DNA from: Pseudomonadota bacterium
Lineage (GTDB): Bacteria; Bdellovibrionota_G; JALEGL01; DATDPG01
NCBI GenBank assembly: GCA_043809315.1
Contig: JAZDDX010000016.1
Span: 32,001-96,000 of the forward strand
Length of the DNA stretch: 64,000 bases
Direction of reading: 5' to 3'
The notes under the pieces were generated by a model. The model was given only the letters and a program-made list of their open reading frames with translations, was not told the DNA's origin and ran no database searches. The position numbers and the translations under genes were made by a program. Numbering within the stretch: position 1 is the stretch's first letter; each line of letters begins with the position of its first letter. This document shows positions 1 to 64,000 of this stretch, one piece after another.

Positions 1-274
1 CCTGCTGAATCTCCTCGGGTAGCGTGGAGATGTAATCTCGCTTCTCTTCGAAGCTCTCGAACGAGAGCGATCGATTGAGTGCCGTGTTGATTTCATCCAG
101 CTTCTCGCGGAAAAGGCGGAACAGTTCTTCCTGTCCCTTGGTGAACGTCACACGGATCGCCTCCGACTTGAAGAGAAGGTGGTTCCCTTTCCTCCCCTCC
201 TCGAGAATGAACTTGAACTTCGCGATCTCGTGCATCGTCTTTTCGACCGTCAATTTACCGGCGGGCTGATCCAC
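1..274 (-). CDS. hypothetical protein, 5' part (runs off the window edge)
   Basis: Open frame read by hand from GTG at 274: MDQPAGKLTVEKTMHEIAKFKFILEEGRKGNHLLF...; codon usage like neighbouring genes; not in ORF track because it has no stop in the window. Confidence 0.6.
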   Translation of the reverse strand, partial: MDQPAGKLTVEKTMHEIAKFKFILEEGRKGNHLLFKSEAIRVTFTKGQEELFRLFREKLDEINTALNRSLSFESFEEKRDYISTLPEEIQQ

Positions 275-457
275 ATCCCAAATATATGTACGGTTCCCTG
301 GGCGTCAAGGGGACCGAAGATCGAACCCCGGGGGTCCGAAGTTCAGACCCTCGGTTCTCCAAGGCCGTTGTAACCACTCAGAACGGCTCGATTCCTATTC
401 TGGCATCCGAAATGCTCCAAGGAATGCACATGTTTCACCTCCTTCCCCGGCTACCCC

Positions 458-485
458 TTGATGATTATACCAATTTAGGTATATT
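458..485 (+). promoter_or_regulatory. sigma70-type promoter with embedded operator for the TA operon
   Basis: TTGATG (458-463), 16-nt spacer, TATATT (480-485); inverted repeat TATACC-N6-GGTATA (466-483). Confidence 0.6.
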
Positions 486-489
486 CTAG

Positions 490-756
490 ATGAAGAAGTG
501 TTGGGTCGTTGTCGTGGACAAACGTGTGGGAAAGCAGCTCAGGAAACTCCCTAAACAGATCGTGGAAATTCTTGCGCAGTTAAGACATGACCTGGAAGAG
601 GAGGGCCCGATGCCCAAAGGTTGGATCACGAAACATGTCCATGGGAGGCCGGGTCTGTTCTCAGCGAGATTAAAGAGGGAATACCGCGCCCTCTATGAGG
701 TGGCCGATCCGACCATTGCGCTGATCTCGGTCGCCCATCGGAAGGAGGTCTATTAA
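490..756 (+). CDS. type II TA toxin, RelE/ParE (HigB-like) family
   Basis: 88 aa, basic; ...FSARLKREYRALYEV...ISVAHRKEVY C-terminus typical of the RelE fold; lies upstream of an HTH gene. Confidence 0.85.
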   Translation: MKKCWVVVVDKRVGKQLRKLPKQIVEILAQLRHDLEEEGPMPKGWITKHVHGRPGLFSARLKREYRALYEVADPTIALISVAHRKEVY

Positions 757-758
757 GA

Positions 759-1127
759 ATGTCCGGCAAACAGCTTGTGGGAATGGTCCTGAAAAGGCAC
801 CCGGAACTGGGCAAATTGCCCGACCGCCAACTCCGCCTCGTGCGAACCGCCCTCGAAGAGATCGCCTCCCTCTCTTCGCAACAGACTCTATCCCCAAAGG
901 AGACGGCTCGCCTTTTTCGGGGCTTCGTTTCTGATTCCGGGAAACCTTCGGCTGCCCTTCGAGCGTATCGATACCGCCTTGGGCTGACACAGGTCGAGCT
1001 GTCCGCGAAGTGTAGAATCCCTCAGCCACACATCTCAGCCATGGAAGCGGGGCGGAGGACGATCGGCTTGTCCGCCGCAAAGAAACTGGCGCTGGCCTTG
1101 GGCGTCGATTTTCGAAAAATGATTTGA
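759..1127 (+). CDS. XRE-family HTH antitoxin (HigA-like)
   Basis: C-terminal HTH LRAYRYRLGLTQVELSAKCRIPQPHISAMEAGRRTIG; starts 2 nt after the toxin stop. Confidence 0.85.
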   Translation: MSGKQLVGMVLKRHPELGKLPDRQLRLVRTALEEIASLSSQQTLSPKETARLFRGFVSDSGKPSAALRAYRYRLGLTQVELSAKCRIPQPHISAMEAGRRTIGLSAAKKLALALGVDFRKMI

Positions 1128-1132
1128 ATAGC

Positions 1133-1996
1133 TCAGCTTGGCGCCCGGAGGGCGTGGCCGAGCTTGGACATGATCTGGTAGAGAATCTCCTTCGCGTCGC
1201 AACGGTGGACGATCCGGTCGAGCATGCCGTGCTCCAGCAGGAACTCCGCGCGCTGGAATCCCTCGGGGAGCTTCTCCTTGATCGTCTGCTCGATGACGCG
1301 GGGGCCTGCGAAACCGATCAACGATTTCGGCTCGGCGATCTGGACATCCCCCAGCATTGCGCAGGAGGCCGCCACCCCCCCCGTCGTCGGGTCGGTCAGG
1401 AAACAAACGAACGGCACTCCGCTTCGCCTCATCCGGGCCAATGCCGCACTCGATTTCGCCATTTGCATCAGCGAAAGAATCCCCTCCTGCATCCGCGCCC
1501 CGCCGCTCGTCGTGATCACCAGACACGGCTTCCGTTCCAAATGCGCCAACTCGAACGTCCGGGTGAGCTTCTCCCCCACCACGGAGCCCATGCTCCCCCC
1601 CATGAACTCGAAAATGAACGTCCCGCAGACGATCTCGAGGTCCTTGATCCGCCCGCGGCCGTAGACGTACGCCTCTTTCTCCTCCCCCGCCTTTTCGTAC
1701 GCCTTGATCCGATCCCGGTATTTCTTGAGATCGCGGAACTCGAGCGGGTCGGCCGCCGTCATGTTCGCGTCCAGTTCTTCGAAGCTCCCCGGTTCGAGGA
1801 TAATGTTCAGCCGCTCCCGCGAATCGATCCGGAAATGGTGCTGGCACTTCGGACAGACCATCAGGTTCTTCTTCAGATCGTCGTGGAACATGATCTCGGA
1901 GCAGGTCGGGCACTTCGTCCAGAGCCCTTCCGGGAAACTCCCCTTCTCCCCGGTCGCATCGATCTTGGGTGCTTTGATTTTCTCGATCCAGGACAT
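1133..1996 (-). CDS. accD: acetyl-CoA carboxylase carboxyltransferase beta subunit
   Basis: GLWTKCPTC...VCPKCQHH zinc finger, FMGGSMGSVVGEK, SGGARMQEG, GFAGPRVIEQT; start moved to MSWIEK. Confidence 0.97.
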   Translation of the reverse strand: MSWIEKIKAPKIDATGEKGSFPEGLWTKCPTCSEIMFHDDLKKNLMVCPKCQHHFRIDSRERLNIILEPGSFEELDANMTAADPLEFRDLKKYRDRIKAYEKAGEEKEAYVYGRGRIKDLEIVCGTFIFEFMGGSMGSVVGEKLTRTFELAHLERKPCLVITTSGGARMQEGILSLMQMAKSSAALARMRRSGVPFVCFLTDPTTGGVAASCAMLGDVQIAEPKSLIGFAGPRVIEQTIKEKLPEGFQRAEFLLEHGMLDRIVHRCDAKEILYQIMSKLGHALRAPS

Positions 1997-1998
1997 CG

Positions 1999-2766
1999 TC
2001 AGAACTCCATCGTCATTCCCGGTTCCAGCATCCGGAGCCGCGGGTCGTCGATCTTTCGAAGTTCCGTCAGGATCTCTTGTTCGTACGGAGCTTTCAAGTG
2101 GTAGATGAAGATCGAGACCTCGTTGCCGCTGATCTTTCCGATTTCGCGGGAGAGCGTCTCGGACGTGTGATGCCCACTTTTCCGCGCTACGTCCGCCATC
2201 CGGTTCGGAAGCGAGCACTCGAGAAGGATCGCAACGATCTCGTTCCCGCGCCGGTTCGCTTCCTTCCAGACCGCGTCGGTCGGCCCGGTGTCCCCCGTAT
2301 AGAGAACCGTCCCTTTCGGCCCCTTGAAAAACATAGCCACGCACCCACCCAGATGGTTGACCGGAACCGCATGGACCTCGACCCCGCCCACATGGAACGG
2401 ACGCCCCGGCTCGAACACTTCATACCGGAGAATCGGTTTTGCTTGGGAGGGTAAAGAGGTGAAGTCGGGCCAGATCCTGTTGTTAAAAAGGTGTGCTCGT
2501 ATCGCCTCGATCGTTCCCGCCGTCCCGTGCACCGTGACGGGGTTTTGAAAAACAGCGAAGACGTTCTCGGAGAAGAACGCCAGATCCTTGGAGTGGTCCA
2601 GATGAGGATGGCTCAGGAGAATGTCGGTGATCGCGCCCTGCTCCTGCAAGGTCAGGCGGGAGGCGGCCGATCCCATGTCGACGAGAACCGATGAGTCGAT
2701 GAGAAAGCTGCAGGGATGGAACCGTCCCAGTTCGCTCCCCGAACTCCCCAGTACTTTGAAGATCAT
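1999..2766 (-). CDS. MBL-fold 3',5'-cyclic nucleotide phosphodiesterase (class II-like)
   Basis: VLGSSG, LSHPHLDH metal motif, HLFNNRIWPDFTSLP, GDTGPT, ECSLPN, IYHLK. Confidence 0.8.
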   Translation of the reverse strand: MIFKVLGSSGSELGRFHPCSFLIDSSVLVDMGSAASRLTLQEQGAITDILLSHPHLDHSKDLAFFSENVFAVFQNPVTVHGTAGTIEAIRAHLFNNRIWPDFTSLPSQAKPILRYEVFEPGRPFHVGGVEVHAVPVNHLGGCVAMFFKGPKGTVLYTGDTGPTDAVWKEANRRGNEIVAILLECSLPNRMADVARKSGHHTSETLSREIGKISGNEVSIFIYHLKAPYEQEILTELRKIDDPRLRMLEPGMTMEF

Positions 2767-4040
2767 CTTGGTCCTTCCGCGCTTTCCGGAACCCGGATGA
2801 TGTCGGCGCCGACGGCCGACAACTTGGTTTCCATCCTCTCATACCCCCGATCCAAATGGTAGATCCGGAGGACCTCGGTCACTCCCTCGGCCGCCAGTCC
2901 CGCAAGAACCAGAGAAGCGCTGGCCCGCAGGTCGGTCGCCATTACGGGTGCCCCAATCAACTTCGGTACCCCCGTGACCGTCACGACCGATCCTTTCGTC
3001 TTTAAGTCGGCCCCCATCCGGATCAACTCGGAAACGTGCATGAACCGATTCTCGAAGATCGTTTCTTTGACAGTGCTCGTGCCGTTCGCGACACAGAGAA
3101 GGGAAATGAGTTGCGCCTGCATATCGGTGGGGAACGACGGGAAGGGAGCGGTCTCAAAATTCACCGCGCGAATTGGCCTCCGGCCGCGAACTCGAAGCCC
3201 ATGGGGATCTTCGATAATCTCCGTTCCGGTGTCCCGGAGTTTCGCAATGACGGCCGCGAGATGCGACGCATTCCCTTTCCGCAAAAAGAGTTCGCCGCCG
3301 GTGATCGCTCCCGCCACGAGGTAGGTCCCGGTTTCGATCCGATCCGGGATCAATTCGCAATCGAAACCGTCGGGGTCCGTGACCCCCTCCACCTCGATCG
3401 TCGTAGTTCCGATCCCTCCGATCTTGACTCCCATCGAAAGCAACGTCTCGGCGACCGCCGTCACCTCCGGCTCACGGGCGCAATTTTCGAACCGGCTGAC
3501 CCCTTCCGCGCGTGACGCTGCGATGATCGCATTCGCCGTGCCGGTAACGGTCACCGTTTCGAAACGGAACTTTCCGCCACGCAGACGGGCGGCTTTCGCT
3601 TCGACATACCCTTCACTTAAGTGAATTTCGGCCCCCAGCGCTTCGAACGCCTTCAGGTGCTGGTCGATCGGGCGAACCCCGATCGCGCACCCTCCCGGCA
3701 TCGAAACCCGGGCTCTGCCAAAACGGCCGAGGAGCGGTCCCAGAAGAAGGACTGAGGCACGCATCTTCCGAACGAAGTCGTACGGTGCTTCGGTCTGGGT
3801 TAATTCCTTCGATTGGATCTCGATCGTCCGCCCGGACGACCGCACGTCGGCCCCCAGAGCACGAAGAATCCCGACCATCGTCTGGACGTCCTGAAGATTG
3901 GGCAGGTTCGTGATCCGGCATCCCTTCGGCGTCAGAAGCGTCAACGCCAGGAGGGGCAGCGCTGCGTTTTTCGCGCCGCTGATTTCGATCTCTCCGCGGA
4001 GGGTCCGCCCCCCTTGGATTCGCATCCGGTCGAGTGACAT
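2763..4040 (-). CDS. murA: UDP-N-acetylglucosamine 1-carboxyvinyltransferase
   Basis: SGAKNAALP, MRASVLLLGPLL, PGGCAIGVRPIDQH, FPTDMQAQ, IFENRFMHV, HLDRGYE. Confidence 0.98.
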   Translation of the reverse strand: MSLDRMRIQGGRTLRGEIEISGAKNAALPLLALTLLTPKGCRITNLPNLQDVQTMVGILRALGADVRSSGRTIEIQSKELTQTEAPYDFVRKMRASVLLLGPLLGRFGRARVSMPGGCAIGVRPIDQHLKAFEALGAEIHLSEGYVEAKAARLRGGKFRFETVTVTGTANAIIAASRAEGVSRFENCAREPEVTAVAETLLSMGVKIGGIGTTTIEVEGVTDPDGFDCELIPDRIETGTYLVAGAITGGELFLRKGNASHLAAVIAKLRDTGTEIIEDPHGLRVRGRRPIRAVNFETAPFPSFPTDMQAQLISLLCVANGTSTVKETIFENRFMHVSELIRMGADLKTKGSVVTVTGVPKLIGAPVMATDLRASASLVLAGLAAEGVTEVLRIYHLDRGYERMETKLSAVGADIIRVPESAEGPR

Positions 4041-4047
4041 TCGTCTT

Positions 4048-4887
4048 TTACTCCGATCTCCCCACGATCACACGCGGGATCCCCGCGAGATCGCTCTGGG
4101 TCGATTCAATCGTGAACCCGGAGGTTTGCAACAACTTTCTGACTCCGTCCTCCTGGCCTTCGCCGATTTCGAGGAGAATCGATCCTCCCGGAATCAAACG
4201 AGTCCGCGCCTGCGGAATCAACCGTCGGAACAGATCGAGGCCGTCGGGCCCTCCATCTAATGCGAGACGGGGTTCAAAATTGCTGACCCCGGGGTCGCAT
4301 GTGATGATTTTACCTGTGGGAATATACGGAAGATTTGCCGTGACGACGGTGATTGCTTCATGGAAGTCAGCGAGCAGATCGCCCTGGAGCCAGCGGATGG
4401 AAACGGAGTTCCGCTCGGCGTTCCGACGTGCAACTGCGAGAGCCGCTTCGCTTACGTCGATCCCGGTCATGTCGAGCGTGGGGAGTTGCTTCTTGAGCGC
4501 GATGGCGATCGTGCCGGGGCCGGTTCCGACATCGACGACGCGTGCGGAGGGGGTCTCGGAGAGTTTCTCGAGCGCGATCTCGACCAGCCGTTCGGTCTCC
4601 GGACGGGGGATCAGGACCGAGCGGTCGACGAAAAACGGAAGGGAGAAGAACTCCCGTTCGCCGGTCAGATAGGCGACCGGCTCACCGCTCCTCCGACGTT
4701 CCACGAAACGCTCAAACTCGATCCGCTCCTCGTCGGGAAGAAGGTGATCGCGGTCGCGGAAGAGAGCGGTCCGGTCGATCTTGAGAACGAAAGAGAGAAG
4801 GAGTTCCGCCGAGAGCCGGGCATCCGGCCCACCGAACTCGCGAAGGGTATCTTGGGCCCGGGCCAGAGACTCGGACCGGGTGGTCAA
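4048..4887 (-). CDS. prmC: release factor glutamine methyltransferase
   Basis: [41 protein letters not shown]; follows prfA. Confidence 0.95.
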
Positions 4888-5954
4888 TTCGCCCCTTCCC
4901 CTTTGAGCGCTTCGGTCTGGTAGTAGGTCCGGAGTGCCATGACGATCTCGGCGAGATCCCCCTCCATCACCTGATCCAAGCGGTGGAGCGTGAGCCCGAT
5001 CCGGTGGTCGGTGATCCGATTCTGCGGGAAGTTGTAGGTCCGGATCCGTTGGCTCCGGTCCCCCGATCCGACCATCAGTTTCCGGGCGGAGGAGATCTCC
5101 GCGTCCTGTTTCGCCTGTTCTGCTTCGAGCAGACGGGCACGAAGAACCCGAAGCGCCTTTGCCTTGTTCTTGTGCTGCGACTTCTCATCCTGGCATATGA
5201 CAATGAGACCGGTCGGGATGTGAGTGATCCGGACCGCCGAGTCGGTGGTGTTGACGCTCTGGCCCCCCGGGCCACCGGCGCGCATGACGTCGATGCGGAG
5301 ATCCTTCTCTTCGATTTTGATCTCGACCTCTTCCGCTTCCGGAAGAACCGCGACAGTAACCGCGGAGGTGTGGATCCGGCCACTTCCTTCCGTGGCTGGG
5401 ACCCGCTGGACCCGGTGAACCCCTCCCTCGTATTTCAAATGGCTGTACGCCCCGTGCGCTTCCACGAAAACGACCGCATCTTTGATTCCGCCAAGGCCGG
5501 TTTCGCTCTTCGTCATCACCTCGACGCGCCAGCTGTTCCGTTCGGCGTACCGAAGGTAGAGACGAAGCAGTTCCGCTGCAAAGAGCGCCGCCTCCTCCCC
5601 GCCGGTTCCAGCACGGATTTCGAGGAAGACGCTCTTTTCGTCATTCGGATCCTTCGGAAGCAAGAGAAGCTGGAGAGCCTTCTCGAGTTTCTCTTTTTGT
5701 GCGTCGAGCGAGGTGAGCTCCTGCCGGGCGAGATCCGCCATCTCCGGATCGGCCCCATTGCTCAGCTCGTGCGCCTGCTCAACTTCTGCCGAAACCCTCC
5801 GGTACTCGCGATAGGTCTCGACGACCTGACGGAGGTCGGAGAACTCTTTGGAGAGTTTCTGGAATTCGTCCTGACGGGCGATGACGTTCGGATCCGAGAG
5901 TCGAACGGAGAGTTCTTCGTACCGCAGCTCGACGGCTTCCAAGCGGGAAAACAA
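4884..5954 (-). CDS. prfA: peptide chain release factor 1
   Basis: [21 protein letters not shown] (PxT motif), [19 protein letters not shown] start. Confidence 0.98.
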
Positions 5955-5963
5955 TGGATGCTT

Positions 5964-6179
5964 CTAGTTGGAAGTCTTCGGCGAGGCGCCGTACTTCTTC
6001 CGGAAACGGTCGATCCGTCCGGCGGTGTCCATCAACTTCTGCGTGCCTGTGAACAACGGGTGGCATTTCGAGCAGATTTCCACCCGAATGTTCTTCTTGG
6101 TCGAGCGGGTGTTGATCACGCTTCCGCAGGCGCAGGTGATCGTCGTGGCGACATATTCGGGGTGAATTTTCTCTCGCAT
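5964..6179 (-). CDS. rpmE: 50S ribosomal protein L31 (zinc-binding type)
   Basis: [28 protein letters not shown]. Confidence 0.98.
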
Positions 6180-6308
6180 ACGTGGTTTCTCCCTAACCCT
6201 TCAAAAAGGCTGCGCTTTGTAGCATACGTCCCCGGGCGGAGCAACTGGAGAAAGAGACGAAAAGTTGGATTCCTTCCGGGCCAAAAATGGTAAAAGAAAC
6301 GACCGGTT

Positions 6309-8045
6309 GTGAGAGAAAAGAACCTCGCCACTCTTTTCCAGAATCGCGTCTACCGCTTCGGGGGACGCCCGGCACTCATCTACAAACGGGGCGGGGCTTG
6401 GACGGAGCTGACGTTCGAACAGGTAGCCATCGCCGTGGAGGAAACGGGGCGCGGACTCTTGGCGCTCGGCGTGGGGAGTGGTGAACGAGTTGGCATTTTC
6501 GCTGATAACCGCCCGGAATGGCTCTATCTCGATCTCGCGATTCAATCGATCGGAGCGGTGTCGGTCCCGATCTATGCGGGGAGCTCGGAGGGGCAGTCGG
6601 AGTTCATCCTTCGCCATTCGGGAGCCAAGATCGTGGCGGTCGGAGGTGAGGAGCCGGAGAAACATCTTCTCTCGATTCATGCGAGAACGCCGTTTCGTAA
6701 GATCATCTTTCTCGACGAGACGGTCCACGAGGATGATTCGTCACTCGCGTCGTTCGCTTCCCTTCGTGAGCAAGGGCGAAGTGGAAAGGCGACCGCTTTC
6801 TACGATCGCCTCGAGAAAGTGGGCGCCGACGACCTCTCCACCCTTCTCTACACCTCGGGAAACGAGGGGGATCCGAAAGGGGTTGTACTGACCCACGGGA
6901 ATATCCTCGCGAACGCGCTTGGCGCTGCCTCGGTCTTCCCGATCGGGGAGGAGGACCGCTCACTCTCGTTCCTGCCGCTCAGTCATGCCTTCGCGCGAAC
7001 CGCCGGGGTCTTCGCCCCTTGGTCTCTCGGCTGCGCGATCGCACTCACGGAAAGCGTTTCGAAGCTGCCGGAAGACCTTCTTGAGGTGAAGCCGACGGTT
7101 CTCTTGACCGTCCCGGGGGTCCTGGAAAGATTCTATCGAAAGGTAAGGGAGGAGATCGCACACCGCAACCGCCTCGTCCGCTGGCTCTTCAAGATCGCCA
7201 TCCAACGTCGCGCGCGAGGGTTGGCCGGGGCTTTGTTCGAATCGCTCTTCTACCGCGCGATCCGGGAACGTTTCGGCGGGAAACTCCGACACCTCGTCTC
7301 CGGCGGAGCCGCGCTGAACCCGAGAGTGGCCGACTTCTTCGACACCATCGGGATCGGGATCCTCGAAGGGTACGGCTTGACCGAGGTTTCGCCGATCGTC
7401 TCCGTGAACCTTCCCGGCAACCGGCGAAAAGGAACCGTCGGACGTCCGATTCCGTCGGTCGAGATCCGGATCGCGGAGGACCGAGAGGTTCTCGTCAAGG
7501 GTCCGGGCGTGATGAAGGAGTACTTCGGCGATCCGGAAGCGACCCGCGCGATGATCGGATCTGACGGTTACCTGCGCACCGGCGACATCGGGACTCTCGA
7601 CAGTCATGGGTTTCTGACCTTGATCGACCGCAAAAAGGAGATCCTCGTGACGTCGAGAGGGAAAAACATCCCTCCGCAGGTCGTGGAGAACCAGCTCCGG
7701 AGTCATTCGTTGATCGAGCAGGCCTGCGCGATCGGAGACGGACGGGAATATCTGGCGGCGCTGATCGTCCCAAACTTCGTCCTACTCGCCGAATTGGCGA
7801 AGCGGCACCGGATCAGAACCGGTGACCGAGAGGCTCTCGTCCGCGATCCGACGATCCGCGGTTGGTTCTCCTCGATCGTCGAGCGGGTGAACAGCGGGCT
7901 GGCGCGCGACGAAACGGTCCAACGGTTCGAGCTTCTGACCGATCCGTTTACGATCGAAAACGGCGAGCTGACGCTCACTTTGAAACTTCGGCGAAACGTG
8001 ATCTTGAAGCGCTACGCGGCGATCGTCGGCCGAATCTATCTTTAA
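6309..8045 (+). CDS. long-chain fatty-acid--CoA ligase (AMP-binding)
   Basis: YTSGNEGDPKG, SFLPLSH, EGYGLTE, LRTGDIG, ELTLTLKLRR. Confidence 0.88.
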   Translation: MREKNLATLFQNRVYRFGGRPALIYKRGGAWTELTFEQVAIAVEETGRGLLALGVGSGERVGIFADNRPEWLYLDLAIQSIGAVSVPIYAGSSEGQSEFILRHSGAKIVAVGGEEPEKHLLSIHARTPFRKIIFLDETVHEDDSSLASFASLREQGRSGKATAFYDRLEKVGADDLSTLLYTSGNEGDPKGVVLTHGNILANALGAASVFPIGEEDRSLSFLPLSHAFARTAGVFAPWSLGCAIALTESVSKLPEDLLEVKPTVLLTVPGVLERFYRKVREEIAHRNRLVRWLFKIAIQRRARGLAGALFESLFYRAIRERFGGKLRHLVSGGAALNPRVADFFDTIGIGILEGYGLTEVSPIVSVNLPGNRRKGTVGRPIPSVEIRIAEDREVLVKGPGVMKEYFGDPEATRAMIGSDGYLRTGDIGTLDSHGFLTLIDRKKEILVTSRGKNIPPQVVENQLRSHSLIEQACAIGDGREYLAALIVPNFVLLAELAKRHRIRTGDREALVRDPTIRGWFSSIVERVNSGLARDETVQRFELLTDPFTIENGELTLTLKLRRNVILKRYAAIVGRIYL

Positions 8046-8124
8046 TTATAATATTTTCAGTATCTTGGAATAATTTACACGGGGGTACTCGCGTGGTATA
8101 GCCTCGCTCAATCGAAGGCGGAAG

Positions 8125-9993
8125 ATGACCGTACAACCCGATACTCTTTCGACCGTCGACGGAATCGATCCGGACCACCTGTTTCATCCGACGGTCGATC
8201 AACGCCCCGCGGAGATCGCTGAGGTCTCGGGCGCGGGGATCTGGCTCCTCGACCGGGAGATGAAGGTCCTCTTCATGAACCGGGTCATGGAGGAGATCTA
8301 CGGGTCGATCACCGGAAAGCCGGCGCCGTACTGTTATCAGCTCTTTCGCGGTCGAACCGAAAAATGTGCCGACTGTCTTCCCGAGCGCGCGTTCGCCACG
8401 GGGCAGATCATCCTCGGGTACCTCTCGCGTCTCACCCCGGACGGCGTTCATCGCTACTATCAGGTGATCGAGGCTCCGCTCCTGGACGAGAACAACCGGA
8501 TCACACGGGTTCTCGAGATCCTTCTCGACATCACCGAAAAAGGGCGTCTCGAACAGACCCTGAGAACCTCTGAAGCGGAATATCGGGCGCTTTTCGAACA
8601 TGCCGGCACGGCAGTGGCGGTAGTCGGGGAGGATGGCGTGATCCTCCGCGTCAACCAGCGCTTCGAGGAACTCTCCGGGTATTCGAGGAGTGAGATCGAA
8701 GGACACAGCCGATACGACCAATTCGTCCATCCGAAGGACCGACAGCGTCTTCTGACTCCGACGACAAAACCGAACGGAACGCCGGAACCGTACCAGTTTT
8801 CGTTTCTGAACCGCTGGGGGAACGAGCGATACGTTCACGCAACGATCACTCGCCTCCCCTCTCTCCATCACCAGGTCTTTTCGATGATCGATTTGACCGG
8901 CATGCGGAAACTCGAGCGCGAGATCTGGAGCAAAGACCAGTTCCTCGCGAACATCCTCCACCACTCCGTCGATGCGATCGCGGCACTGGATCCGCAAGAG
9001 TTGATCCGCTCTTGGAACCGGGGGGCGGAGCTGATGTTCGGGTACAGCTCGGACGAAATCGTGGGAAAACCTTTTTCCACGCTACTCCCCCCCGAATTCA
9101 TCCAATCGGACGAATTCGAACGGATCTCGATCCGGTTCCGGAAAGACGGCTTTGCCCGGAACGCCCTTCTCCCAGCGGTCGCAAAAGACGGACGGACGCT
9201 CACGATCAACATGACCCGCACGGCGATCACGGATTCCGAAGGGGGGGATCTCGGAAGCTCCGTCATGATCCGGGACGAGACGGAACAGCGGAAGCTCGAG
9301 CAACGGATGATCCAACAGGAGAAGACGCTGGCGCTCGGAGAGCTGGCCGCGGGACTGGCGCACGAGATCAAGAACCCTCTCAATTCGCTCGTGATCCATA
9401 CCGAAGTATTACGGGGTCATCTATCCGACCTGGCCGGCCCCCACCGGGCTGCGTTCGATCGTTACGAGGAGATCGTTCTGAAGGAGGTCCAGCGGCTCGA
9501 CAAGGTCGTTGAACGGGTTCTCAATTTTTCCAAGCCGATGGAGGGGGTTTTCGAGAGGATCGATCTGCGCGAAATCGTCACTCACGTGACTCAGCTCCTC
9601 TCGGCTCAAGCGAGCCGCGAGCATGTCGATCTCCGTACCAAGGTACCGGACAACCTGCCGCCGATCGAAGGGGTCCGCGACCATCTGATCCAGATCTTCA
9701 TCAACCTCCTGCTGAACGCCTTCCAGGCGATGCCGAAAGGGGGGGTGGCGACGATCGATGTCCGGAAGGGACAGAAGCAGAGCGTGATCGTCTCGATCTC
9801 CGACACCGGCGTCGGGATCCCGAAACCGAATTATGCCCGCGTGTTCGATCCGTATTTCTCCACGAAGGAGAAAGGGCGCGGGCTGGGGCTGCCGCTCGTC
9901 AAACGTCTCGTCACAACTCAAGGAGGCACGATCTCGTTCAAGAGTCGCGTGAACCATGGCACGACATTCATCCTCACATTCTCCTTCGCCTGA
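8125..9993 (+). CDS. cytoplasmic multi-PAS sensor histidine kinase
   Basis: Three PAS-like repeats, H-box AHEIKNPL, N-box NLLLNA, DTGVGI, GRGLGL; no obvious TM segments. Confidence 0.93.
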   Translation: MTVQPDTLSTVDGIDPDHLFHPTVDQRPAEIAEVSGAGIWLLDREMKVLFMNRVMEEIYGSITGKPAPYCYQLFRGRTEKCADCLPERAFATGQIILGYLSRLTPDGVHRYYQVIEAPLLDENNRITRVLEILLDITEKGRLEQTLRTSEAEYRALFEHAGTAVAVVGEDGVILRVNQRFEELSGYSRSEIEGHSRYDQFVHPKDRQRLLTPTTKPNGTPEPYQFSFLNRWGNERYVHATITRLPSLHHQVFSMIDLTGMRKLEREIWSKDQFLANILHHSVDAIAALDPQELIRSWNRGAELMFGYSSDEIVGKPFSTLLPPEFIQSDEFERISIRFRKDGFARNALLPAVAKDGRTLTINMTRTAITDSEGGDLGSSVMIRDETEQRKLEQRMIQQEKTLALGELAAGLAHEIKNPLNSLVIHTEVLRGHLSDLAGPHRAAFDRYEEIVLKEVQRLDKVVERVLNFSKPMEGVFERIDLREIVTHVTQLLSAQASREHVDLRTKVPDNLPPIEGVRDHLIQIFINLLLNAFQAMPKGGVATIDVRKGQKQSVIVSISDTGVGIPKPNYARVFDPYFSTKEKGRGLGLPLVKRLVTTQGGTISFKSRVNHGTTFILTFSFA

Positions 9994-10030
9994 GTCGATC
10001 CCGGATCCCCGTCCCCCGTCGAAAGGGGGG

Positions 10031-11386
10031 GTGCCGGAACGGAAACGGATTCTCGTCGTCGACGACGAGGAGTCGGCCCGTTCGGGTCTCCAGGAACTGA
10101 TCGAGAGCTGGGGGTTCGAAACGGAAGCGGCCGAAGACGGCCGGACGGCGCTCGACAAGATCAAGTCGTTCCGCCCGCACCTGATCCTGACCGACCTCGT
10201 CATGCCCCGGATGGACGCGATCGCGCTCTTAAAGAAAGTCGATCTCCGGGAGGTCCAGGTGATCCTCCTGACCGCGCAGGGGAGCATCGACTCCGCCGTC
10301 GAGGCGATCAAGCTCGGAGCGTACGACTACCTCACCAAACCGGTCGACATCGTCCGGCTCAAGCGCCTTCTCGAACACCTGGCCGAGAAGCTCGACACAG
10401 ACGAGGAAGTGAAGCGGTTGCGGTATCAGCTCCGGCAGCTCGGTTCGTTCGGCCGTCTCCACGGGACCTCGCCGGCCATGCAGGAGCTTTTCCGGCAGAT
10501 CGAAGTGGCGGCTCCCAGCAGTGCGTCGGTGTTGATCGCGGGCTCCAGCGGCACCGGCAAGGAACTGGTCGCGCGGACCATCCACGACTTGAGTCCCCGC
10601 CGGAACGCCCCGTTCATCGCGATCAACTGTTCCGCGATCCCGGCGACGCTCCTCGAAAGCGAGTTGTTCGGGCACGAGCGCGGCGCGTTCACGGGAGCGG
10701 TCAAGACCAAGGAGGGGTGTTTCGAGCTTGCGGACGGCGGGACGTTGTTCCTCGACGAGATCGCGACGATGGCGCTCGAGCTGCAAACGAAACTCCTTCG
10801 CGTCCTTGAGAACGGCCGGTTCCGGCGTGTCGGCGGACGGGATGAGCTGCACGCCAATGTCCGCCTGATCGCGGCATCCAACATCCGCTTCGACGACGCG
10901 ATCCGGGACGCGGTCTTCCGGGAGGACCTGTACTATCGGCTCAATGTGTTCCAGCTCTCGCTTCCCACTCTCCGTGAACGGGTCGCCGACATCCCGCTCC
11001 TGGCACAACATTTCGTCGACGAAATGTCCGAGAGGAATCATAAGGAGATCCGCTCGATCCATCCGGACGCGATGAACTGCCTCAAACACTTTGCGTGGCC
11101 GGGGAACGTCCGGGAATTGAAAAACACGATCGAACGGGCGGTGATCGTCGCGCGAGAGAAAACCATCCTGCTGCAGGATCTTCCCGAAGCGATCCGCCAG
11201 CATCCGGCTCAAGGGCCGGTCCTGTCGTTCCCGGTGGGAACCCCGATGGATGAAATCGAAAAGACGGCGATTCTCCGAACGCTCGACTTGACCGGCGGGA
11301 ACAAGACCGAGGCGGCAAAACTGTTAGGGCTCAGTCTCAAAACACTTCACAACAAGGTGAACCAGTACCGGGCGAGACCGGGGTAA
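10031..11386 (+). CDS. sigma-54-dependent response regulator (NtrC-family bEBP)
   Basis: Receiver ILVVDDE/TDLVMP, GSSGTGKE, GAFTGA, WPGNVREL, Fis-type HTH; GTG start after GAAAGGGGGG. Confidence 0.95.
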   Translation: MPERKRILVVDDEESARSGLQELIESWGFETEAAEDGRTALDKIKSFRPHLILTDLVMPRMDAIALLKKVDLREVQVILLTAQGSIDSAVEAIKLGAYDYLTKPVDIVRLKRLLEHLAEKLDTDEEVKRLRYQLRQLGSFGRLHGTSPAMQELFRQIEVAAPSSASVLIAGSSGTGKELVARTIHDLSPRRNAPFIAINCSAIPATLLESELFGHERGAFTGAVKTKEGCFELADGGTLFLDEIATMALELQTKLLRVLENGRFRRVGGRDELHANVRLIAASNIRFDDAIRDAVFREDLYYRLNVFQLSLPTLRERVADIPLLAQHFVDEMSERNHKEIRSIHPDAMNCLKHFAWPGNVRELKNTIERAVIVAREKTILLQDLPEAIRQHPAQGPVLSFPVGTPMDEIEKTAILRTLDLTGGNKTEAAKLLGLSLKTLHNKVNQYRARPG

Positions 11387-11397
11387 AGCACGGGTCG

Positions 11398-11410
11398 CGT
11401 AAATTTTACG
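11398..11410. promoter_or_regulatory. palindromic candidate bEBP enhancer (UAS)
   Basis: Perfect palindrome CGTAAA-T-TTTACG about 190 bp upstream of a sigma-54 promoter; degenerate copy GGTAATTTTTTCG at 11471-11483. Confidence 0.5.
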
Positions 11411-11585
11411 TAAGAACTATTTAAGCTCACGGTTTAAGAGCCCAGGGTGGAGCGTGACGAACCTACGTTTGGTAATTTTTTCGTGAAGTGGTTGCTAGAT
11501 TTGACCCACAGTGCACCTGTCTAAGGTTTTTACAAAAAAGTGCTGCGAATTCGGTTGGATATCGTTGTCGCAGAAAAACGACTCC

Positions 11586-11602
11586 TTGGTATGAGGATTG
11601 CA
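11586..11602 (+). promoter_or_regulatory. sigma-54 (-24/-12) promoter
   Basis: TTGGTATGAGGATTGCA: GG 11588-89, N10, GC 11600-01. Confidence 0.75.
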
Positions 11603-11612
11603 GTTCTCAGTT

Positions 11613-11800
11613 CCGCCTGAGAACTGTGTAGGCTAAGGGAATTCAGTTGAGAGGGGTGGTAGCCACTACCTCATTTCCCCCTACAACAAATGGTACCAAG
11701 TTCTCTCAGCTTCGGTCTGCTGGTTCCAGGCATAGTTAGGCGGCTAAGGGTGTCGTTCTTCCCCTCCTTCGAATGAACCCTTAGCCGTCCTTGTTTTTTC
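11613..11800 (+). ncRNA. candidate sigma-54-dependent small RNA
   Basis: Region between the sigma-54 promoter and an intrinsic terminator with no convincing ORF; stem-loops at 11646-11687 and 11739-11790 with C-rich single-stranded segments. Confidence 0.6.
11739..11799 (+). terminator. intrinsic terminator (+ strand)
   Basis: GGCGGCTAAGGGT...ACCCTTAGCCGTC followed by CTTGTTTTTT; U-tract only in + orientation. Confidence 0.75.
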
Positions 11801-11803
11801 TGC

Positions 11804-14239
11804 TTACCCGACGCGAACTAGATTCAGTTTGTCCTGCCAGACCTGTTCGAGAAACCAGGTCAGGTGCGCATGCCCAGGACGGCGAAGGTCACGATCTTCT
11901 TCGAGAAGCGTGAAAGCCTCCCGGCGAGCCGACTCGAGAAGACTGAGATCCCGGGGGAAAACGGCTACGGCAAAGCTCGGAAAACCAGATTGCTCGACGC
12001 CGAAGAAATCGCCCGGCCCCCGCACCCGGAGGTCTTCTTCCGCCAGAAGGAAGCCATCGTGAACCCGCGCGAAAACCCGCAGGCGGTTACGCGCCGTAAC
12101 CGAAACTCCGCTCGGGACGATCAGGAGACAGCTCGACTTCTCGCTTCCCCGCCCCACCCTGCCGCGCAATTGATGGAGCTGCGAAAGCCCGAACCGCTCG
12201 GGATGTTCGATGACCATCACGGTGGCGTTCGGAACGTCGATCCCGACCTCGATCACCGTCGTCGAGACGAGAACGTCGATCTCCCCGCGCACGAACTTGC
12301 CCATCACCTCTTCCTTCTGGAGACCGGGCATCTGTCCGTGGATCAGCGCGACCCGGAAGTCTCGGAATGGTCCCTCCTTGAGCTCCTCGGCCATGCTGGT
12401 GGCGTCTTTCGCCTGGAGTTGCTCCGACGGCTCGACGAGCGGGTAGACGACGTACGCCTGCTGCCCTTCCGAGACCGCCTTTCGAACCTCGGCATAGACC
12501 CGCTCCCGATCTTTCTCGGAGTAGAGGTTCGTTTCGATCGGCTTCCGCCCGGCCGGAAGTTCGTTCAGGATCGACACGTCGAGGTCGCCGTAGAGGGTGA
12601 GAGCGAGCGTGCGCGGGATTGGCGTGGCCGACATGACGAGAACGTCGGGTGCGAGGGCTTTCGAACGAATCGTCGCTCGCTGGCGGACACCGAACCGGTG
12701 CTGCTCGTCGACGACGACGAACCCGAGTGATTTGAAACGGACGTCTTTTTCGAGAAGCGCGTGCGTGCCGACGAGGATGTCGATCTTCCCCTCTTCGACA
12801 TCGCGCAATACCTCTTTCCGTTCCGACGTGGAGAGACAGCCGAGAAGACAACCGATGCGGATCCCCACCTGTTTTCCCCACGACGTGAGCGTGCGCAGAT
12901 GTTGTTCCGCCAGAATCTCCGTCGGTGCCATGAACCCCGCTTGGTATCCGTGATCGACTGCGACCAGCGCCGCAAGCATGGCAACGATCGTTTTGCCGCT
13001 TCCCACGTCCCCCTGCAGGAGACGATTCATCGGTCGCGCGGCCGCCATGTCGGACCGGATCGACTCCAGGACCTTTTTCTGCGCGTCGGTCAGCCGGAAC
13101 GGGAGCACGTCGATCAGTTTCCCGTACCGCGGGCTCTCCCGGTCAAACGCAATTCCGGGCTGTCCCGATACGATCCGTTTCCGGAGAGCGAGCGAGAGGC
13201 AGTAGAAAAAGAGTTCCTCGAACGCCAACGAACGCTCCAAAATCTCTCGGCGATCCTGCTTCGGTTCGCCAGCCGGCGCGTGGAGCTCGGCGATCGCCTT
13301 CCACGGGGGAAGCAAATCGAGCCGCTCGCAAATCTCCGGGGGAATCACGCACCTACGCTCCCCGGCATACGTCGCGACGGCGTAGTTCAGGACTTTCCGG
13401 AGCGTCTTCTGGTAGAGGCCGCCGACCTCCCGATAGACCGGGACGATCCGGCCGAACGAAACAGAGTCGAGTTGCCCGGTGTGAACCTCGAAATCGGGGT
13501 GATACATCTCGACCTTCGAACGGTAGACCTTGGTCTTGCCGCAAACGATGAGGCGCTGCCCCCGTTTGACCCTCTGCTCCAGGCTCCCGAGGATGAAGTG
13601 AAACCATTTGAGTTTCATGCTCCCGGTCTCGTCTTCGATCGTGACCTCGAAAACCCGCCGCCGGAGCCCCCGATAGAAGGCGACGCCGCTGAATGTGACC
13701 GTCCCGATGACCGTGGCCGCGACACCGTCCTTGAGTTCCCGGATCGGCGTAATCGCCCGGCGGTCTTCGTACCGGAGCGGAAAGAACATCAGAAGGTCCC
13801 CCACGTTCCGGATTCCGACCCGGTCGAACTTCGAGGCGATCGACGGGCCGACCCCTTTGACGAATTGAACGTTCCCGCCGAGACGTTGATACGAAAGCTT
13901 GAGTGCCGAGGTATCGGGGACGGGATGTTCCTGCAGGAGGAAGCTCCGCATGCGCGGCTGTCGGGCCGGCTTCCCGGAGATCAGGGAGCGGGCCTCGGAG
14001 ATCCGGCGTCTCTTCTCCTCGTCGCCGAGATCGTCGTACCCCGAGAACAGTTCCTGCAGGGCCCGGAACATCCGCATCTCCCTCTCTGCAAGATTCGAAG
14101 CAAGTGCCTCCCGGCTGACGTCGAGAACGTGTTGCGAGAGATTCTTGACCGTTTGAATCCGACGGGGGTCCCCTTCATCGACATACTTGAGAGGTCGTTC
14201 GATCGCCTCGAGGTAGTCTCGCGGCCCCTCTTCCGTCAT
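11804..14239 (-). CDS. recG: ATP-dependent DNA helicase RecG
   Basis: FFPLRYEDR, MNRLLQGDVGSGKT, DEQHRFGVRQR, SATPIPRTL, QLHQLRGRVGRG, RGPGDFFG. Confidence 0.97.
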   Translation of the reverse strand: MTEEGPRDYLEAIERPLKYVDEGDPRRIQTVKNLSQHVLDVSREALASNLAEREMRMFRALQELFSGYDDLGDEEKRRRISEARSLISGKPARQPRMRSFLLQEHPVPDTSALKLSYQRLGGNVQFVKGVGPSIASKFDRVGIRNVGDLLMFFPLRYEDRRAITPIRELKDGVAATVIGTVTFSGVAFYRGLRRRVFEVTIEDETGSMKLKWFHFILGSLEQRVKRGQRLIVCGKTKVYRSKVEMYHPDFEVHTGQLDSVSFGRIVPVYREVGGLYQKTLRKVLNYAVATYAGERRCVIPPEICERLDLLPPWKAIAELHAPAGEPKQDRREILERSLAFEELFFYCLSLALRKRIVSGQPGIAFDRESPRYGKLIDVLPFRLTDAQKKVLESIRSDMAAARPMNRLLQGDVGSGKTIVAMLAALVAVDHGYQAGFMAPTEILAEQHLRTLTSWGKQVGIRIGCLLGCLSTSERKEVLRDVEEGKIDILVGTHALLEKDVRFKSLGFVVVDEQHRFGVRQRATIRSKALAPDVLVMSATPIPRTLALTLYGDLDVSILNELPAGRKPIETNLYSEKDRERVYAEVRKAVSEGQQAYVVYPLVEPSEQLQAKDATSMAEELKEGPFRDFRVALIHGQMPGLQKEEVMGKFVRGEIDVLVSTTVIEVGIDVPNATVMVIEHPERFGLSQLHQLRGRVGRGSEKSSCLLIVPSGVSVTARNRLRVFARVHDGFLLAEEDLRVRGPGDFFGVEQSGFPSFAVAVFPRDLSLLESARREAFTLLEEDRDLRRPGHAHLTWFLEQVWQDKLNLVRVG

Positions 14240-14240
14240 G

Positions 14241-17200
14241 TTACGACCGGTTCCCCCGGAGGGACTGAAGCGTTCGGATCGAGACCGATCCCCCGAGAGC
14301 CGCCGCGATCGCCTTCGCCGCGGCCCATGATCCGGGAAGCGTCGTGAAGTACGGGATGTTCCTCTCGAGAGCACACCGGCGGATCGACCGCGAATCTTTG
14401 ACCGACGGTTTTCCCATCGTCGTGTTCATCACCAGGTCGACCTTGCGATTCAGGATCATGTCGACGACGTGGGGTCGTCCCTCGGCCACCTTATTCACCT
14501 GTTCGACCGGGATCCCACGCTCGAGAAGAAAGCGGGCGGTTCCGCGAGTCGAGACGATCCGGAAACCGTTTTCCCGCATCTGCCGGGCGATCTCGACCGC
14601 TCCCTCTTTGTCTTGATTGTTGACGCTCAAGAACACAACCCCCGAGCGCGGGAGAACGTTACCCGCCGCGTTCTGGGCTTTCCCGAACGCCAGCTCCCAA
14701 CGATCGTCCACCCCCATCACCTCGCCGGTTGATTTCATCTCCGGCCCCAACACCGGATCGACGTTCGAGAACCGGACAAACGGAAAAACCGGGGATTTGA
14801 CGGCGTAGTGTCCCGTCAACCTCCGTCGCTCCAGCTCCTCCGGTTTGAGCGTCCCTCCCAACATGATTCGGACCGCCTCCGCAACGAGCGGAATCCCGAT
14901 CGCTTTCGAAACGAAGGGAACGGTCCGTGAGGCGCGGGGGTTCACCTCCAGCACATAGAGCGTCTCCCCCTGCAGGGCGTACTGGATGTTCAGGAACCCT
15001 TTCACACGGAGCGCGACCGCGATCCGCTCGGTCTGATCTTGAATCTGTCGCAGGATCTTATCAGAGAGAGAGAAGGGGGGAAGGACACAGGAGGAGTCGC
15101 CCGAGTGAACCCCCGCCTGTTCCACATGCTGCATGATTCCCGCGACGAACGTTGCATGCCCATCGCTCAATCCATCGACGTCGATTTCGATCGAATTCTC
15201 GATGTACCGGTCGATCAGGACCGGATGCTCCGAGGAGGCCCGGACCGCTTGGGTGAGATAATCACCGAGTTCTTTCTCGTCGTAGACCACCTCCATCGAG
15301 CGCCCACCCAGGACATACGAGGGGCGAACCATGAGGGGATATCCGATCTTCGCGGCGACCGCTTGCGCCTCTTCCACCGATCGTGCCACTCCGGCCTCGG
15401 GCTGACGGATCCGGAGCTCTTCGAGGAGCCCCCGGAACCTCTCGCGATCCTCCGCCATATCGATCGCGTCGGGAGAGGTCCCTAGAATCGGAACCCCTGA
15501 TTCCGAGAGAAACTTCGCCAGTTTGAGCGGAGTCTGCCCGCCGAACTGGAGGATCACCCCTTTCGGTTTTTCGCGATCGAGGATTCCGATCACATCCTCG
15601 GCGGTCAACGGCTCGAAATAAAGGCGGTCGGAGGTATCGAAGTCGGTCGAGACGGTTTCCGGGTTGCAATTCACCATCAGGCTCTCGAGGTTCGATTCGC
15701 GGAGCGCCAGGCTGGCGTGCACGCAACAGTAATCGAACTCGATCCCCTGCCCGATCCGGTTCGGCCCGCTCCCCAAGATCACCACCTTGTCACGCGGTGT
15801 GGGGGGGGCCTCGTCCTCGGCGGCAAACGTGGAGTAGAGGTAGTTCGTGCGCGACTCGAACTCCGCCGCACAGGTGTCGACGGCGTGATAGACCGGACGA
15901 ACGCTGATCGCTTCCCGTCGGCTTCGGACCTCTTTTTCGTTCGACCCGAGGAGTTCGCCGAGCCTGCGATCGGAGAAGCCTAAGCCTTTGAGACGCATCC
16001 ACTCGTCCCGATCCAGCGTGTCGATCGGTACCGACTTCAAGCTCTCCTCTTCCCGGACGATTTCCTGGATCTGCGACAAGAACCACGGATCGATCCCCGT
16101 TGCCTCCGCCGCCGCCTCGACCGAAACGTTCCTCCGGAGAAGCTCGGCCAGAACCATGATCCGCTCCGGGACCGCCGTGCACATCATCCCGAGCAGTTCC
16201 TCGTCCGAGAGATTCTCCTTCCCCAGAGGCTTGAGCGATCCCCAGAAACCGTATTGCCCGATCTCGAGGGAACGGATCGCTTTCTGGAGCGATTCGCAGA
16301 ACGTCCCTCCGATCGCCATCACCTCCCCGACCGATTTCATCTGCGGGGTGAGCGACCGGTCCGACCCTTTGAACTTACCGAAATCGAACCGGGGGATCTT
16401 CGTCACGACGTAATCGATCGTCGGCTCGAACGAGGCTTTGGTGACCCGGGTGATATCGTTCGGGAGTTCATCGAGCGTGTAGCCGACCGCCAACTTCGCG
16501 GCCAACTTCGCGATCGGGTAGCCGGTCGCCTTCGAAGCGAGCGCCGAGCTGCGCGAGACGCGCGGGTTCATCTCGATCACGTAGACCTGGCCCGTCCCCG
16601 GATGAACCGCGAACTGGATGTTCGACCCGCCGGAATCGACGCCGATCTCCCGCATGATCGCGATCGAGTAGTCCCGGAGCCGCTGGTACTCGACGTCGGT
16701 CAGCGTCTGCGCCGGAGCGACGGTGATGCTGTCCCCCGTGTGAATCCCCACGGGGTCGAGGTTCTCGATCGAGCAGATCACGACGACGTTGTCGTTGCGG
16801 TCGCGCATCATCTCGAGCTCGAACTCTTTCCATCCGAGGATCGACTCCTCGACCAGCACCTCCCCGATCGGGCTCGACTCGAGCCCCCACCGGATCAGCT
16901 TTTCGTACTCCTCCGCGTTGTAGGCGACGGAAGCCCCCGCTCCGCCCAGCGTGTAGGAGGGGCGGATGATCGCCGGAAGGCGCACCGTTTCGAGCGCCTC
17001 GGCCGCTTCGTTGCGGTTCCGAATGTAAGCGCTGCGCGGGACCGGGACCCCGATCCGATCCATCGCCTCCTTGAACCGCTCACGGTTTTCCGCCTTTTCG
17101 ATCGACTCGACTCGCGCCCCGATCAGTTCGACGCGGCAGGCCTCCAGCACCCCCTGCCGATGGAGCGCCATCGCGAGGTTGAGCGCCGTCTGTCCTCCCA

Positions 17201-17468
17201 TCGTCGGAAGGATTGCGTCCGGTCGCTCACGCTCGACGATCTTGGTCAACGTCTCGACCGTCAGGGGCTCGACGTACGTGGCGTCGGCGTAAACCGGATC
17301 GGTCATGATCGTCGCCGGGTTGGAGTTCACGAGAATGAGACGATACCCCTCCTCTTTGAGGGCTTTGAGCGCTTGCGTTCCGCTGTAATCGAATTCGCAC
17401 GCCTGGCCGATCACGATCGGTCCCGATCCGATCAGGAGGATCGAGCGGATGTCGGTCCTCTTCGGCAT
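14241..17468 (-). CDS. carB: carbamoyl-phosphate synthase large subunit
   Basis: [64 protein letters not shown] domain. Confidence 0.98.
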
Positions 17469-18154
17469 CACCCTCCCCCGGCCGCATCGACGGTGCGACG
17501 TTCGGTCTCGAACCGGTCCCGCTCGAACATCCCCCAGTCGTACACCTGGTCGGTCGGAACATGGGAAAACCTCTCCCGCTTGAGCTTCATGTAGGCAAGC
17601 CCCATGAGGATCGTTTCCCAGGTCTCCAATCCTTTCTCCCGGCTCTTCCGGGCCTCCTCCGTGATGAACGGGGCCGCGTCGGAAGGATGGATCCAGAGCG
17701 CGTCGGTGAAGAAACGGTCGTCCCCCAGCTCGAGGATTCTCGCATCGAGAAGATCGCCGCGGTGAACCCCGGCGAGCGGGTGCTGTGCCGATACCTCGTG
17801 ACTCTCGAGGGTACGGAGATCCTCCACCACGTACCGGCTCTCCCCCTGCCCGGTGACGCGGAAAAGGGAGTGGATGCTCTTTTCGAGACCCACGAGGATC
17901 TCGTTCTCGCGTTCTTCCAGCGTCTCGCGATATTTCAAGCGGTAGAGACGGATCGGAGGGATCCCGGTATCCCAAAGAAGACGGTCCAGAAGATACCATT
18001 CGAGGCAGGCCGTCATCCGGATCTCGAACATCGGCTCGTCCTGGAACACCTTCCCCGTACGACGGAAGTAATCCTCTCGGGCGATCGAAAATTCCCCGAG
18101 ATACGGCTCGGCGCTGAAGATCTGAGCTACGCGATCGAGCGTTGCCTTGTACAT
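17468..18154 (-). CDS. conserved hypothetical protein
   Basis: 228-aa frame from MYKATLDRV; overlaps the carA stop and abuts the carB start; native codon usage. Confidence 0.75.
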
Positions 18155-19254
18155 TCCAGGAACTCCCCAAAGAGATAGGTTGCGTCGTGCGGACCCGGTC
18201 CGGCCTCCGGATGATACTGGATCGCCCGAACGGATTGAGTGGGGCAATCGAACCCTTCGATCGTCCCGTCGGAGAGGTGAACATGCGTGACCTCGACCTT
18301 CCCGAAACGCGCCTCTCCGACCCGCTCCAGGCTCTCCCCATCGACTGCGAAACCGTGATTCTGCGACGTGATCTCGATCCGACCGGTCCTTTCGTTTCGG
18401 ACCGGATGATTGGCGCCGTGATGCCCGAACTTGAGTTTATAGGTACGAGCCCCGATCGCCAGTGCCAGCAGCTGATGCCCCAGACAGATCCCGAAGATCG
18501 GGACCGACCCGATCAGCTGCCGGAGAGTTTCCGGAAGACCGGGGACCGCGTCCGGATCACCAGGGCCGTTCGAAACCAGAACCCCGTCGGGACGGAGATT
18601 CTTGATCTCGGTCGCGGGGGTCGAGGGGGGAACGACCGTCACGCGGGCCCCCTCATCCGCGAGACGCCGAAGGATGCTGTGCTTGGCGCCGCAGTCGATG
18701 AGAACGATGTGGTGGCGGGCGTTTCGGATCTCCTTCCCGGCGGAGTCCGTCAACCATTCGTACCTCTCCCGGCAGGCGACGGCCGAAGCGAGATCGAGCC
18801 CCTGCATCGGGGGGATCTCGCGAAGCTTCTTCCGAAGGGCCTCGAGGCCGACGCTCTCGGTTCCGATGACCGCGCGAAGCGCTCCACCCGAGCGGATTTT
18901 GCGCGTCAGGGCCCGGGTGTCGATCCCCTCCAGCGCGACGATCTTCTGGTTCTTCAGGAAATGGGCCAGGGTTCCCTTCGCCCGGTAGTTGCTCGGATAG
19001 TCCACATACCTGCGGACCACGAATCCGGAGCAGTAAACCTTCCCCGATTCGAAATCGTCGGGGTTGACCCCGTAGTTCCCGATCATCGGATAGGTCATGA
19101 CGATGATCTGGCCGTAGTACGACGGGTCGGTCAGGATCTCCTGGTACCCGGTCATCGCCGTGTTGAACACCACTTCGCCGCCGCTCCCCCCTTCGTACCC
19201 GAAGGAGCGACCGGCCATCACGGTGCCGTCTTCCAGCAGCAGATACCCTTTCAT
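18127..19254 (-). CDS. carA: carbamoyl-phosphate synthase small subunit
   Basis: [56 protein letters not shown]. Confidence 0.98.
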
Positions 19255-20459
19255 CTCTCTTCCCCGAACACCTGACGTCCCCCGACGAACGTATACAACA
19301 TTCTCCCCCGACCTTTGAAGCCCGCGAACGGGGTATTTCTCGATTTCGAACGGTACGGCCCTCCGTGGAGCTCCCGTTCCCCGTCCGCCTCGAAGATGGC
19401 GAGATCGGCCGGCATTCCCGGAGCCAGCGAACCGGCCCGGAGGCCCGCGATCCTCGCCGGCGTTGTCGAGAGCGCTTCCACCATCCGGACGAGCGTCAGC
19501 TCCCCCCGATGAACCAGACTCAAAAGGACCGGAAGAGCCGTCTCGAGACCGATCACGCCGTTGGGCGCCTCCGGGAACGGCCGGCCCTTCTCTTGCGGAG
19601 TGTGAGGGGCATGGTCGGTCGCGACCGCGTCGATCATACCGGCGGCCAAAGCCGTTCGGAGGACGGCGCAATCCTCCTCGGTCCGAAGCGGGGGGTTCAT
19701 CTTGGCGTTCGTCCCGTGCGTATCGATCGCAAGGGAGGTAAGGACCAGGTGATGCGGTGTCACTTCCGAGGTCAACGTCGGGAGGTGTTTTCGGAATCGG
19801 GAGATCAGGTCGACCGACTCGCGGCACGACACGTGGGCGATGTGGAGGCGCCCCCCCGTCTCCGCCGCGATCGTCAGCGCGCGCGAAAGTCCCGCCACTT
19901 CGTTCGGGTCGTCGCAATGTTCGATGATGAGGAGACCGGACCGTTTCGATTCTGCCAGCGCCCGCCGGAGAAGATGGGTGTTGTGGCAGGGGCGACCGTC
20001 ATCGGAGAACGCGACACACCCGGCTTGACGAAGTTCCGCGAGAGGGGCCGATTCCTTCCCTTCGAGCCCGCAAGTCACCGCTCCGACCGGATAGACCCGG
20101 CAGAGATCGACCTGACGGGCCCGATCCAGGATCCGACTCGTGATCTCCGGAGAGTCGTTGACAGGGGTCGTGTTCGCCATGCAGAGGACCGACGTGAAGC
20201 CGCCGGCGACTGCGGATAAGCTCCCCGACTCGATATCCTCTTTATCGGTCTGTCCTGGCTCCCGGAAATGAACGTGAAGGTCGACAAACCCGGGGGTTAT
20301 GACCGCACCGGTCGCGTCGATCTCCCGATCGACCCGTCCGAGACATTCTCCAGGGCGAAGGATCGCGCGGACCGAGCCGTCGGAGATCCAGAGATCGAAC
20401 GCTCCGTCACGCCCCTCGGCGGGGTCGATCAGACGTCCGTTCCGGATCCACAGCTCCAT
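19251..20459 (-). CDS. pyrC: dihydroorotase
   Basis: DLHVHFREPG, HIAHVS, KMNPPLR, ATDHAPH, SKSRNTPF. Confidence 0.92.
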   Translation of the reverse strand: MELWIRNGRLIDPAEGRDGAFDLWISDGSVRAILRPGECLGRVDREIDATGAVITPGFVDLHVHFREPGQTDKEDIESGSLSAVAGGFTSVLCMANTTPVNDSPEITSRILDRARQVDLCRVYPVGAVTCGLEGKESAPLAELRQAGCVAFSDDGRPCHNTHLLRRALAESKRSGLLIIEHCDDPNEVAGLSRALTIAAETGGRLHIAHVSCRESVDLISRFRKHLPTLTSEVTPHHLVLTSLAIDTHGTNAKMNPPLRTEEDCAVLRTALAAGMIDAVATDHAPHTPQEKGRPFPEAPNGVIGLETALPVLLSLVHRGELTLVRMVEALSTTPARIAGLRAGSLAPGMPADLAIFEADGERELHGGPYRSKSRNTPFAGFKGRGRMLYTFVGGRQVFGEER

Positions 20460-20473
20460 ATCGACGGTTCTCC

Positions 20474-20833
20474 TTAATAAAAGGTGGTGGTTACAACCAC
20501 ATTCCAGGCGTGTTGGAGCGACCAGACCCCCAAGAAACGGACCGTGGGGCGCCAGGTGACACGGATCCGGATCCGCTCGGAGAAACGAGTGATCTCGATA
20601 TCCCCCTCTTGAAGGTCAATCTCCATGTCATTATGGGCGGTCTCGATCAACGTCTTCCGGAGTTGGTCGTCCTCCGAACGTGCCGCGCTATACGATATCT
20701 CTTTGACGGCATCCTCGAGCTTCTGCTTGTTCCAGACGACCGGAACGTACTTGTAGCAAAGATAAAATCCCGCGATCGAGAGCACGACGAGAAAAAAACC
20801 TACGAAGTTGAAGCTGTTCGGTCCCTTCCCCAT
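20474..20833 (-). CDS. single-TM hypothetical protein (DUF4845-like)
   Basis: N-terminal hydrophobic helix then ...YKYVPV..., small alpha/beta domain; position downstream of lepA. Confidence 0.6.
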   Translation of the reverse strand: MGKGPNSFNFVGFFLVVLSIAGFYLCYKYVPVVWNKQKLEDAVKEISYSAARSEDDQLRKTLIETAHNDMEIDLQEGDIEITRFSERIRIRVTWRPTVRFLGVWSLQHAWNVVVTTTFY

Positions 20834-20886
20834 CGGTTCCTCCCCTTAATGACGGCGGGTCTCTAAAGCAAGGTTTTCCTTCGCGA

Positions 20887-22683
20887 TCACGAGTCCACCT
20901 TGAGGATTGCGAGAAACGCCTCTTGCGGAACATCGACGTTCCCCAGCCGCTTCATCCGTTTCTTCCCTTCCTTTTGTTTTTCCAGAAGCTTCCGCTTCCG
21001 CGTGATGTCGCCGCCGTAGCATTTGGCAGTCACGTTCTTGCGCATCGCCGACATGCTCTCCCGGGCGATGATCTTGTTTCCGATCGCCGCCTGGATCGCC
21101 ACCTCGTACATCTGCTTCGGGATCGCCTCCTTGAGCTTCCGGGCCAGCTCTCGGCCTCGGTAGTAGGCGTTCTCCCGGTGGATGATGATCGAGAGGGCGT
21201 CGATTTTCTTGCCGTTGATCAGGAGGTCGAGCTTGACGACGTTCGCGGGGACGAACCCCTGGAGCTCGTAGTCGAGCGAGGCGTACCCTTTCGAGCTCGA
21301 TTTCAGCTTGTCGTAGAAATCGAGAACAATCTCTGCAAGCGGCAGATCGTACCGGAGGACGATGTGATTCGGGCTTGGGTACTCCATTCCGACCTGTGTC
21401 CCCCGTTTCCCTTCGCAGAGAGCCAGGATCGCCCCGACGAACTCCTGCGGCGTGTGGATCGTGGCCCGGATGATCGGTTCCGCGATCTCGTCGACCTCCT
21501 GCTCGGGAGGGAGGTGATCCGGGTTGTCGATTTCGATCGTCTTTCCGTTCAAAAGCTTCACCTCGTATGCGACCGTCGGTGCCGTCGTGATCAGGTCGAC
21601 GTTGAACTCCCGCTCCAGCCGCTCCTGGATGATCTCCATGTGGAGAAGGCCCAGAAAGCCGCAGCGGAAGCCGAATCCGAGCGCCGAGGAGGTCTCCGGC
21701 TCGAACGTGAACGACGTGTCGTTGAGCCGAAGCTTCTCCAGCGCATCCCGCAGCTCCGAGTAGTTCTGCTCGGCGGTAGGGAAGATCCCGCAGAAGACGG
21801 TCGGCTTCACGATCTTGAACCCCGGAAGAGCTTCCTTTGTCGGCCGGTTCGGCTCGGTGATCGTCTCCCCGATCCGCGTCTCGGAGACCTGTTTCAAGCC
21901 CGCAGCCAGGAACCCGACTTCCCCGGCGGCGAGCTCGTCGATCGCGGTCGGTTTCGGCGTCAAGACCCCGACACGTTCCACCTCGCAATCGCGCCCGGTC
22001 GCCATGAAACGGATCTTCATTCCTTTTTTGATCGTCCCGTCGATGACGCGAACGAGTGAAATCACCCCCAGGTACGAGTCGTACCAACTGTCGAACAGAA
22101 GCGCCTTGAGCGGTTCCGAAACCGACCCCCGGGGGGGCGGGATCCGGGCCACCACTTCCTCCAACACCGCCTCGACGTTGGTCCCCTCCTTAGCGCTGAT
22201 CGAGATCGTCCGAGACGTGTCGAGGCCGATCACGTCGGTGATCTCCTTCTTCACCCGCTCGACGTCGGAGTTCGGAAGGTCGATCTTGTTCAGGACCAGG
22301 ATGATCTCGAGCCCCTGCTCGATCGCTTGGAAGGTGTGTGCGAGGGTCTGAGCCTGAACCCCCTGTGAGGCATCCACGAGAAGGATCGCACCCTCACAGG
22401 CCGCCAGGCTCCTCGACACCTCGTAGGAGAAGTCGACGTGCCCCGGCGTGTCGATCAGGTTGAACTGGTACTCCTGCCCGTCGGACGCGCGGTACTTGAG
22501 GCGGGCGGTCTGCGCCTTGATCGTGATCCCGCGCTCCCGCTCCAGATCCATCCCGTCGAGGTACTGCGCCTCCATGTCCCGCATCGCAACCGCCCCGGTG
22601 ATCTCCAGAAAGCGGTCGGCCAGCGTCGACTTCCCGTGGTCGATGTGCGCGATAATTGAAAAGTTGCGAATGAACTGCGTCAT
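20887..22683 (-). CDS. lepA: elongation factor 4
   Basis: [52 protein letters not shown]. Confidence 0.99.
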
Positions 22684-22730
22684 TTGAGCTGGGCCGGGAC
22701 TCTATAGCACAGAGAAGCGAAGGAATCGTG

Positions 22731-23660
22731 TTAGGCGATCCGGAAGTAGTCGATTGTTTTGCGAAGGCCCGCCTCTAGCGACGTCTTCGGCGACCAGCCG
22801 AGGATCTTCTTGGCCCGGGTCAGGTCGGGGCATCGGAGTTTCGGGTCCCCTTCGGGGAACGGTTCGCTGACAAAACCGCTCTTGGAGTTGCAGAGGCGGA
22901 CGATCGTTTCGGCGATCTCCCGAATCGAGGTCTCGCGATCGTTTCCGAGGTTGATCGGATCGGAGGGCCGTTTGTCCACGAATCGCACCAATCCGTCTAC
23001 GAGATCATCGACATAACAGAAGGACCGGGTCTGGGAGCCGTCCCCGTAGATCGTGATCGGCTCCCCTTGGAGGGCCTGGGAGATGAAGTTCGGAACCACC
23101 CGGCCGTCATTGGGACGCATTCGCGGACCGTAGGTGTTGAAGATCCGGACGATCGAGACCGGAAGCTTGTGTTTCCGGCGGTACGCCGCCGTTACCGCTT
23201 CGGAAAAGCGTTTTGATTCGTCGTAGACCGACCGGACTCCGGTCGTACTGACGTTCCCGAGATAGGTCTCTTTTTGCGGGTGCTCCTTCGGGTCGCCATA
23301 CACCTCGCTGGTCGATGCCATGAAGAACCACGCCCCGTGTTTATGGGCGTACTCGATTGCATGGAAGGTCCCGAGGGAGCCGACTTTGAGGATCTCGATC
23401 GCGAGCGGCACGAAATCCCACGGGGAGGCCGGCGACGCGAAGTGAAGAACCCCGTCGACCTTTCCGACGTCGGGGATCTTCTCCGCCACGTCTCCACGGA
23501 TGAATTCGAAGCGGGGCTCTTTCTTGAGCGAGTCGAGGTTGGCGAGCGTTCCCGTTGACAGGTTGTCGACGGCAATGACGTTGTTCTTGCCTCCTAAAAG
23601 GCGTTCGCAGAGATGAGATCCGATGAACCCGGCCCCGCCGGTGACGAGAAAACGGGGCAT
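22731..23660 (-). CDS. UDP-glucuronate decarboxylase-like NAD-dependent epimerase/dehydratase
   Basis: TGGAGFIGSH, HFASPASP, ASTSEVYGDP, YDESKR, RIFNTYGPRM, DGRVVPNF. Confidence 0.9.
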   Translation of the reverse strand: MPRFLVTGGAGFIGSHLCERLLGGKNNVIAVDNLSTGTLANLDSLKKEPRFEFIRGDVAEKIPDVGKVDGVLHFASPASPWDFVPLAIEILKVGSLGTFHAIEYAHKHGAWFFMASTSEVYGDPKEHPQKETYLGNVSTTGVRSVYDESKRFSEAVTAAYRRKHKLPVSIVRIFNTYGPRMRPNDGRVVPNFISQALQGEPITIYGDGSQTRSFCYVDDLVDGLVRFVDKRPSDPINLGNDRETSIREIAETIVRLCNSKSGFVSEPFPEGDPKLRCPDLTRAKKILGWSPKTSLEAGLRKTIDYFRIA

Positions 23661-23830
23661 CAGAACGACATCTGGCCGGGGATCTGATTCCTGTACCGCT
23701 CGAGAATCATGTCGATTCCCTGCCGGATAAACTCGGCGACCGGCACCTTCGTCTTCTTATTGAGCAGCTTCAGCTTCTCATTCTGGTCTTCGGTGATGTA
23801 CACCGTGGTAGATATCTTCTTCCGCGACAT
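23660..23830 (-). CDS. cdbA: ribbon-helix-helix protein, CdbA-like (56 aa, not in ORF track)
   Basis: Hand translation MSRKKISTTVYITEDQNEKLKLLNKKTKVPVAEFIRQGIDMILERYRNQIPGQMSF; stop overlaps the next ATG (TGATG). Confidence 0.8.
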   Translation of the reverse strand: MSRKKISTTVYITEDQNEKLKLLNKKTKVPVAEFIRQGIDMILERYRNQIPGQMSF

Positions 23831-23845
23831 GATCAGGGTCTCAGC

Positions 23846-24316
23846 GTGACACTACGTGCCCATATATATGTTGTCAATTCTCTTATTCTAGCGTCGTTCG
23901 TGCTCCTCGCCTGCACAAAGCCGGCTCCGAAACCGAACCAAGGAAGCTTTTCGATCGACCCCCCCCCCGACTCGGCCTTCGCGAAGATGTCGAAAGTCCT
24001 TCAGCAGCAAGGGTTTTCGATGGATACGTTCGATTCCGCAACTCGGAGCCTGAAGACCACCTCGAAGGCGGTCGACATGGACCGACTCGCTGTAGTCTCA
24101 CGTCTGAAGGACCATCGGGAACGGTACGAGCAGGAGAGGTATTCCTACCTAGTACGGGTGACCGAGGAGGGGAACGGGAGTCGTCTCGAAATTTCAGTCG
24201 AGATCAACGCCGACTACGCTAATCGACAGGATCTGCCAGACAGTTCCGGACTCGGCTCCAAACGGACACTTGCATCGACCGGCGTACTCGAACGCGAACT
24301 TTTCGGAATGTTGTAA
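23846..24316 (+). CDS. putative lipoprotein (start uncertain)
   Basis: Hydrophobic stretch plus lipobox-like LLAC; 5' end overlaps the divergent cdbA promoter. Confidence 0.5.
   Translation: MTLRAHIYVVNSLILASFVLLACTKPAPKPNQGSFSIDPPPDSAFAKMSKVLQQQGFSMDTFDSATRSLKTTSKAVDMDRLAVVSRLKDHRERYEQERYSYLVRVTEEGNGSRLEISVEINADYANRQDLPDSSGLGSKRTLASTGVLERELFGML
23849..23877 (-). promoter_or_regulatory. sigma70 promoter of the cdbA-like gene
   Basis: TTGACA-17 nt-TAGTGT on the minus strand; spacer contains palindrome CATATATATG (23861-23870). Confidence 0.65.
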
Positions 24317-24399
24317 GTATATTCATATAATTGTTTATATATTATAGTTAGTTACGTATATTACTGACAAATATATTACTTTTGTTATGATTAGTTTCG

Positions 24400-25050
24400 T
24401 TGCTCTTCTCTAAAACCGCCTTCGTCGGACTTCTGCTCTTTCCGGTCGTGTTCCTGAGTTCATCGAACGCTTCGGCCGGAGCGGTCTATTCGTACGAAGA
24501 TTCGACAGGAACCGTTCGTTTCAGCGACGAACCTCCCTCCGTCGACAACTACATCGTCCGGTTGGAGAGCGAGATCGTCGCGTTCCGAACCGCGATCCGA
24601 AAATACTCCAAGGCGGAGCTTCGAGACCTGATCGCAAAGCTTTCCCAAGAACTGAACGTCGAGGCACCGCTGGTCGAGGCGGTTGTTAAGGCGGAATCGG
24701 AGTACGACGCGAGTGCCATTTCCAAGAAGGGGGCCCGCGGCCTGATGCAGTTGATGCCGGAGACCGCGCGTTCGTTCGGCGTCGTCGATCCGACCGATCC
24801 GACGGCGAACTTGACGGCGGGCATCGCGCACTTGAAGAAACTCCTGAAACGATTCGACGGAAATATCGACTTCGCGGTGGCAGCCTACAACGCAGGTGAG
24901 GGAGCGATCCGAAAACACCGCGGGGTCCCTCCCTACCCTGAAACCGTTGACTACCTCAGCAAGGTACGGAAGTATCACGCACACTTTGCCGAACTCGCCT
25001 CACGCTCCGCTTCCATTGACCCCGCTCGACCGCGAGTCGTCGCCGAATAG
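24400..25050 (+). CDS. lytic transglycosylase (SLT domain, N-terminal DUF4124-like)
   Basis: Signal peptide; VYSYEDSTGTVRFSDEP; AVVKAES, GARGLMQLMP, AAYNAG, PPYPETVDY. Confidence 0.9.
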   Translation: MLFSKTAFVGLLLFPVVFLSSSNASAGAVYSYEDSTGTVRFSDEPPSVDNYIVRLESEIVAFRTAIRKYSKAELRDLIAKLSQELNVEAPLVEAVVKAESEYDASAISKKGARGLMQLMPETARSFGVVDPTDPTANLTAGIAHLKKLLKRFDGNIDFAVAAYNAGEGAIRKHRGVPPYPETVDYLSKVRKYHAHFAELASRSASIDPARPRVVAE

Positions 25051-25621
25051 TCGCTCGATCTGGAACATCCCCAACGCGTTGACCGCGCTTCGGATCCTTT
25101 CGATCCCATTTTTGATCTACCTCCTCTACGAAACACCGACCACCGGAGATCGTTTTTTGGCCGCCGTTCTCTTCGGCGTCGCCTTCTGGACCGACTTTTT
25201 CGACGGAATGTTGGCCCGGCGGATGAAAAAGATCACGCGCCTGGGAAAAGTCATGGATCCGATGGCGGACAAGCTGATGGTGATCACGGCGCTGATCCTT
25301 TTGACCCATCTGAACGCCGTGAACGTCCTCGTGGTGATCCTGCTCGTCGGGCGCGAGGTGGTGGTGAACGCGCTGCGAGCCTTGGCCAGCGCCGAGGGGA
25401 TCGCGATCGCTCCGTCATTTTCGGGTCGCGCCAAGGTCTTTGCGGAGGGTTTTGGCGTCGCCATCTTGCTGGCAGGTCCGGAGTATCACTGGCTCGGCCT
25501 CCCCTGGACGGCACTGGGAAAGATCCTGATCTATCTCGCCGTCGGGCTCGCCCTCTGGTCGGCCGTCGTCTACTTCCGAAACTACTCTCGCGAGACCCCG
25601 TCGGAATCGTCCGCTTCTTGA
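25016..25621 (+). CDS. pgsA: CDP-diacylglycerol--glycerol-3-phosphate 3-phosphatidyltransferase
   Basis: NIPNALTALRI, TDFFDGMLAR...GKVMDPMADK CDP-alcohol motif; start uncertain. Confidence 0.9.
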   Translation: MTPLDRESSPNSRSIWNIPNALTALRILSIPFLIYLLYETPTTGDRFLAAVLFGVAFWTDFFDGMLARRMKKITRLGKVMDPMADKLMVITALILLTHLNAVNVLVVILLVGREVVVNALRALASAEGIAIAPSFSGRAKVFAEGFGVAILLAGPEYHWLGLPWTALGKILIYLAVGLALWSAVVYFRNYSRETPSESSAS

Positions 25622-25687
25622 TCCCCCCCGAAGCGCCTGCTAACGTCTCTGCCTGTGACGCCCGGGGAAACAGGTTCGAATCCGAGG

Positions 25688-25996
25688 ATGGAACGAGTCC
25701 GGGACCGACTGCTCGAGTTCATGGAGTGGCTGCGGTACGAGCTGACAAAGCTCTTCCAGATCGGACGACTCAAATACGACGCCACTTCGCTCCAGCGGGA
25801 GCGGACGGCCCTCTTCCAGGAGCTTGGGATGAAGGCGGCCGAGTTGGTCAAAAGGGGGGAAGTGACGTCGGAGGAGTTGAAGCTGATCGTCGAGCGGGTC
25901 GACACGCTGACCGCGCGGATCGAGGAACGGCGGACGGAGATGGAAAAGCTCGTCCGCACGCGGACCGACGACGAGCCCCCGGTCGCCCAGAAATGA
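25688..25996 (+). CDS. small coiled-coil hypothetical protein
   Basis: GAGG upstream of ATG; helical, charged composition; native codon usage. Confidence 0.6.
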   Translation: MERVRDRLLEFMEWLRYELTKLFQIGRLKYDATSLQRERTALFQELGMKAAELVKRGEVTSEELKLIVERVDTLTARIEERRTEMEKLVRTRTDDEPPVAQK

Positions 25997-26044
25997 CTGG
26001 TATTTTCCCGCGGTCACGGTAGAAAGCGTCGCTTTTCAGCCGGT

Positions 26045-26120
<76 letters not shown>

Positions 26121-26131
26121 ATTCTCAAATC

Positions 26132-26155
26132 AATTCGGGTCCAGTCGTGTGTCCC
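26132..26155. repeat. REP-like element arm (GGGGACAC family)
   Basis: TTCGGGTCCAGTCGTGTGTCC is the reverse complement (1 mismatch) of 57741-57761. Confidence 0.7.
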
Positions 26156-26159
26156 GATT

Positions 26160-27809
26160 TTAGGCGTGGCCGGTGGTCGGGGAGGTCGGCTTCCCGCGCG
26201 TCTTCCCGAGGTACTCCGCCATCGGGATCTGGTGCCCCGCCTCGACCTTCTCGCGGAAATAAGGACCGGCGTTGTAAGTGCAGAACGGGTAGATCTTCCC
26301 GTCCTGCGTCGAGTAGTGGACCACGCACCGCTTCGCCCGCTCGACGTCGTAGTTGTAATGATCCATGAAATGCATCCCGGCGACGAAGACGGTCGGAAAG
26401 AGCGTCCCCTGCCAGTTTTTCGCACGCGCCACTTCCTTGCTGCGGTATCCGTCGAGGCTCTTCAGGAACCGGTCCCACGTCAGCCCCTTCGGCGCCTTTT
26501 TCGGGTTGAAATGCTTCTTGAGCGCCTGGTACGCCCGGATCTTCGTGTAGGTCTGGAACGACGTCGGTTTCGTCTTCTCCGCCAGTTTGTTCAAGTCGGT
26601 GACAAGCGCCTTGTAGTTCAGGAACTCCGTCATCGCCGTCGCTTTCTGATCTTTGTCGACGAAGAGGAACCCGCCGATCGAGCAGTGCGGATGGCTCGAG
26701 ACCGTCGTCGCGTGCTTCCCGGTGAGCGCGCTCTGGAGCTTCGAAAACGGCGTGATCGAGGAGAGCGCCACCCAATCCCGGTCGACCTTCATGAGACCGT
26801 TCGTCTGGTCCTCTACGTCGTGCGCCAAGTCTCCCAGCGTGTATCTCTGGCGATCCAGCTCTTCTTTCGAGATGCGGCCGGAAAAACAAACCGGCTGGAA
26901 GCTGATCCCGGTCACCACGTCGACGTTCTCCACCGCGAACCGGACGATATCGCCGACCTGGTGGTCGTTCAGTCCCTTGAGGATCGTCGGCACCAAGACC
27001 ACGCGCGCACCGTTCGCCCGCATGTTCTCGATCGCCTTCATCTTCAGTTCCATCAGCGGCGCGCCGCGGGTCTCGCGGTAGATCTCGTCGTCGAACCCGT
27101 CGAACTGCAGATAAAGCGTGTGAAGCCCCGCTTCGACCGTCTTCCGCGTGAACTCGGCGTCGGCGAAGCGGATCCCGTTCGTGGGGCACTGGATGTGCGT
27201 GAACCCCATCTCCTTCGTCTTCTTGATGATGTCGAGGACCCGCGGGTGAATCGTCGGCTCGCCGCCGGCGAACTGGACGAACTGGCACGGCACGGGGCGG
27301 AGGTCACGAAGCTTCTGGAGCATCGTCACCACTTCGTCGTAGCTTGGCTCGAGAACCATCCCGGAGACGTTCGCGTTGGCGTAGCAGACCGGGCACTTCA
27401 AATTGCAGCGATTCGTCAGATCGACCATCCCGATCGCCGTGTGGCTGACGTGCAGGTTGCACATCCCGCAATCGGTCGGACAGGTTTCCGCATTGGTGAC
27501 CGGAGGGTTCGAAAAGCCGCGTTCATCCCCGAACGTCCAGCGTTCGACCTCTTTGAAGAGGTTCGCGTCCCGAAAGACGAAGAAGCTCATCGCACCATGT
27601 TCGGGGCAGACCTTGTCCATCCAGACATCGCCGTTCTTTTCGTTGAGCGTCGCCTCGATGACGCGGGAGCAGGTAGGACAGAGAGAGGTGGTCAGCTTCG
27701 GGAGGCCAGGGGTGATGGCCTTGATCGGCGAGCCGCAGTACGTGCTCAGGGTTGAAGGCTCTTCCTTCCGCCTCGAGGGGAAAAGGGTCCCGAAACTCGG
27801 CAGCTCCAT
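26160..27809 (-). CDS. radical SAM protein, tetraether lipid synthase (Tes/GDGT-MAS, MJ0619) family
   Basis: SLCPTC...CPEHG, CPTDCGMCNLH, NRCNLKCPVC, QFAGGEPT, YLQFDG, SSHPHC, MHFMDHYNYDVERAKRCVVHY...PFCTYN. Confidence 0.85.
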   Translation of the reverse strand: MELPSFGTLFPSRRKEEPSTLSTYCGSPIKAITPGLPKLTTSLCPTCSRVIEATLNEKNGDVWMDKVCPEHGAMSFFVFRDANLFKEVERWTFGDERGFSNPPVTNAETCPTDCGMCNLHVSHTAIGMVDLTNRCNLKCPVCYANANVSGMVLEPSYDEVVTMLQKLRDLRPVPCQFVQFAGGEPTIHPRVLDIIKKTKEMGFTHIQCPTNGIRFADAEFTRKTVEAGLHTLYLQFDGFDDEIYRETRGAPLMELKMKAIENMRANGARVVLVPTILKGLNDHQVGDIVRFAVENVDVVTGISFQPVCFSGRISKEELDRQRYTLGDLAHDVEDQTNGLMKVDRDWVALSSITPFSKLQSALTGKHATTVSSHPHCSIGGFLFVDKDQKATAMTEFLNYKALVTDLNKLAEKTKPTSFQTYTKIRAYQALKKHFNPKKAPKGLTWDRFLKSLDGYRSKEVARAKNWQGTLFPTVFVAGMHFMDHYNYDVERAKRCVVHYSTQDGKIYPFCTYNAGPYFREKVEAGHQIPMAEYLGKTRGKPTSPTTGHA

Positions 27810-27854
27810 AGGCAGGCCCCTATACAGCAAATCGCGTCAATTGGAAAATCGGCC

Positions 27855-28418
27855 TTACCAGTTGAACGAGAGCGAATTGGTGACCTTGTAGTGGCACCGG
27901 CCGTTCCGGTCGGTCCAACCGACAAGGGCTCGGATCAGCTTCTCGCTCGTCGAAAGAGCAGGATTGAGGTTGTCACAGGCCAGTTCCGGAGGGCGGTACG
28001 TTCCGGTCACGTTCCCCCCGCAATAGGTGGGGCTCCCGCCGACGGTCACGCCGGTCGTCGCAGAGGTACAGATCACGATGCTCCGGAAATAGGAGTATGG
28101 CCCGCTCCCAGCTCCCGACTCTTGTCCGATCTTGTTGAGCGGTCCGATCGTATAAACCGATCCGCCGTTCAGGCCGTTGAGGCTGGGAGCGGAAGCGTCC
28201 GTCCCCAGGGCGTTCCAGGCGACGTTCGCGAAATCCTCGATTGCCGATTGGAGCAGGGTGGCAGCCTCGTCCGACCCTTTCGCGACGCGATTCCCCTGCG
28301 CCTGCATCATCGTCATTCCCGCGAAACCGATCAGACCGACGACAAAGATGACCACGCCGACCATTACCTCGATCAGCGTAAACCCCGGATCGGAACGAGG
28401 GGGAAGGGAACGGATCAT
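27855..28418 (-). CDS. type IV minor pilin, PilV-like
   Basis: Class III signal G|FTLIEVMVGVVIFVVGLIG; Cys-containing globular domain. Confidence 0.8.
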   Translation of the reverse strand: MIRSLPPRSDPGFTLIEVMVGVVIFVVGLIGFAGMTMMQAQGNRVAKGSDEAATLLQSAIEDFANVAWNALGTDASAPSLNGLNGGSVYTIGPLNKIGQESGAGSGPYSYFRSIVICTSATTGVTVGGSPTYCGGNVTGTYRPPELACDNLNPALSTSEKLIRALVGWTDRNGRCHYKVTNSLSFNW

Positions 28419-28936
28419 TCGGCTCCGTCCGGTCGTTTGAGAAGCGCGAGGAGTTCCTCCGCCTTCGGTTTGGCCCCCGTCGAATCGTTCCCCGCGATCA
28501 CCGACCTCGCGAGCTCCTGGGCCTGCGTCACCACATTCTCCTCGGTCTCCAGGAAGTGGTTCAACGGCTCCCGCATCGGAAGGAGGTAATCGTACTTCCG
28601 GAATCGGACACGGGCGCTCCGATCCCCCTCCATCCAAGCACTCAGCACGTTCGACAACCCCTGCATCGGCCCCGCGAGCCGATGAGCCATCAGGACCCCG
28701 ATGATGAAAAGAACGATCATCGCCACGAACATGAGCGGCCATTTGATCAGGATCGTGCGGTTCAACTCATCGAGCAGCCAGGGGGCCGACTCCTCCCCGA
28801 ACCAATCGCTCATCGGGGGGACGAAGAGGAGGAACGCGCAGAGGATGATGAAGCCGATCGCAACGAAGACCACTTCGAGGCCGAACCAGATCTGCTGTCT
28901 GGGGTTCACAAAACTCTTACGTCTGCGCCAAATCAT
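28415..28936 (-). CDS. two-TM membrane protein with HAMP-like segment
   Basis: RRKSFVNPRQQ N-terminus, two TM helices, HRLAGP...RFRKYD. Confidence 0.7.
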   Translation of the reverse strand: MIWRRRKSFVNPRQQIWFGLEVVFVAIGFIILCAFLLFVPPMSDWFGEESAPWLLDELNRTILIKWPLMFVAMIVLFIIGVLMAHRLAGPMQGLSNVLSAWMEGDRSARVRFRKYDYLLPMREPLNHFLETEENVVTQAQELARSVIAGNDSTGAKPKAEELLALLKRPDGAE

Positions 28937-28945
28937 GCGACCTCC

Positions 28946-29362
28946 CTAATAAAGTTTCGTATCTACCTTCCGAAGAGAAACCAGCCGGATAATTCCAAAC
29001 ATTTCGGTCGGCTGAAGATCCAAAAAAGCCACTTCCACCCCCGACCCCAGCCACGAGTCTTTCAGCAAATGGAACGACATCGGCCGGAGTTCGAGAAGGT
29101 ACCGGGCGGCCCCCGGACTCCCCTCCAGGTCTTTCAGGCGCCGGAGTTCGAGACGATACGGAGGGGCCGTTTCGTCGCGCGCTTCGCTCACCCGGAGAGT
29201 GATCTTCCGAGTCGTAAGCTTCGCACGAATCTCTTCCACTTGCGACCAGGCACTTTCCGCGGGAGGCAAAAGCACGGGGCCGGTCTTGCTGTAGATGAAG
29301 AGGATGATCGCAAAGAGAACGAACCCCCCCAAGATCCAGGCGACGCCGGGGATATCCCTCAT
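28946..29362 (-). CDS. single-TM hypothetical protein
   Basis: GGAGG upstream, MRDIPGVAWILGGFVLFAIILF; overlaps upstream stop (ATGA). Confidence 0.6.
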   Translation of the reverse strand: MRDIPGVAWILGGFVLFAIILFIYSKTGPVLLPPAESAWSQVEEIRAKLTTRKITLRVSEARDETAPPYRLELRRLKDLEGSPGAARYLLELRPMSFHLLKDSWLGSGVEVAFLDLQPTEMFGIIRLVSLRKVDTKLY

Positions 29363-30183
29363 CTCCCCACCTCCTCCGCGATGACGAGCCAGGGCTCGAA
29401 GAACAGCTCCCCCTCCCGGATCCACCATCTCCCCGGGCGAGGCATCGTCCCCATCCCCGAAAGCGGGAATCGGCGCCGCAAGCGGCAGTCTCCCGATTCG
29501 AAATCGAGCGCCGCGAGAACCGTATCGCGTCCCTTTTCCACGGTGCCGGCCAGACGGAACCGTTCGAATCCGGAGCCGAGCGGCTTCCGCTCGTTCACCG
29601 ACCGGCGTTCGTACAGAATCTTCTGCGTTCCGCTCACCTCTTCCGCATCGAAGAAGACCGGACGGACGCCGACGACGAACGAACCCCCCGGAAAGAGCGT
29701 CGTGATCGAGTTCCCTTCGGGAGCGATCTCGACAAAAATCTGAGCTCTCCCGGCGACCACCCGCCGAACCGTGCCCGACCCCACCACGTTGTCCGAACAG
29801 ACGATGACCTGCTGCCCCGCAGCGAACTCCAGCCCCGTCGGAAGCGGAAGCTGGTTCGGGGAAGGCATGGAACGTACCGTGGGAGCGGCCGCTTCGATTT
29901 CGAGAAGCCGGAAGGCCCCGGTTTTCTCGTCGGTCCCGATCGGCGAAAACCCGGCTTTGAGACAGGGGGCGGCCGAGATCTCCCATCTCCGGAGCTTGGT
30001 TTCGATCTCATCCGCCATCCGGATCCAGCTCCACTTCTTCTCGACACAATCCCTCGATGAAAGAGCGATCACTTTCTTCTGTCGGAGCGTGAAGAACGAC
30101 ACCGTCAGCGCAAACAAAAGGAAGGTCGCCAGAACGATCTCGAGGACCGTCAACCCCCTCTGGGTGGATCTTCTCCCCCTCAT
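29359..30183 (-). CDS. prepilin-type N-terminal protein (PilW-like)
   Basis: QRG|LTVLEIVLATFLLFAL class III signal. Confidence 0.65.
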   Translation of the reverse strand: MRGRRSTQRGLTVLEIVLATFLLFALTVSFFTLRQKKVIALSSRDCVEKKWSWIRMADEIETKLRRWEISAAPCLKAGFSPIGTDEKTGAFRLLEIEAAAPTVRSMPSPNQLPLPTGLEFAAGQQVIVCSDNVVGSGTVRRVVAGRAQIFVEIAPEGNSITTLFPGGSFVVGVRPVFFDAEEVSGTQKILYERRSVNERKPLGSGFERFRLAGTVEKGRDTVLAALDFESGDCRLRRRFPLSGMGTMPRPGRWWIREGELFFEPWLVIAEEVGR

Positions 30184-30230
30184 ACGCAGTCGTTCAAAAG
30201 CGTAATGGAGCCGACCGGAGGTGTATAGTA

Positions 30231-31466
30231 TTAGTAACTTTCTTCCCAGGCCGCCGTGATCAACCGTCCCGGCACACCGCCGGTTCCGGTGCCGTTTGCG
30301 TTATTGACCGCCTCAAGGCCGGCGGCCATCCCGGAGCTGCTGAACGCAACGAGTGCATTTCCTTTCACGGAAAGCTCCTTCACCGCGTCCGGCGTCTCGG
30401 AACGGAAGATGATCTTCCCCAGAAGTTGGCAGGTGCCGACCTCCCCGGTGAATGTCATGTCGGAAAAGGCCCCCATCATCAGGACCGGCCCGACCATCGT
30501 CGTCGTTCCGGACATGTCGATGCTCGTGTTGCTGGCGACCACATAAACCCCGCAGGAGTATCCCTTGATATTGATGCTGGTCGACGCCGTGTTGATGATG
30601 AAGATTTTCGGGCTGGTGCAAGGATTGTCCCCGGTGTAATTGCTCCCCGTCAAAACCTCAACCCCCGGGGCAGAGGCGCTGACCGAGGCCCACTGGTTAT
30701 AAAACGTCTGCCACTGGTCACAGCCTGCTGCGGAGCCCGTACTTTGGTCCGCAATTGCGGGAGTGGCACCCCCCGACACACTGACGTTGACCGTGGAACT
30801 CCCGATGATGTCCCAGTTCGCGGTCGTTCCTGCTTCCGGGGTCGTGTTACACCCCGACCCGGTACAGCCGTAAGGGGGATACGGATAGTTCGCCCCGTCG
30901 ATCGTCGCGTTCGTCCCTTTTTGGAGCGTGTCGATCGCCCCGCAGGCGAGGATTGCCGAATCGCAGCCGCCCGGAGGGGTCGGGGAGCAGTCGCTCGGGT
31001 TCGGAGGATAGGTGATCGGATTGGTCCCGTTGATCAGCTGGACATAGGTCGTGATGATGCCTTTTCCCCCCTGGTTGTTCCGGCCGGTCGAGATCACCTT
31101 GATGATCCCGTTCGTGTCGTTCAGGGGGTTGGAATCACCGTCCCGCTCGTCGTCATCCACGGTGACTTCGTACGTCCCGCCGTTGAACGGCGTCGAGGAG
31201 ATCAGGTACGCCCCGTAATACGTGGTCAGGATGCTCGTGAATCCGTTTGCGGCGGATAGGGCCGGCTCCAGACGCGGCCGGGCTCTTGCCAGCCCCGCTT
31301 CGGCAATGTTGAAGATGTCGACCGTCTTCGAGTAGTTGCCGCTCACCTTGACGGCCGAGGTGGTGGTCGCCGCCCCGGTGATCAGGAAGAAGCTCATCGC
31401 CATCAGTGCGATCAGGGCGATGACGACCACAAAACCGCTTTCTCGGTACCGACGTTTCCTTTCCAT
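30231..31466 (-). CDS. type IV minor pilin, PilX-like, long Thr/Gly/Cys-rich head
   Basis: ESG|FVVVIALIAL (no Glu5), FNIAEAGL, VISTG, C-terminal AWEE. Confidence 0.8.
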   Translation of the reverse strand: MERKRRYRESGFVVVIALIALMAMSFFLITGAATTTSAVKVSGNYSKTVDIFNIAEAGLARARPRLEPALSAANGFTSILTTYYGAYLISSTPFNGGTYEVTVDDDERDGDSNPLNDTNGIIKVISTGRNNQGGKGIITTYVQLINGTNPITYPPNPSDCSPTPPGGCDSAILACGAIDTLQKGTNATIDGANYPYPPYGCTGSGCNTTPEAGTTANWDIIGSSTVNVSVSGGATPAIADQSTGSAAGCDQWQTFYNQWASVSASAPGVEVLTGSNYTGDNPCTSPKIFIINTASTSINIKGYSCGVYVVASNTSIDMSGTTTMVGPVLMMGAFSDMTFTGEVGTCQLLGKIIFRSETPDAVKELSVKGNALVAFSSSGMAAGLEAVNNANGTGTGGVPGRLITAAWEESY

Positions 31467-31474
31467 ACCCCCTC

Positions 31475-32101
31475 CTACCGGAAGTTCCGGAGTTTGAAGT
31501 CCATCTGGATCTCCTTCGTGTCCTCGGTCCCGGTGTTCGGGTTGACTCTCCCGGTTCCGGCGACCATGTGGAGGCGGACGAGACGGATGAGGCTCGGGTC
31601 GGCTGCGGTCGTGATCCAATCGGTGTGCCCTATAACCTGATAGCTCAGGTCGAACGCCCGTACGTTTTCGATCACGAGGTGGTTTCCCGCCTGGCGGCGG
31701 ATCTCATCCTTGACTCCATCGGGGCTGTCCGGATTGTCGATGTACTGGTACGTGATGTTCTCGTCGCTCACGGGATCGATCGATCCGTTGCCGTTCAGGT
31801 CGGCGTAGATCTGGATCTGGTCGGACGAGGCGATGCCGATCGGGATGACCGCTCCTGCCGAGTACCCCATCGCCCCCGCCGGATTCGACCCGGCCCGGCG
31901 GATGTCCCGCCCGATGATGAAGAACGCGATTTGGGCGATCGACTCGGTGTCGGCCCGAAGCCGCTGGACCGTCGCCGTCTTCCTCGTCTTGGCCACGAAC
32001 GAATAGATGCCGGCGATCACGACGGTCGAGATGAGGAGCGTGATCATCATCTCGATGAGAGAGAACGCCAGAAGGCGGATTCTATGGGGTCTTGAGTTCA
32101 A
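31475..32101 (-). CDS. type IV minor pilin, PilW-like
   Basis: A|FSLIEMMITLLI, RDIRRAG, ADLNGNG, IENV, C-terminal LRN. Confidence 0.8.
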   Translation of the reverse strand: MNSRPHRIRLLAFSLIEMMITLLISTVVIAGIYSFVAKTRKTATVQRLRADTESIAQIAFFIIGRDIRRAGSNPAGAMGYSAGAVIPIGIASSDQIQIYADLNGNGSIDPVSDENITYQYIDNPDSPDGVKDEIRRQAGNHLVIENVRAFDLSYQVIGHTDWITTAADPSLIRLVRLHMVAGTGRVNPNTGTEDTKEIQMDFKLRNFR

Positions 32102-32561
32102 TGGCCCCCCCAGGAAAAATATAGATCGATTTGGTTCTCGCGGCCCCCAATCCCGTGATGGTCACGAAAGCGGAGGAGGAACCCAGTGCATTTAGGAACA
32201 TGCCCCGGGGAGTGGCGGTGATGACAATGGAAGGAAGGGCTGCAAGGTAGGTATCCGAAGGCATGTTCCGGATATCCCCGATGTCGGTCCAAGTCGCCGT
32301 ATCCGTATCGTACTGTTGGATCTTCCAGGAGGTCACGTTCTGGAACGTCATCCGGTGATCGGCATTCGTTGAAAGAGCCCGGCTGCGGATCAGGATCAGA
32401 TCGTCGTAAATCTGCTGGGTTCCGCGACTGATATAGTCCCCGGATTCGGTGCCCCGCAACGTCGCGATGAAGACGGTAAGGAGAACCGCCACGATCGTCA
32501 GAACGACGACCACTTCGACCAGGGTAACCCCCCGCAATCGGTTTCTTACAATCGTGCGCAT
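32082..32561 (-). CDS. type IV minor pilin, FimU/FimT-like
   Basis: RG|VTLVEVVVVLTIVAVL, DLILIRSRAL, C-terminal IFPGG. Confidence 0.8.
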   Translation of the reverse strand: MRTIVRNRLRGVTLVEVVVVLTIVAVLLTVFIATLRGTESGDYISRGTQQIYDDLILIRSRALSTNADHRMTFQNVTSWKIQQYDTDTATWTDIGDIRNMPSDTYLAALPSIVITATPRGMFLNALGSSSAFVTITGLGAARTKSIYIFPGGAIELKTP

Positions 32562-32659
32562 CCCCTTCGAAACGAAAGTCCAAATATCTATCGTAGCACG
32601 AAGATCTTACCAAAAACATCGACGAGAGCCGGAAGAAAAGTTTACGCTTTTCGAAAGAA

Positions 32660-34360
32660 ATGCCCAAGACGAGAGCATCGCTCCTCCTTCTCCTCCTGCC
32701 CGCAGCTGGCCTCCTCGTTCACGGCATCTCTCTGCCGAACCCGTTCTACTTCGACGATCTCTTCGTCCTCCGAGACAACGGGTGGATCTTCGGGAAAACC
32801 CCCTGGATCTGGCTGACGAACTACTTCATCGACCAGAATCATCTGTTCACCGGCTTCCGTCCCGGCCTGATGATCACCTTCTGGCTGAATCAGCTCCTCG
32901 TCGGCCCGTCCCCCGAATCGTTTCGTACCGTCAATCTAGCAATCCATATCGGCAACAGCTTCCTCCTCTTTCTCTGGCTGCGCCGCGTCCTCTCCCCGAC
33001 GGGCCGCCTGATTCCGATCGCCGCCGCCCTCCTCTTCCTCGTCCATCCGATCCAGACTTTTCCGATCAATTTCATCTGGAAGCGGAGCACCCTGCTCGAA
33101 ACGACGCTCCTGCTCTCGTCCTTGATTCTCCAAGCGCGAGAACGGGGGAGACCGACCTATCGGATCCGAGTCGTTTTGCTACAGACGGCAATTTTTCTGG
33201 CGGCTCTCTCGATCAAGGAATCGGCGCTCCTTTTCCCCGCGATTCTCGCGGCCGCCGATCTTTTCGTACATCGAAAACGATCGACTCTCCTCTATCTTCC
33301 CCTTCTCCTGATCGCCGTCGGTTTCTATTGGTTTCGTTTCATCGAGATCAATCGCTGGCTCGGGGAACATCGCCGGATCATCCCGAGTCCCCATTCTCTT
33401 TCCCGGGCGGAGTATATCTGGACTTCCCTCCAGACCCTCCCACGCTACTTCCTTCAATGGCCTCTCCCCGACCCGCGAATTCTCGACGACCCCTCCCCGC
33501 TCCGGGCGATCCCTTGGAACGCGGTGACGATCGATGTTTTCTTGCTCGCGCTCTCCGTTCTGGTCTCGATCCGCTGGAGGAAGATCGGTCTCGTTCCGTT
33601 TTCGATCGCTCTGTTCTGGATCCAGATCGTTCCGACGATGGTGTTTCCTCTCTATCTCGTGATGGACACGATCCGCCTTTACGTCCCGCTTCTGGGTCTC
33701 TCCTTTCTGATGACGTTCTTTCTCCTGCGGCTGGTCGATTGGATCCGGACGAGGAGAAAATTTATCCCGAGCTGGGCCGGAGCTGCGATTCTGGGGGGGC
33801 TATTTCTTTCCTACGCAGCGCACTCGGTCCTTCAGAACCTCCGATACCGCGACCCGATTTCGATCTGGCAGGACGTGGCGATCGAATATCCGGAAAGCGA
33901 TCTCGCCTGGGGGGAGCTGGGGATCGCCCTGTCCGACGCCGGAGAGCATGGGAAGGCGGCGGTGGCGTTCGGTATGGCGACGCGGATCAACCCGTCGAAT
34001 CTCGGGTACACGATCCTCACGCTCCACAACGCTCTAAGAAGCGGCACCTCCCCGGAGGTTGTTAAGACGTGGCTCCGCAACTTCTCGACCGTCGACGTCT
34101 CGATCCCCGACATCGTGAACCTCGGGAATCTGGCCCGGCAGTTGGGGGAACCTGCGCTGGCGAAAGAAATCTATCTGGAGGCGCTCCGGAAGAATGGGAA
34201 CTACGGGCCGGCTTACCTCTATCTGGCCTCGCTGTTCGAAGTGACGGGAGAAACCGAAAAGGCGAAGCGGGCGCACGAAAACGCCGCCAGATTCATGCCG
34301 TACAGCCGGGAGGCGAAGGAAGGGGCACGCCGCAATCTTTTCCGACCTGACGCGCCATAG
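32660..34360 (+). CDS. multi-TM GT-C-like protein with C-terminal TPRs (TMTC-like)
   Basis: FYFDD after TM1, FRP, NLAIH, FLVHPIQ, SIKES, RLYVP, IWQD...YP, then TPR-like repeats. Confidence 0.75.
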   Translation: MPKTRASLLLLLLPAAGLLVHGISLPNPFYFDDLFVLRDNGWIFGKTPWIWLTNYFIDQNHLFTGFRPGLMITFWLNQLLVGPSPESFRTVNLAIHIGNSFLLFLWLRRVLSPTGRLIPIAAALLFLVHPIQTFPINFIWKRSTLLETTLLLSSLILQARERGRPTYRIRVVLLQTAIFLAALSIKESALLFPAILAAADLFVHRKRSTLLYLPLLLIAVGFYWFRFIEINRWLGEHRRIIPSPHSLSRAEYIWTSLQTLPRYFLQWPLPDPRILDDPSPLRAIPWNAVTIDVFLLALSVLVSIRWRKIGLVPFSIALFWIQIVPTMVFPLYLVMDTIRLYVPLLGLSFLMTFFLLRLVDWIRTRRKFIPSWAGAAILGGLFLSYAAHSVLQNLRYRDPISIWQDVAIEYPESDLAWGELGIALSDAGEHGKAAVAFGMATRINPSNLGYTILTLHNALRSGTSPEVVKTWLRNFSTVDVSIPDIVNLGNLARQLGEPALAKEIYLEALRKNGNYGPAYLYLASLFEVTGETEKAKRAHENAARFMPYSREAKEGARRNLFRPDAP

Positions 34361-34367
34361 GAAAATT

Positions 34368-34411
34368 CAACACATTGATATTGTTGTTGTTTTTATGGCC
34401 TCCTTCTTGCT
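34368..34411 (+). promoter_or_regulatory. IHF site plus sigma-54 promoter
   Basis: CAACACATTGATA (34368-80), 16 nt, then GG 34397-98, N10, GC 34409-10. Confidence 0.75.
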
Positions 34412-34423
34412 AAACCATAAGGG

Positions 34424-35128
34424 GTGATGAGCCGGAACGGTCTGCCGCTTCTTCTGGCGCTCGCGTTCCTCTGCGCAAACGGGGAGCTGTTCGCGCGAGC
34501 GAAAAGAATGAAGGGGGTTCCAAAGAGCCTGAACCGGTTGAGCATCGCCGACTCGGAACAGCGCCAGGCCAAAGAGACGATCAAGAAGTGGGCGAAAGAC
34601 GAAATCTACAGGGTCAAGATCAAGGCAGAAGGTCCCGATTCTGAGGCGAGTTACAAAATCACCGCGCGCGCGAGCATTTTTTGCGACACCGGCGTGCCGG
34701 AGAAGAAGCCGGAGGAAGTGAAGAGCGAGGAGACCCGCTCGATCACCAAATTGGCGAGTCTTTCGATGGGGCAAAAGGACAAGTCGGCCATGATCGCCTT
34801 CACCGGGAAGGAGCTGATCGACGGGGTCAGCGGAGGAAAGGGATCGTTTCTCCTCGACGAAGTCGAGGGGGATTGCAGGTCGTCGAGGAACGCTGATTTC
34901 GGGATGGAGATCACGATCCGGCGAAAGGATGGGACAAAGGTCGGCTCGGGGTACTTTCTGGAAACCCACCTCGGGGAACCGGGATGGAAGAGTTTCACGA
35001 AAACCGATCCCGCCAACCGCGTCCAGTTCAAGGTCATGGCGAGAGAAGCCCGAAACGACGATAACCGCCCCCCCGCCCCTCCTCGCCGAAATTCCAAACC
35101 GCGGCGATCCGCCCGCGGAACGGGTTGA
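34424..35128 (+). CDS. secreted hypothetical protein (paralog 1)
   Basis: Signal peptide; similar to 35287-35907. Confidence 0.75.
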   Translation: MMSRNGLPLLLALAFLCANGELFARAKRMKGVPKSLNRLSIADSEQRQAKETIKKWAKDEIYRVKIKAEGPDSEASYKITARASIFCDTGVPEKKPEEVKSEETRSITKLASLSMGQKDKSAMIAFTGKELIDGVSGGKGSFLLDEVEGDCRSSRNADFGMEITIRRKDGTKVGSGYFLETHLGEPGWKSFTKTDPANRVQFKVMAREARNDDNRPPAPPRRNSKPRRSARGTG

Positions 35129-35215
35129 CAATACAAGGCGTACGTACGAGAACGCCGCCGGCTTTCCGCCCCACAGGGGTCGCAATTGGCGATTTTTCTG
35201 CAAGGGGTTGGTTGG

Positions 35216-35259
35216 TAACGTATTGATATCGCAACAAAAGTTATGGCCCCTTTCTTGCT
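35216..35259 (+). promoter_or_regulatory. IHF site plus sigma-54 promoter
   Basis: TAACGTATTGATA (35216-28), 16 nt, then GG 35245-46, N10, GC 35257-58. Confidence 0.75.
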
Positions 35260-35286
35260 AAAATAGGGGACGTAAGGAGATCTCCG

Positions 35287-35907
35287 ATGAACCGAAACGT
35301 ACTCTCAATTCTTGTTGGCGTGGCGTTCCTGCTCCCAGGTAGCCCGGCCTGGGCTCAAAGAACCATGGAACAGGTTCAGAGAGAGCAGGATCAAGAGAGG
35401 CTCAGGAAGTTCAACGAGAAAGAGGCGCGCGAGGCGCCCGCGAAGAAGAAGAAGAAATGGGAGAACGAGCCGGCTTATAAGTTTACGGTGACCGCCAAGA
35501 GTTCGAATTCGAAGGCACGATTTCAGATCACGGCACACGCCGGCATGTACTGCTACCTGCGGTATCCGGGAAAGCCGACCGAGATCACCGGGCAAGGGAT
35601 CACCCCTCAGGAGAAGAAAGGGAGTCTCTTTTCCAACGGCAAGGTTGAGATCTTGTTCACAGGCAAGCAGATGATCGATGACGTCGGAGGTAAGGATTAC
35701 TATTACGATCCAGGACCCACCTGTAAGGAATTGATGGCGGACCATGGCGTCGTGATTACGATCGCCAACATGAACGATCTCGACAAGCCGGTCGCGTCGG
35801 CCTTCGTCAATTTAGGTGAATTGAATCAGCCCGAGTGGCAATCATTCAGCCGGAAAGATAAGGCCACCGGAACCCAGTTCAAGATCCGCGCATTCGATCT
35901 GAGGTAG
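35287..35907 (+). CDS. secreted hypothetical protein (paralog 2)
   Basis: SD AAGGAGA, signal peptide ending AWA; FTGKQMIDDVGGK vs FTGKELIDGVSGGK in paralog 1. Confidence 0.8.
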   Translation: MNRNVLSILVGVAFLLPGSPAWAQRTMEQVQREQDQERLRKFNEKEAREAPAKKKKKWENEPAYKFTVTAKSSNSKARFQITAHAGMYCYLRYPGKPTEITGQGITPQEKKGSLFSNGKVEILFTGKQMIDDVGGKDYYYDPGPTCKELMADHGVVITIANMNDLDKPVASAFVNLGELNQPEWQSFSRKDKATGTQFKIRAFDLR

Positions 35908-35970
35908 GCAACGTCTCCCTCGCCCCATTCAAGCCCCACCCAGCGGCAATCAGCCCCCAGACCGGGTTGA

Positions 35971-36014
35971 CAACGTATTGATTCTATGGGAATCCGCCTG
36001 GCCCTGATTTTGCT
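35971..36014 (+). promoter_or_regulatory. IHF site plus sigma-54 promoter
   Basis: CAACGTATTGATT (35971-83), 16 nt, then GG 36000-01, N10, GC 36012-13. Confidence 0.75.
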
Positions 36015-36029
36015 TTGATGAGGATGATT

Positions 36030-36806
36030 ATGACGAAACGGTTTCCATGGCTTGTGATCGTACTGTTGAGCTTGACGTTCCCCGCGCTCGGCCAGAATTT
36101 CTCGGAGGCTCAGCGGGATTCGATCAAAAAGGCAAAGCGGGCTGACTTCGAAAAGATGCTGGCCGAGCAAAAGAAGATCGAAGAAAAATTCAGTAAGAAG
36201 GCTCACAAGTACTACGACGACCGTTACACCGTGCGCGTGACTGCCTCCGTTGTAAGAAACATCCCGCGGGACGACCAGCCGTTCTACAACATTTATGTCG
36301 ATACGGGTGTCGTCTGCTCGACTGAAGTGCCGCCGGCCGCACGTCCGAAGAAAGATCTGGTGAGGCTCACGCCGCACAAGATGGTTCCCACCGCCGACAC
36401 ACCCGGAGTGAAGACGGAAGGGGATGCCAGATTCGGCTTCGCGGATCTGGACCTGAGTTTGGATCACCAGATCGAAATCAAGCTTTCGGAAGGGGATGTC
36501 CGGAACAGCACAGGAACCGACATCATGTACCCCCCGAACTACGCGCAACAACTCATTAAGAAGTTTTATCCAAAGTGCGTCAAAAAATTTACCGGCGCCA
36601 AGGGACTGGTTCCCAAGTTCGCGATTTTCGTGCGGGTGGAACGCCTCGATTCCAAGTGGAGCAACATCACTTACTTTCTGAAAGCGGTTCCCAACGCCAC
36701 GGAGTGGAACCATTACACTTCCGACTTCATTCAACTGGATGAGGACGAGCCTCCCGTCGAGGTGAAATTCTCCATCGAATACCTGGGCGAAAATCTCAAG
36801 AACTAA
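36030..36806 (+). CDS. secreted hypothetical protein (distant paralog 3)
   Basis: Signal peptide MTKRFPWLVIVLLSLTFPALG; charged helix, then beta-rich domain with two Cys like its neighbours. Confidence 0.75.
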   Translation: MTKRFPWLVIVLLSLTFPALGQNFSEAQRDSIKKAKRADFEKMLAEQKKIEEKFSKKAHKYYDDRYTVRVTASVVRNIPRDDQPFYNIYVDTGVVCSTEVPPAARPKKDLVRLTPHKMVPTADTPGVKTEGDARFGFADLDLSLDHQIEIKLSEGDVRNSTGTDIMYPPNYAQQLIKKFYPKCVKKFTGAKGLVPKFAIFVRVERLDSKWSNITYFLKAVPNATEWNHYTSDFIQLDEDEPPVEVKFSIEYLGENLKN

Positions 36807-36808
36807 TC

Positions 36809-36867
36809 GGGTGACACCACACCTATTTCCGGTCCCTGCCCGGGGCGGAAATTCGTATTGTGTCCCC
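36809..36867. repeat. REP-like imperfect palindrome (GGGGACAC family)
   Basis: GAAATTCGTATTGTGTCCCC (36848-67) matches 62942-61 with 1 mismatch. Confidence 0.75.
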
Positions 36868-36907
36868 GGATAGACATCCGCCTCGTTCTCTCATATGAAC
36901 GAGGTTC

Positions 36908-38203
36908 GTGACGACTCCATCCAAAGACCTCCGCGCGCGTCTGATTGACGACGAACGCGGACTCTCCAGTTACCTGACCCTCTTCCCCGAACTCGAGGAA
37001 TTGCTCCGGAAGGATAACGCCCTCGGGGTCCTCTATATCAAGGGGAACCGACTGCGGAACATCGAGGAGAGATTCGGAAGCCAGCTCTTCGACCAGATCA
37101 TGACGCGGATCTCGAAGGTCCTGCTCAACATGCGCGGTGTCACGGTCCGGCAGGACGACCTGATCGCGCTGACCGAAGTCGCCGGGTACTCGTTCGTCAT
37201 CTTCCTCTCCGAAAGCCGCAAAGAACGGACCGGCCACATCCTCTCGAAAGACGACGTCGAGATGGTCAGCGAGCGGGTGCAGAGCTACCTCCACTCCACC
37301 CTCTTCTTCGAGCTGTACAACTACATCAAGGGACTGCCGAAGATTAACGTCGGGTACTCGTTCGTCGTCCGGAACCCGATGATCCACACCTGGCGGTCGA
37401 TCTACAACCTGATCGACGAGGCCAAGGACATCGCCGATCTCCAGATGTCGCAGCTCGAGCTTAAGAACCGCGGGCGGCTCCAGAAGATCCTCCTCGAGGA
37501 GCAGGTCACGACCGTCTATCAGCCGATCGTGCGACTCAAGGACGGGGAGGTGACTGGGTACGAAGCGCTCAGCCGGGGCCCCAAAAACTCCGAGATCGAA
37601 GCTCCCATCATCCTCTTCACGCTCGCGGAGGAAACCGGGTTGGTCTTCGAACTCGACCGGCTCTGCCGTAAACGCGCGATCGTGAATGCGAAAGGGAAGG
37701 AACGCGGAAAAAAGCTGTTCGTGAATACGTTGCCGAATCTGATCTACGACCCCGACTTCGAGGCGAGCCAGTTCGCCCGGTTCCTCGAATCGAACGACAT
37801 GCCGATCGACGACATCGTCTTCGAGATCACGGAGCGAAACGCGATCGACCAGTACTCGCACTTCAAGCAGGCGATCAGCTACTACACGAACGTCGGGATC
37901 GCGATCGCGATCGACGACGTCGGCGCCGGTTACTCGAGCCTCGAGGCGATCATGGAGATCAAGCCGCGGTACGTGAAGATCGACGCTTCAATCATCCGCG
38001 GGGCGAGCGCATCGACCGGAAAACGGGAGATGATCAAGGCGTTGTGCGCCCTGTCCCAGTCGATCCACGCCGAGACGATCGCCGAAGGGGTCGAGACCAA
38101 GGAAGACCTGCGGGTCATCAAAGAGCTCGGGATCAACTACGCGCAGGGGTACTACCTCGCCAAGCCGGGCCCGCCGTTCCCGAAGGTCACCGTCAAGGTC
38201 TGA
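36908..38203 (+). CDS. EAL-domain c-di-GMP phosphodiesterase with degenerate GGDEF-like N-terminus
   Basis: YQPIV, YEALSR, LFVN, FEITE, AIDDVGAGYSSL, VKID, AEGVET, QGYY. Confidence 0.9.
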   Translation: MTTPSKDLRARLIDDERGLSSYLTLFPELEELLRKDNALGVLYIKGNRLRNIEERFGSQLFDQIMTRISKVLLNMRGVTVRQDDLIALTEVAGYSFVIFLSESRKERTGHILSKDDVEMVSERVQSYLHSTLFFELYNYIKGLPKINVGYSFVVRNPMIHTWRSIYNLIDEAKDIADLQMSQLELKNRGRLQKILLEEQVTTVYQPIVRLKDGEVTGYEALSRGPKNSEIEAPIILFTLAEETGLVFELDRLCRKRAIVNAKGKERGKKLFVNTLPNLIYDPDFEASQFARFLESNDMPIDDIVFEITERNAIDQYSHFKQAISYYTNVGIAIAIDDVGAGYSSLEAIMEIKPRYVKIDASIIRGASASTGKREMIKALCALSQSIHAETIAEGVETKEDLRVIKELGINYAQGYYLAKPGPPFPKVTVKV

Positions 38204-38933
38204 CGAGCGAGAGCGCCCGCGCGACCTGATCGCTGAAGATCCCGTCCACGCCCCAGTTCGCCATCCGCCGGATGTCGTCCTCTTCGTTCACCGTGTAGAC
38301 ACGGAGGGGGATTTTTCGCTCTTGGATTCTGCGAACCATTGCCTCATCCAAAGCCCGGATCGACAAATGGACTGCGTCCGCCCTTGCGCGCGTGATGAAT
38401 TTCCCTGGGTCTTGGTTCAGGGGTCCTGCATGGAGGATGGCGGTTTCGAGTTCGGGGGCGAGTTTCTTCACACGTCGGACGGTGCGGGGTGAAAACGACG
38501 AGACAATCACACCGGCTTGAAGGTTGCGTTTCCGAACCTCCTCCACGACAATCGCTTCGATCCCGCGAATAGGGAATAAACTCACGGCATCGCGCTTGAT
38601 TTCAATGTTCATCTGAACCCGTCCTCCGAGGCGGTCGAGGAGGTCGGTGAAGAGAGGAATTCGTTCGGCGCTGAACTTCGGGGAGAACCAACTGCCGGCA
38701 TCGAGATCGCGAATTTCGGCAAGAGTCTTTCTCGGGATTGCACCTTTCCCGTTCGTCGTCCGGTCGAGGGTGTGATCGTGAAAGACGACGGGAACCTTAT
38801 CTCGCGTGAGGGTCACGTCGAACTCGACCATCCGAGCCCCGGCAGCGATCGCCGCTTCGAACGAAGCGAAGGTGTTTTCGGGGGCGACAACCGGAAACCC
38901 GCGGTGTCCCACGACCCATGGACGATCTGCCAT
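38193..38933 (-). CDS. glycerophosphodiester phosphodiesterase
   Basis: GHRGFPVVAPENT, EFDV, HDHTLDRTT, NIEIK, YTVN, GVDGIFSD. Confidence 0.93.
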   Translation of the reverse strand: MADRPWVVGHRGFPVVAPENTFASFEAAIAAGARMVEFDVTLTRDKVPVVFHDHTLDRTTNGKGAIPRKTLAEIRDLDAGSWFSPKFSAERIPLFTDLLDRLGGRVQMNIEIKRDAVSLFPIRGIEAIVVEEVRKRNLQAGVIVSSFSPRTVRRVKKLAPELETAILHAGPLNQDPGKFITRARADAVHLSIRALDEAMVRRIQERKIPLRVYTVNEEDDIRRMANWGVDGIFSDQVARALSLVRP

Positions 38934-38957
38934 CGACGTTCAGTGTAGCCCGACCAT

Positions 38958-39008
38958 CCTGACAGTCCACCTGACAGTTCCGGTGTCAGGATCGCGCGAC
39001 CTGACACC
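38958..39008. repeat. CCTGACA direct/inverted repeat cluster
   Basis: CCTGACAGT at 38958 and 38970; GGTGTCAGG-N9-CCTGACACC at 38982-39008. Confidence 0.6.
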
Positions 39009-39026
39009 ATTTTCCGCACGAAACGA

Positions 39027-39043
39027 TTGGCACGGGGGGTGCA
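39027..39043 (+). promoter_or_regulatory. sigma-54 promoter
   Basis: TTGGCACGGGGGGTGCA: GG 39029-30, N10, GC 39041-42. Confidence 0.75.
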
Positions 39044-39067
39044 ATTAGACATTCCGAGAAGAAAATC

Positions 39068-39550
39068 ATGAAACAAGCCTACGCAATAACCGTTCTAAGT
39101 TTGGTTCTGCTGGCATCGGCCCACCAGGGGATGGCCGGGGAAGCCGGGATAATTCCAGTTTTTAAATCAGAGGGGGTCGCATGGGCATTGGCTCTTGATC
39201 CGATTCCGGGGGATGCACTCTTCTACGCAGGGAAACCGATCCAGGGAACGATCAACTTATTGCTCGGGCTTCCCGGTGGGGCCGCGTTTTTTGCTGGCCT
39301 CGCAATGATGGCGAGCATGCCCGACCACTGCGATGACGAAGGTGACTGCCGGGGAATTCCGGCAGCATTCGTCGCTCTCGGCGGGCTTCTCTATTTCCCG
39401 ATGCTGATCTGGGACGCCGCGGGTGGAATTTCGGGGGTTCAGGAACACAACCAGCAGATCCGCCGACAGAGTTCGTTCTTCGAGCGCTTCCAACCTGCGA
39501 TTGCAGTTACAAACAATGGGGTGTTCGCCGGTGCGAAGATCCATTTCTAG
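39068..39550 (+). CDS. secreted/membrane protein, DPIPGDAL family paralog A
   Basis: Signal peptide, ALDPIPGDALFYAGK, hydrophobic hairpin, C-terminal PAIAVTNNGVFAGAKIHF. Confidence 0.8.
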   Translation: MKQAYAITVLSLVLLASAHQGMAGEAGIIPVFKSEGVAWALALDPIPGDALFYAGKPIQGTINLLLGLPGGAAFFAGLAMMASMPDHCDDEGDCRGIPAAFVALGGLLYFPMLIWDAAGGISGVQEHNQQIRRQSSFFERFQPAIAVTNNGVFAGAKIHF

Positions 39551-39560
39551 AGAGGTGTTC

Positions 39561-40040
39561 GTGAGGATGATCGTGATCATCGGACTCATCGCTGGGATTC
39601 TCACTCTGACGGAAACCGTCAGGGCCCAAGAATGGGATGACGGCCTAACACTGAAATCGGTCACGTTCGCCAGAGTATTGGGGTTGGACCCGATCCCGGG
39701 GGACGCGCTTCTTTACTCGGGCCATCCGGGACAGGCCGCTGGTAGTCTTCTCATGGCCGGTGCGGGCGCCGGGTTGTTCCTCCTTGGAACTCGGTCGCAC
39801 TGCAGTATCGACTACGAGGTAAAAGCAGGTTGCGGTGGTCTCGGAGCGTTCGGAGGGATGGGTCTCGGAGTTCTGATGTACCTGGGATCGCTCATCTGGG
39901 ACTACGTCGGCGGCGTCGATGGAACCGAAGAATACAATGAGAAGGCGATCGCAAGACCGGTCTCTTTCTGGAGCAACGTCGAACCGACGGTGGCCGTCAC
40001 AAATGATGGTGCGGTTGCGGGCGTAAGAATAAGATTCTGA
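39561..40040 (+). CDS. secreted/membrane protein, DPIPGDAL family paralog B
   Basis: GAGG upstream of GTG; GLDPIPGDALLYSGH...PTVAVTNDGAVAGVRIRF. Confidence 0.8.
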   Translation: MRMIVIIGLIAGILTLTETVRAQEWDDGLTLKSVTFARVLGLDPIPGDALLYSGHPGQAAGSLLMAGAGAGLFLLGTRSHCSIDYEVKAGCGGLGAFGGMGLGVLMYLGSLIWDYVGGVDGTEEYNEKAIARPVSFWSNVEPTVAVTNDGAVAGVRIRF

Positions 40041-40050
40041 GGAGAGCGCC

Positions 40051-40530
40051 ATGAAGACAAAACTGATCGCGTTGACTCTGTTCGCAAGTCTCGTACTCGT
40101 AAACGGAACGAGTTGGGCAGGTGAGGACAATCCCCAACTTAAGTCGATGGGCGTGGCCACGGTCCTGGCCCTCGATCCAATCCCAGCGGACGCGCTCTTC
40201 TATGCCGGAAAGTCGGGTCAGGGAGTGGCAAATTTCCTAATCGGCACTCTCGGAGGCTTTCTGTTTTGGGCCGGCATGTACGACAATCTGACGATGTCCC
40301 CCGCCGAGAAGCACGACCTTAGCAGCATCGGCACCGGCGTCATGATCTCCTTCGGTGCCATATTGTACTTCCCAGCATTGCTGTGGGATGCCCTCGGAGG
40401 ACTTGCCGGCACAGCTGCGCACAACCGGCGCGTTCAAGAAAGAACGCATCACTCGATTCTGGAGCGTGTTCGACCGACCCTGGCCGTAACCCAAAACGGC
40501 GCGTTTGCGGGGGCACAGATCACCTTCTAA
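40051..40530 (+). CDS. secreted/membrane protein, DPIPGDAL family paralog C
   Basis: SD GAGGAG; ALDPIPADALFYAGK...PTLAVTQNGAFAGAQITF. Confidence 0.8.
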   Translation: MKTKLIALTLFASLVLVNGTSWAGEDNPQLKSMGVATVLALDPIPADALFYAGKSGQGVANFLIGTLGGFLFWAGMYDNLTMSPAEKHDLSSIGTGVMISFGAILYFPALLWDALGGLAGTAAHNRRVQERTHHSILERVRPTLAVTQNGAFAGAQITF

Positions 40531-40535
40531 CCCCC

Positions 40536-42191
40536 ATGATCAACTCAGCCAAAACAAGAACGGTTCTCGGCTTGATCTATCTCCTGGCCGGCGCTTTATT
40601 GGCCGCGGTCGTGACGCTCCATGCCTTCGGGACGGTTAACCAATCGTTCCACGGCATCCTGCCGTTCGAAAACGGCTACGTCGGCGCCTTCACACAGCCG
40701 AGTTGGGAAGGGGGCAAACTCGGTCTCAAATATCACGATCGGATCGACGCTCTGAAGTTGGCGCTCTCCACGCTCTCATCGGCCGACGTCTTCTCGATCT
40801 TCGTGCCCCTGGCCGCGACCGGCATCTGCTTTCTCCTGATCGGCGCCTTCGCCTTCTTCATCTACCCCGCCCCTCCCGGGATCCTGCCGTTTCTCTCGTA
40901 TTGCGGTGCCGCCGGCGTTTACTTTCTGACCGCCTACGACTTTCACACGACTTATCGCTTCGTTCCGCTTCTCTTGATCACGTTCACCTTCATCCCGGCG
41001 ACCGTCATCCACTTAGCTGTCGCCTTCCCCAAACCGATTGTGCAGAAAAAGGTGCAGAGACTCGCCACCCTCCTCGCCTACCTCATCTCCGTCGTCATCG
41101 GGATTCCCTATCTGTCTCTATTCCACTCCCAACCCACCCTATGGGTCCGAGCCGAATACAGCGTCGTCGCCTACCTCTCGGCCGCCTACCTCCTCTGGAC
41201 CGGCGTCATGATCTACCGCGCGACGCGCGACCCGGACCAAGCAACCCGAGACCTATGCCGCCTCCTCCTGGTCCCCCTCTTGACCGCCTTCGGTCTTGTT
41301 TTCGTGGCCGGCTGGCTCGTTTTCGTCTTCAACCGCGCCATCCCCTTGAACTGGATCGCGCCGGTCTGCCTCATCTTTCCCGGCGCCATCGCCTACGCCA
41401 TGCTCCGGAGGAACCTCTTCTTCGTCGACTACCTCGAAACCCAGATCCAGAAGCGGACGCAGGAACTGAACGAAGCGACCAAGCTCGCGGCGGTCGGCCT
41501 TCTCGCAGCGGGAACGGCGCACGAGATCGGAAACGCGATGAACTTGGTCTCCAGCAACGTGCCGGTCTTGCGAAAGTATGCCGATCGTCTTCTCGCTCTC
41601 GGATCACGGGCATCGGTCGAAGAAAAAGAAAAGGCCGACTTCCAGTTCGTTCAATCCGATCTCCCCGATCTTCTTTCGAATCTGGACCGCGGAGCTCAGC
41701 GCGCCATGGGGATCGCGACCGACTTGAAAACGTTCGCCCGTCCCCAGGCTAGCGAAAGGGGAGAGATCGACCTTGCCGAAGCGATCGAAGCGACCCTCCG
41801 CCTTCTGCGCACCGAACTCGGCACACGCATCGCGGTGAAGAAACAGTTTTCGCCGTCTCTTCCCAAGCCGGTCGGATTTCCGGGACAGATCCACCAGGTC
41901 GTCTTGAACCTCCTCCTGAACGCCATCCAAGCGATCGATGGAGAGGGAACGATCGAGATCGGCGTCCGCGCCGAGGGGAGACAACTGATCGCCACGATCC
42001 GCGACAGCGGCAGAGGGATCCCCCCCGAGGAGTTGAACCGGATCTTCGAGCCGTTCTTTACGACCAAGGAGAAAGGGACCGGGTTGGGGCTCTCCGTCAG
42101 CTACGGGATCATCGCCGCCCACGGCGGGAAATTATCGGTTGCGAGCGCACCGGGGCAGGGTACCATCGTGACGATGGTCCTGCCGATATGA
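40536..42191 (+). CDS. multi-TM sensor histidine kinase
   Basis: About 8 hydrophobic segments; AHEIGNAM, NLLLNAIQA, DSGRGI, PFFTTK, GTGLGL. Confidence 0.9.
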   Translation: MINSAKTRTVLGLIYLLAGALLAAVVTLHAFGTVNQSFHGILPFENGYVGAFTQPSWEGGKLGLKYHDRIDALKLALSTLSSADVFSIFVPLAATGICFLLIGAFAFFIYPAPPGILPFLSYCGAAGVYFLTAYDFHTTYRFVPLLLITFTFIPATVIHLAVAFPKPIVQKKVQRLATLLAYLISVVIGIPYLSLFHSQPTLWVRAEYSVVAYLSAAYLLWTGVMIYRATRDPDQATRDLCRLLLVPLLTAFGLVFVAGWLVFVFNRAIPLNWIAPVCLIFPGAIAYAMLRRNLFFVDYLETQIQKRTQELNEATKLAAVGLLAAGTAHEIGNAMNLVSSNVPVLRKYADRLLALGSRASVEEKEKADFQFVQSDLPDLLSNLDRGAQRAMGIATDLKTFARPQASERGEIDLAEAIEATLRLLRTELGTRIAVKKQFSPSLPKPVGFPGQIHQVVLNLLLNAIQAIDGEGTIEIGVRAEGRQLIATIRDSGRGIPPEELNRIFEPFFTTKEKGTGLGLSVSYGIIAAHGGKLSVASAPGQGTIVTMVLPI

Positions 42192-43552
42192 CGACACGAA
42201 AGATCCTCTACGTAGACGACGATAAAGAAAACCTCTCGACGCTCCGAAGGGTCCTCCGCGGGGAGTACGACGTCGAGACGGCAGAGAACGCCGAGCAGGG
42301 GCTTGCGACCCTCAAAAGGCTCCCATTTGCGGTCGTCGTTGCAGATCAACGAATGCCGGGGAAAACCGGCGTCGAGTTCCTCAAGGAGGCGATCGCTCTC
42401 GACCCGAACCGCGTCGGGATCCTTTTGACCGCCTACGCCGACCTGAAGCCGTTGGTGGAAGGGGTCAACTCCGGATCGATCTACCGATATCTGACAAAAC
42501 CATGGCAGGAAGCAGACCTTCGAGCTGCTCTTCGCCAAGCGTTCGAGAAGTTCGATCTCGTTCAACAAAGAGACCGCCTTCTCGAAGAGTTGAAACGGAC
42601 CAATCGATACTTGCGCGACGAGATCGACGGTCAGTTCGACTACTCGGCTCTTGCCGGGGCGGAGAAGGGGCTCAAGGGGGTCGTCGGAATGATCACGAAA
42701 GTCGGTCCGACGAACTCGACCGTCTTGGTCCGCGGTGAAAGCGGTTCCGGGAAAGAGCTGGTGGCGCGCGCGATCCATGCGGCGAGCTCTCGAAAAGAGA
42801 AGCCGTTCGTGCGGGTCAACTGCGGGTCGCTCGCGGAGGGGCTCCTCGAGAGCGAACTTTTCGGTCACGAAAAAGGGGCGTTCACCGGTGCGGCGGCACG
42901 TCGAATCGGCCGGTTCGAGTCTGCCGACGGCGGAACGATCTTCCTGGACGAAGTAGGGGACATCTCCCCGAAGCTTCAGGTGAGCCTCTTGCGCGTCATC
43001 CAGGAGAGAGAGTTCGAGCGGGTCGGCGGAAACGAGACGATCCGCGTCGACGTCCGGCTGATCGCGGCGACGCACCAGGATCTCGAAGGGATGGTCAAGG
43101 AGGGGAAGTTCCGCGAGGACCTCTACTACCGTCTGAACGTCTTCCCAATCACGATCCCACCTCTCCGGGATCGGCTGGAGGATCTCCCCACGCTCTGTTC
43201 GCGTCTCCTTGAGCGGGCGGCGAAGAACACCGGCGTCGCGCTCAAGAAAATCTCGCCGGAGGCGATGGCAAAGCTTGACGCGTACGACTGGCCCGGGAAC
43301 GTCCGGGAACTCGAGAACGTACTGGAGCGGTCACTGATTCTCGCCGCAGGGGATACGATCGTACCTGACGATTTGGTCCTCGGCCCCGGGATCGACGAAT
43401 CGATCGCGCTAACCGATGCCTCGACCTTGAGCAAGGAACAGATCTTAGAAACGATTCAGGCGTGCGGCGGGAACAAGGTGGAGGCGGCGCGAAAGCTTGG
43501 GATCAAGCGCCCGACGCTCTACTACCACCTGAAGCGACTCGGGATCTCCTAA
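42188..43552 (+). CDS. sigma-54-dependent response regulator (bEBP)
   Basis: ILYVDDD, ADQRMP, GESGSGKE, GAFTGA, WPGNVREL, HTH; overlaps kinase stop. Confidence 0.95.
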   Translation: MTTRKILYVDDDKENLSTLRRVLRGEYDVETAENAEQGLATLKRLPFAVVVADQRMPGKTGVEFLKEAIALDPNRVGILLTAYADLKPLVEGVNSGSIYRYLTKPWQEADLRAALRQAFEKFDLVQQRDRLLEELKRTNRYLRDEIDGQFDYSALAGAEKGLKGVVGMITKVGPTNSTVLVRGESGSGKELVARAIHAASSRKEKPFVRVNCGSLAEGLLESELFGHEKGAFTGAAARRIGRFESADGGTIFLDEVGDISPKLQVSLLRVIQEREFERVGGNETIRVDVRLIAATHQDLEGMVKEGKFREDLYYRLNVFPITIPPLRDRLEDLPTLCSRLLERAAKNTGVALKKISPEAMAKLDAYDWPGNVRELENVLERSLILAAGDTIVPDDLVLGPGIDESIALTDASTLSKEQILETIQACGGNKVEAARKLGIKRPTLYYHLKRLGIS

Positions 43553-44469
43553 GCGCTGCGCTCTTCGAGATAGCGAGCCGCCTCGATCGCGGCCATGCAT
43601 CCCGATCCGGCCGCGGTGATCGCCTGGCGGTAGACGTGATCCTGGACATCCCCCGCCGCGAAAACCCCTTCGATGCTGGTCCCTGTTCCGCCGTTCTTTG
43701 TGACAATGTAGCCGGTCGGAGAAAGTTCGAGGTGCCCTTCAAATAGTTTCGTATTTGGCTGGTGACCGATCGCGACGAAAAGGCCGGTCGCATCGAGCTG
43801 CCGCGTCTTTCCGCTCTTCACATCCTTGAGGCGCAAGCCGGTCACGTCTTTTTCCCCCGAGATTTCGTCCACCACGGCGTTCAGGACGAGCTCGATCTTC
43901 GGGTTCTTCTTGACCCGCTCCAGCATGATGTTCGAGGCCCGGAACTGGTCTCGCCGATGGATCAGGTAGAGCTTCGACGCGAACCTCGTAAGGAAGAGCA
44001 CTTCCTCCATCGCCGTATCCCCGCCGCCGACCACCGCGACGACCTGGTTCCGGAAGAACGCCCCGTCACAGGTGGCACAGACGGAAACCCCGCGCCCCAT
44101 CAACCGTTGCTCCTCCGGTCGCCCCAACAGCTTCGCGGTAGCGCCGGTCGCGACGATCACCGTCTCGGTCTCGATCTTCTCGCTCCCCACCTCGATTGCG
44201 AACGGCCGTTTCTTGAAGTTCACCTTCGTAACGTCCTTGCCGACGATCCTCGTTCCGAAACGCTCCGCCTGCTTCCGGAAGAGCCCCATCAAATCGGGAC
44301 CGACCACCCCATCCGGAAACCCGGGGAAGTTCTCGACCTCCGTCGTCGTCATCAGCTGCCCCCCCGCCGCAAACCCCTCGAAAAGGAGCGGGTTCAAGAG
44401 TGCTCGGGAGGTGTAAATCGCGGCGGTCAGACCGGCCGGGCCGGACCCGATAATCGTCACTTTTTCCAT
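43549..44469 (-). CDS. trxB: thioredoxin-disulfide reductase
   Basis: IIGSGPAG, GGQLMTTTEVENFPG, CATCDG, GGGDTA, YRQAITAAGSG. Confidence 0.97.
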   Translation of the reverse strand: MEKVTIIGSGPAGLTAAIYTSRALLNPLLFEGFAAGGQLMTTTEVENFPGFPDGVVGPDLMGLFRKQAERFGTRIVGKDVTKVNFKKRPFAIEVGSEKIETETVIVATGATAKLLGRPEEQRLMGRGVSVCATCDGAFFRNQVVAVVGGGDTAMEEVLFLTRFASKLYLIHRRDQFRASNIMLERVKKNPKIELVLNAVVDEISGEKDVTGLRLKDVKSGKTRQLDATGLFVAIGHQPNTKLFEGHLELSPTGYIVTKNGGTGTSIEGVFAAGDVQDHVYRQAITAAGSGCMAAIEAARYLEERSA

Positions 44470-44548
44470 AGGCGGAGATAATCTAGTCACCTTGGGAGTC
44501 GTCGACAAGGGTTTCGCGAAACCGGGGCCCCATGGTATGTTGCAGTCG

Positions 44549-44911
44549 GTGCCGAAGGAGCAGGAAAAACGAAGAGTAGGGCCGCGGGCTCGGGTCGAGG
44601 TCGATATCGACCTCTCAGCGTTCGGCCACTACGATTTGAGCAAGCTCACCAACGTCTCGATCGGCGGCGCGTTCATCCGAACCACGGCCGTCCAGCCGAT
44701 CGGAACCCGGATCGGGATGACGTTTCACCTGCCGGGAGACAGCGAGGCGATCCGGGCGGAAGGGGAAGTGGTCTGGGTCTACAACCAACCGGGAAAAGGG
44801 CGGATGAACATGACCGGGATGGGGCTCCGGTTCGTCGAGATCGACTCGAACCATCGGGAAAAGATCCGAAAGTTCGTCGAAGACGCTACGATCGACGAGC
44901 TAATCTCGTAA
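44549..44911 (+). CDS. PilZ-domain protein (TIGR02266-like)
   Basis: RRVGPR (RxxxR) and NVSIGG (D/NxSxxG) c-di-GMP motifs, GEVVW, GMGLRF; start GTG 44549 or ATG 44537. Confidence 0.88.
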   Translation: MPKEQEKRRVGPRARVEVDIDLSAFGHYDLSKLTNVSIGGAFIRTTAVQPIGTRIGMTFHLPGDSEAIRAEGEVVWVYNQPGKGRMNMTGMGLRFVEIDSNHREKIRKFVEDATIDELIS

Positions 44912-45287
44912 GCACCGGTCGATCCGCCTCCAAAAAATCATATCGATCAAATTCATCCCGAGCGACCCAGGCCAACGCTTTGTGTTCGTTGGATCGAGTG
45001 ATCGCCCCACGGATCCACGAGCAATGATAAAGACACAGACGGATCGAAAGGGTCGGATAATCGTGTTCGGTTTCGCTCTCGAGTTCCCCCACGGTAATGT
45101 CAATCCCCAGCTCTTCCCGGATCTCACGTCGGAGCGCCTCTTGATCCCCCTCCCCCTCCCGGACCTTCCCGCCGGCGAACTCCCACTTTCCCGCGAACGG
45201 CCCCGTTCCGGCCCGCTGCGTGGCCAGAAACTTCCCGTCTTTTTCAATGAGCGCCCCCACGACCCGGATTTTTCTTCGCGGCTCCAT
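44886..45287 (-). CDS. NUDIX hydrolase, MutT-like
   Basis: WEFAGGKVREGEGDQEALRREIREELGI Nudix box, HDYP, FLEAD. Confidence 0.9.
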   Translation of the reverse strand: MEPRRKIRVVGALIEKDGKFLATQRAGTGPFAGKWEFAGGKVREGEGDQEALRREIREELGIDITVGELESETEHDYPTLSIRLCLYHCSWIRGAITRSNEHKALAWVARDEFDRYDFLEADRPVLTRLARRS

Positions 45288-45317
45288 TCCGTCGCCGTTT
45301 GAGATACCATCTTCTCG

Positions 45318-45989
45318 ATGAAGCGGCCATGGATTGGAATCGCCCCGTATCTTCGGACCAAGGAAAACGGAGTTGAAACGATCGGCGCCGATCGATCGTA
45401 CGTCGACGCCGTGGAGAAAGTTGGGGGGCTGGTCCTGATCCTGACACTCGACACCAAACGGATCTCCGAATACCTCCGCCTCTTGGACGGCCTTCTTCTG
45501 ACCGGCGGCAAAGACATCCACCCGAAGTTCTACGGGGAGCGATTGCCCGCCGGGCCAGCCGACCTATCTCCGGATGCAAGAACTGAGTTCGAGCTTGCGA
45601 TCACGAAAGAGTTCATCAACGGTCGAAAGCCGATCTTGGGAATTTGTCTCGGTTGCCAAACTCTGAATGTGGCGGCCGGAGGCACGTTGATCTTCGACCT
45701 ACCCAGCCATCAGAGGACGGAACACCCGATCACAATTGCCGAGAAAAGCCTGCTCGCCGGCATCATCGGCTCCCGTCGCCCGATCGTGAACTCCCGCCAT
45801 CATCAAGCGGTGAAAAAGCTGGGGCGAAAATTTATCCTCTCCGCGAAAGCGGACGACGGCGTGATCGAGGGGATCGAACTCCCCAGCCATCCGTTCGCCC
45901 TGGGGGTTCAGTGGCATCCCGAAGACGAGATGGATAAGAGTTCGAGTAAGAAACTGTTCCGGGCGTTTCTCCAAGCTTGCGGCGGTTAG
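45318..45989 (+). CDS. class I glutamine amidotransferase-like (peptidase C26 / PuuD-like)
   Basis: DGLLLTGG, PILGICLGCQ, VNSRHHQAV, GVQWHPE. Confidence 0.9.
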   Translation: MKRPWIGIAPYLRTKENGVETIGADRSYVDAVEKVGGLVLILTLDTKRISEYLRLLDGLLLTGGKDIHPKFYGERLPAGPADLSPDARTEFELAITKEFINGRKPILGICLGCQTLNVAAGGTLIFDLPSHQRTEHPITIAEKSLLAGIIGSRRPIVNSRHHQAVKKLGRKFILSAKADDGVIEGIELPSHPFALGVQWHPEDEMDKSSSKKLFRAFLQACGG

Positions 45990-47134
45990 ACCTTCCGGGC
46001 GGACGTAAGATTCTCTGCCTTGGTTTCCAAGGCGTACGCCGACCCGCGCTTCGGCTCTTCCGCGAACTTGAGCTCCAGGAGATCCCCCCGTCGCGTCGAA
46101 TTGAGCACCCCCCGTTCCCCGTCTTTTTTCCGATCGAACCGAATCGCGATCTTCCGATCGGGGGCGCAGACAATGAGGAGGTTCCCGTTCTTCGTCTCGA
46201 GCGGGTCGCTTAAGACACGGTACCGATCGGCCCGTGGAGGACCGTTCCCCTTCTGAACGACCAGGTACGAATACTTCAAAAGCCCCGAGTGATGGCCGAG
46301 CGTTCTCTCGAGCCGTCGGCGGATCGGAGGGGGGGACCATTTGACATCGAAATGGCACCAATCGCGCGGCTCCGCGTTCAACGGACAAACCCCGCCGTGG
46401 TCACAAGGGATCGGAGTCCGGATCGATCCTTTCTTCATCCACTGATCGCGGAACGCGGTCAGATCCCGGGCCGTCTTTTGTAACGCCGGGTCGATGAAGA
46501 TGATCATCCCTTCGGGGGCGACGTTTTCACGAAGGATGCGATCGAAGAACTCGACCCTTTGTTCGTCCCCGATCTTGAGCGACATCTCGTTCAAGACGTT
46601 GGAAGCAAAGACGAGGTCGAAAGCCCCCTGTCGTTGGAGCGTCCCCGGCGTACGCGGGTCGAGAAAATAGGCGTGAACGGTCCGGAGCTTGGGGCTCCAC
46701 TGCCAGATCTTCGCCGCGACCGGGAGGATCCTTTTCTCGCCGTCGAGAGCGGCCGCCTCGGTGATGCTGCCGCCGAACCGCTGTTGGGCCAGGGCAAGAG
46801 CCCAAAGAGAGGGAGCGGTCCCGCACCCCAAATCCAGAACGCGGACCGGTCGGTTCATCCAGAGTCCGCGGCGCTGGCACTCTTCCAGAACCGCCAGGGT
46901 CCGGGCGACGCTCGCGAGGTGGAAGTAGAGGAGGTACGCCGCCCTCCCCTCCTTCGTCGTGAAGTAATTGAGGTCGATCTCCTTGCGGTCGAGCGTGAAC
47001 CCGTCGGAGATCCGGCGGGAATGGGCCGCAAACGACTTGTATAACTGGGGAGGGATACTCTCCCCTTTCCAGGTCTGTCCCCAGCTGTCCCGATAGATGA
47101 ACGAGATCAGCGCGCGTTCGAGTTCTTCCCACAT
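45986..47134 (-). CDS. Rsm22/METTL17-like SAM-dependent methyltransferase
   Basis: AYLLYF, VLDLGCG, IDPA, IPCDHGGVCPL...DWCHF, KYSYL, RVLS. Confidence 0.75.
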   Translation of the reverse strand: MWEELERALISFIYRDSWGQTWKGESIPPQLYKSFAAHSRRISDGFTLDRKEIDLNYFTTKEGRAAYLLYFHLASVARTLAVLEECQRRGLWMNRPVRVLDLGCGTAPSLWALALAQQRFGGSITEAAALDGEKRILPVAAKIWQWSPKLRTVHAYFLDPRTPGTLQRQGAFDLVFASNVLNEMSLKIGDEQRVEFFDRILRENVAPEGMIIFIDPALQKTARDLTAFRDQWMKKGSIRTPIPCDHGGVCPLNAEPRDWCHFDVKWSPPPIRRRLERTLGHHSGLLKYSYLVVQKGNGPPRADRYRVLSDPLETKNGNLLIVCAPDRKIAIRFDRKKDGERGVLNSTRRGDLLELKFAEEPKRGSAYALETKAENLTSARKV

Positions 47135-47180
47135 CCTCGCCGTGTACTACCTGAAGAAGTCGTGATAGTCATTCGCCGCT

Positions 47181-49862
47181 ATTCGGCTCTTCCTGATAGA
47201 CGGCTCGGCACTCGCATACCGGAGCCACTTCGCTTTCATCTCGAACCCGCTGACCAACAGCCGGGGGATGGCCACCGGCGCCGTCTTCGGCTTCACGACA
47301 ACGCTCTTACGGCTCTTGGAAAAGGAGAAACCGGACCACATCGCGGTGGTCTTCGACTCTCCGGAACCGACCTTCCGGCACCAGGAGTTCCCGGCGTACA
47401 AAGCGACACGGGAGAAGATGCCGGACGAGATGGCGGACCAGCTCCCGTACATCCGCCGTGTCGTGGAGGCGATGCGGATTCCGTTCCTCGCGATGCCGAC
47501 TTTCGAAGCGGATGACATCATCGGAACGCTGGCAAAGCAGGCCGCCCGCAAAGAGATCGAAGTCTTCATGGTCACGGGGGACAAAGACTTTCTGCAGCTC
47601 CTAGGTCCCGGCATCCGGATGTATCAGATGAAAAAAGGGGGGGAGATCGAGATTCTCCAGGAGGACGCCCCTATGAAGCGATGGGGGGTCCCCGCGAAAC
47701 ATGTCACCGACATTCTCGCATTGATGGGGGACTCCTCCGACAACGTCCCGGGGGTTCCGGGGATCGGCGAGAAGACCGCGATGAAGCTGATCCAGCAGTT
47801 CGGATCGGTCGAGGATCTCTACGCATCTCTCGATAAGGTCACTCCCGACAAGGTCCGCGAAAAACTCGCGGCAAACCGCGAACAGGCCGAACTCTGCAAG
47901 AGGCTTGTCACGATCCACGAGAATGTCCCGGTCCCGATCGACGTCGACGACCTCGAACTTAGGTCCCCTGACCTTCCGAGGCTGCGGGAGCTTTATCAGG
48001 AGCTCGATTTTCATTCTTTGATCGATTCCCTCGCCTCAGTCGGAGGGAAGACGACCGAAGAGAATTCGTACGTTCGAGTGGAGACGGAGAAAGATCTCGA
48101 AAAGCTGAGCCGGACTCTTCGCGGATCAAAAGAGTTCGCGTTCGACACTGAAACGACGAGCCTGAACGAACTCGACGCAAAACCTGTCGGCCTCTCCTTT
48201 TCGGCGGCCGAGGGAAAAGCGTTTTTCGTTCCGCTTCATATCTCCGGCCTCTCCCCCGCCACCGTCTGGGAACATCTGAAGCCGATCTTGGAAGATCCGA
48301 AACGGCCGAAGGGGGGACAGAACACGAAGTACGATTGCGCGGTCCTCAAGAACGTCGGAATTAACGTTCAGGGGGTATCGTTCGACACGATGGTCGAATC
48401 GTACCTCCTCGATCCGGAGGCGCGCCAGCACGGCCTCGACGCCTTGGCGCTGAGGTACCTCGGGATCCAGAAGATCCCGACCGCCGAGCTGATCGGAAAG
48501 GGGGAGAGCCAGATCTCGATGCTCGACGTCGATGTCGACCGCCTTACGCGATACGCCTGCGAGGATGCCGACGTCACCTACCGTCTCCACACCCTCTTCA
48601 CGCCGCAGATCGAGCACCAAGAGTTGAAACATCTCTACCAAGAGGTCGAGCTGCCGCTCATTGAAGTACTCGGCGACATGGAAAGGACCGGGATCGCCGT
48701 CGATACCGCCAAATTGAAGGAACTCTCCATCCGATTGACCCAGCGCCTGGAAGAGCTGACACGGGAGATCCACAAGCTCGCGGGGGAGGAGTTCAACATC
48801 GCCTCTCCGAAGCAGCTCGGACCGATCCTGTTTGAAAAGCTCAAGATCCAGGAGAACTCGGGCGTACGGCGGGTGAAGAAGACGAAGACCGGATATGCGA
48901 CCGACCAGGAGACGCTCGAAGCGTACATCTCCCACCCGGTCGTCGCGAAGTTGATCGAACATCGAAACCTTTCGAAGTTGCTTTCGACTTACATCGAATC
49001 GCTCCCGACGCTGATCCATCCGAAGACGGGCCGGATCCACACTTCCTTCAACCAGACGGTGACGGCGACGGGGCGTCTCTCCAGCTCCGACCCGAACCTA
49101 CAAAACATCCCGATCCGGACCGACTTGGGGCGTGAAATTCGGAGGGCCTTCATCCCGGGGGAAAAGGGGTGGAAGCTTTTCTCCGCCGACTACTCGCAGA
49201 TCGAGCTTCGACTCCTGGCCCATCTGGCGAAAGACAAGACGCTGATCGAGACGTTCCAGCGCGGGGACGACGTCCACCGGACGACGGCGTCGCTGATCTT
49301 CGACGTTCCGTTGAACAAAGTGACATCGGAACTGCGCAGCCGAGCGAAGGCGATCAACTTCGGCGTGATCTATGGGATGGGTCCGCAGCGCCTGGCCCGT
49401 GAGACGGGGATTTCGATGGAGGAGGCGAAGGCGTTTATCGAGGCATATTTCGAGAAGTACGCGAACGTCCGCGCCTATCTCGACAGTCAGATCGAGAAAG
49501 CTAAGGAGCGGGGGTTCGTCACGACGTTACTAGGCCGGAGGCGCGAAATCGCCGACATCCGGAGTTCGAATCCGCGCTTCGCTTCGAACGCGGAGCGGAT
49601 CGCCGTCAACACGCCGATCCAGGGGAGCGCCGCCGATCTGATCAAGGTAGCAATGGTGCGGATTCACCGGAGTTTGAAAGAAAAGCCACTCCGCGCCCGG
49701 ATGCTAATTCAGGTGCACGACGAGTTGGTCTTTGAGGTTCATCCAGACGACGTCTCTTCGCTGACCGCCCTGGTCCGCAAGGAGATGGAGAACGCAATCG
49801 AGCTAATCGTGCCGATCGTCGTCGACGTCGGCGTCGGCGACAACTGGGCCGATGCGCACTGA
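47181..49862 (+). CDS. polA: DNA polymerase I (start codon non-canonical or uncertain)
   Basis: RLFLIDGSALAYRSHFAF upstream of the track ATG; EADDIIG, AFDTET, TGRLSSSDPNLQNIP, DYSQIELR, KAINFGVIYG, QVHDEL. Confidence 0.96.
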   Translation: MRLFLIDGSALAYRSHFAFISNPLTNSRGMATGAVFGFTTTLLRLLEKEKPDHIAVVFDSPEPTFRHQEFPAYKATREKMPDEMADQLPYIRRVVEAMRIPFLAMPTFEADDIIGTLAKQAARKEIEVFMVTGDKDFLQLLGPGIRMYQMKKGGEIEILQEDAPMKRWGVPAKHVTDILALMGDSSDNVPGVPGIGEKTAMKLIQQFGSVEDLYASLDKVTPDKVREKLAANREQAELCKRLVTIHENVPVPIDVDDLELRSPDLPRLRELYQELDFHSLIDSLASVGGKTTEENSYVRVETEKDLEKLSRTLRGSKEFAFDTETTSLNELDAKPVGLSFSAAEGKAFFVPLHISGLSPATVWEHLKPILEDPKRPKGGQNTKYDCAVLKNVGINVQGVSFDTMVESYLLDPEARQHGLDALALRYLGIQKIPTAELIGKGESQISMLDVDVDRLTRYACEDADVTYRLHTLFTPQIEHQELKHLYQEVELPLIEVLGDMERTGIAVDTAKLKELSIRLTQRLEELTREIHKLAGEEFNIASPKQLGPILFEKLKIQENSGVRRVKKTKTGYATDQETLEAYISHPVVAKLIEHRNLSKLLSTYIESLPTLIHPKTGRIHTSFNQTVTATGRLSSSDPNLQNIPIRTDLGREIRRAFIPGEKGWKLFSADYSQIELRLLAHLAKDKTLIETFQRGDDVHRTTASLIFDVPLNKVTSELRSRAKAINFGVIYGMGPQRLARETGISMEEAKAFIEAYFEKYANVRAYLDSQIEKAKERGFVTTLLGRRREIADIRSSNPRFASNAERIAVNTPIQGSAADLIKVAMVRIHRSLKEKPLRARMLIQVHDELVFEVHPDDVSSLTALVRKEMENAIELIVPIVVDVGVGDNWADAH

Positions 49863-49889
49863 GAACCGATTCAATCCAGTCTTGTACTC

Positions 49890-50465
49890 TTACTGCTGAA
49901 TGATGCCGCAACCGTTTTGCGCCTGAGAGCAATCCAGCGTTAACGTTGCCGGGGGCCCGGCCAAGGCTCCGCAAGAAGCAGTCTCGTTCAGCACGACGCG
50001 AACGACTTGGCCACCGCCAAATATGTTGTACGTGTAGCGCACCTGAATCGAATACCCGAGGTTGCTGTACGGACCCCCCGATAGAAGTACGCCATCTATC
50101 GTGTCGACGTGTTGGAATAAGATCGCCGCGCCACACGGATTATAGGTCGGAAGAGACCAGTGGATCATGATTTGGCAGGTACAAGAGAAACTCGCGCACT
50201 GCTGAACGCAATTATTGAAACCGAGACCTACCGGTGCGCTCGGCGCACCTGGTGTTGCGGTCGGTGTTGCAGTCGCTGTCGGGGTTACGGTCGCGGTTGC
50301 CGTCGGGGTAACCGTCGGCGTCGCCGTCGCCGTGGCGTTCGCCGTCGGAGTTGCGGTCGGTTCGGTCACGTTACTCAGCTTCTTTCCGGCGACGGGCTCC
50401 GCCCCACCGCAGGCGGTTGCTAGGAGAGCGACACAGAGTCCAAATTTCAGCCTTTTTCCAGCCAT
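49890..50465 (-). CDS. lipoprotein with Pro/Thr/Ala linker and Cys-rich C-terminal domain
   Basis: Lipobox ATAC-GG, PTATPTANATATATPTVTPT... linker, 8 Cys after the linker. Confidence 0.75.
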   Translation of the reverse strand: MAGKRLKFGLCVALLATACGGAEPVAGKKLSNVTEPTATPTANATATATPTVTPTATATVTPTATATPTATPGAPSAPVGLGFNNCVQQCASFSCTCQIMIHWSLPTYNPCGAAILFQHVDTIDGVLLSGGPYSNLGYSIQVRYTYNIFGGGQVVRVVLNETASCGALAGPPATLTLDCSQAQNGCGIIQQ

Positions 50466-50479
50466 CCCCTCATTAGAGG

Positions 50480-50496
50480 AGCAATGGCTGTGCCAG
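50480..50496 (-). promoter_or_regulatory. sigma-54 promoter
   Basis: Minus strand CTGGCACAGCCATTGCT (GG-N10-GC); IHF-like AATCAAAACAGTG at 50507-19. Confidence 0.75.
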
Positions 50497-50575
50497 GTTT
50501 GAATCTAATCAAAACAGTGGGTTAGCAGTCGCTCCCGTACCGATTTCAGCCAACGATGAAAAAGGTGCGTAGCTC

Positions 50576-51094
50576 CTAGAAGTTCCAGCTCAAGCCGACG
50601 CGGATCAGCTCCAGGCTCAGGAGGTTTGGCGTGCCGCTCCAGACGATCTGAGAGATCCCGATCTCACCGATGAGCGCCAGGTTATCCATCCCGGTCAGCG
50701 CGCGAAGATTCCACTCGGCGCCGGCGGCGAAGTTCCAGCCAAACTCGTTGCGGGGGCTCAAGTGGTAGAGAAACCGCGGAATAAAATACGGGTTCAATGT
50801 CGCTTCCGGAAAGATGAAGAGCTTCGGCCCGACCCCCAACCCCATCCGTTGGGACCCGGTGAGCCCGATGTTGAAGTTGAGGAGCATCGCCCACTGCTCC
50901 TCCATGAAGTACGAAAGATCGATCCCGACCAATGCGTCCCCGCGACCGACCGTCGGCTTCAGGCGGACCGGATCCGCGAACGAAAGACCGATCGCCCCTG
51001 CCCTCTCGATCGCCCGGGCAGAAAGAGGCTGCAACAATGTCCAACAGAGAAAAAGGCCGAGAATCCAGCGGTTTGACACCCTCACCCCCCTCAC
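50576..51094 (-). CDS. small outer-membrane beta-barrel protein
   Basis: Signal peptide (ARA), amphipathic strands, C-terminal VGLSWNF. Confidence 0.65.
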   Translation of the reverse strand: MRGVRVSNRWILGLFLCWTLLQPLSARAIERAGAIGLSFADPVRLKPTVGRGDALVGIDLSYFMEEQWAMLLNFNIGLTGSQRMGLGVGPKLFIFPEATLNPYFIPRFLYHLSPRNEFGWNFAAGAEWNLRALTGMDNLALIGEIGISQIVWSGTPNLLSLELIRVGLSWNF

Positions 51095-51111
51095 GTAATC
51101 ACCTCAGGATC

Positions 51112-52308
51112 ATGCGTGCAAGAGTTCTCGTTGCCGCCATCGTACTTCTCGGATCGCTTGCGGCCCGTGCCGGCGAAACGATCCCGAACATTCAAACCGG
51201 GTATGAGAACGGCTTCTTCCTAAAGACCGACGATGACCGATTCCGCTTCAAGTTCGGAAGCCGCGTCGTTTTTGGCTTCAGCGAGGGGATCCTTTCCACC
51301 GCGCTGAACTACGGGAAGTTCGACGCTCTCTATGCGAAGTTCTTCGCCGGGGGAAATGCCTTCGGTGCGGACCTCCAGTACTACTTCGAGGCCGCCGCCG
51401 CTTCCAACCCGCGCCCGATCGGCCCGGTCCCGAACCCAGCTTCCAACGCCGGGACGTTCGTCCTCGACGATTATTTCGTCCGGTACCTTCACGGCGACAT
51501 GATCTTGAAGCTCGGCCGGTTCAAGGTTCCGTTCGGCCGGGGATGGACCGTTTTGGATTCGAGCCTCGAGTTCGTAAACCGCTCGGGAGCGGTTCAGGCG
51601 TTCACGTTCGGCCGCGACCTCGGCGTCGCCTTCACCTGGGAACGCCCGGCGTTCGCGGCCACCGCAGGGATCTTCAACGGCGGGAGAGACACGAAACTGG
51701 GAGTCGGATACGACGTATTTGCCTTCACGCCGGCCACTCCCCCCGCTGCGACGGTGGGCGGAAACGGTTTTCTCTACGTCGCCCGCGTCGTCGCCATGCC
51801 GTTCGGCCCGGCCGGTAATACGGAAGGGGATGTTGAGGATAGCGAAGGATCGCGACTGGATCTCGGAGCCGGAGCGGTTCTCGACCACCGGAGGGATGCC
51901 GACTTCAACTGGGATGGTGTTCTCGACGATACGAAGGTGAGCGTTCTGACTGCCGCGACCGACATCACCTGGAAGCGGGAGGGGAAATCGGTTCAAGGAG
52001 AATTTTTCTATCGGAAGATCTACGCGGCCGCGACCCCGGAAACGACGGGGATGGGATTCTATCTGCAGCCGGGGTATTTCCTGGTCCCTAGGAAACTGGA
52101 GCTGGCCGGAAGGCTCGGTTGGCTCGATCCCGACCTCGACAAACCGGGAGACCGGATCTGGGAGGCAGCCGGCGCGTTGAACCTTCACTTTTCGGGCGAT
52201 CACCGGTACAAGACTCAGCTCCAGTACGCCTGGAAGCGATTTGACGACAGGGTGGCGGGCCCGAAGGACGACCACTTCATTGATTTGGTATTTCAACTCA
52301 CGATCTAG
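51112..52308 (+). CDS. porin, phosphate-selective OprO/OprP-like
   Basis: Signal peptide, GFFLKTDD, GRFKVPFG, FVNRS, GRDLG, GFYLQPGYFL...ELAGR. Confidence 0.75.
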   Translation: MRARVLVAAIVLLGSLAARAGETIPNIQTGYENGFFLKTDDDRFRFKFGSRVVFGFSEGILSTALNYGKFDALYAKFFAGGNAFGADLQYYFEAAAASNPRPIGPVPNPASNAGTFVLDDYFVRYLHGDMILKLGRFKVPFGRGWTVLDSSLEFVNRSGAVQAFTFGRDLGVAFTWERPAFAATAGIFNGGRDTKLGVGYDVFAFTPATPPAATVGGNGFLYVARVVAMPFGPAGNTEGDVEDSEGSRLDLGAGAVLDHRRDADFNWDGVLDDTKVSVLTAATDITWKREGKSVQGEFFYRKIYAAATPETTGMGFYLQPGYFLVPRKLELAGRLGWLDPDLDKPGDRIWEAAGALNLHFSGDHRYKTQLQYAWKRFDDRVAGPKDDHFIDLVFQLTI

Positions 52309-52317
52309 GGGGCGGAA

Positions 52318-53058
52318 ATGGCGATGTTGAACGGAAAGGTCGGGGTCATCACGGGGGGTGCTCGCGGAATCGGGCGCTCGATCGCTGAGGCATTCGTCCG
52401 AGAGAAGGCGAAGGTGGCGCTCATCGACATGAACGAGAAGGATCTCGCCGACGCAGCCGCCCTGCTGCGCGAACAGGGGGGCGAGGTCATGACCGTCGTC
52501 GCCAACGTCACGAAGGCGGACGACGTCGACCGCTTCGTCGACGAGGTGACGAAAAAGTTCGGGACGATCGACATCCTCGTCAACAACGCCGGAATCACAC
52601 GGGACGGGCTTCTGTTCCGGATGTCGGAGGAGAACTTCGATTCCGTCATCGCCGTAAATCTGAAAGGGGTATTCCTCTGCGGGCGCGCTTGCGCCAAGGT
52701 GATGTTCAAGAAGAAGTACGGGAAGATCGTGAATATCTCTTCGATCGCACGGCACGGGAATTTCGGCCAGTCGAACTACAGCGCGACGAAGGCCGGGGTG
52801 GTCGGGATGACGAAGACTTGGGCGCAGGAGCTTTCACGCTACAATATCAACGTCAACGCCGTCGCCCCGGGGTTCATCGCCACCGAAATGACGGCGGCGA
52901 TCCCCGCCGACGTTCGCGAGACGATGGTCAAACAGATCCCGCTCGGACGGCCGGGGGAAGCGAAAGAGGTGGCGGAGTTGGTCACCTTCCTGTCGTCGGA
53001 TGCGGCGGCATACATTCAAGGGGAGGTCGTCGGGATCAACGGCGGCCTTCATATGTAA
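52318..53058 (+). CDS. fabG: 3-oxoacyl-ACP reductase (SDR)
   Basis: TGGARGIG, NNAGITRD, GQSNYSATK, VAPGFIATEMT. Confidence 0.8.
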   Translation: MAMLNGKVGVITGGARGIGRSIAEAFVREKAKVALIDMNEKDLADAAALLREQGGEVMTVVANVTKADDVDRFVDEVTKKFGTIDILVNNAGITRDGLLFRMSEENFDSVIAVNLKGVFLCGRACAKVMFKKKYGKIVNISSIARHGNFGQSNYSATKAGVVGMTKTWAQELSRYNINVNAVAPGFIATEMTAAIPADVRETMVKQIPLGRPGEAKEVAELVTFLSSDAAAYIQGEVVGINGGLHM

Positions 53059-53079
53059 GAACGGAAAAGGAGAAATCGC

Positions 53080-54333
53080 GTGAACTATAAAGTGAAAGAG
53101 ATCAACCTGGCGCCGCAGGGGCTGAACAAGATCGCTTGGGCGGAGAGCCGGATGCCGGTCCTGATGGCGCTTCGGAAAAAGTACAAGACCTCGAAACCGT
53201 TCAAAGGAATCAAGATCGCGGGATGCCTCCATGTTACGAAAGAGACGGCCGTGCTGGTCGAAACACTCGTGGCCGCCGGCGCGGAAGTGGCCTGGAGCGG
53301 CTGCAACCCGCTCTCGACCCAGGATGACGTCGCCGCAGCCCTCGCGTCGAAAGGGATTTCGATTTACGCCTGGTACGGAATGTCGACCGAGGAGTTCTAT
53401 CAGTCGATCGATGACGTGCTCCGCTTTCAGCCTCACCTGACGCTGGATGACGGAGCGGATCTCATCTTCTCGGTCCACAAGCGGCATCCGGAGCTAGCTG
53501 CAACTGTAATCGGAGGTACTGAAGAGACCACGACCGGCGTCCACCGCCTGCGGGCGATGGCGGCCGACAACGCCCTCAAGTACCCGGTCTTCGCGGTGAA
53601 CGATTCCGAGACCAAGTGCGAATTCGATAACGTCTACGGCACCGGCCAGTCTTCGCTCGACGGGATCTTGCGAGCAACCAGCATCCTTCTCGCGGGACGG
53701 AACTTCGTCGTGGCCGGTTACGGCCACTGCGGCCGTGGCGTGGCGATGCGCGCCAAGGGGATGGGAGCGAATACGATCGCGACCGAGATCGACGCCGTGG
53801 CGTCGCTCCGGGCTACCCTCGAGGGGCACCGGGTCATGACGATGGATGAGGCGGCGTCGCTGGGCGACATCTTCATCACCGCAACGGGAATGATCGACGT
53901 CATCACGAAGAAGCATTTCGAGAAGATGAAGGACGGCGCGGTCGTCTGCAACACCGGCCACTACGACTGTGAGATCAACATCAAGGATCTCGAGAGCCTC
54001 GCGGCCGAGGTGAAAGAGATCCGGCCCCACAACCAGGAGTACCGCCTCAAAAACGGAAAACGGATCTACCTTCTGGCGCAGGGACGGCTGGTCAACCTCG
54101 TAGCGGCGGAAGGGCATCCGTCCGAAGTCATGGACATGTCGTTCGCGAACCAGTTCCTGGCTCTCCTCCACCTGGCGCGCGAGGGGAAGAAAATGGAACG
54201 AAAGGTTTACGTCCTACCGAAGGAATTGGACCAGGAGATCGCGGGACTCAAGCTGGAGACCCTGGGGATCCGAATCGACAAGCTGACCCCCGAGCAGGAG
54301 AAGTACAGCTCGAACTACGCGGCCGGAACCTGA
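53080..54333 (+). CDS. ahcY: adenosylhomocysteinase
   Basis: GCLHVTKETAVL, SGCNPLSTQD, EETTTG, FDNVYG, GRLVNL, GHPSEVMDMSFANQ. Confidence 0.97.
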   Translation: MNYKVKEINLAPQGLNKIAWAESRMPVLMALRKKYKTSKPFKGIKIAGCLHVTKETAVLVETLVAAGAEVAWSGCNPLSTQDDVAAALASKGISIYAWYGMSTEEFYQSIDDVLRFQPHLTLDDGADLIFSVHKRHPELAATVIGGTEETTTGVHRLRAMAADNALKYPVFAVNDSETKCEFDNVYGTGQSSLDGILRATSILLAGRNFVVAGYGHCGRGVAMRAKGMGANTIATEIDAVASLRATLEGHRVMTMDEAASLGDIFITATGMIDVITKKHFEKMKDGAVVCNTGHYDCEINIKDLESLAAEVKEIRPHNQEYRLKNGKRIYLLAQGRLVNLVAAEGHPSEVMDMSFANQFLALLHLAREGKKMERKVYVLPKELDQEIAGLKLETLGIRIDKLTPEQEKYSSNYAAGT

Positions 54334-55256
54334 TCGCGGTACCACTCGAAACAGAAACGGAGACCATCCGCGAGTGTCGTCGTCGGTTTCCATCCGAGCT
54401 GCTTGGCCGCCAGGCCAACATCCGCCAGGGAGTGCCGGATATCCCCCGCCCGGGCTGGTTCGTGTTTCGAACCGGTCTTCGCCCCCGTGAGTTTCTGGAT
54501 GACCGCGGCCAGCTCGTTGATGGTAATCTTCTTCCCTCCGGCGATGTTGAACACTTCTCCCGCCGCATTCTCCAGAACGGATGCTTTGAGATTCGCGCTC
54601 ACCACATCGGTCACGAACGTGAAATCGCGGGTCTGCTCCCCGTCGCCGTAGATCACCGGGGCTCTCCCCCGTAGAAACGCATCGAAGAATTTGGGGACGA
54701 CCGCCGCGTACTGGGATTCCGGGTCCTGCCTCGGCCCATAGACGTTGAAGTACCGGAGCGAAACCGTCCGCATTCCGTACGAGACAGCGAACGATCGGCA
54801 GTACGATTCCTGCCCCATCTTCGTCGCCGCATAGGGGGAAAACGGGTTCGGCGGCATATTTTCCCGCTTCGGAAGCTCGGGGGTATCGCCGTAGGCCGAT
54901 GAAGAAGCTGCGTTCACGAAGCTCTTTACCTTCGCGTCGCGCGCCGCGATCAACATTTGAAGCGTGCCGGTTGCATTCGCATGGTGAGAAGCCATCGGGT
55001 GCTCGACCGACCGGGGGACCGACCCGATCGCCGCCTGATGAAAGACGAAATCGACGTCGCGGACCGCTTCCGCCGCCGCCTTGGGATCGGCGACATCCCC
55101 CTCGATGAAGCGGACCCTCGCTACATCATCCCCCAGGTTCTCCATTTTGCCGCTGGAAAGATCGTCCAGGATCACCACCTCGTCCCCGCGCATCAACAAG
55201 GCCTCGACGATATGGGATCCAATGAATCCCGCTCCTCCGGTAACCAAACATTTCAT
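54315..55256 (-). CDS. NAD-dependent nucleotide-sugar epimerase (WbpP/GalE-like)
   Basis: TGGAGFIGSH, HQAAIGSVPRS, SPYAATK, RYFNVYGPRQDP, TRDF. Confidence 0.92.
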   Translation of the reverse strand: MKCLVTGGAGFIGSHIVEALLMRGDEVVILDDLSSGKMENLGDDVARVRFIEGDVADPKAAAEAVRDVDFVFHQAAIGSVPRSVEHPMASHHANATGTLQMLIAARDAKVKSFVNAASSSAYGDTPELPKRENMPPNPFSPYAATKMGQESYCRSFAVSYGMRTVSLRYFNVYGPRQDPESQYAAVVPKFFDAFLRGRAPVIYGDGEQTRDFTFVTDVVSANLKASVLENAAGEVFNIAGGKKITINELAAVIQKLTGAKTGSKHEPARAGDIRHSLADVGLAAKQLGWKPTTTLADGLRFCFEWYRDQVPAA

Positions 55257-55278
55257 CGGGTGCCACCATATCACCAGA

Positions 55279-55306
55279 TTGACAGACCGAAAACGGTGGG
55301 TATGAT
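55279..55306 (+). promoter_or_regulatory. sigma70 promoter of efp
   Basis: TTGACA-16 nt-TATGAT. Confidence 0.7.
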
Positions 55307-55316
55307 CCGCGCCCCA

Positions 55317-55877
55317 ATGCCCTCTGCGAAACAGATCAAGGTCGGGATGACCATTATGTTCGAAGGGGAGCTCTGGCGCGTTCTCACCAAGGACATCATC
55401 GCCCCCGGAAACTGGCGGGCATTCGTCCAGGCAAAGCTCCGGAATGTCCTTCGCGGCACCCAGAAGGAGCACCGTTTCTCGGCCGACGAGGAGATCGAGC
55501 GCGCGATCCTCGACAAGCGCCCGATGGACTACCTCTACCACGACGGAAGCGTTTATCATTTCATGGATCCGACCACCTTCGAGCAGATCCAGCTTTCCGA
55601 CGACATGATCGGCGATGCGGCGAAATATCTGATCCCCAACAGCCAGATCTTTGTCGAGTCGTACGATGACAAACCGATCGGGGTCGAACTCCCCCCGACG
55701 ATCAAGCTGAAGGTTAAAGAGACGGAGCAGCGTCTCAAGACCGCGACGGTCACGAATACCTACAAGCAGGCGACGCTCGAGAGCGGCCTGATCGTCCAGG
55801 TCCCCCCGTTTATCACAGAAGGGGAGCTGGTCGAGATCGATACCGTCACCGGCGAGTACCTCGGGCGAGCGAAGTAA
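55317..55877 (+). CDS. efp: elongation factor P
   Basis: YLYHDGSVYHFMDPTTFEQ, VELP, KQATLESGLIVQVPPFI, IDTVTGEYLGR; tip loop APGNWR. Confidence 0.95.
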   Translation: MPSAKQIKVGMTIMFEGELWRVLTKDIIAPGNWRAFVQAKLRNVLRGTQKEHRFSADEEIERAILDKRPMDYLYHDGSVYHFMDPTTFEQIQLSDDMIGDAAKYLIPNSQIFVESYDDKPIGVELPPTIKLKVKETEQRLKTATVTNTYKQATLESGLIVQVPPFITEGELVEIDTVTGEYLGRAK

Positions 55878-55927
55878 CACCCAAGTCTTTTCTTGAGCGA
55901 ACTTGTTCACGTGCTACCCTTACGCTC

Positions 55928-56311
55928 GTGATGAATTTCTCCTGTCCCTTGATTTCGACGGTAATTGCCGTTGTCCTGACCTCCTCCGCCTTTGCCCAGG
56001 GTGGAGATGTCTGTTGCGTCCTCGGGAAAAAGATCGGCGAAAGCGCATCGACGACGGCCGTCCCCCGTTCCCCCTCTCAATGCGTTGCCGGAACCGTCGA
56101 GGACGGACAGACGGTCTGTCTCGCCAAGAGTGACCCGAACAATGACTGTCCGATGCTCGGAGAAAAAGAGCGTTGTTCGATCTGCGGTTTCTTCTGGGCC
56201 GGCAAAGACTGTCTCTCCTCGGACCCGGTCAAGAAGGCGAAAGAAGAGTTGAAGAAGGAAGAGGAAAAGAAGAAAAAAGGGACTCCCAAGCCCGAAGTGA
56301 ACCTCCCCTAG
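55928..56311 (+). CDS. small secreted Cys-rich protein
   Basis: Signal peptide (AFA), 8 Cys in mature part, Lys/Glu-rich tail. Confidence 0.7.
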   Translation: MMNFSCPLISTVIAVVLTSSAFAQGGDVCCVLGKKIGESASTTAVPRSPSQCVAGTVEDGQTVCLAKSDPNNDCPMLGEKERCSICGFFWAGKDCLSSDPVKKAKEELKKEEEKKKKGTPKPEVNLP

Positions 56312-56333
56312 ACCCTCGAAACCTGAAAAATTA

Positions 56334-56726
56334 ATGCGAGCAGGTCTGTAAGCCGAGTCCTGTCCCCGGCTTGCGCCGGGTGACGATCATTCCTCTAGGC
56401 GGCCGGTTACCCGGCCGCTCCAGCAGCCTACCCGGGGACGTAACGAGAAAGGGCTTGCTCTAGTCCCCCTATTTGGCCTTGCTCCGGAAGGGGTTTACCG
56501 CACGGCCGCTCTCACGGCTCTCGTGGGGGAGCTCTTACCTCCCCGTTTCACCCTTGCCTGATCCCTATGAATCTCCGGAGAAATTCAGAGGGCCATCGGC
56601 GGTCTGCTCTCTGTTGCACTTTCCGACGCTCGCGCGCCCTGGACGTTATCCAGCTTCCTGCCCTTTGGGAGCTCGGACTTTCCTCCCCGGGGTTTGCACC
56701 CCGCGGCGACCGCCCGACCTGCTCGC
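56334..56726 (-). ncRNA. rnpB: RNase P RNA (type A)
   Basis: GAGGAAAGTCCGAGC, AGTGCAACAGAGAGCAGACCGCC, GGGTGAAACGG..GGTAAGAGC, GGTAAACCCC..GGAGCAAG, GACAGGACTCGGCTTAC; complementary ends (P1). Confidence 0.97.
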
Positions 56727-56809
56727 GTGAGGGTACGTACCACATGCGCTTCCCCGCCACCAGAGTCCGGGAACCTGACTTCTACCCCTCAATTTGTTAA
56801 TGAAAGGCC

Positions 56810-57727
56810 ATGGACGGGACCCGGAACCGTTGGCTTGCCTCCTTCCTTTCGCTCGTCTTCCTTGGCTTAGGACAGATTTACTGCGGCCGGCTTCGACGCG
56901 GTTTGATCTTCGTGCTGATCGAAACACTTGCACTCTTGATTTGTCGGGTTTCCGTGCGCGCCGTCTCCACGGCAGCTTTCCTAAACCTGTTCTATTTGGC
57001 AGTCGTCTTGGGTATTGCCACACGGCTGGTCTGTGCCCTGGATGGATTTCTCCTCGCCCGGCAGACTGGATCCGGTTTTCAACCTCAATGGTTTAATCGA
57101 ATTCGGTATTACTTTCTCTTTATTGTGTTGTTACTGGTTGCCAACCAACTCCTAGTTGTTTACCCAGCACTGAAAACGTACTGGATACCGACAACCACCA
57201 TGGCGCCCGCGATTCTCCCCGGCGACTGGATTCTCGCGGATGCCCGGCACGACATCAGAGACGTGCCAGGGTCCATTCACAGAGGAGATGTCGTGACGTT
57301 TCCACGGGGAGCTGACAATCCCAAAATATTTGTCAAGCGCGTCGTGGGTCTTCCGGGAGATAATATTACGATCGACGGGACTTCGGTGAGGGTGAACGGA
57401 CGCGAACTCCAGCACCCCATTGAGAAGAGGGGAAAACAATCATTCATGATTGACTCCCTTGCGCCGTATCAATTCTTTCGAGAGCGGGGGGACAGAGTAA
57501 CTTACGAGGTCGTATGGTCCACAAAGCTCCGTGCGGAAAGGAAGGAGTTTACCGTTAAGCCACAAGCCGTTTTTCTCATGGGAGACGATCGCAGCAACTC
57601 GGTGGACTCTCGAATCTTCGGCGATGTTCCGATCGCCGATCTCCTCGCACGTGTGCGGGTGATCTTTTTTTCCTGGAGTGACGGCGGTATTCGCTGGAAT
57701 CGGATCGGGACACCCCTCGATGAGTAG
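56810..57727 (+). CDS. signal peptidase I-like protein with extra N-terminal TM domain
   Basis: IPTTTMAPAILPGD, RGDVV, FVKRVVGLPGD, MGDDRSNSVDSR. Confidence 0.85.
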   Translation: MDGTRNRWLASFLSLVFLGLGQIYCGRLRRGLIFVLIETLALLICRVSVRAVSTAAFLNLFYLAVVLGIATRLVCALDGFLLARQTGSGFQPQWFNRIRYYFLFIVLLLVANQLLVVYPALKTYWIPTTTMAPAILPGDWILADARHDIRDVPGSIHRGDVVTFPRGADNPKIFVKRVVGLPGDNITIDGTSVRVNGRELQHPIEKRGKQSFMIDSLAPYQFFRERGDRVTYEVVWSTKLRAERKEFTVKPQAVFLMGDDRSNSVDSRIFGDVPIADLLARVRVIFFSWSDGGIRWNRIGTPLDE

Positions 57728-57740
57728 TGCTTAGCAGCTA

Positions 57741-57788
57741 GGATACACGACTGGACCCGAACTAATTCCGATACAGTCGTGTGTCCCC
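57741..57788. repeat. REP-like imperfect palindrome (GGGGACAC family)
   Basis: GGATACACGACTG...CAGTCGTGTGTCC, between convergent genes. Confidence 0.75.
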
Positions 57789-57791
57789 AAT

Positions 57792-58196
57792 TTAGACCGG
57801 CTGATCCAGCGCCTGGTTGGCCAGCTCGTCGGCGCGGTCGTTCTCGTCGCGGGGGATGTGGTTGATCGTGAACGCCTGGAACTGTTTCGACAGCTCCTGC
57901 GCCTCCGCCCAGAGGTTCTTCAGAAACGCGTCGCGGATCTGGTACTGCCCGGTCATCTGCCGGACCATCAGCTGCGAGTCGGCGCGGATCTCCACCCCCT
58001 CGAACTGCTTCTCTTTGGCGAGTTTGAGCGCCTCCACCATCGCGGTGTACTCTGCCCGATTGTTGGTCGTCCGTCCGAGCGGCCGGGAGATCGTCGCCAA
58101 CTCAGCTCCGGCCGGGTCCTGCAACGAAACGCCGATCCCCGCCGCCCCCGGATTTCCCCGGGAAGCCCCATCCACATAGATCACGCAAGTTCTCAT
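57792..58196 (-). CDS. ribonuclease HI family protein
   Basis: YVDGASRGNPG, TNNRAEY, DSQLMVRQ, HIPRDENDRADELAN. Confidence 0.92.
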   Translation of the reverse strand: MRTCVIYVDGASRGNPGAAGIGVSLQDPAGAELATISRPLGRTTNNRAEYTAMVEALKLAKEKQFEGVEIRADSQLMVRQMTGQYQIRDAFLKNLWAEAQELSKQFQAFTINHIPRDENDRADELANQALDQPV

Positions 58197-58207
58197 AAAT
58201 CTCCCTC

Positions 58208-58927
58208 TTAAGCCGTCTTGGTCCCGGTCGCGTACAACAGCCGCTGACAGTTCGGACATTGATATATTCCTGCCCCGCGGCGGAGGATTTCGTTCTCCAT
58301 CTGCGGCGGAACGTTCATGAAACACCCCTGACATGCCCCGGCGATCACCGCGACGAGAGCGTCCTTGTATTTGCGCTCCCGGATCATCCGGTACTTCGAG
58401 AGAAGACCGCGGTCGATCCCCCCCTCCAACGTCTTCCGTTCCTGCTCCTTGGCGTGCAGCAGGCTATCGAACTCCACCTTCTTCGTCGCCGCATCCGACA
58501 TCGTGCCGTCCAACGTCGCCCGGAGTGCCGCCAGATCCGCCTCCAGCTGCGTGGACAAGGTCACCAACCGGTCGATCTCGGCGTTCCGCTGCGCGATCTG
58601 CTCCTGCAGCTCCGTATTCGATCGTTCCGTGGTCTCGATCTCCCGTCGCATCGCCTGATACTCGTAGTTCGTCTTGATCTCGTTGATCCGCATCTTGCTC
58701 TTCTTGAGGCGGATCTCCTCCAAACGGAGCGTCTCCTGGAAATCGGACCGCTCTTTTTCGAACGCCGCAAGCTGCGTTTTCGCCGTATCGAGCTGTTTTT
58801 TCTTCTCGTCGTACTCCCCCTGCGCCCTCGCCTGGCGCTGCGGGGCCTCCAGCGCCCCGGTACGGAGACCGTCCACCTCTCCATCCAATCTCTGCAACGT
58901 CAACAACTGTTCGATCATGTCTGCCAC
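58208..58927 (-). CDS. coiled-coil C4 zinc-ribbon protein (DUF164-like)
   Basis: Long coiled coil, CQGCFMNVPPQ...CPNCQRLLY. Confidence 0.88.
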   Translation of the reverse strand: MADMIEQLLTLQRLDGEVDGLRTGALEAPQRQARAQGEYDEKKKQLDTAKTQLAAFEKERSDFQETLRLEEIRLKKSKMRINEIKTNYEYQAMRREIETTERSNTELQEQIAQRNAEIDRLVTLSTQLEADLAALRATLDGTMSDAATKKVEFDSLLHAKEQERKTLEGGIDRGLLSKYRMIRERKYKDALVAVIAGACQGCFMNVPPQMENEILRRGAGIYQCPNCQRLLYATGTKTA

Positions 58928-58946
58928 ATCATTTCCCCACTTCTAG

Positions 58947-59019
58947 TGGGCCCTCCTGGATTCGAACCAGGGACCTGCCGGTTATGAGCCGGTGGCTCTT
59001 ACCGCTGAGCTAAGGGCCC
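58947..59019 (-). tRNA. tRNA with CAT anticodon, probably tRNA-Ile2
   Basis: GGGCCCTTAGCTCAG...CTCATAA...GGTTCGAATCC...GGGCCCA; lacks fMet features; sits after rpoD like ileX; CCA not encoded. Confidence 0.9.
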
Positions 59020-59023
59020 GTTA

Positions 59024-60774
<1,751 letters not shown>

Positions 60775-60778
<4 letters not shown>

Positions 60779-62553
60779 GCTCGTCTCCCCTGCTCCCGCA
60801 AATCTTTCCGCTTCAATTCCTGCACCCGCACCGACAACGCCCGAACCCCTTCCAGGTCCCCCGCCGTCTCCGCCGATGCCACAGCCTTGGTAAGTCTCGA
60901 AATCTCTCGTCCCCGCAATTTCTTGAGGCAATCGTCCCAGATCTGCTCCCATGCACCTGCGTAGTCGGTCACCGGGTCCATGAACACTTTCGTCAAAAGC
61001 GGGCGCGAGCCTTCGTCGTACCAGGCGTCGACAAACGACGACGCCGACGAATCCTCGCTGCTCAAAACCTCGATCTTCTCGAGCCAACCTTTTGCCGCCG
61101 TCGCAGTCTGCTCGGATGAGAAGAGCGACAACACTTCGCCGTTCGCGAGGCGTTCGCGAATCTGCGGAACCTCGGCTGCCAATCGGAGAAGCGCCAGCTC
61201 CTCCGGCGGAATCTTATCGGCGGCACGGGCCGGGGGGCCGGCCGCGGGAACCGAGCGAAGTGAAACAAATGCGCGCGCCGGTTTTTCCCCACGCAGGACT
61301 GTCTTTTCGAGCCCCGTCAGCTTGGACGCCTCCTCGAGAATCGCTTCGCGCAGGTAGAGGTTCGAAGTCCCCTTCACCAGCTCAACGAGCTCCTCGATCG
61401 TGACCGCCTTCTTCGTGACGTCCGATTCGTTCCGATAGAACTCGCGAACGACGAACGGAAGAATCGCCTCCGCTTCGGTGACCAGCTTCACGAACGCCTC
61501 TTTCCCCTTCTGCTGGACGAACGTGTCGGGATCGAACCCGTCGGGAAGAAGTGCCGCCCTCGCCCGCAACCCCTCCGAAAGAAGCGGGCGCATCGAGCGT
61601 CGGGAAGCGGTCCGGCCGGCGGTGTCGCCGTCGAAGATCACCACGACCTCGTCGGCATATTTCTTGAGCAGCTTTGCATGTGTTTCCGTGAGGGCCGTTC
61701 CGGAAGTCGCGACCGTATTCCGGATCCCCGCTTCAAACAACGTCACTTGATCGAGATACCCTTCGACGACGAGAATCGTCTTCTCCCGCCGGATCGTCTC
61801 GTCCGCTTCGTGAAGTCCGAAGAGCAGACGTCCCTTGTCGAAAACCGGCGTCTGAGGCGTGTTGAGATATTTCGGACTCCCGTCCCCCAGAATCCGCCCG
61901 CCGAACCCGACGGTCTCCCCATCGGGATCTTGGATGGGGAAAAGAAGGCGCGAACGGAACAGATCGTAATGCCCGCCATCCCGCTTGCGGCCGATCAGCC
62001 CCGCGCGGACCGCGTCGGCAAGGGGCTGGCCGTCCCGTTCGATCGCACGAACGAGTGTGTCCCACCCTTCGGGGGCGTACCCAATCTTGAGACGCTTGGC
62101 GCATTCCATGGAAAGGCCACGCTTTTCCGCATAAGCCCGAGCCCCTTTTGCAACATCAGATTCCATGAACGCCTGGTGATACCGATCGCGGGCGTAGGCG
62201 AGAATCTTGAAGATCTTCTTCTTCTCTTCCTTCCGTGCCTCGATCTCCTTCGCTTCCTTCTGATATTGGGCGAGATCGACCCCGGCCAATGCGGCCAGAC
62301 GCTCCAACGCTTCGGGAAACGTCAGGCGATGGTATTTCATGATGAAATTGAAAACCGTTCCCCCTTCGCCGCACCCGAAGCAGTGGAACAATTGTTTGGT
62401 TTCGCTGACGGTGAACGACGGGGATTTTTCGTGATGGAACGGGCAGAGCCCCGCGAAGTTCCGGCCCGACTTTTTCAGCGGAACGACCTCGCCGATGATA
62501 CGGACCAGATCGACTCGGCTGCGGATCTCGTCAATGACTTCGCTCGGTACCAA
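60775..62553 (-). CDS. dnaG: DNA primase
   Basis: [11 protein letters not shown]...HCFGC, GFGGR, KYLN, VEGYLD, FDGDTAG, DPD. Confidence 0.97.
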
Positions 62554-62601
62554 ACAACCACCTTCGTACCTGCGAGTCGGAAGGATGATGAAACCGCCGA
62601 C

Positions 62602-62802
62602 TCAGTACTGTTCGCGGCTTGAGGCTCTCTTCACAGATCGTTTTCTCGCCAGGAGGGACTTCTTTTTTCGACGCACACTCGGCTTCTCGTAATGCTCCCG
62701 CCGGCGAACCTCGGCCAAGATTCCGGACCGTTCGCACAGCTTTTTGAACCGCCGTAACGCGTTCTCGAAAGACTCACCCTCTCTGACTCGGACAACCGCC
62801 AT
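62602..62802 (-). CDS. rpsU: 30S ribosomal protein S21
   Basis: [23 protein letters not shown]. Confidence 0.97.
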
Positions 62803-62918
62803 CTTTCCTTCACTCTCGCGGTAAAAGTTTAATCTTCTCGGTTACTTAACCACTCCCCGAAAAGCGGCGTAATTAACACCAGTTTTGGGGTTTCGTCAAG
62901 CGTTCAAGTATCTTTTCT

Positions 62919-62961
62919 GGGGACACAATACGGATTTCGAAGAAATCCGTATTGTGTCCCC
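62919..62961. repeat. REP-like perfect 20-bp palindrome (GGGGACAC family)
   Basis: GGGGACACAATACGGATTTC-GAA-GAAATCCGTATTGTGTCCCC just after the metK stop. Confidence 0.85.
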
Positions 62962-62964
62962 CGA

Positions 62965-64000
62965 TTAAACGGACTTGCGAAGAGCGTCGACCATATCGTC
63001 ACGCTCCCAGCTAAAGCCGTCCTTGCCACGCCCGAAATGCCCGTAGGACGCGGTCTTCCGGTAGATCGGCCGGAGAAGGTTCAGCTTGTCGATGAGCCCC
63101 TTCGGCTTGAGCGGGAAGACCTCATGTACGGCCGCAACGAGCTTCTCGTCCGACACCTTCGAGGTCCCGAACGAATCGACCATGAGCGACACCGGCTCGG
63201 CGACACCGATCGCGTAGGCGATCTGGACTTCACACCGCTCGGCCAAGCCAGCCGCAACGATGTTCCGCGCAATGTATCGGGCCATGTACGAAGCGCTCCG
63301 GTCGACCTTGGACGGATCCTTGCCGGAAAACGCCCCGCCGCCGTGCCGCCCCCACCCGCCGTACGTGTCAACGATGATCTTCCGCCCCGTCAGGCCGCAA
63401 TCCCCCATCGGCCCGCCGACCGCGAACCGCCCGGTCGGGTTGACAAGATACTTGGTCTTCGAATCGAGCATCTCTTTCGGGAGCGACTTGCGGATAACCT
63501 CTTCCGTCAGTCCTTCCTTGATCTGCTCGTACGTCACTTCCGGCATGTGCTGCGCGGAGAGAACGACCGTGTCGATCCGGACCGGTTTGTTGTCGACGTA
63601 GTCGACCGTCACCTGCCCTTTGCCATCGGGGCGAAGCCACTTGAGCTTCCCGTTCCGGCGGACCTCCGCCAACTTCCGCATCATCGCGTGCGCGTAGTAA
63701 ATCGGAGAGGGCATGTATTCGTCGTTCTCGTTGCAGGCGTACCCGAACATCATCCCCTGGTCGCCGGCCCCCTGCTCCTTGAAGAGCCCCTGCCCCTCGG
63801 TCACCCCTTGCGAAATGTCGGGGCTCTGACGACCGATCGAGACCTCGATCGTCGATCGTTTCGCGTCGAAGCCGATCGACGGATCGGTGTACCCGATCTC
63901 GGAGATCGTGTTACGGGCCACTTCCTCGTAGTTGACCGACGCATTCGTGGTCACCTCGCCGGCCATGTGAACGAACCCGGGGCCGACCATCACTTCACAC
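62965..64000 (-). CDS. metK: S-adenosylmethionine synthetase (5' end outside window)
   Basis: [47 protein letters not shown]. Confidence 0.97.

Follow-up and report, generated by a model that had tools for sequence, protein, structure and literature searches.

Gene organization of the locus

The window analysed here, a stretch of 64,000 nucleotides, contains three consecutive genes on the + strand that face a convergent recG. The first encodes an AMP-dependent, FadD-like ligase (6309–8045; Pfam AMP-binding, 5.6e-77; NCBIfam FadD11-like, below the cut-off), the second a sensor histidine kinase with two to three PAS domains (8125–9993; Pfam PAS, HisKA and HATPase_c) and the third an NtrC-family bEBP response regulator (9956–11386; Pfam Sigma54_activat, 1.5e-68, Response_reg and HTH_8). 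The best NCBIfam matches of kinase and activator are AtoS and AtoC/NtrC, respectively, both below the cut-off, and no membrane segment is obvious in the translation of the kinase. The opposing recG (11804–14374, - strand) is identified by the Pfam domains RecG_wedge, DEAD and Helicase_C; its relatives align only from about residue 46–55 in tblastn searches, and its real start probably lies downstream of the listed GTG. The Pfam domains thus agree with an initial annotation of this DNA, which had named a PAS kinase, a bEBP and a convergent recG as the neighbors of a candidate sRNA.

The gap of 417 bp between the activator gene and recG accommodates this sRNA (11613–11800, + strand); its 5' and 3' ends are predictions based on promoter and terminator, respectively. 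As judged from sequence comparison, the region is a stand-alone, non-coding regulatory RNA of ~188 nt that represents a previously undescribed family outside Rfam; there is little doubt about a conserved gene for a structured RNA at this place. It is preceded by a sigma-54-type -24/-12 promoter (11587–11601, + strand; TGGTATGAGGATTGC), which comprises the GG-N10-GC element noticed initially (TTGGTATGAGGATTGCA; GG at 11588–89, GC at 11600–01). Further upstream, the palindrome described at 11398–11410 is present as well (CGTAAATTTTACG; two 6-nt arms around a single central base) and encloses a predicted distal activator site of the form GTA-N5-TAC (11399–11409; GTAAATTTTAC), at a distance of 188 bp from the promoter TGG. 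A probable proximal site with one mismatch to this pattern lies 115 bp upstream of the TGG (11472–11482; GTAATTTTTTC).

Structure of the RNA

The predicted transcript (11613–11800) folds with -73.5 kcal/mol, corresponding to a z-score of -4.7, and none of 200 shuffled sequences reached an equal value; a second computation for the same RNA yielded a z-score of -4.27, and all 11 full-length RNAs tested had values between -4.3 and -8.0. In the predicted fold, a long imperfect 5' rod is followed by a terminator hairpin. The rod ends in an apical hairpin (11657–11698, + strand), in which the stems UGGUA.CCA and UGGUACCA enclose a 25-nt loop, and the terminator hairpin (11739–11789, + strand) consists of 13 bp, a bulged G and 6 bp. 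The latter is GC-rich and has a U tract immediately 3' of it on the transcribed strand (CUUGUUUUUU, 11790–11799, + strand), which is the configuration of an intrinsic terminator and corresponds to the terminator with a + strand U tract that had been described from the letters alone. A simple terminator and promoter scan of the region returned nothing relevant and did not list the hairpin at 11739–11789, because its loop of 12 nt exceeds the limit of 8 of the tool.

The Infernal/Rfam scan that the initial annotation had recommended revealed no match to a known family, neither for the whole window, where only RNase P and two tRNAs exceeded the gathering threshold, nor for positions 11300–11900, where E-values up to 10 gave two chance-level matches only (mir-1298 and PK-BYV). 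When sequencing runs were checked for the sRNA sequence, no RNA sequencing run was listed, and a single DNA run contained 0.22 of the words. The organism is known solely from metagenome assemblies.

Conserved loops and covarying stems

A BLAST search with the 417-bp gap against 40 relatives revealed short stretches that are 100% identical in members of further families within the phylum, and these stretches are the two loop motifs of the RNA. Motif 1, in the apical loop of the rod (11668–11684, + strand; ACCUCAUUUCCCCCUAC, or ACCUCAUUUCCCCCUA over 11668–11683), has 15 invariant columns in 18 sequences; in all members, the apical hairpin of the rod displays A(C/U)CUCAUUUCCCCCUA. The C-rich tract that the initial annotation had cited at 11675–82 is part of it, with a C run at 11677–11681; it had been ranked there as a second tract, a ranking that does not hold, given that no element of the family is more strongly conserved than motif 1. 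Motif 2, the 12-nt loop of the terminator hairpin (11759–11770, + strand; UUCCCCUCCUUC), includes the CCUCCU to which attention had been drawn, and its core CCYCCTTC is invariant or nearly invariant in 13 sequences, with no variation in CCxCCTTC. Besides the rod, members of the families f1, f3 and f5 have a terminator hairpin with (U)UCCCCUCCUUC or close variants in its loop. The 3' ends of individual members vary: in genome G011, a T-run is located directly 3' of the rod, and in G015 termination is by a second hairpin with a T-run instead.

Both loops are predicted to be exposed. In the RNA of the host genome, the unpaired probabilities are 0.94 for motif 1 and 1.0 for motif 2; across 11 RNAs, they range from 0.96 to 1.0 for the core of motif 2 and from 0.40 to 1.0 for that of motif 1 (at least 0.68 in ten of them), compared with means of 0.34–0.43 over all positions. 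The family thus combines conserved C-rich regions with predicted single-strandedness of these regions, as is characteristic of anti-Shine-Dalgarno sRNAs.

The stems that present the loops change in a coordinated manner. The outer 13 pairs of the terminator stem are 97.4% paired, versus 29–54% with slid partners, and in the six sequences that align in register seven of these 13 pairs are compensatory, both sides having changed; other lineages surround the same motif 2 loop with wholly different stem sequences. For hairpin 1, nine of 11 pairs are changed on both sides and 95.6% of the cells are paired in a model-fitted alignment, which leans towards structure and one row of which is a spurious antisense sequence; none of 500 shuffles scored as high. 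RNAalifold found 0 pairs in a plain MAFFT alignment of hairpin 1, because its stems are out of register there; a repeat with MAFFT gave a misaligned result as well. In isolated windows of 73 nt, the C run sits in an apical loop in 12 of 15 minimum-energy folds and not in the other three, with z-scores from -3.7 to +0.8. Both stems covary, as judged from MAFFT or model-fitted alignments. Related genomes show the promoter, the palindrome, the two loops and their stems again; the initial annotation had regarded a lack of conservation of the promoter and the stems as evidence against its proposal, and both recur. The sequence features described here go beyond chance.

Distribution across genomes

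With at most one mismatch, the motif 1 pattern CCTCATTTCCCCCTA had matches in 14 of the 17 phylum genomes examined; a reversed control pattern gave three matches. A covariance model of hairpin 1 (R2, built in two rounds) likewise recovered the RNA from 14 of these 17 and from none of 134 genomes outside the phylum; the host genome has a single copy according to this model. Four of the genomes that hold the RNA are classed as Bdellovibrionota, Bdellovibrionales or Oligoflexia. In the accessible text of the literature on Bdellovibrio sRNAs and sigma-54, including the B. bacteriovorus transcriptome (PMC3627812), the sRNA is not described.

A scan of metagenomes returned 12 stretches, four of which are true members (L052 and its duplicate L058, L056 and L061), adding three distinct members on metagenome contigs; the remaining stretches were rejected as low-complexity or coding look-alikes. 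Motif 1 matches on contig 24 of G000 and contig 5 of G011 lie outside the locus and look like chance, and ten further motif 1 stretches from unrelated taxa, which come without the surrounding features, were likewise taken as chance.

Among the 17 phylum genomes, the R2 search did not find the sRNA in G006, G010 and G012, which group together as a clade of an RpoN tree (support 100/99). In the first two, recG lies opposite a membrane-protein gene; the locus of G012 is cut off by a contig end within recG.

Two locus architectures and their promoters

Synteny, assessed by tblastn of the window proteins against 13 extended loci, revealed two arrangements around the RNA. The order kinase, activator, sRNA is found in seven genomes (G000–G004, family f1; G015, f5; G016, f6), whereas the other seven (G005, f2; G008, G013 and G014, f3; G007, G009 and G011, f4) have the order ligase, sRNA, recG, carB and lack both kinase and activator at this locus. 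The FadD-like ligase is the upstream neighbor that is kept among relatives, and it directly adjoins the sRNA in the lineages that have no two-component pair. The metagenome contigs fit this split: an activator lies upstream in L061, the ligase in L052.

The promoter elements follow the same division. The -24/-12 pattern TGGYAY-N5-NTGC is present in all eight copies from the seven genomes with the pair, 76–117 nt upstream of motif 1, versus none of the seven copies without it. GTA-N5-TAC occurs upstream of all eight copies with the pair (one to three sites each; in six of the eight, a perfect site lies 106–118 bp upstream of the promoter), as opposed to one of seven without. The activator sites mostly read YGTA-(T-rich)-TACR, and the lone match in the group without the pair is not T-rich. 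Several lineages have tandem copies of the RNA (a second copy in G004, a second copy with variant loops in G001, and two copies in L056), and every extra copy is equipped with its own palindrome and promoter; the additional -24/-12 elements are those of the second copies in G001 and L056 and that of L061. In the lineages without the pair, a strict sigma-70 consensus scan gave a plausible match only in G005, at -87, and AT-rich, -35/-10-like hexamers are discernible by eye.

Within the host genome, 97 sigma-54-like sites and 59 GTA-N5-TAC sites were counted. Of the 97, only the sRNA promoter has a GTA-N5-TAC 40–300 nt upstream, and the site concerned, the distal one, is one of the 59; by this crude palindrome and promoter criterion, the activator would have one target in its own genome. 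The gene rpoN is present in the host genome and in 16 of the 17 phylum genomes, the exception being 58% complete; thus, the promoter difference between the two groups does not stem from a loss of sigma-54. The -24/-12 element lies at the correct distance, and the activator gene tracks the predicted promoter. It is very likely, on the strength of these sequence comparisons, that the sRNA is under sigma-54/activator control in its own genome. Sigma-54 control by the adjacent kinase-activator pair, as put forward initially, is strongly supported by the way in which promoter and palindrome track the pair across genomes, and the palindrome presumably acts as a conserved upstream activator site, given the GTA-N5-TAC sites upstream of all eight sigma-54-type copies.

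In the RpoN tree, the pair-bearing genomes form one clade (support 86/83), so that one gain or one loss of the kinase-activator pair may suffice to account for the distribution; the tree, which is based on a single gene and midpoint-rooted, does not settle which of the two occurred. The GTDB ranks place f5 and f6 outside the order of f1–f4, which favors loss of the pair. The two clades amount to a natural experiment on one RNA gene at one locus: in one of them, the gene is apparently under a dedicated two-component/sigma-54 switch, and in the other the pair and the -24/-12 element are missing, as are the activator sites (one palindrome match among seven copies). The coupling of regulator and promoter is unusually clear-cut in this comparison.

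Proposed mode of action and alternative explanations

These elements could operate together in the following manner: The PAS kinase, presumably a cytoplasmic sensor, would control the NtrC-type regulator, which would bind the GTA-N5-TAC sites located around -188 and -115 and activate the promoter at 11587–11601. This sigma-54 promoter would drive transcription of the sRNA in its own genome, and the sRNA appears to be the dedicated output of the regulator. The two exposed C-rich loops may then pair with the G-rich Shine-Dalgarno regions of several mRNAs, and the pairing would block translation initiation without a need for Hfq, as in other sRNAs with C-rich loops. A sigma-54/PAS-switched sRNA family with loops that pair with ribosome-binding sites is the best explanation of the whole, and we regard it as reasonably probable; for the pairing at ribosome-binding sites, which is proposed by analogy, our assessment leans slightly towards acceptance. 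The loops include CCUCC and CCCCC, which are complementary to ribosome-binding sites of the GGAGG type. Hfq and CsrA were each detected in none of the 17 phylum genomes, in searches that gave matches in control genomes. The RNA would give this uncultured, Bdellovibrio-like phylum, for which no sign of either protein was found, a first regulator at the post-transcriptional level.

Against 2064 crudely called start regions, the duplex energies of the two loops averaged -13.9 and -16.4, compared with -14.4 and -15.2 for the reversed loops; no target is named, because the scan did not separate the loops from these controls. A search of the host genome for a long complement to motif 1 found none: the only match with 0 mismatches is the antisense strand of the RNA itself, and the other 20 matches have two mismatches each. 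The start region of the kinase ranks in the top 3.5% for duplexes with loop 2; this complementarity is not clearly conserved in relatives, and feedback on the kinase mRNA is not claimed.

Among the readings in which the region is not an independent regulatory RNA gene, that of a 3'-UTR or terminator module of the activator or ligase gene, or of a terminator for recG, could draw on the invariable position of the element directly 3' of ligase or activator, on the hairpin at its end and on the dearth of convincing sigma-70 promoters in the lineages without the pair (G005 with its match at -87 excepted). However, every copy in the pair-bearing lineages is preceded by a full -24/-12 promoter with activator sites, and the promoter is repeated with each tandem copy; in G008, a separate hairpin and T-run, recognized by eye, intervene between the ligase stop and the RNA; a terminator does not require an invariant 15-nt loop 80 nt upstream; and the hairpin cannot serve recG as an intrinsic terminator, because its U tract is on the + strand. 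We consider this reading very improbable. The chance that a small protein is the actual product, from the 28-codon ORF that the initial annotation had pointed out at 11690–11776 or from another short ORF, appears negligible. The 28-codon ORF is indeed present, an ATG follows motif 1 in nine of 15 copies, and one reading frame of motif 1 encodes TSFPPT in several of them; but the other six copies have no such ATG, the nine are open for anything from 2 to 35 codons, the longest sense ORFs differ in frame and start, no Shine-Dalgarno sequence had been seen for the 28-codon ORF in the initial annotation, and the conservation resides in loops and covarying stems rather than in codons. The small-protein reading was rejected, since the ORF after motif 1 is not conserved over the 15 copies, a judgement based on sequence comparison. 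The stand-alone, non-coding RNA of the initial annotation is strongly backed by the comparison: its structure and loops recur, and the ORF does not.

More weight attaches to readings that accept the RNA and assign its loops a different partner. Fifteen invariant loop bases exceed the 6–8 nt that a pairing seed needs, which would allow for a partner such as a protein or the ribosome. The RNA could then be a decoy, whose C-rich loops titrate an RNA-binding protein rather than pair with mRNAs or, in a variant of the same idea, mimic the 3' end of 16S rRNA and bind a ribosome-associated factor. Precedents exist in CsrB/RsmZ, which titrate CsrA, and in CrcZ, which titrates Hfq/Crc; two similar loops per RNA and tandem copies in three lineages would fit titration. 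Further points for a decoy are the excess of invariant loop positions (15 in 18 sequences), the failure to find an extended complementary target in the host genome and the loop CACCUCCUU of G014, which corresponds to the sequence at the 3' end of 16S rRNA. Yet the known titrated regulators, CsrA and Hfq, were not detected in the 17 genomes, we know of no bacterial global regulator that recognizes C-rich loops, and decoy RNAs usually have many repeated sites instead of two, so that we consider either form of decoy rather unlikely. Further-reaching, and in our estimation distinctly unlikely, is the idea of an ancient, phylum-wide master regulator, the invariant 15–17-nt loop of which is read by one conserved partner, be it the translation machinery or an undescribed C-loop-binding protein; in the former version, which shares this low likelihood, the RNA would mimic the 16S anti-Shine-Dalgarno tail and act as a global competitor for start sites. 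If this were true, the RNA would fill the place that is held elsewhere by Hfq or CsrA networks, and one clade would have put a global brake under a PAS-kinase/sigma-54 switch, another under a different promoter, a natural rewiring of one RNA output.

Relationship to known sRNA systems

With pairing at ribosome-binding sites as the preferred reading, the sRNA is a new family of a known class, which depends on a two-component activator and sigma-54 and has loops of the anti-Shine-Dalgarno type. In the systems Qrr/LuxO, GlmY/GlrR (QseF) and CrcZ/CbrB, an NtrC-type activator drives one or few sRNA genes; crcZ is located directly downstream of cbrB, and the Qrr genes occur in multiple copies. The present system resembles them in its two-component NtrC-type activator and -24/-12 promoter. 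It differs in that its sRNA has no Rfam match at E-values up to 10, in that those sRNAs use Hfq or titrate proteins, whereas Hfq and CsrA were not detected here, and in its C-rich loops, those of the Qrr/GlmY/CrcZ group being CA-rich or of the Hfq type. With regard to the loops, counterparts are RsaE/RoxS of Firmicutes and RepG of Helicobacter pylori, for which pairing of exposed C-rich or C/U-rich loops with G-rich ribosome-binding regions, independently of Hfq, has been proposed or shown. Exposed C-rich loops are common to both sides and an Hfq-independent mode would fit, but there is no Rfam match and the phylum is unrelated; to our knowledge, RsaE/RoxS and RepG are not sigma-54-dependent.

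The initial annotation had likened the architecture to that of Pxr from Myxococcus xanthus. As described in the respective reports, pxrK and pxrR (Nla19) are followed there by an sRNA gene for which a sigma-54 promoter and an enhancer site are predicted (PMC5684412); some species have tandem paralogues, each with a sigma-54 promoter, in a host without Hfq, and the RNA, which folds into three stem-loops (SL1 and SL2 being conserved, and SL3 containing a conserved 8-bp stem), is reported only from Cystobacterineae (PMC5568312). The gene downstream of pxr encodes a GNAT acetyltransferase (PMC11928866), and Pxr is reported to contact mRNAs near the Shine-Dalgarno sequence (bioRxiv 10.1101/2025.09.11.675593), an analogy for the mode of action proposed here. 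The comparison, which was made on the basis of published descriptions, provides no evidence for homology, only for a shared layout: no similarity to Pxr was seen in Rfam at E-values up to 10, although Rfam may hold no Pxr model. The likeness stands for the layout; no sequence or Rfam match was found, and the downstream gene differs. The locus appears to be an independent case of the kinase-activator-sigma-54-sRNA design of Pxr, Qrr, GlmY and CrcZ, i.e. one of convergence. The two systems have in common the order of kinase, NtrC-like activator and sRNA, the sigma-54 promoter, tandem copies with sigma-54 promoters of their own and host lineages in which Hfq is not found. They differ in fold (three stem-loops there, a rod and a terminator hairpin here), in the downstream gene (the GNAT acetyltransferase there, recG here), in the taxonomic range (Cystobacterineae of the Myxococcota there, a Bdellovibrio-like phylum here) and in that half of the lineages here keep the RNA without the two-component pair.

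Copy number and position of the sRNA gene

In three f1-like lineages (the genomes G004 and G001 and the metagenome contig L056), the sRNA gene is present in two tandem copies, and a GTA-N5-TAC activator-site palindrome and a -24/-12 sigma-54 promoter are separately present at each of them. The copies are located at positions 7933-8122 and 8314-8515 of locus L042 in G004 and at about 10-195 and 396-590 in L056; the two copies of G001 (L039) lie on the - strand and are spaced about 390 nt. Variant loops, CUUCUUUUCCCCCUAC and UUUCCCUCUUUC, are found in the second G001 copy, and the first L056 copy shows one substitution in motif 1, the C-rich motif within the apical loop of the 5' rod.

The sRNA is absent from three related f3 genomes, G006, G010 and G012 (L064-L066), which form one clade in the single-gene RpoN tree. 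A membrane-protein gene sits 3' of recG in G006 and G010; in G012, the contig end falls within recG. In the lineage of G014 (L049) and the metagenome contig L052, the sRNA-to-recG distance is about 1 kb, and because of this gap an additional gene may lie in between.

Within the window, Rfam matches only the bacterial RNase P class A RNA (56333-56725, -) and two tRNA genes (26045-26117, +; 58947-59019, -).

Neighboring genes and kinase

A 436-aa ORF (4983-6293, +) is conserved 5' of the ligase gene (6309-8045, +) in several relatives (tblastn, 30-37% identity) and has no Pfam or NCBIfam matches. The recG ORF as listed (GTG at 14374) shares 134 nt (14241-14374) with the 3' end of carB; since the alignment of recG from relatives begins only at about residue 46-55 of the listed ORF, the real start is probably located downstream of this GTG.

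A cysteine cluster, C-x11-C-x2-C, lies in the kinase's N-terminal PAS-like region (8125-8600, residues about 30-140), and no obvious membrane segment is present in the protein; this suggests a cytoplasmic redox or metal signal. Conserved 5' of the kinase genes of G001-G004 (L039-L042) is TTTACA, followed by a spacer of about 17-18 nt and TGnTA(T/C)GTT. This element resembles an extended -10 sigma-70 promoter of the kinase-activator operon, which itself thus seems not to be sigma-54-dependent.

Follow-up and report, generated by a model that had tools for sequence, protein, structure and literature searches.

Does a bacterium from a small phylum outside the Acidobacteriota carry a complete version of the archaeal enzyme that couples lipid tails, and if so, which lipids would it join? 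The question is raised by a gene, here called Tes1, in a 64,000-nt stretch of DNA (the window). It matters because branched GDGTs (brGDGTs) are among the most used terrestrial proxies for palaeotemperature and pH, and their producers and tail-coupling enzyme are still to be established. Bacteria with demonstrated membrane-spanning lipid synthesis use Mss, not the tetraether synthase (Tes, or GDGT-MAS), and beyond these Mss-bearing anaerobes the bacterial Tes homologs are the leading, putative candidates. In 2022, 456 of them were published as brGDGT candidates, and a pathway combining PlsAR, Tes and GrsA/B was proposed for bacterial brGDGTs in S. usitatus (Halamka 2022).

The initial annotation had placed a Tes-like radical SAM gene at positions that coincide exactly with the ATG-to-stop reading of a minus-strand ORF (Table 1). 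The longest reading in the ORF list, 26160..27830, starts at a TTG at 27830 and would give 556 aa, and the ATG at 27809 gives the 549-aa Tes1. We preferred the ATG because the two closest homologs are likewise 549 aa long (100% coverage) and an AGGGG lies about 8 nt upstream of it.

Table 1 Positions in the window of Tes1, its metal sites and the neighbouring genes.
Feature	Positions	Strand	Details
pgsA (CDP-diacylglycerol--glycerol-3-phosphate 3-phosphatidyltransferase)	24896..25621	plus	TIGR00560 128.7 bits, cut-off 109.1
tRNA-Ala(GGC)	26045..26120	plus	ARAGORN; 40 nt past the Tes1 stop, convergent
Tes1 (Tes/GDGT-MAS-family radical SAM enzyme) CDS	26160..27809	minus	549 aa; stop 26160-26162
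C-terminal auxiliary-cluster domain, C376, M479, C495, Y499, C510	26280..26684	minus	M479 = Met439, Y499 = Tyr459 of MJ0619
Radical SAM CX3CX2C, C135, C139, C142	27384..27407	minus	PF04055 over residues 131-292
N-terminal auxiliary [4Fe-4S] ligands, C110, C114, C117, H120	27450..27482	minus	= MJ0619 C73, C77, C80, conserved His
Rubredoxin-like iron site, C44, C47, C68, H71	27597..27680	minus	= MJ0619 C9, C12, C33, H36
Pilin-like gene, N-terminal methylation motif	27855..28742	minus	PF07963 3.5e-06

Tes1 is a member of the Tes/GDGT-MAS family with an intact cofactor set, an identity already proposed from the letters of the gene and on which the curated model, the ligands, the fold and the tree now agree. 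The Tes equivalog model of NCBIfam, NF045702, which has a cut-off of 450 bits, matched Tes1 with 530.8 bits (2.9e-159) and was covered from position 2 to 485 of its 486 (531 bits in the whole-genome search). The second-ranking model was that of the TrsS radical SAM (seleno)protein, NF045646, whose 346.7 bits miss the cut-off of 490 for that model and are far short of what Tes scored, so that TrsS was rejected as an identity. Some database homologs are still titled 7,8-dihydro-6-hydroxymethylpterin dimethyltransferase (HMPTM), but Lloyd 2022 states that the methylase findings could not be corroborated and that the long hydrophobic pocket suggests a misannotation; we therefore consider it extremely improbable that Tes1 belongs to either of these neighbouring families.

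All the motifs listed in the initial annotation were recovered: CPTC (44-47), CPEH (68-71), CPTDCGMCNLH (110-120) and CNLKCPVC (135-142) in the N-terminal half, and SSHPHC (371-376), MHFMD (479-483), RCVVHY (494-499) and PFCTYN (508-513) towards the C-terminus. Judged as a sequence pattern, the set far exceeds what chance would be expected to give. Pfam matches covered the rubredoxin-like region (PF23545, 60.6 bits, 1e-16) and the radical SAM domain (PF04055, 81.1 bits, 1.4e-22). The residues of the rubredoxin-like site were kept in 3/3 rows of the Tes1 clade; the N-terminal cluster ligands, the three radical SAM cysteines and the five C-terminal positions were invariant in alignment A1, the radical SAM cysteines being present in all 66 rows where that region was covered and the C-terminal positions being kept in the clades of Tes1 and of its paralog Tes2 and in the main acidobacterial clades. 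Altogether 17 metal-ligand or catalytic positions were checked, chosen after Lloyd 2022 and numbered by transfer from MJ0619 through the alignment to 7TOL, and all were kept in the three Tes1-clade rows and in 38/38 main acidobacterial rows. The Marinimicrobia-type clade is deficient in ligands, so this test was able to fail.

From their conservation, C376, C495 and C510 are the probable ligands of the C-terminal cluster. As described in Lloyd 2022, Met439 of MJ0619 is a labile ligand of this cluster and Tyr459 is strictly conserved, and the same paper reports that the Y459F and Y459L variants remain robustly active. The initial annotation had described the archaeal enzyme as using both residues; for the tyrosine of the xxHY motif the conservation holds, but not the need for it in activity.

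The full-length comparison with the Methanocaldococcus jannaschii enzyme MJ0619 (7TOL, 7TOM) bore out this picture, with residues 36-533 of Tes1 aligning end to end to 7TOL (E 4.6e-119) and every ligand retained. In both proteins the domains follow the same order, from a rubredoxin-like ribbon through an N-terminal [4Fe-4S] domain and the radical SAM domain to a C-terminal [4Fe-4S] domain. The AlphaFold model of Tes1 (pLDDT 87.4, pTM 0.89) had 7TOM and 7TOL as its best structural matches (TM 0.84/0.92, rmsd 2.5 A, 500 columns, 38% identity), with MoaA next at 0.33, and the superposition on GDGT-MAS took in the C-terminal helical region. The predicted structure thus contains the four-domain Tes fold, as judged by comparison of the whole fold.

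The host assembly (2.4 Mb in 44 contigs, 96% complete) belongs to a phylum of 17 species genomes whose sole named member is labelled Oligoflexia, which makes the description of the organism as a delta-type bacterium roughly right. A Tes match was found in 8/17 of these genomes. In a tree of 52 rows, Tes1 fell within a 49-row Tes group (SH-aLRT 100), and not among the ligand-deficient sister groups, which would have spoken against the proposed identity. Within that group it lay in a 28-row bacterial clade shared with Acidobacteriota (SH-aLRT 98), beside a 16-row archaeal clade (SH-aLRT 99) and apart from the ligand-deficient outgroup; the archaea in this tree are Thermoproteota only, MJ0619 being absent, and the branching between the bacterial and archaeal clades is not settled by it. 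Tes1 differs from MJ0619 in this separate bacterial clade and in its bacterial host, where no archaeol pathway was detected (PF01884, PF01864). The acidobacterial homologs of Ca. Solibacter usitatus, Ca. Koribacter versatilis and Bryobacteraceae belong to the clade of Tes1 and share about 46-56% identity and the same ligands with it, but come from another phylum, and the function of these brGDGT candidates is likewise only proposed.

Since the distribution within the phylum is patchy and the nearest large group of Tes1 relatives sits in the Acidobacteriota, we asked how probable it is that Tes1 is a non-functional passenger, whether recently acquired by horizontal transfer, brought in by contamination of the bin or already decaying. 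Its contig is 181,731 bp long, and around the gene are housekeeping genes (rpoD, dnaG, polA, carAB and lepA) and a uniform GC of about 0.60; two further members of the phylum (G001 and G015) have orthologs, 74% and 66% identical, in a clade with an SH-aLRT of 100; and the reading frame has neither internal stops nor a lost ligand. We consider a passenger very unlikely. Tes1 is a new member in a lineage for which our literature search on Oligoflexia or Bdellovibrio(nota) together with brGDGT, GDGT or Tes found no report among the papers listed, although the class-level Supplementary Table 2 of Zeng 2022 may hold an earlier mention, and the idea of bacterial Tes homologs itself has been in print since 2022.

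The reading that we favour, with a probability of roughly 0.6, is that Tes1 is a functional enzyme of the Tes/GDGT-MAS type that would couple the acyl or alkyl tails of bacterial glycerolipids into membrane-spanning or macrocyclic lipids; its activity, substrate and product we infer. As in the archaeal enzyme of known structure, by analogy, two glycerolipids would be bound with one tail each in a hydrophobic pocket, and 5'-deoxyadenosyl radicals from two SAM molecules would take hydrogen from the two terminal carbons, one after the other. A sulfur atom in the C-terminal [4Fe-4S] cluster would hold the first substrate radical as the labile M479 swings away, and the second would attack it to form the C-C bond. 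Most likely the enzyme would take bacterial glycerophospholipids with acyl or alkyl chains, yielding membrane-spanning lipids of diabolic-acid or brGDGT type or macrocyclic ones. The reaction proposed is the one that Mss carries out in Thermotoga and Thermoanaerobacter (Sahonero-Canavesi 2022); Mss is likewise a radical SAM enzyme, joins two bacterial acyl tails and is only remotely related to Tes.

Since no archaeal lipid pathway was detected and the genome encodes a bacterial pgsA and a Ger/PlsA-type reductase, bacterial glycerolipids are the most likely substrates. The family is archaeal and all of its ligands are kept, as would be the case if the host made archaeal-type diethers and Tes1 turned them into true isoprenoid GDGTs or macrocyclic archaeol. 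However, neither GGGPS/PcrB (PF01884) nor CDP-archaeol synthase/CarS (PF01864) had a match in this 96%-complete genome, in a search of these two families where the archaeal controls were positive, and the genome has an ordinary bacterial pgsA and a single CdsA locus, found on contig C26 with PF01148. An isoprenoid product is therefore highly improbable, and Tes1 would act in the manner of Tes but on a lipid other than the saturated diether of archaea. According to Lloyd 2022, phosphatidic acid from E. coli occupied these pockets in the crystal structure, with non-specific binding of the head group.

Genes for ether lipids were a further point to be looked for elsewhere in the genome, and a candidate was found on contig C19, unlinked to Tes1. 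It encodes a 1417-aa protein with two PF01869 domains and PF09989, the B-B-D core that it has in common with Ger and PlsA and that is present in all alkyl-ether producers (Sahonero-Canavesi 2022); its last 530 or so residues had no Pfam match. The protein shares 35% identity, across some 987 residues, with a Bryobacteraceae protein encoded next to Tes, and by its domain content is of the Ger/PlsA type, Ger and PlsA not being separable by the family libraries used. PF06050 (PlsR/HGD-D) had no match in the host genome, nor in the T. maritima control genome, which had a PF09989 match and which, according to the paper, encodes a confirmed Ger. In possessing two Tes homologs and a PlsA/Ger-type reductase the host resembles S. 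usitatus as described in the Halamka 2022 proposal.

Across the 17 genomes of the phylum a Ger-like gene was present in 3/3 that bear Tes1, in one of the five with Tes2 alone and in 1/9 of those without Tes. The four Tes2-only genomes that have no Ger-like gene weigh against our main reading, as does G004, a complete genome with a Ger-like gene and no Tes. So do the use of Mss where membrane-spanning lipid synthesis was demonstrated in bacteria and the presence of Tes homologs in only 3/14 of the acidobacteria that produce iso-diabolic acid. As for the supply of iso-branched chains, we found two sets of E1 alpha/beta 2-oxoacid dehydrogenase genes, both below the PDH and other curated cut-offs. 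Three B12-binding radical SAM proteins were present, none of them above a curated cut-off of the family models used and none assignable to the Grs type. A comparison of the Ger-like protein and of seven further radical SAM ORFs with NCBIfam returned no named lipid family; it gave MoaA, one protein of the TIGR04053 family and several sub-threshold matches of the SPASM type.

The vicinity of pgsA had been noted, and the facts of distance and strand were right, the gene lying 539 bp from the Tes1 stop on the opposite strand. The two genes are, however, convergent and separated by the tRNA gene and by a 113-aa ORF without a family match, and pgsA is not adjacent to Tes1 in the orthologous loci of G001 and G015, so that a functional linkage was rejected. 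In tblastn searches of those loci (16 kb and 7.9 kb, respectively) pgsA, SLT, the pilin-like gene and the other neighbours were not found, the only matches being Tes itself and a weak lepA-family match in G001 (27% identity). We conclude that pgsA is a neighbour of Tes1 and not an operon partner, its proximity being incidental. The lack of a conserved pgsA adjacency speaks against the tail-coupling reading, together with bit scores below those of the archaeal Tes sampled. Upstream of Tes1, and transcribed in the same direction, is the pilin-like gene; a gap of 45 nt with no terminator-like site separates its end from the Tes1 start, and co-transcription of the two is possible; a promoter scan of positions 25500-28900 gave no sigma-70-like promoter and was uninformative.

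Tes1 might also apply the same radical chemistry to a hydrophobic substrate other than membrane glycerolipids, for example a different alkyl-chain metabolite, or lead to another end product such as a sulfur adduct or an intramolecular cross-link. Our literature search found no report in which a bacterial Tes homolog was assayed: a 2025 Black Sea paper describes the activity as unconfirmed, and passages of an August 2026 review treat the homologs as bioinformatic detections only. The bacterial clade stands apart from the archaeal one and scores lower on the archaeal-trained NF045702 model (about 531-548 bits vs about 590-737), Tes2 is mostly found without a Ger-like ether reductase, and no lipid gene is conserved beside Tes1. 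Against this, the entire predicted fold superposes on GDGT-MAS (TM 0.92), the archaeal enzyme took up phosphatidic acid from E. coli (Lloyd 2022), and a reductase beside Tes recurs in Bryobacteraceae, the B-B-D protein adjoining Tes directly and divergently in 4/37 acidobacterial loci. A different substrate or product is thus possible but doubtful, and the coupling of glycerolipid tails is the reading that we retain. The locus leaves the brGDGT picture unchanged, Tes1 being a sound but fairly ordinary candidate in an unusual small lineage; if its activity were shown, the possible sources of brGDGTs would extend past the Acidobacteriota.

The host genome encodes a second complete paralog, Tes2, which is 47% identical to Tes1. 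Both keep all four metal sites, unlike the tandem 700-aa paralog of acidobacteria, which is without the N-terminal cluster ligands, and the two form distinct, well-supported lineages in the tree. Tes2 proteins of this family have a Cys/His-rich C-terminal tail, and in the host genome Tes2 adjoins a selectively maintained stand-alone copy of the first ATPase (activase) domain of Ger. No activase match was found by tblastn near Tes2 in five other genomes (G002, G003, G005, G008 and G011), which ruled out a conserved activase-Tes2 neighbourhood. It is conceivable, though we regard it as unlikely, that this phylum, outside the Acidobacteriota, produces membrane-spanning lipids and divides the labour between two ancient, fully cofactored enzymes. 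Tes1, always alongside a Ger-type reductase, would then make ether-linked tetraethers of the brGDGT type, and Tes2, mostly without Ger, would make tetraester or macrocyclic lipids, with the ATP-driven activase perhaps serving as its low-potential electron donor. In this lineage of small genomes a pair of complete Tes paralogs and a single Ger-type reductase can be compared directly, and the phylum offers a natural experiment in which Tes1 with Ger, Tes2 alone, Ger alone and neither all occur.

A single long minus-strand ORF occupies positions 26160-27830 in the ORF listing, and from the ATG at 27809 it encodes a protein of 549 residues (P0001, hereafter Tes1). Since the two nearest database homologs are likewise 549 aa long, with complete coverage, and an AGGGG lies about 8 nt 5' of this ATG, the gene boundaries in the initial annotation were exact, and all the motifs claimed there were found in the translation (see table). 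In Pfam, P0001 matches the HMPTM zinc ribbon (PF23545, 60.6 bits) and Radical_SAM (PF04055, 81.1 bits), and in NCBIfam the equivalog NF045702 'tetraether lipid synthase Tes' over positions 2-485 of 486, with 530.8 bits against a cut-off of 450; NCBI's own family model would label the protein as Tes automatically. The second-best NCBIfam model, TrsS, was rejected as an identity at 346.7 bits (cut-off 490).

Features of the window and of related loci (window coordinates unless a locus or protein is named)
Feature	Position	Strand	Remark
pgsA	24896-25621	+	
Tes1	26160-27809	-	P0001
ORF string 5' of Tes1	27855-32561	-	probable minor-pilin or pseudopilin cluster
Rubredoxin-like site motifs	CPTC 44-47, CPEH 68-71		P0001 residues
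N-terminal cluster motif	CPTDCGMCNLH 110-120		P0001 residues
Radical SAM motif	CNLKCPVC 135-142		P0001 residues
C-terminal motifs	SSHPHC 371-376, MHFMD 479-483, RCVVHY 494-499, PFCTYN 508-513		P0001 residues
Stand-alone BcrAD/BadFG activase	L066:1846-2682	+	279 aa
Tes2	L066:2685-4499	-	contig C14 of the window's genome
CcmP-like tandem shell protein	L066:5053-5700	-	near Tes2
Conserved ORF directly 5' of Tes2	L085:7994-8563, L086:11315-12142, L087:10253-10822, L088:8059-8622		about 190-276 aa; relatives G003, G005, G008, G011

The proposed alignment to MJ0619, the GDGT-MAS of M. jannaschii, bore out the assignment: this enzyme (7TOL/7TOM) was the sole strong match in a PDB search (E 4.6e-119), with residues 36-533 of P0001 aligned to 7TOL. 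An AlphaFold2 model made from a 53-row alignment (pLDDT 87.4, pTM 0.89) had 7TOM and 7TOL as its top Foldseek matches (TM 0.84/0.92, rmsd 2.5 Å, 500 columns, 38% identity), the runner-up being MoaA with a TM of 0.33. Lloyd et al. 2022 (PMC9433317) describe for GDGT-MAS the rubredoxin ligands C9/C12/C33/H36, an N-terminal cluster held by C73/C77/C80 plus a His, a radical SAM CX3CX2C, a labile Met439 and Tyr459. When residues were mapped with the PDB chain numbering, which is shifted by 20 relative to the native one, P0001 was identical at every named ligand, Met439 and Tyr459 included. Among the homologs collected, the 17 positions checked are retained in all three rows of the Tes1 clade, in every one of the 38 main acidobacterial rows and, wherever covered, in the six rows of the Tes2 clade (one cut by a contig end). 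The test can discriminate, because C-terminal ligands are lost in a divergent copy of the relative G005 and in a Marinimicrobia-type clade (6 rows), the latter lacking two of the three C-terminal-cluster Cys, Tyr459 and Met439. Tyr459 is strictly conserved, yet replacing it by Phe or Leu (Y459F, Y459L) leaves the enzyme robustly active (Lloyd et al. 2022, PMC9433317), so this Tyr is not 'used' in the sense that the initial annotation implied. Taken from its sequence, cofactor set and fold, Tes1 is most likely a working Tes-type enzyme.

The archaeal enzyme accommodates one tail of each of two lipids in a hydrophobic pocket, and two SAM-derived radicals remove hydrogen from their terminal carbons. 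The first radical is stored through a C-S bond to the C-terminal cluster, which has the labile Met ligand, and the second then makes the C-C bond (Lloyd et al. 2022, PMC9433317; August 2026 review). Head-group binding is described as non-specific, and the crystals held E. coli phosphatidic acid (Lloyd et al. 2022, PMC9433317). The most economical reading, to which we give a probability of roughly 0.6, is that Tes1 would couple bacterial acyl or alkyl glycerolipids tail-to-tail, its products being membrane-spanning or macrocyclic lipids. We read it this way because the genome lacks an archaeol pathway and has bacterial phospholipid genes together with a reductase of the Ger type (ester-to-ether reductase). 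Its main rival, the same chemistry acting on another hydrophobic substrate, seems to us unlikely. Coupling of bacterial glycerolipids would mirror the PlsAR plus Tes pathway proposed for S. usitatus (Halamka 2022).

Specifically, neither GGGPS/PcrB nor CDP-archaeol synthase was found in this 96%-complete genome, while the archaeal controls were positive. The search for ether-lipid genes that had been suggested succeeded on contig C19, where a protein of 1417 aa carries two BcrAD_BadFG domains followed by DUF2229, the same B-B-D core as in Ger/PlsA of the alkyl-ether producers, in all of which it is reported as conserved (Sahonero-Canavesi et al. 2022). Over about 987 residues it shares 35% identity with a B-B-D protein of Bryobacteraceae, whose gene is the immediate, divergently oriented upstream neighbour of Tes in 4 of the 37 acidobacterial loci examined. 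Within the phylum of 17 genomes, DUF2229 occurs in all three genomes bearing Tes1, in one of the five with Tes2 only and in one of the nine without Tes, a co-occurrence that we take as a hint and not a test because the genomes are few and related. The genome also encodes three B12-binding radical SAM proteins (contigs C26, C11 and C43; L081-L083), none at a curated cut-off, one of them being HpnJ-like (386.8 versus 577.6 bits).

The second paralog, Tes2, is a full-length match to the Tes model (605 aa, 533.5 bits) and only 47% identical to P0001; it has MHFQD where Tes1 has MHFMD, the altered residue not being the Met439 ligand. Both paralogs occur together only in the window's genome among the 17 of the phylum. 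Tes2 ends in a Cys/Gly/His-rich tail, which may bind metal, in the members of the window's own family, this genome and G002 and G003 (orthologs L073 and L077), and lacks it in G005, G008 and G011. The activase gene convergent with Tes2 overlaps its 3' end and, judging by sequence, arose as a copy of the Ger-like gene's first ATPase domain that has since diverged: the two share 83% amino-acid identity over 247 residues, and the resemblance also covers about 50 nt of DNA upstream. With a dN/dS of about 0.11 at a dS of about 1, the copy therefore diverged under purifying selection; no activase adjoins Tes2 in five relatives. The CcmP-like shell protein (NF053796, 271.5 bits, under the cut-off of 340) is 78% identical in G003, and the presence of BMC-domain genes on C15 and C33 as well suggests that a bacterial microcompartment is encoded in this small genome. 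The conserved ORF directly 5' of Tes2 in four relatives has no Pfam match and is absent from the window's genome, and a small secreted Cys-rich ORF (103 aa here) lies near Tes2, likewise in G005, G008 and G011.

A homolog search in a 5.8-billion-protein collection gave 7999 scored candidates for Tes1, 5439 of them at E <= 1e-20; among the 120 matches listed, identities of 59-80% are confined to six sequences apart from the query, the remainder lying at 52-57%. By record title, Acidobacteriota account for 43 of the 57 genome loci retrieved; the rest comprise five Marinimicrobia-type (~29-30%), three Vulcanimicrobiota (37%) and one each of Oligoflexia (66%), Clostridia-labelled, Bathyarchaeia (39%), Synergistia, Nitrosotalea and an unnamed bacterium. 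The Tes model matches 8 of the 17 phylum genomes at E <= 1e-50 (seven above its cut-off), and 12 of 41 genomes in a wider sample of relatives. Among Thermoproteota, which served as the positive control, 39 of 41 genomes match at E <= 1e-80 (roughly 590-737 bits).

Two quick IQ-TREE trees were built, the first of 66 rows, after removal of two duplicates, of six loci that were fragmentary or frameshifted and of ORFs shorter than 380 aa, and the second of 52 rows (34 of the 66 plus 18 archaeal), rooted on the ligand-deficient clade. Row L055, from an unpublished genome (G042), is in the first tree and the ligand table and was left out of the second; no claim depends on it. In both trees Tes1 groups with its orthologs in G001 (74% identity) and G015 (66%; SH-aLRT 100), and Tes2 separately with those of five relatives (99-100). 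The suggested placement on a Tes phylogeny thus put Tes1, with Tes2, Acidobacteriota and two other bacterial genomes, inside a 28-row bacterial clade (98), next to which stand an archaeal clade of 16 rows (99) and a group made up of Bathyarchaeia with Vulcanimicrobiota/Synergistia; neither tree resolves the order of these three groups or that inside the bacterial clade, the archaea sampled being Thermoproteota only, with MJ0619 itself absent. The Tes homolog of L041, a record titled Clostridia bacterium, is nested in the acidobacterial clade adjoining an Acidobacteria MAG with full support, which suggests a mis-binned contig or recent transfer. The divergent G005 copy (L078, contig C152; branch length 3.95) keeps Met439, lacks two of three C-terminal-cluster Cys and Tyr459, and is a third type within the phylum. 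Four acidobacterial loci (L024, L026, L044, L050) have, immediately 5' of the main homolog, a Tes-like paralog of about 700 aa in which the ligands of the rubredoxin, radical SAM and C-terminal sites are intact and all four of the N-terminal cluster are lost.

Because bacterial Tes homologs are already in the literature and the NCBI model names the protein, Tes1 is an addition to a known set. In 2022, 456 bacterial homologs were published as candidates for brGDGT synthesis. A Black Sea study of 2025 reported homologues from 281 bacterial MAGs and described their activity as unconfirmed, and the August 2026 review, in the text available, gives them as bioinformatic detections only, citing no activity. 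Sahonero-Canavesi et al. showed that membrane-spanning lipids in Thermotoga and Thermoanaerobacter are made by Mss (membrane-spanning lipid synthase) and not by Tes; of 14 acidobacteria that produce iso-diabolic acid, they detected Tes in only three. A literature search, with Zeng's class-level supplementary table outside its scope, found no link of Bdellovibrionota/Oligoflexia to Tes or tetraethers. The particulars of Tes1 are modest: a host lineage for which this search found no report, a pair of complete, ancient paralogs within a single small genome and the co-occurrence pattern with Ger.

The host genome (2.42 Mb, 44 contigs) belongs to a GTDB phylum of only 17 species genomes. Calling it 'delta-type' was roughly right: the Tes match of G015 is identical to a sequence labelled Oligoflexia, which NCBI places in Bdellovibrionota; a 75%-identical Tes1 homolog carries a Pseudomonadota label. 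The window is ordinary bacterial chromosome of even GC (~0.60), carrying accD, aroA, prmC, prfA, recG, carAB, lepA, polA, rpoD, dnaG and metK, sigma-54 regulators and the minor-pilin cluster. In that cluster two ORFs have prepilin N-methylation motifs and several lack a family match; its pilin-like gene, which has the same orientation as Tes1, is separated from the Tes1 start by a gap of 45 nt, with no terminator-like site in this gap and no promoter-like site in the scanned region. The reported proximity of pgsA stands, at 539 bp from the Tes1 stop and convergent, with a 113-aa ORF of no family and a tRNA-Ala between; it does not extend to the orthologs of G001 and G015, beside which neither pgsA nor other window neighbours occur, except a weak lepA-family match in G001 (27% identity). 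At L048, one of four loci (L046-L049) from Vulcanimicrobiota and a Synergistia-labelled MAG, the Tes-like gene is preceded, about 1 kb upstream, by a CDP-alcohol phosphatidyltransferase gene, which belongs to a four-locus ORF cluster that may mark the same gene in the relatives. Such an arrangement would amount to another, independent instance of Tes close to a head-group transferase, the second after the window's.
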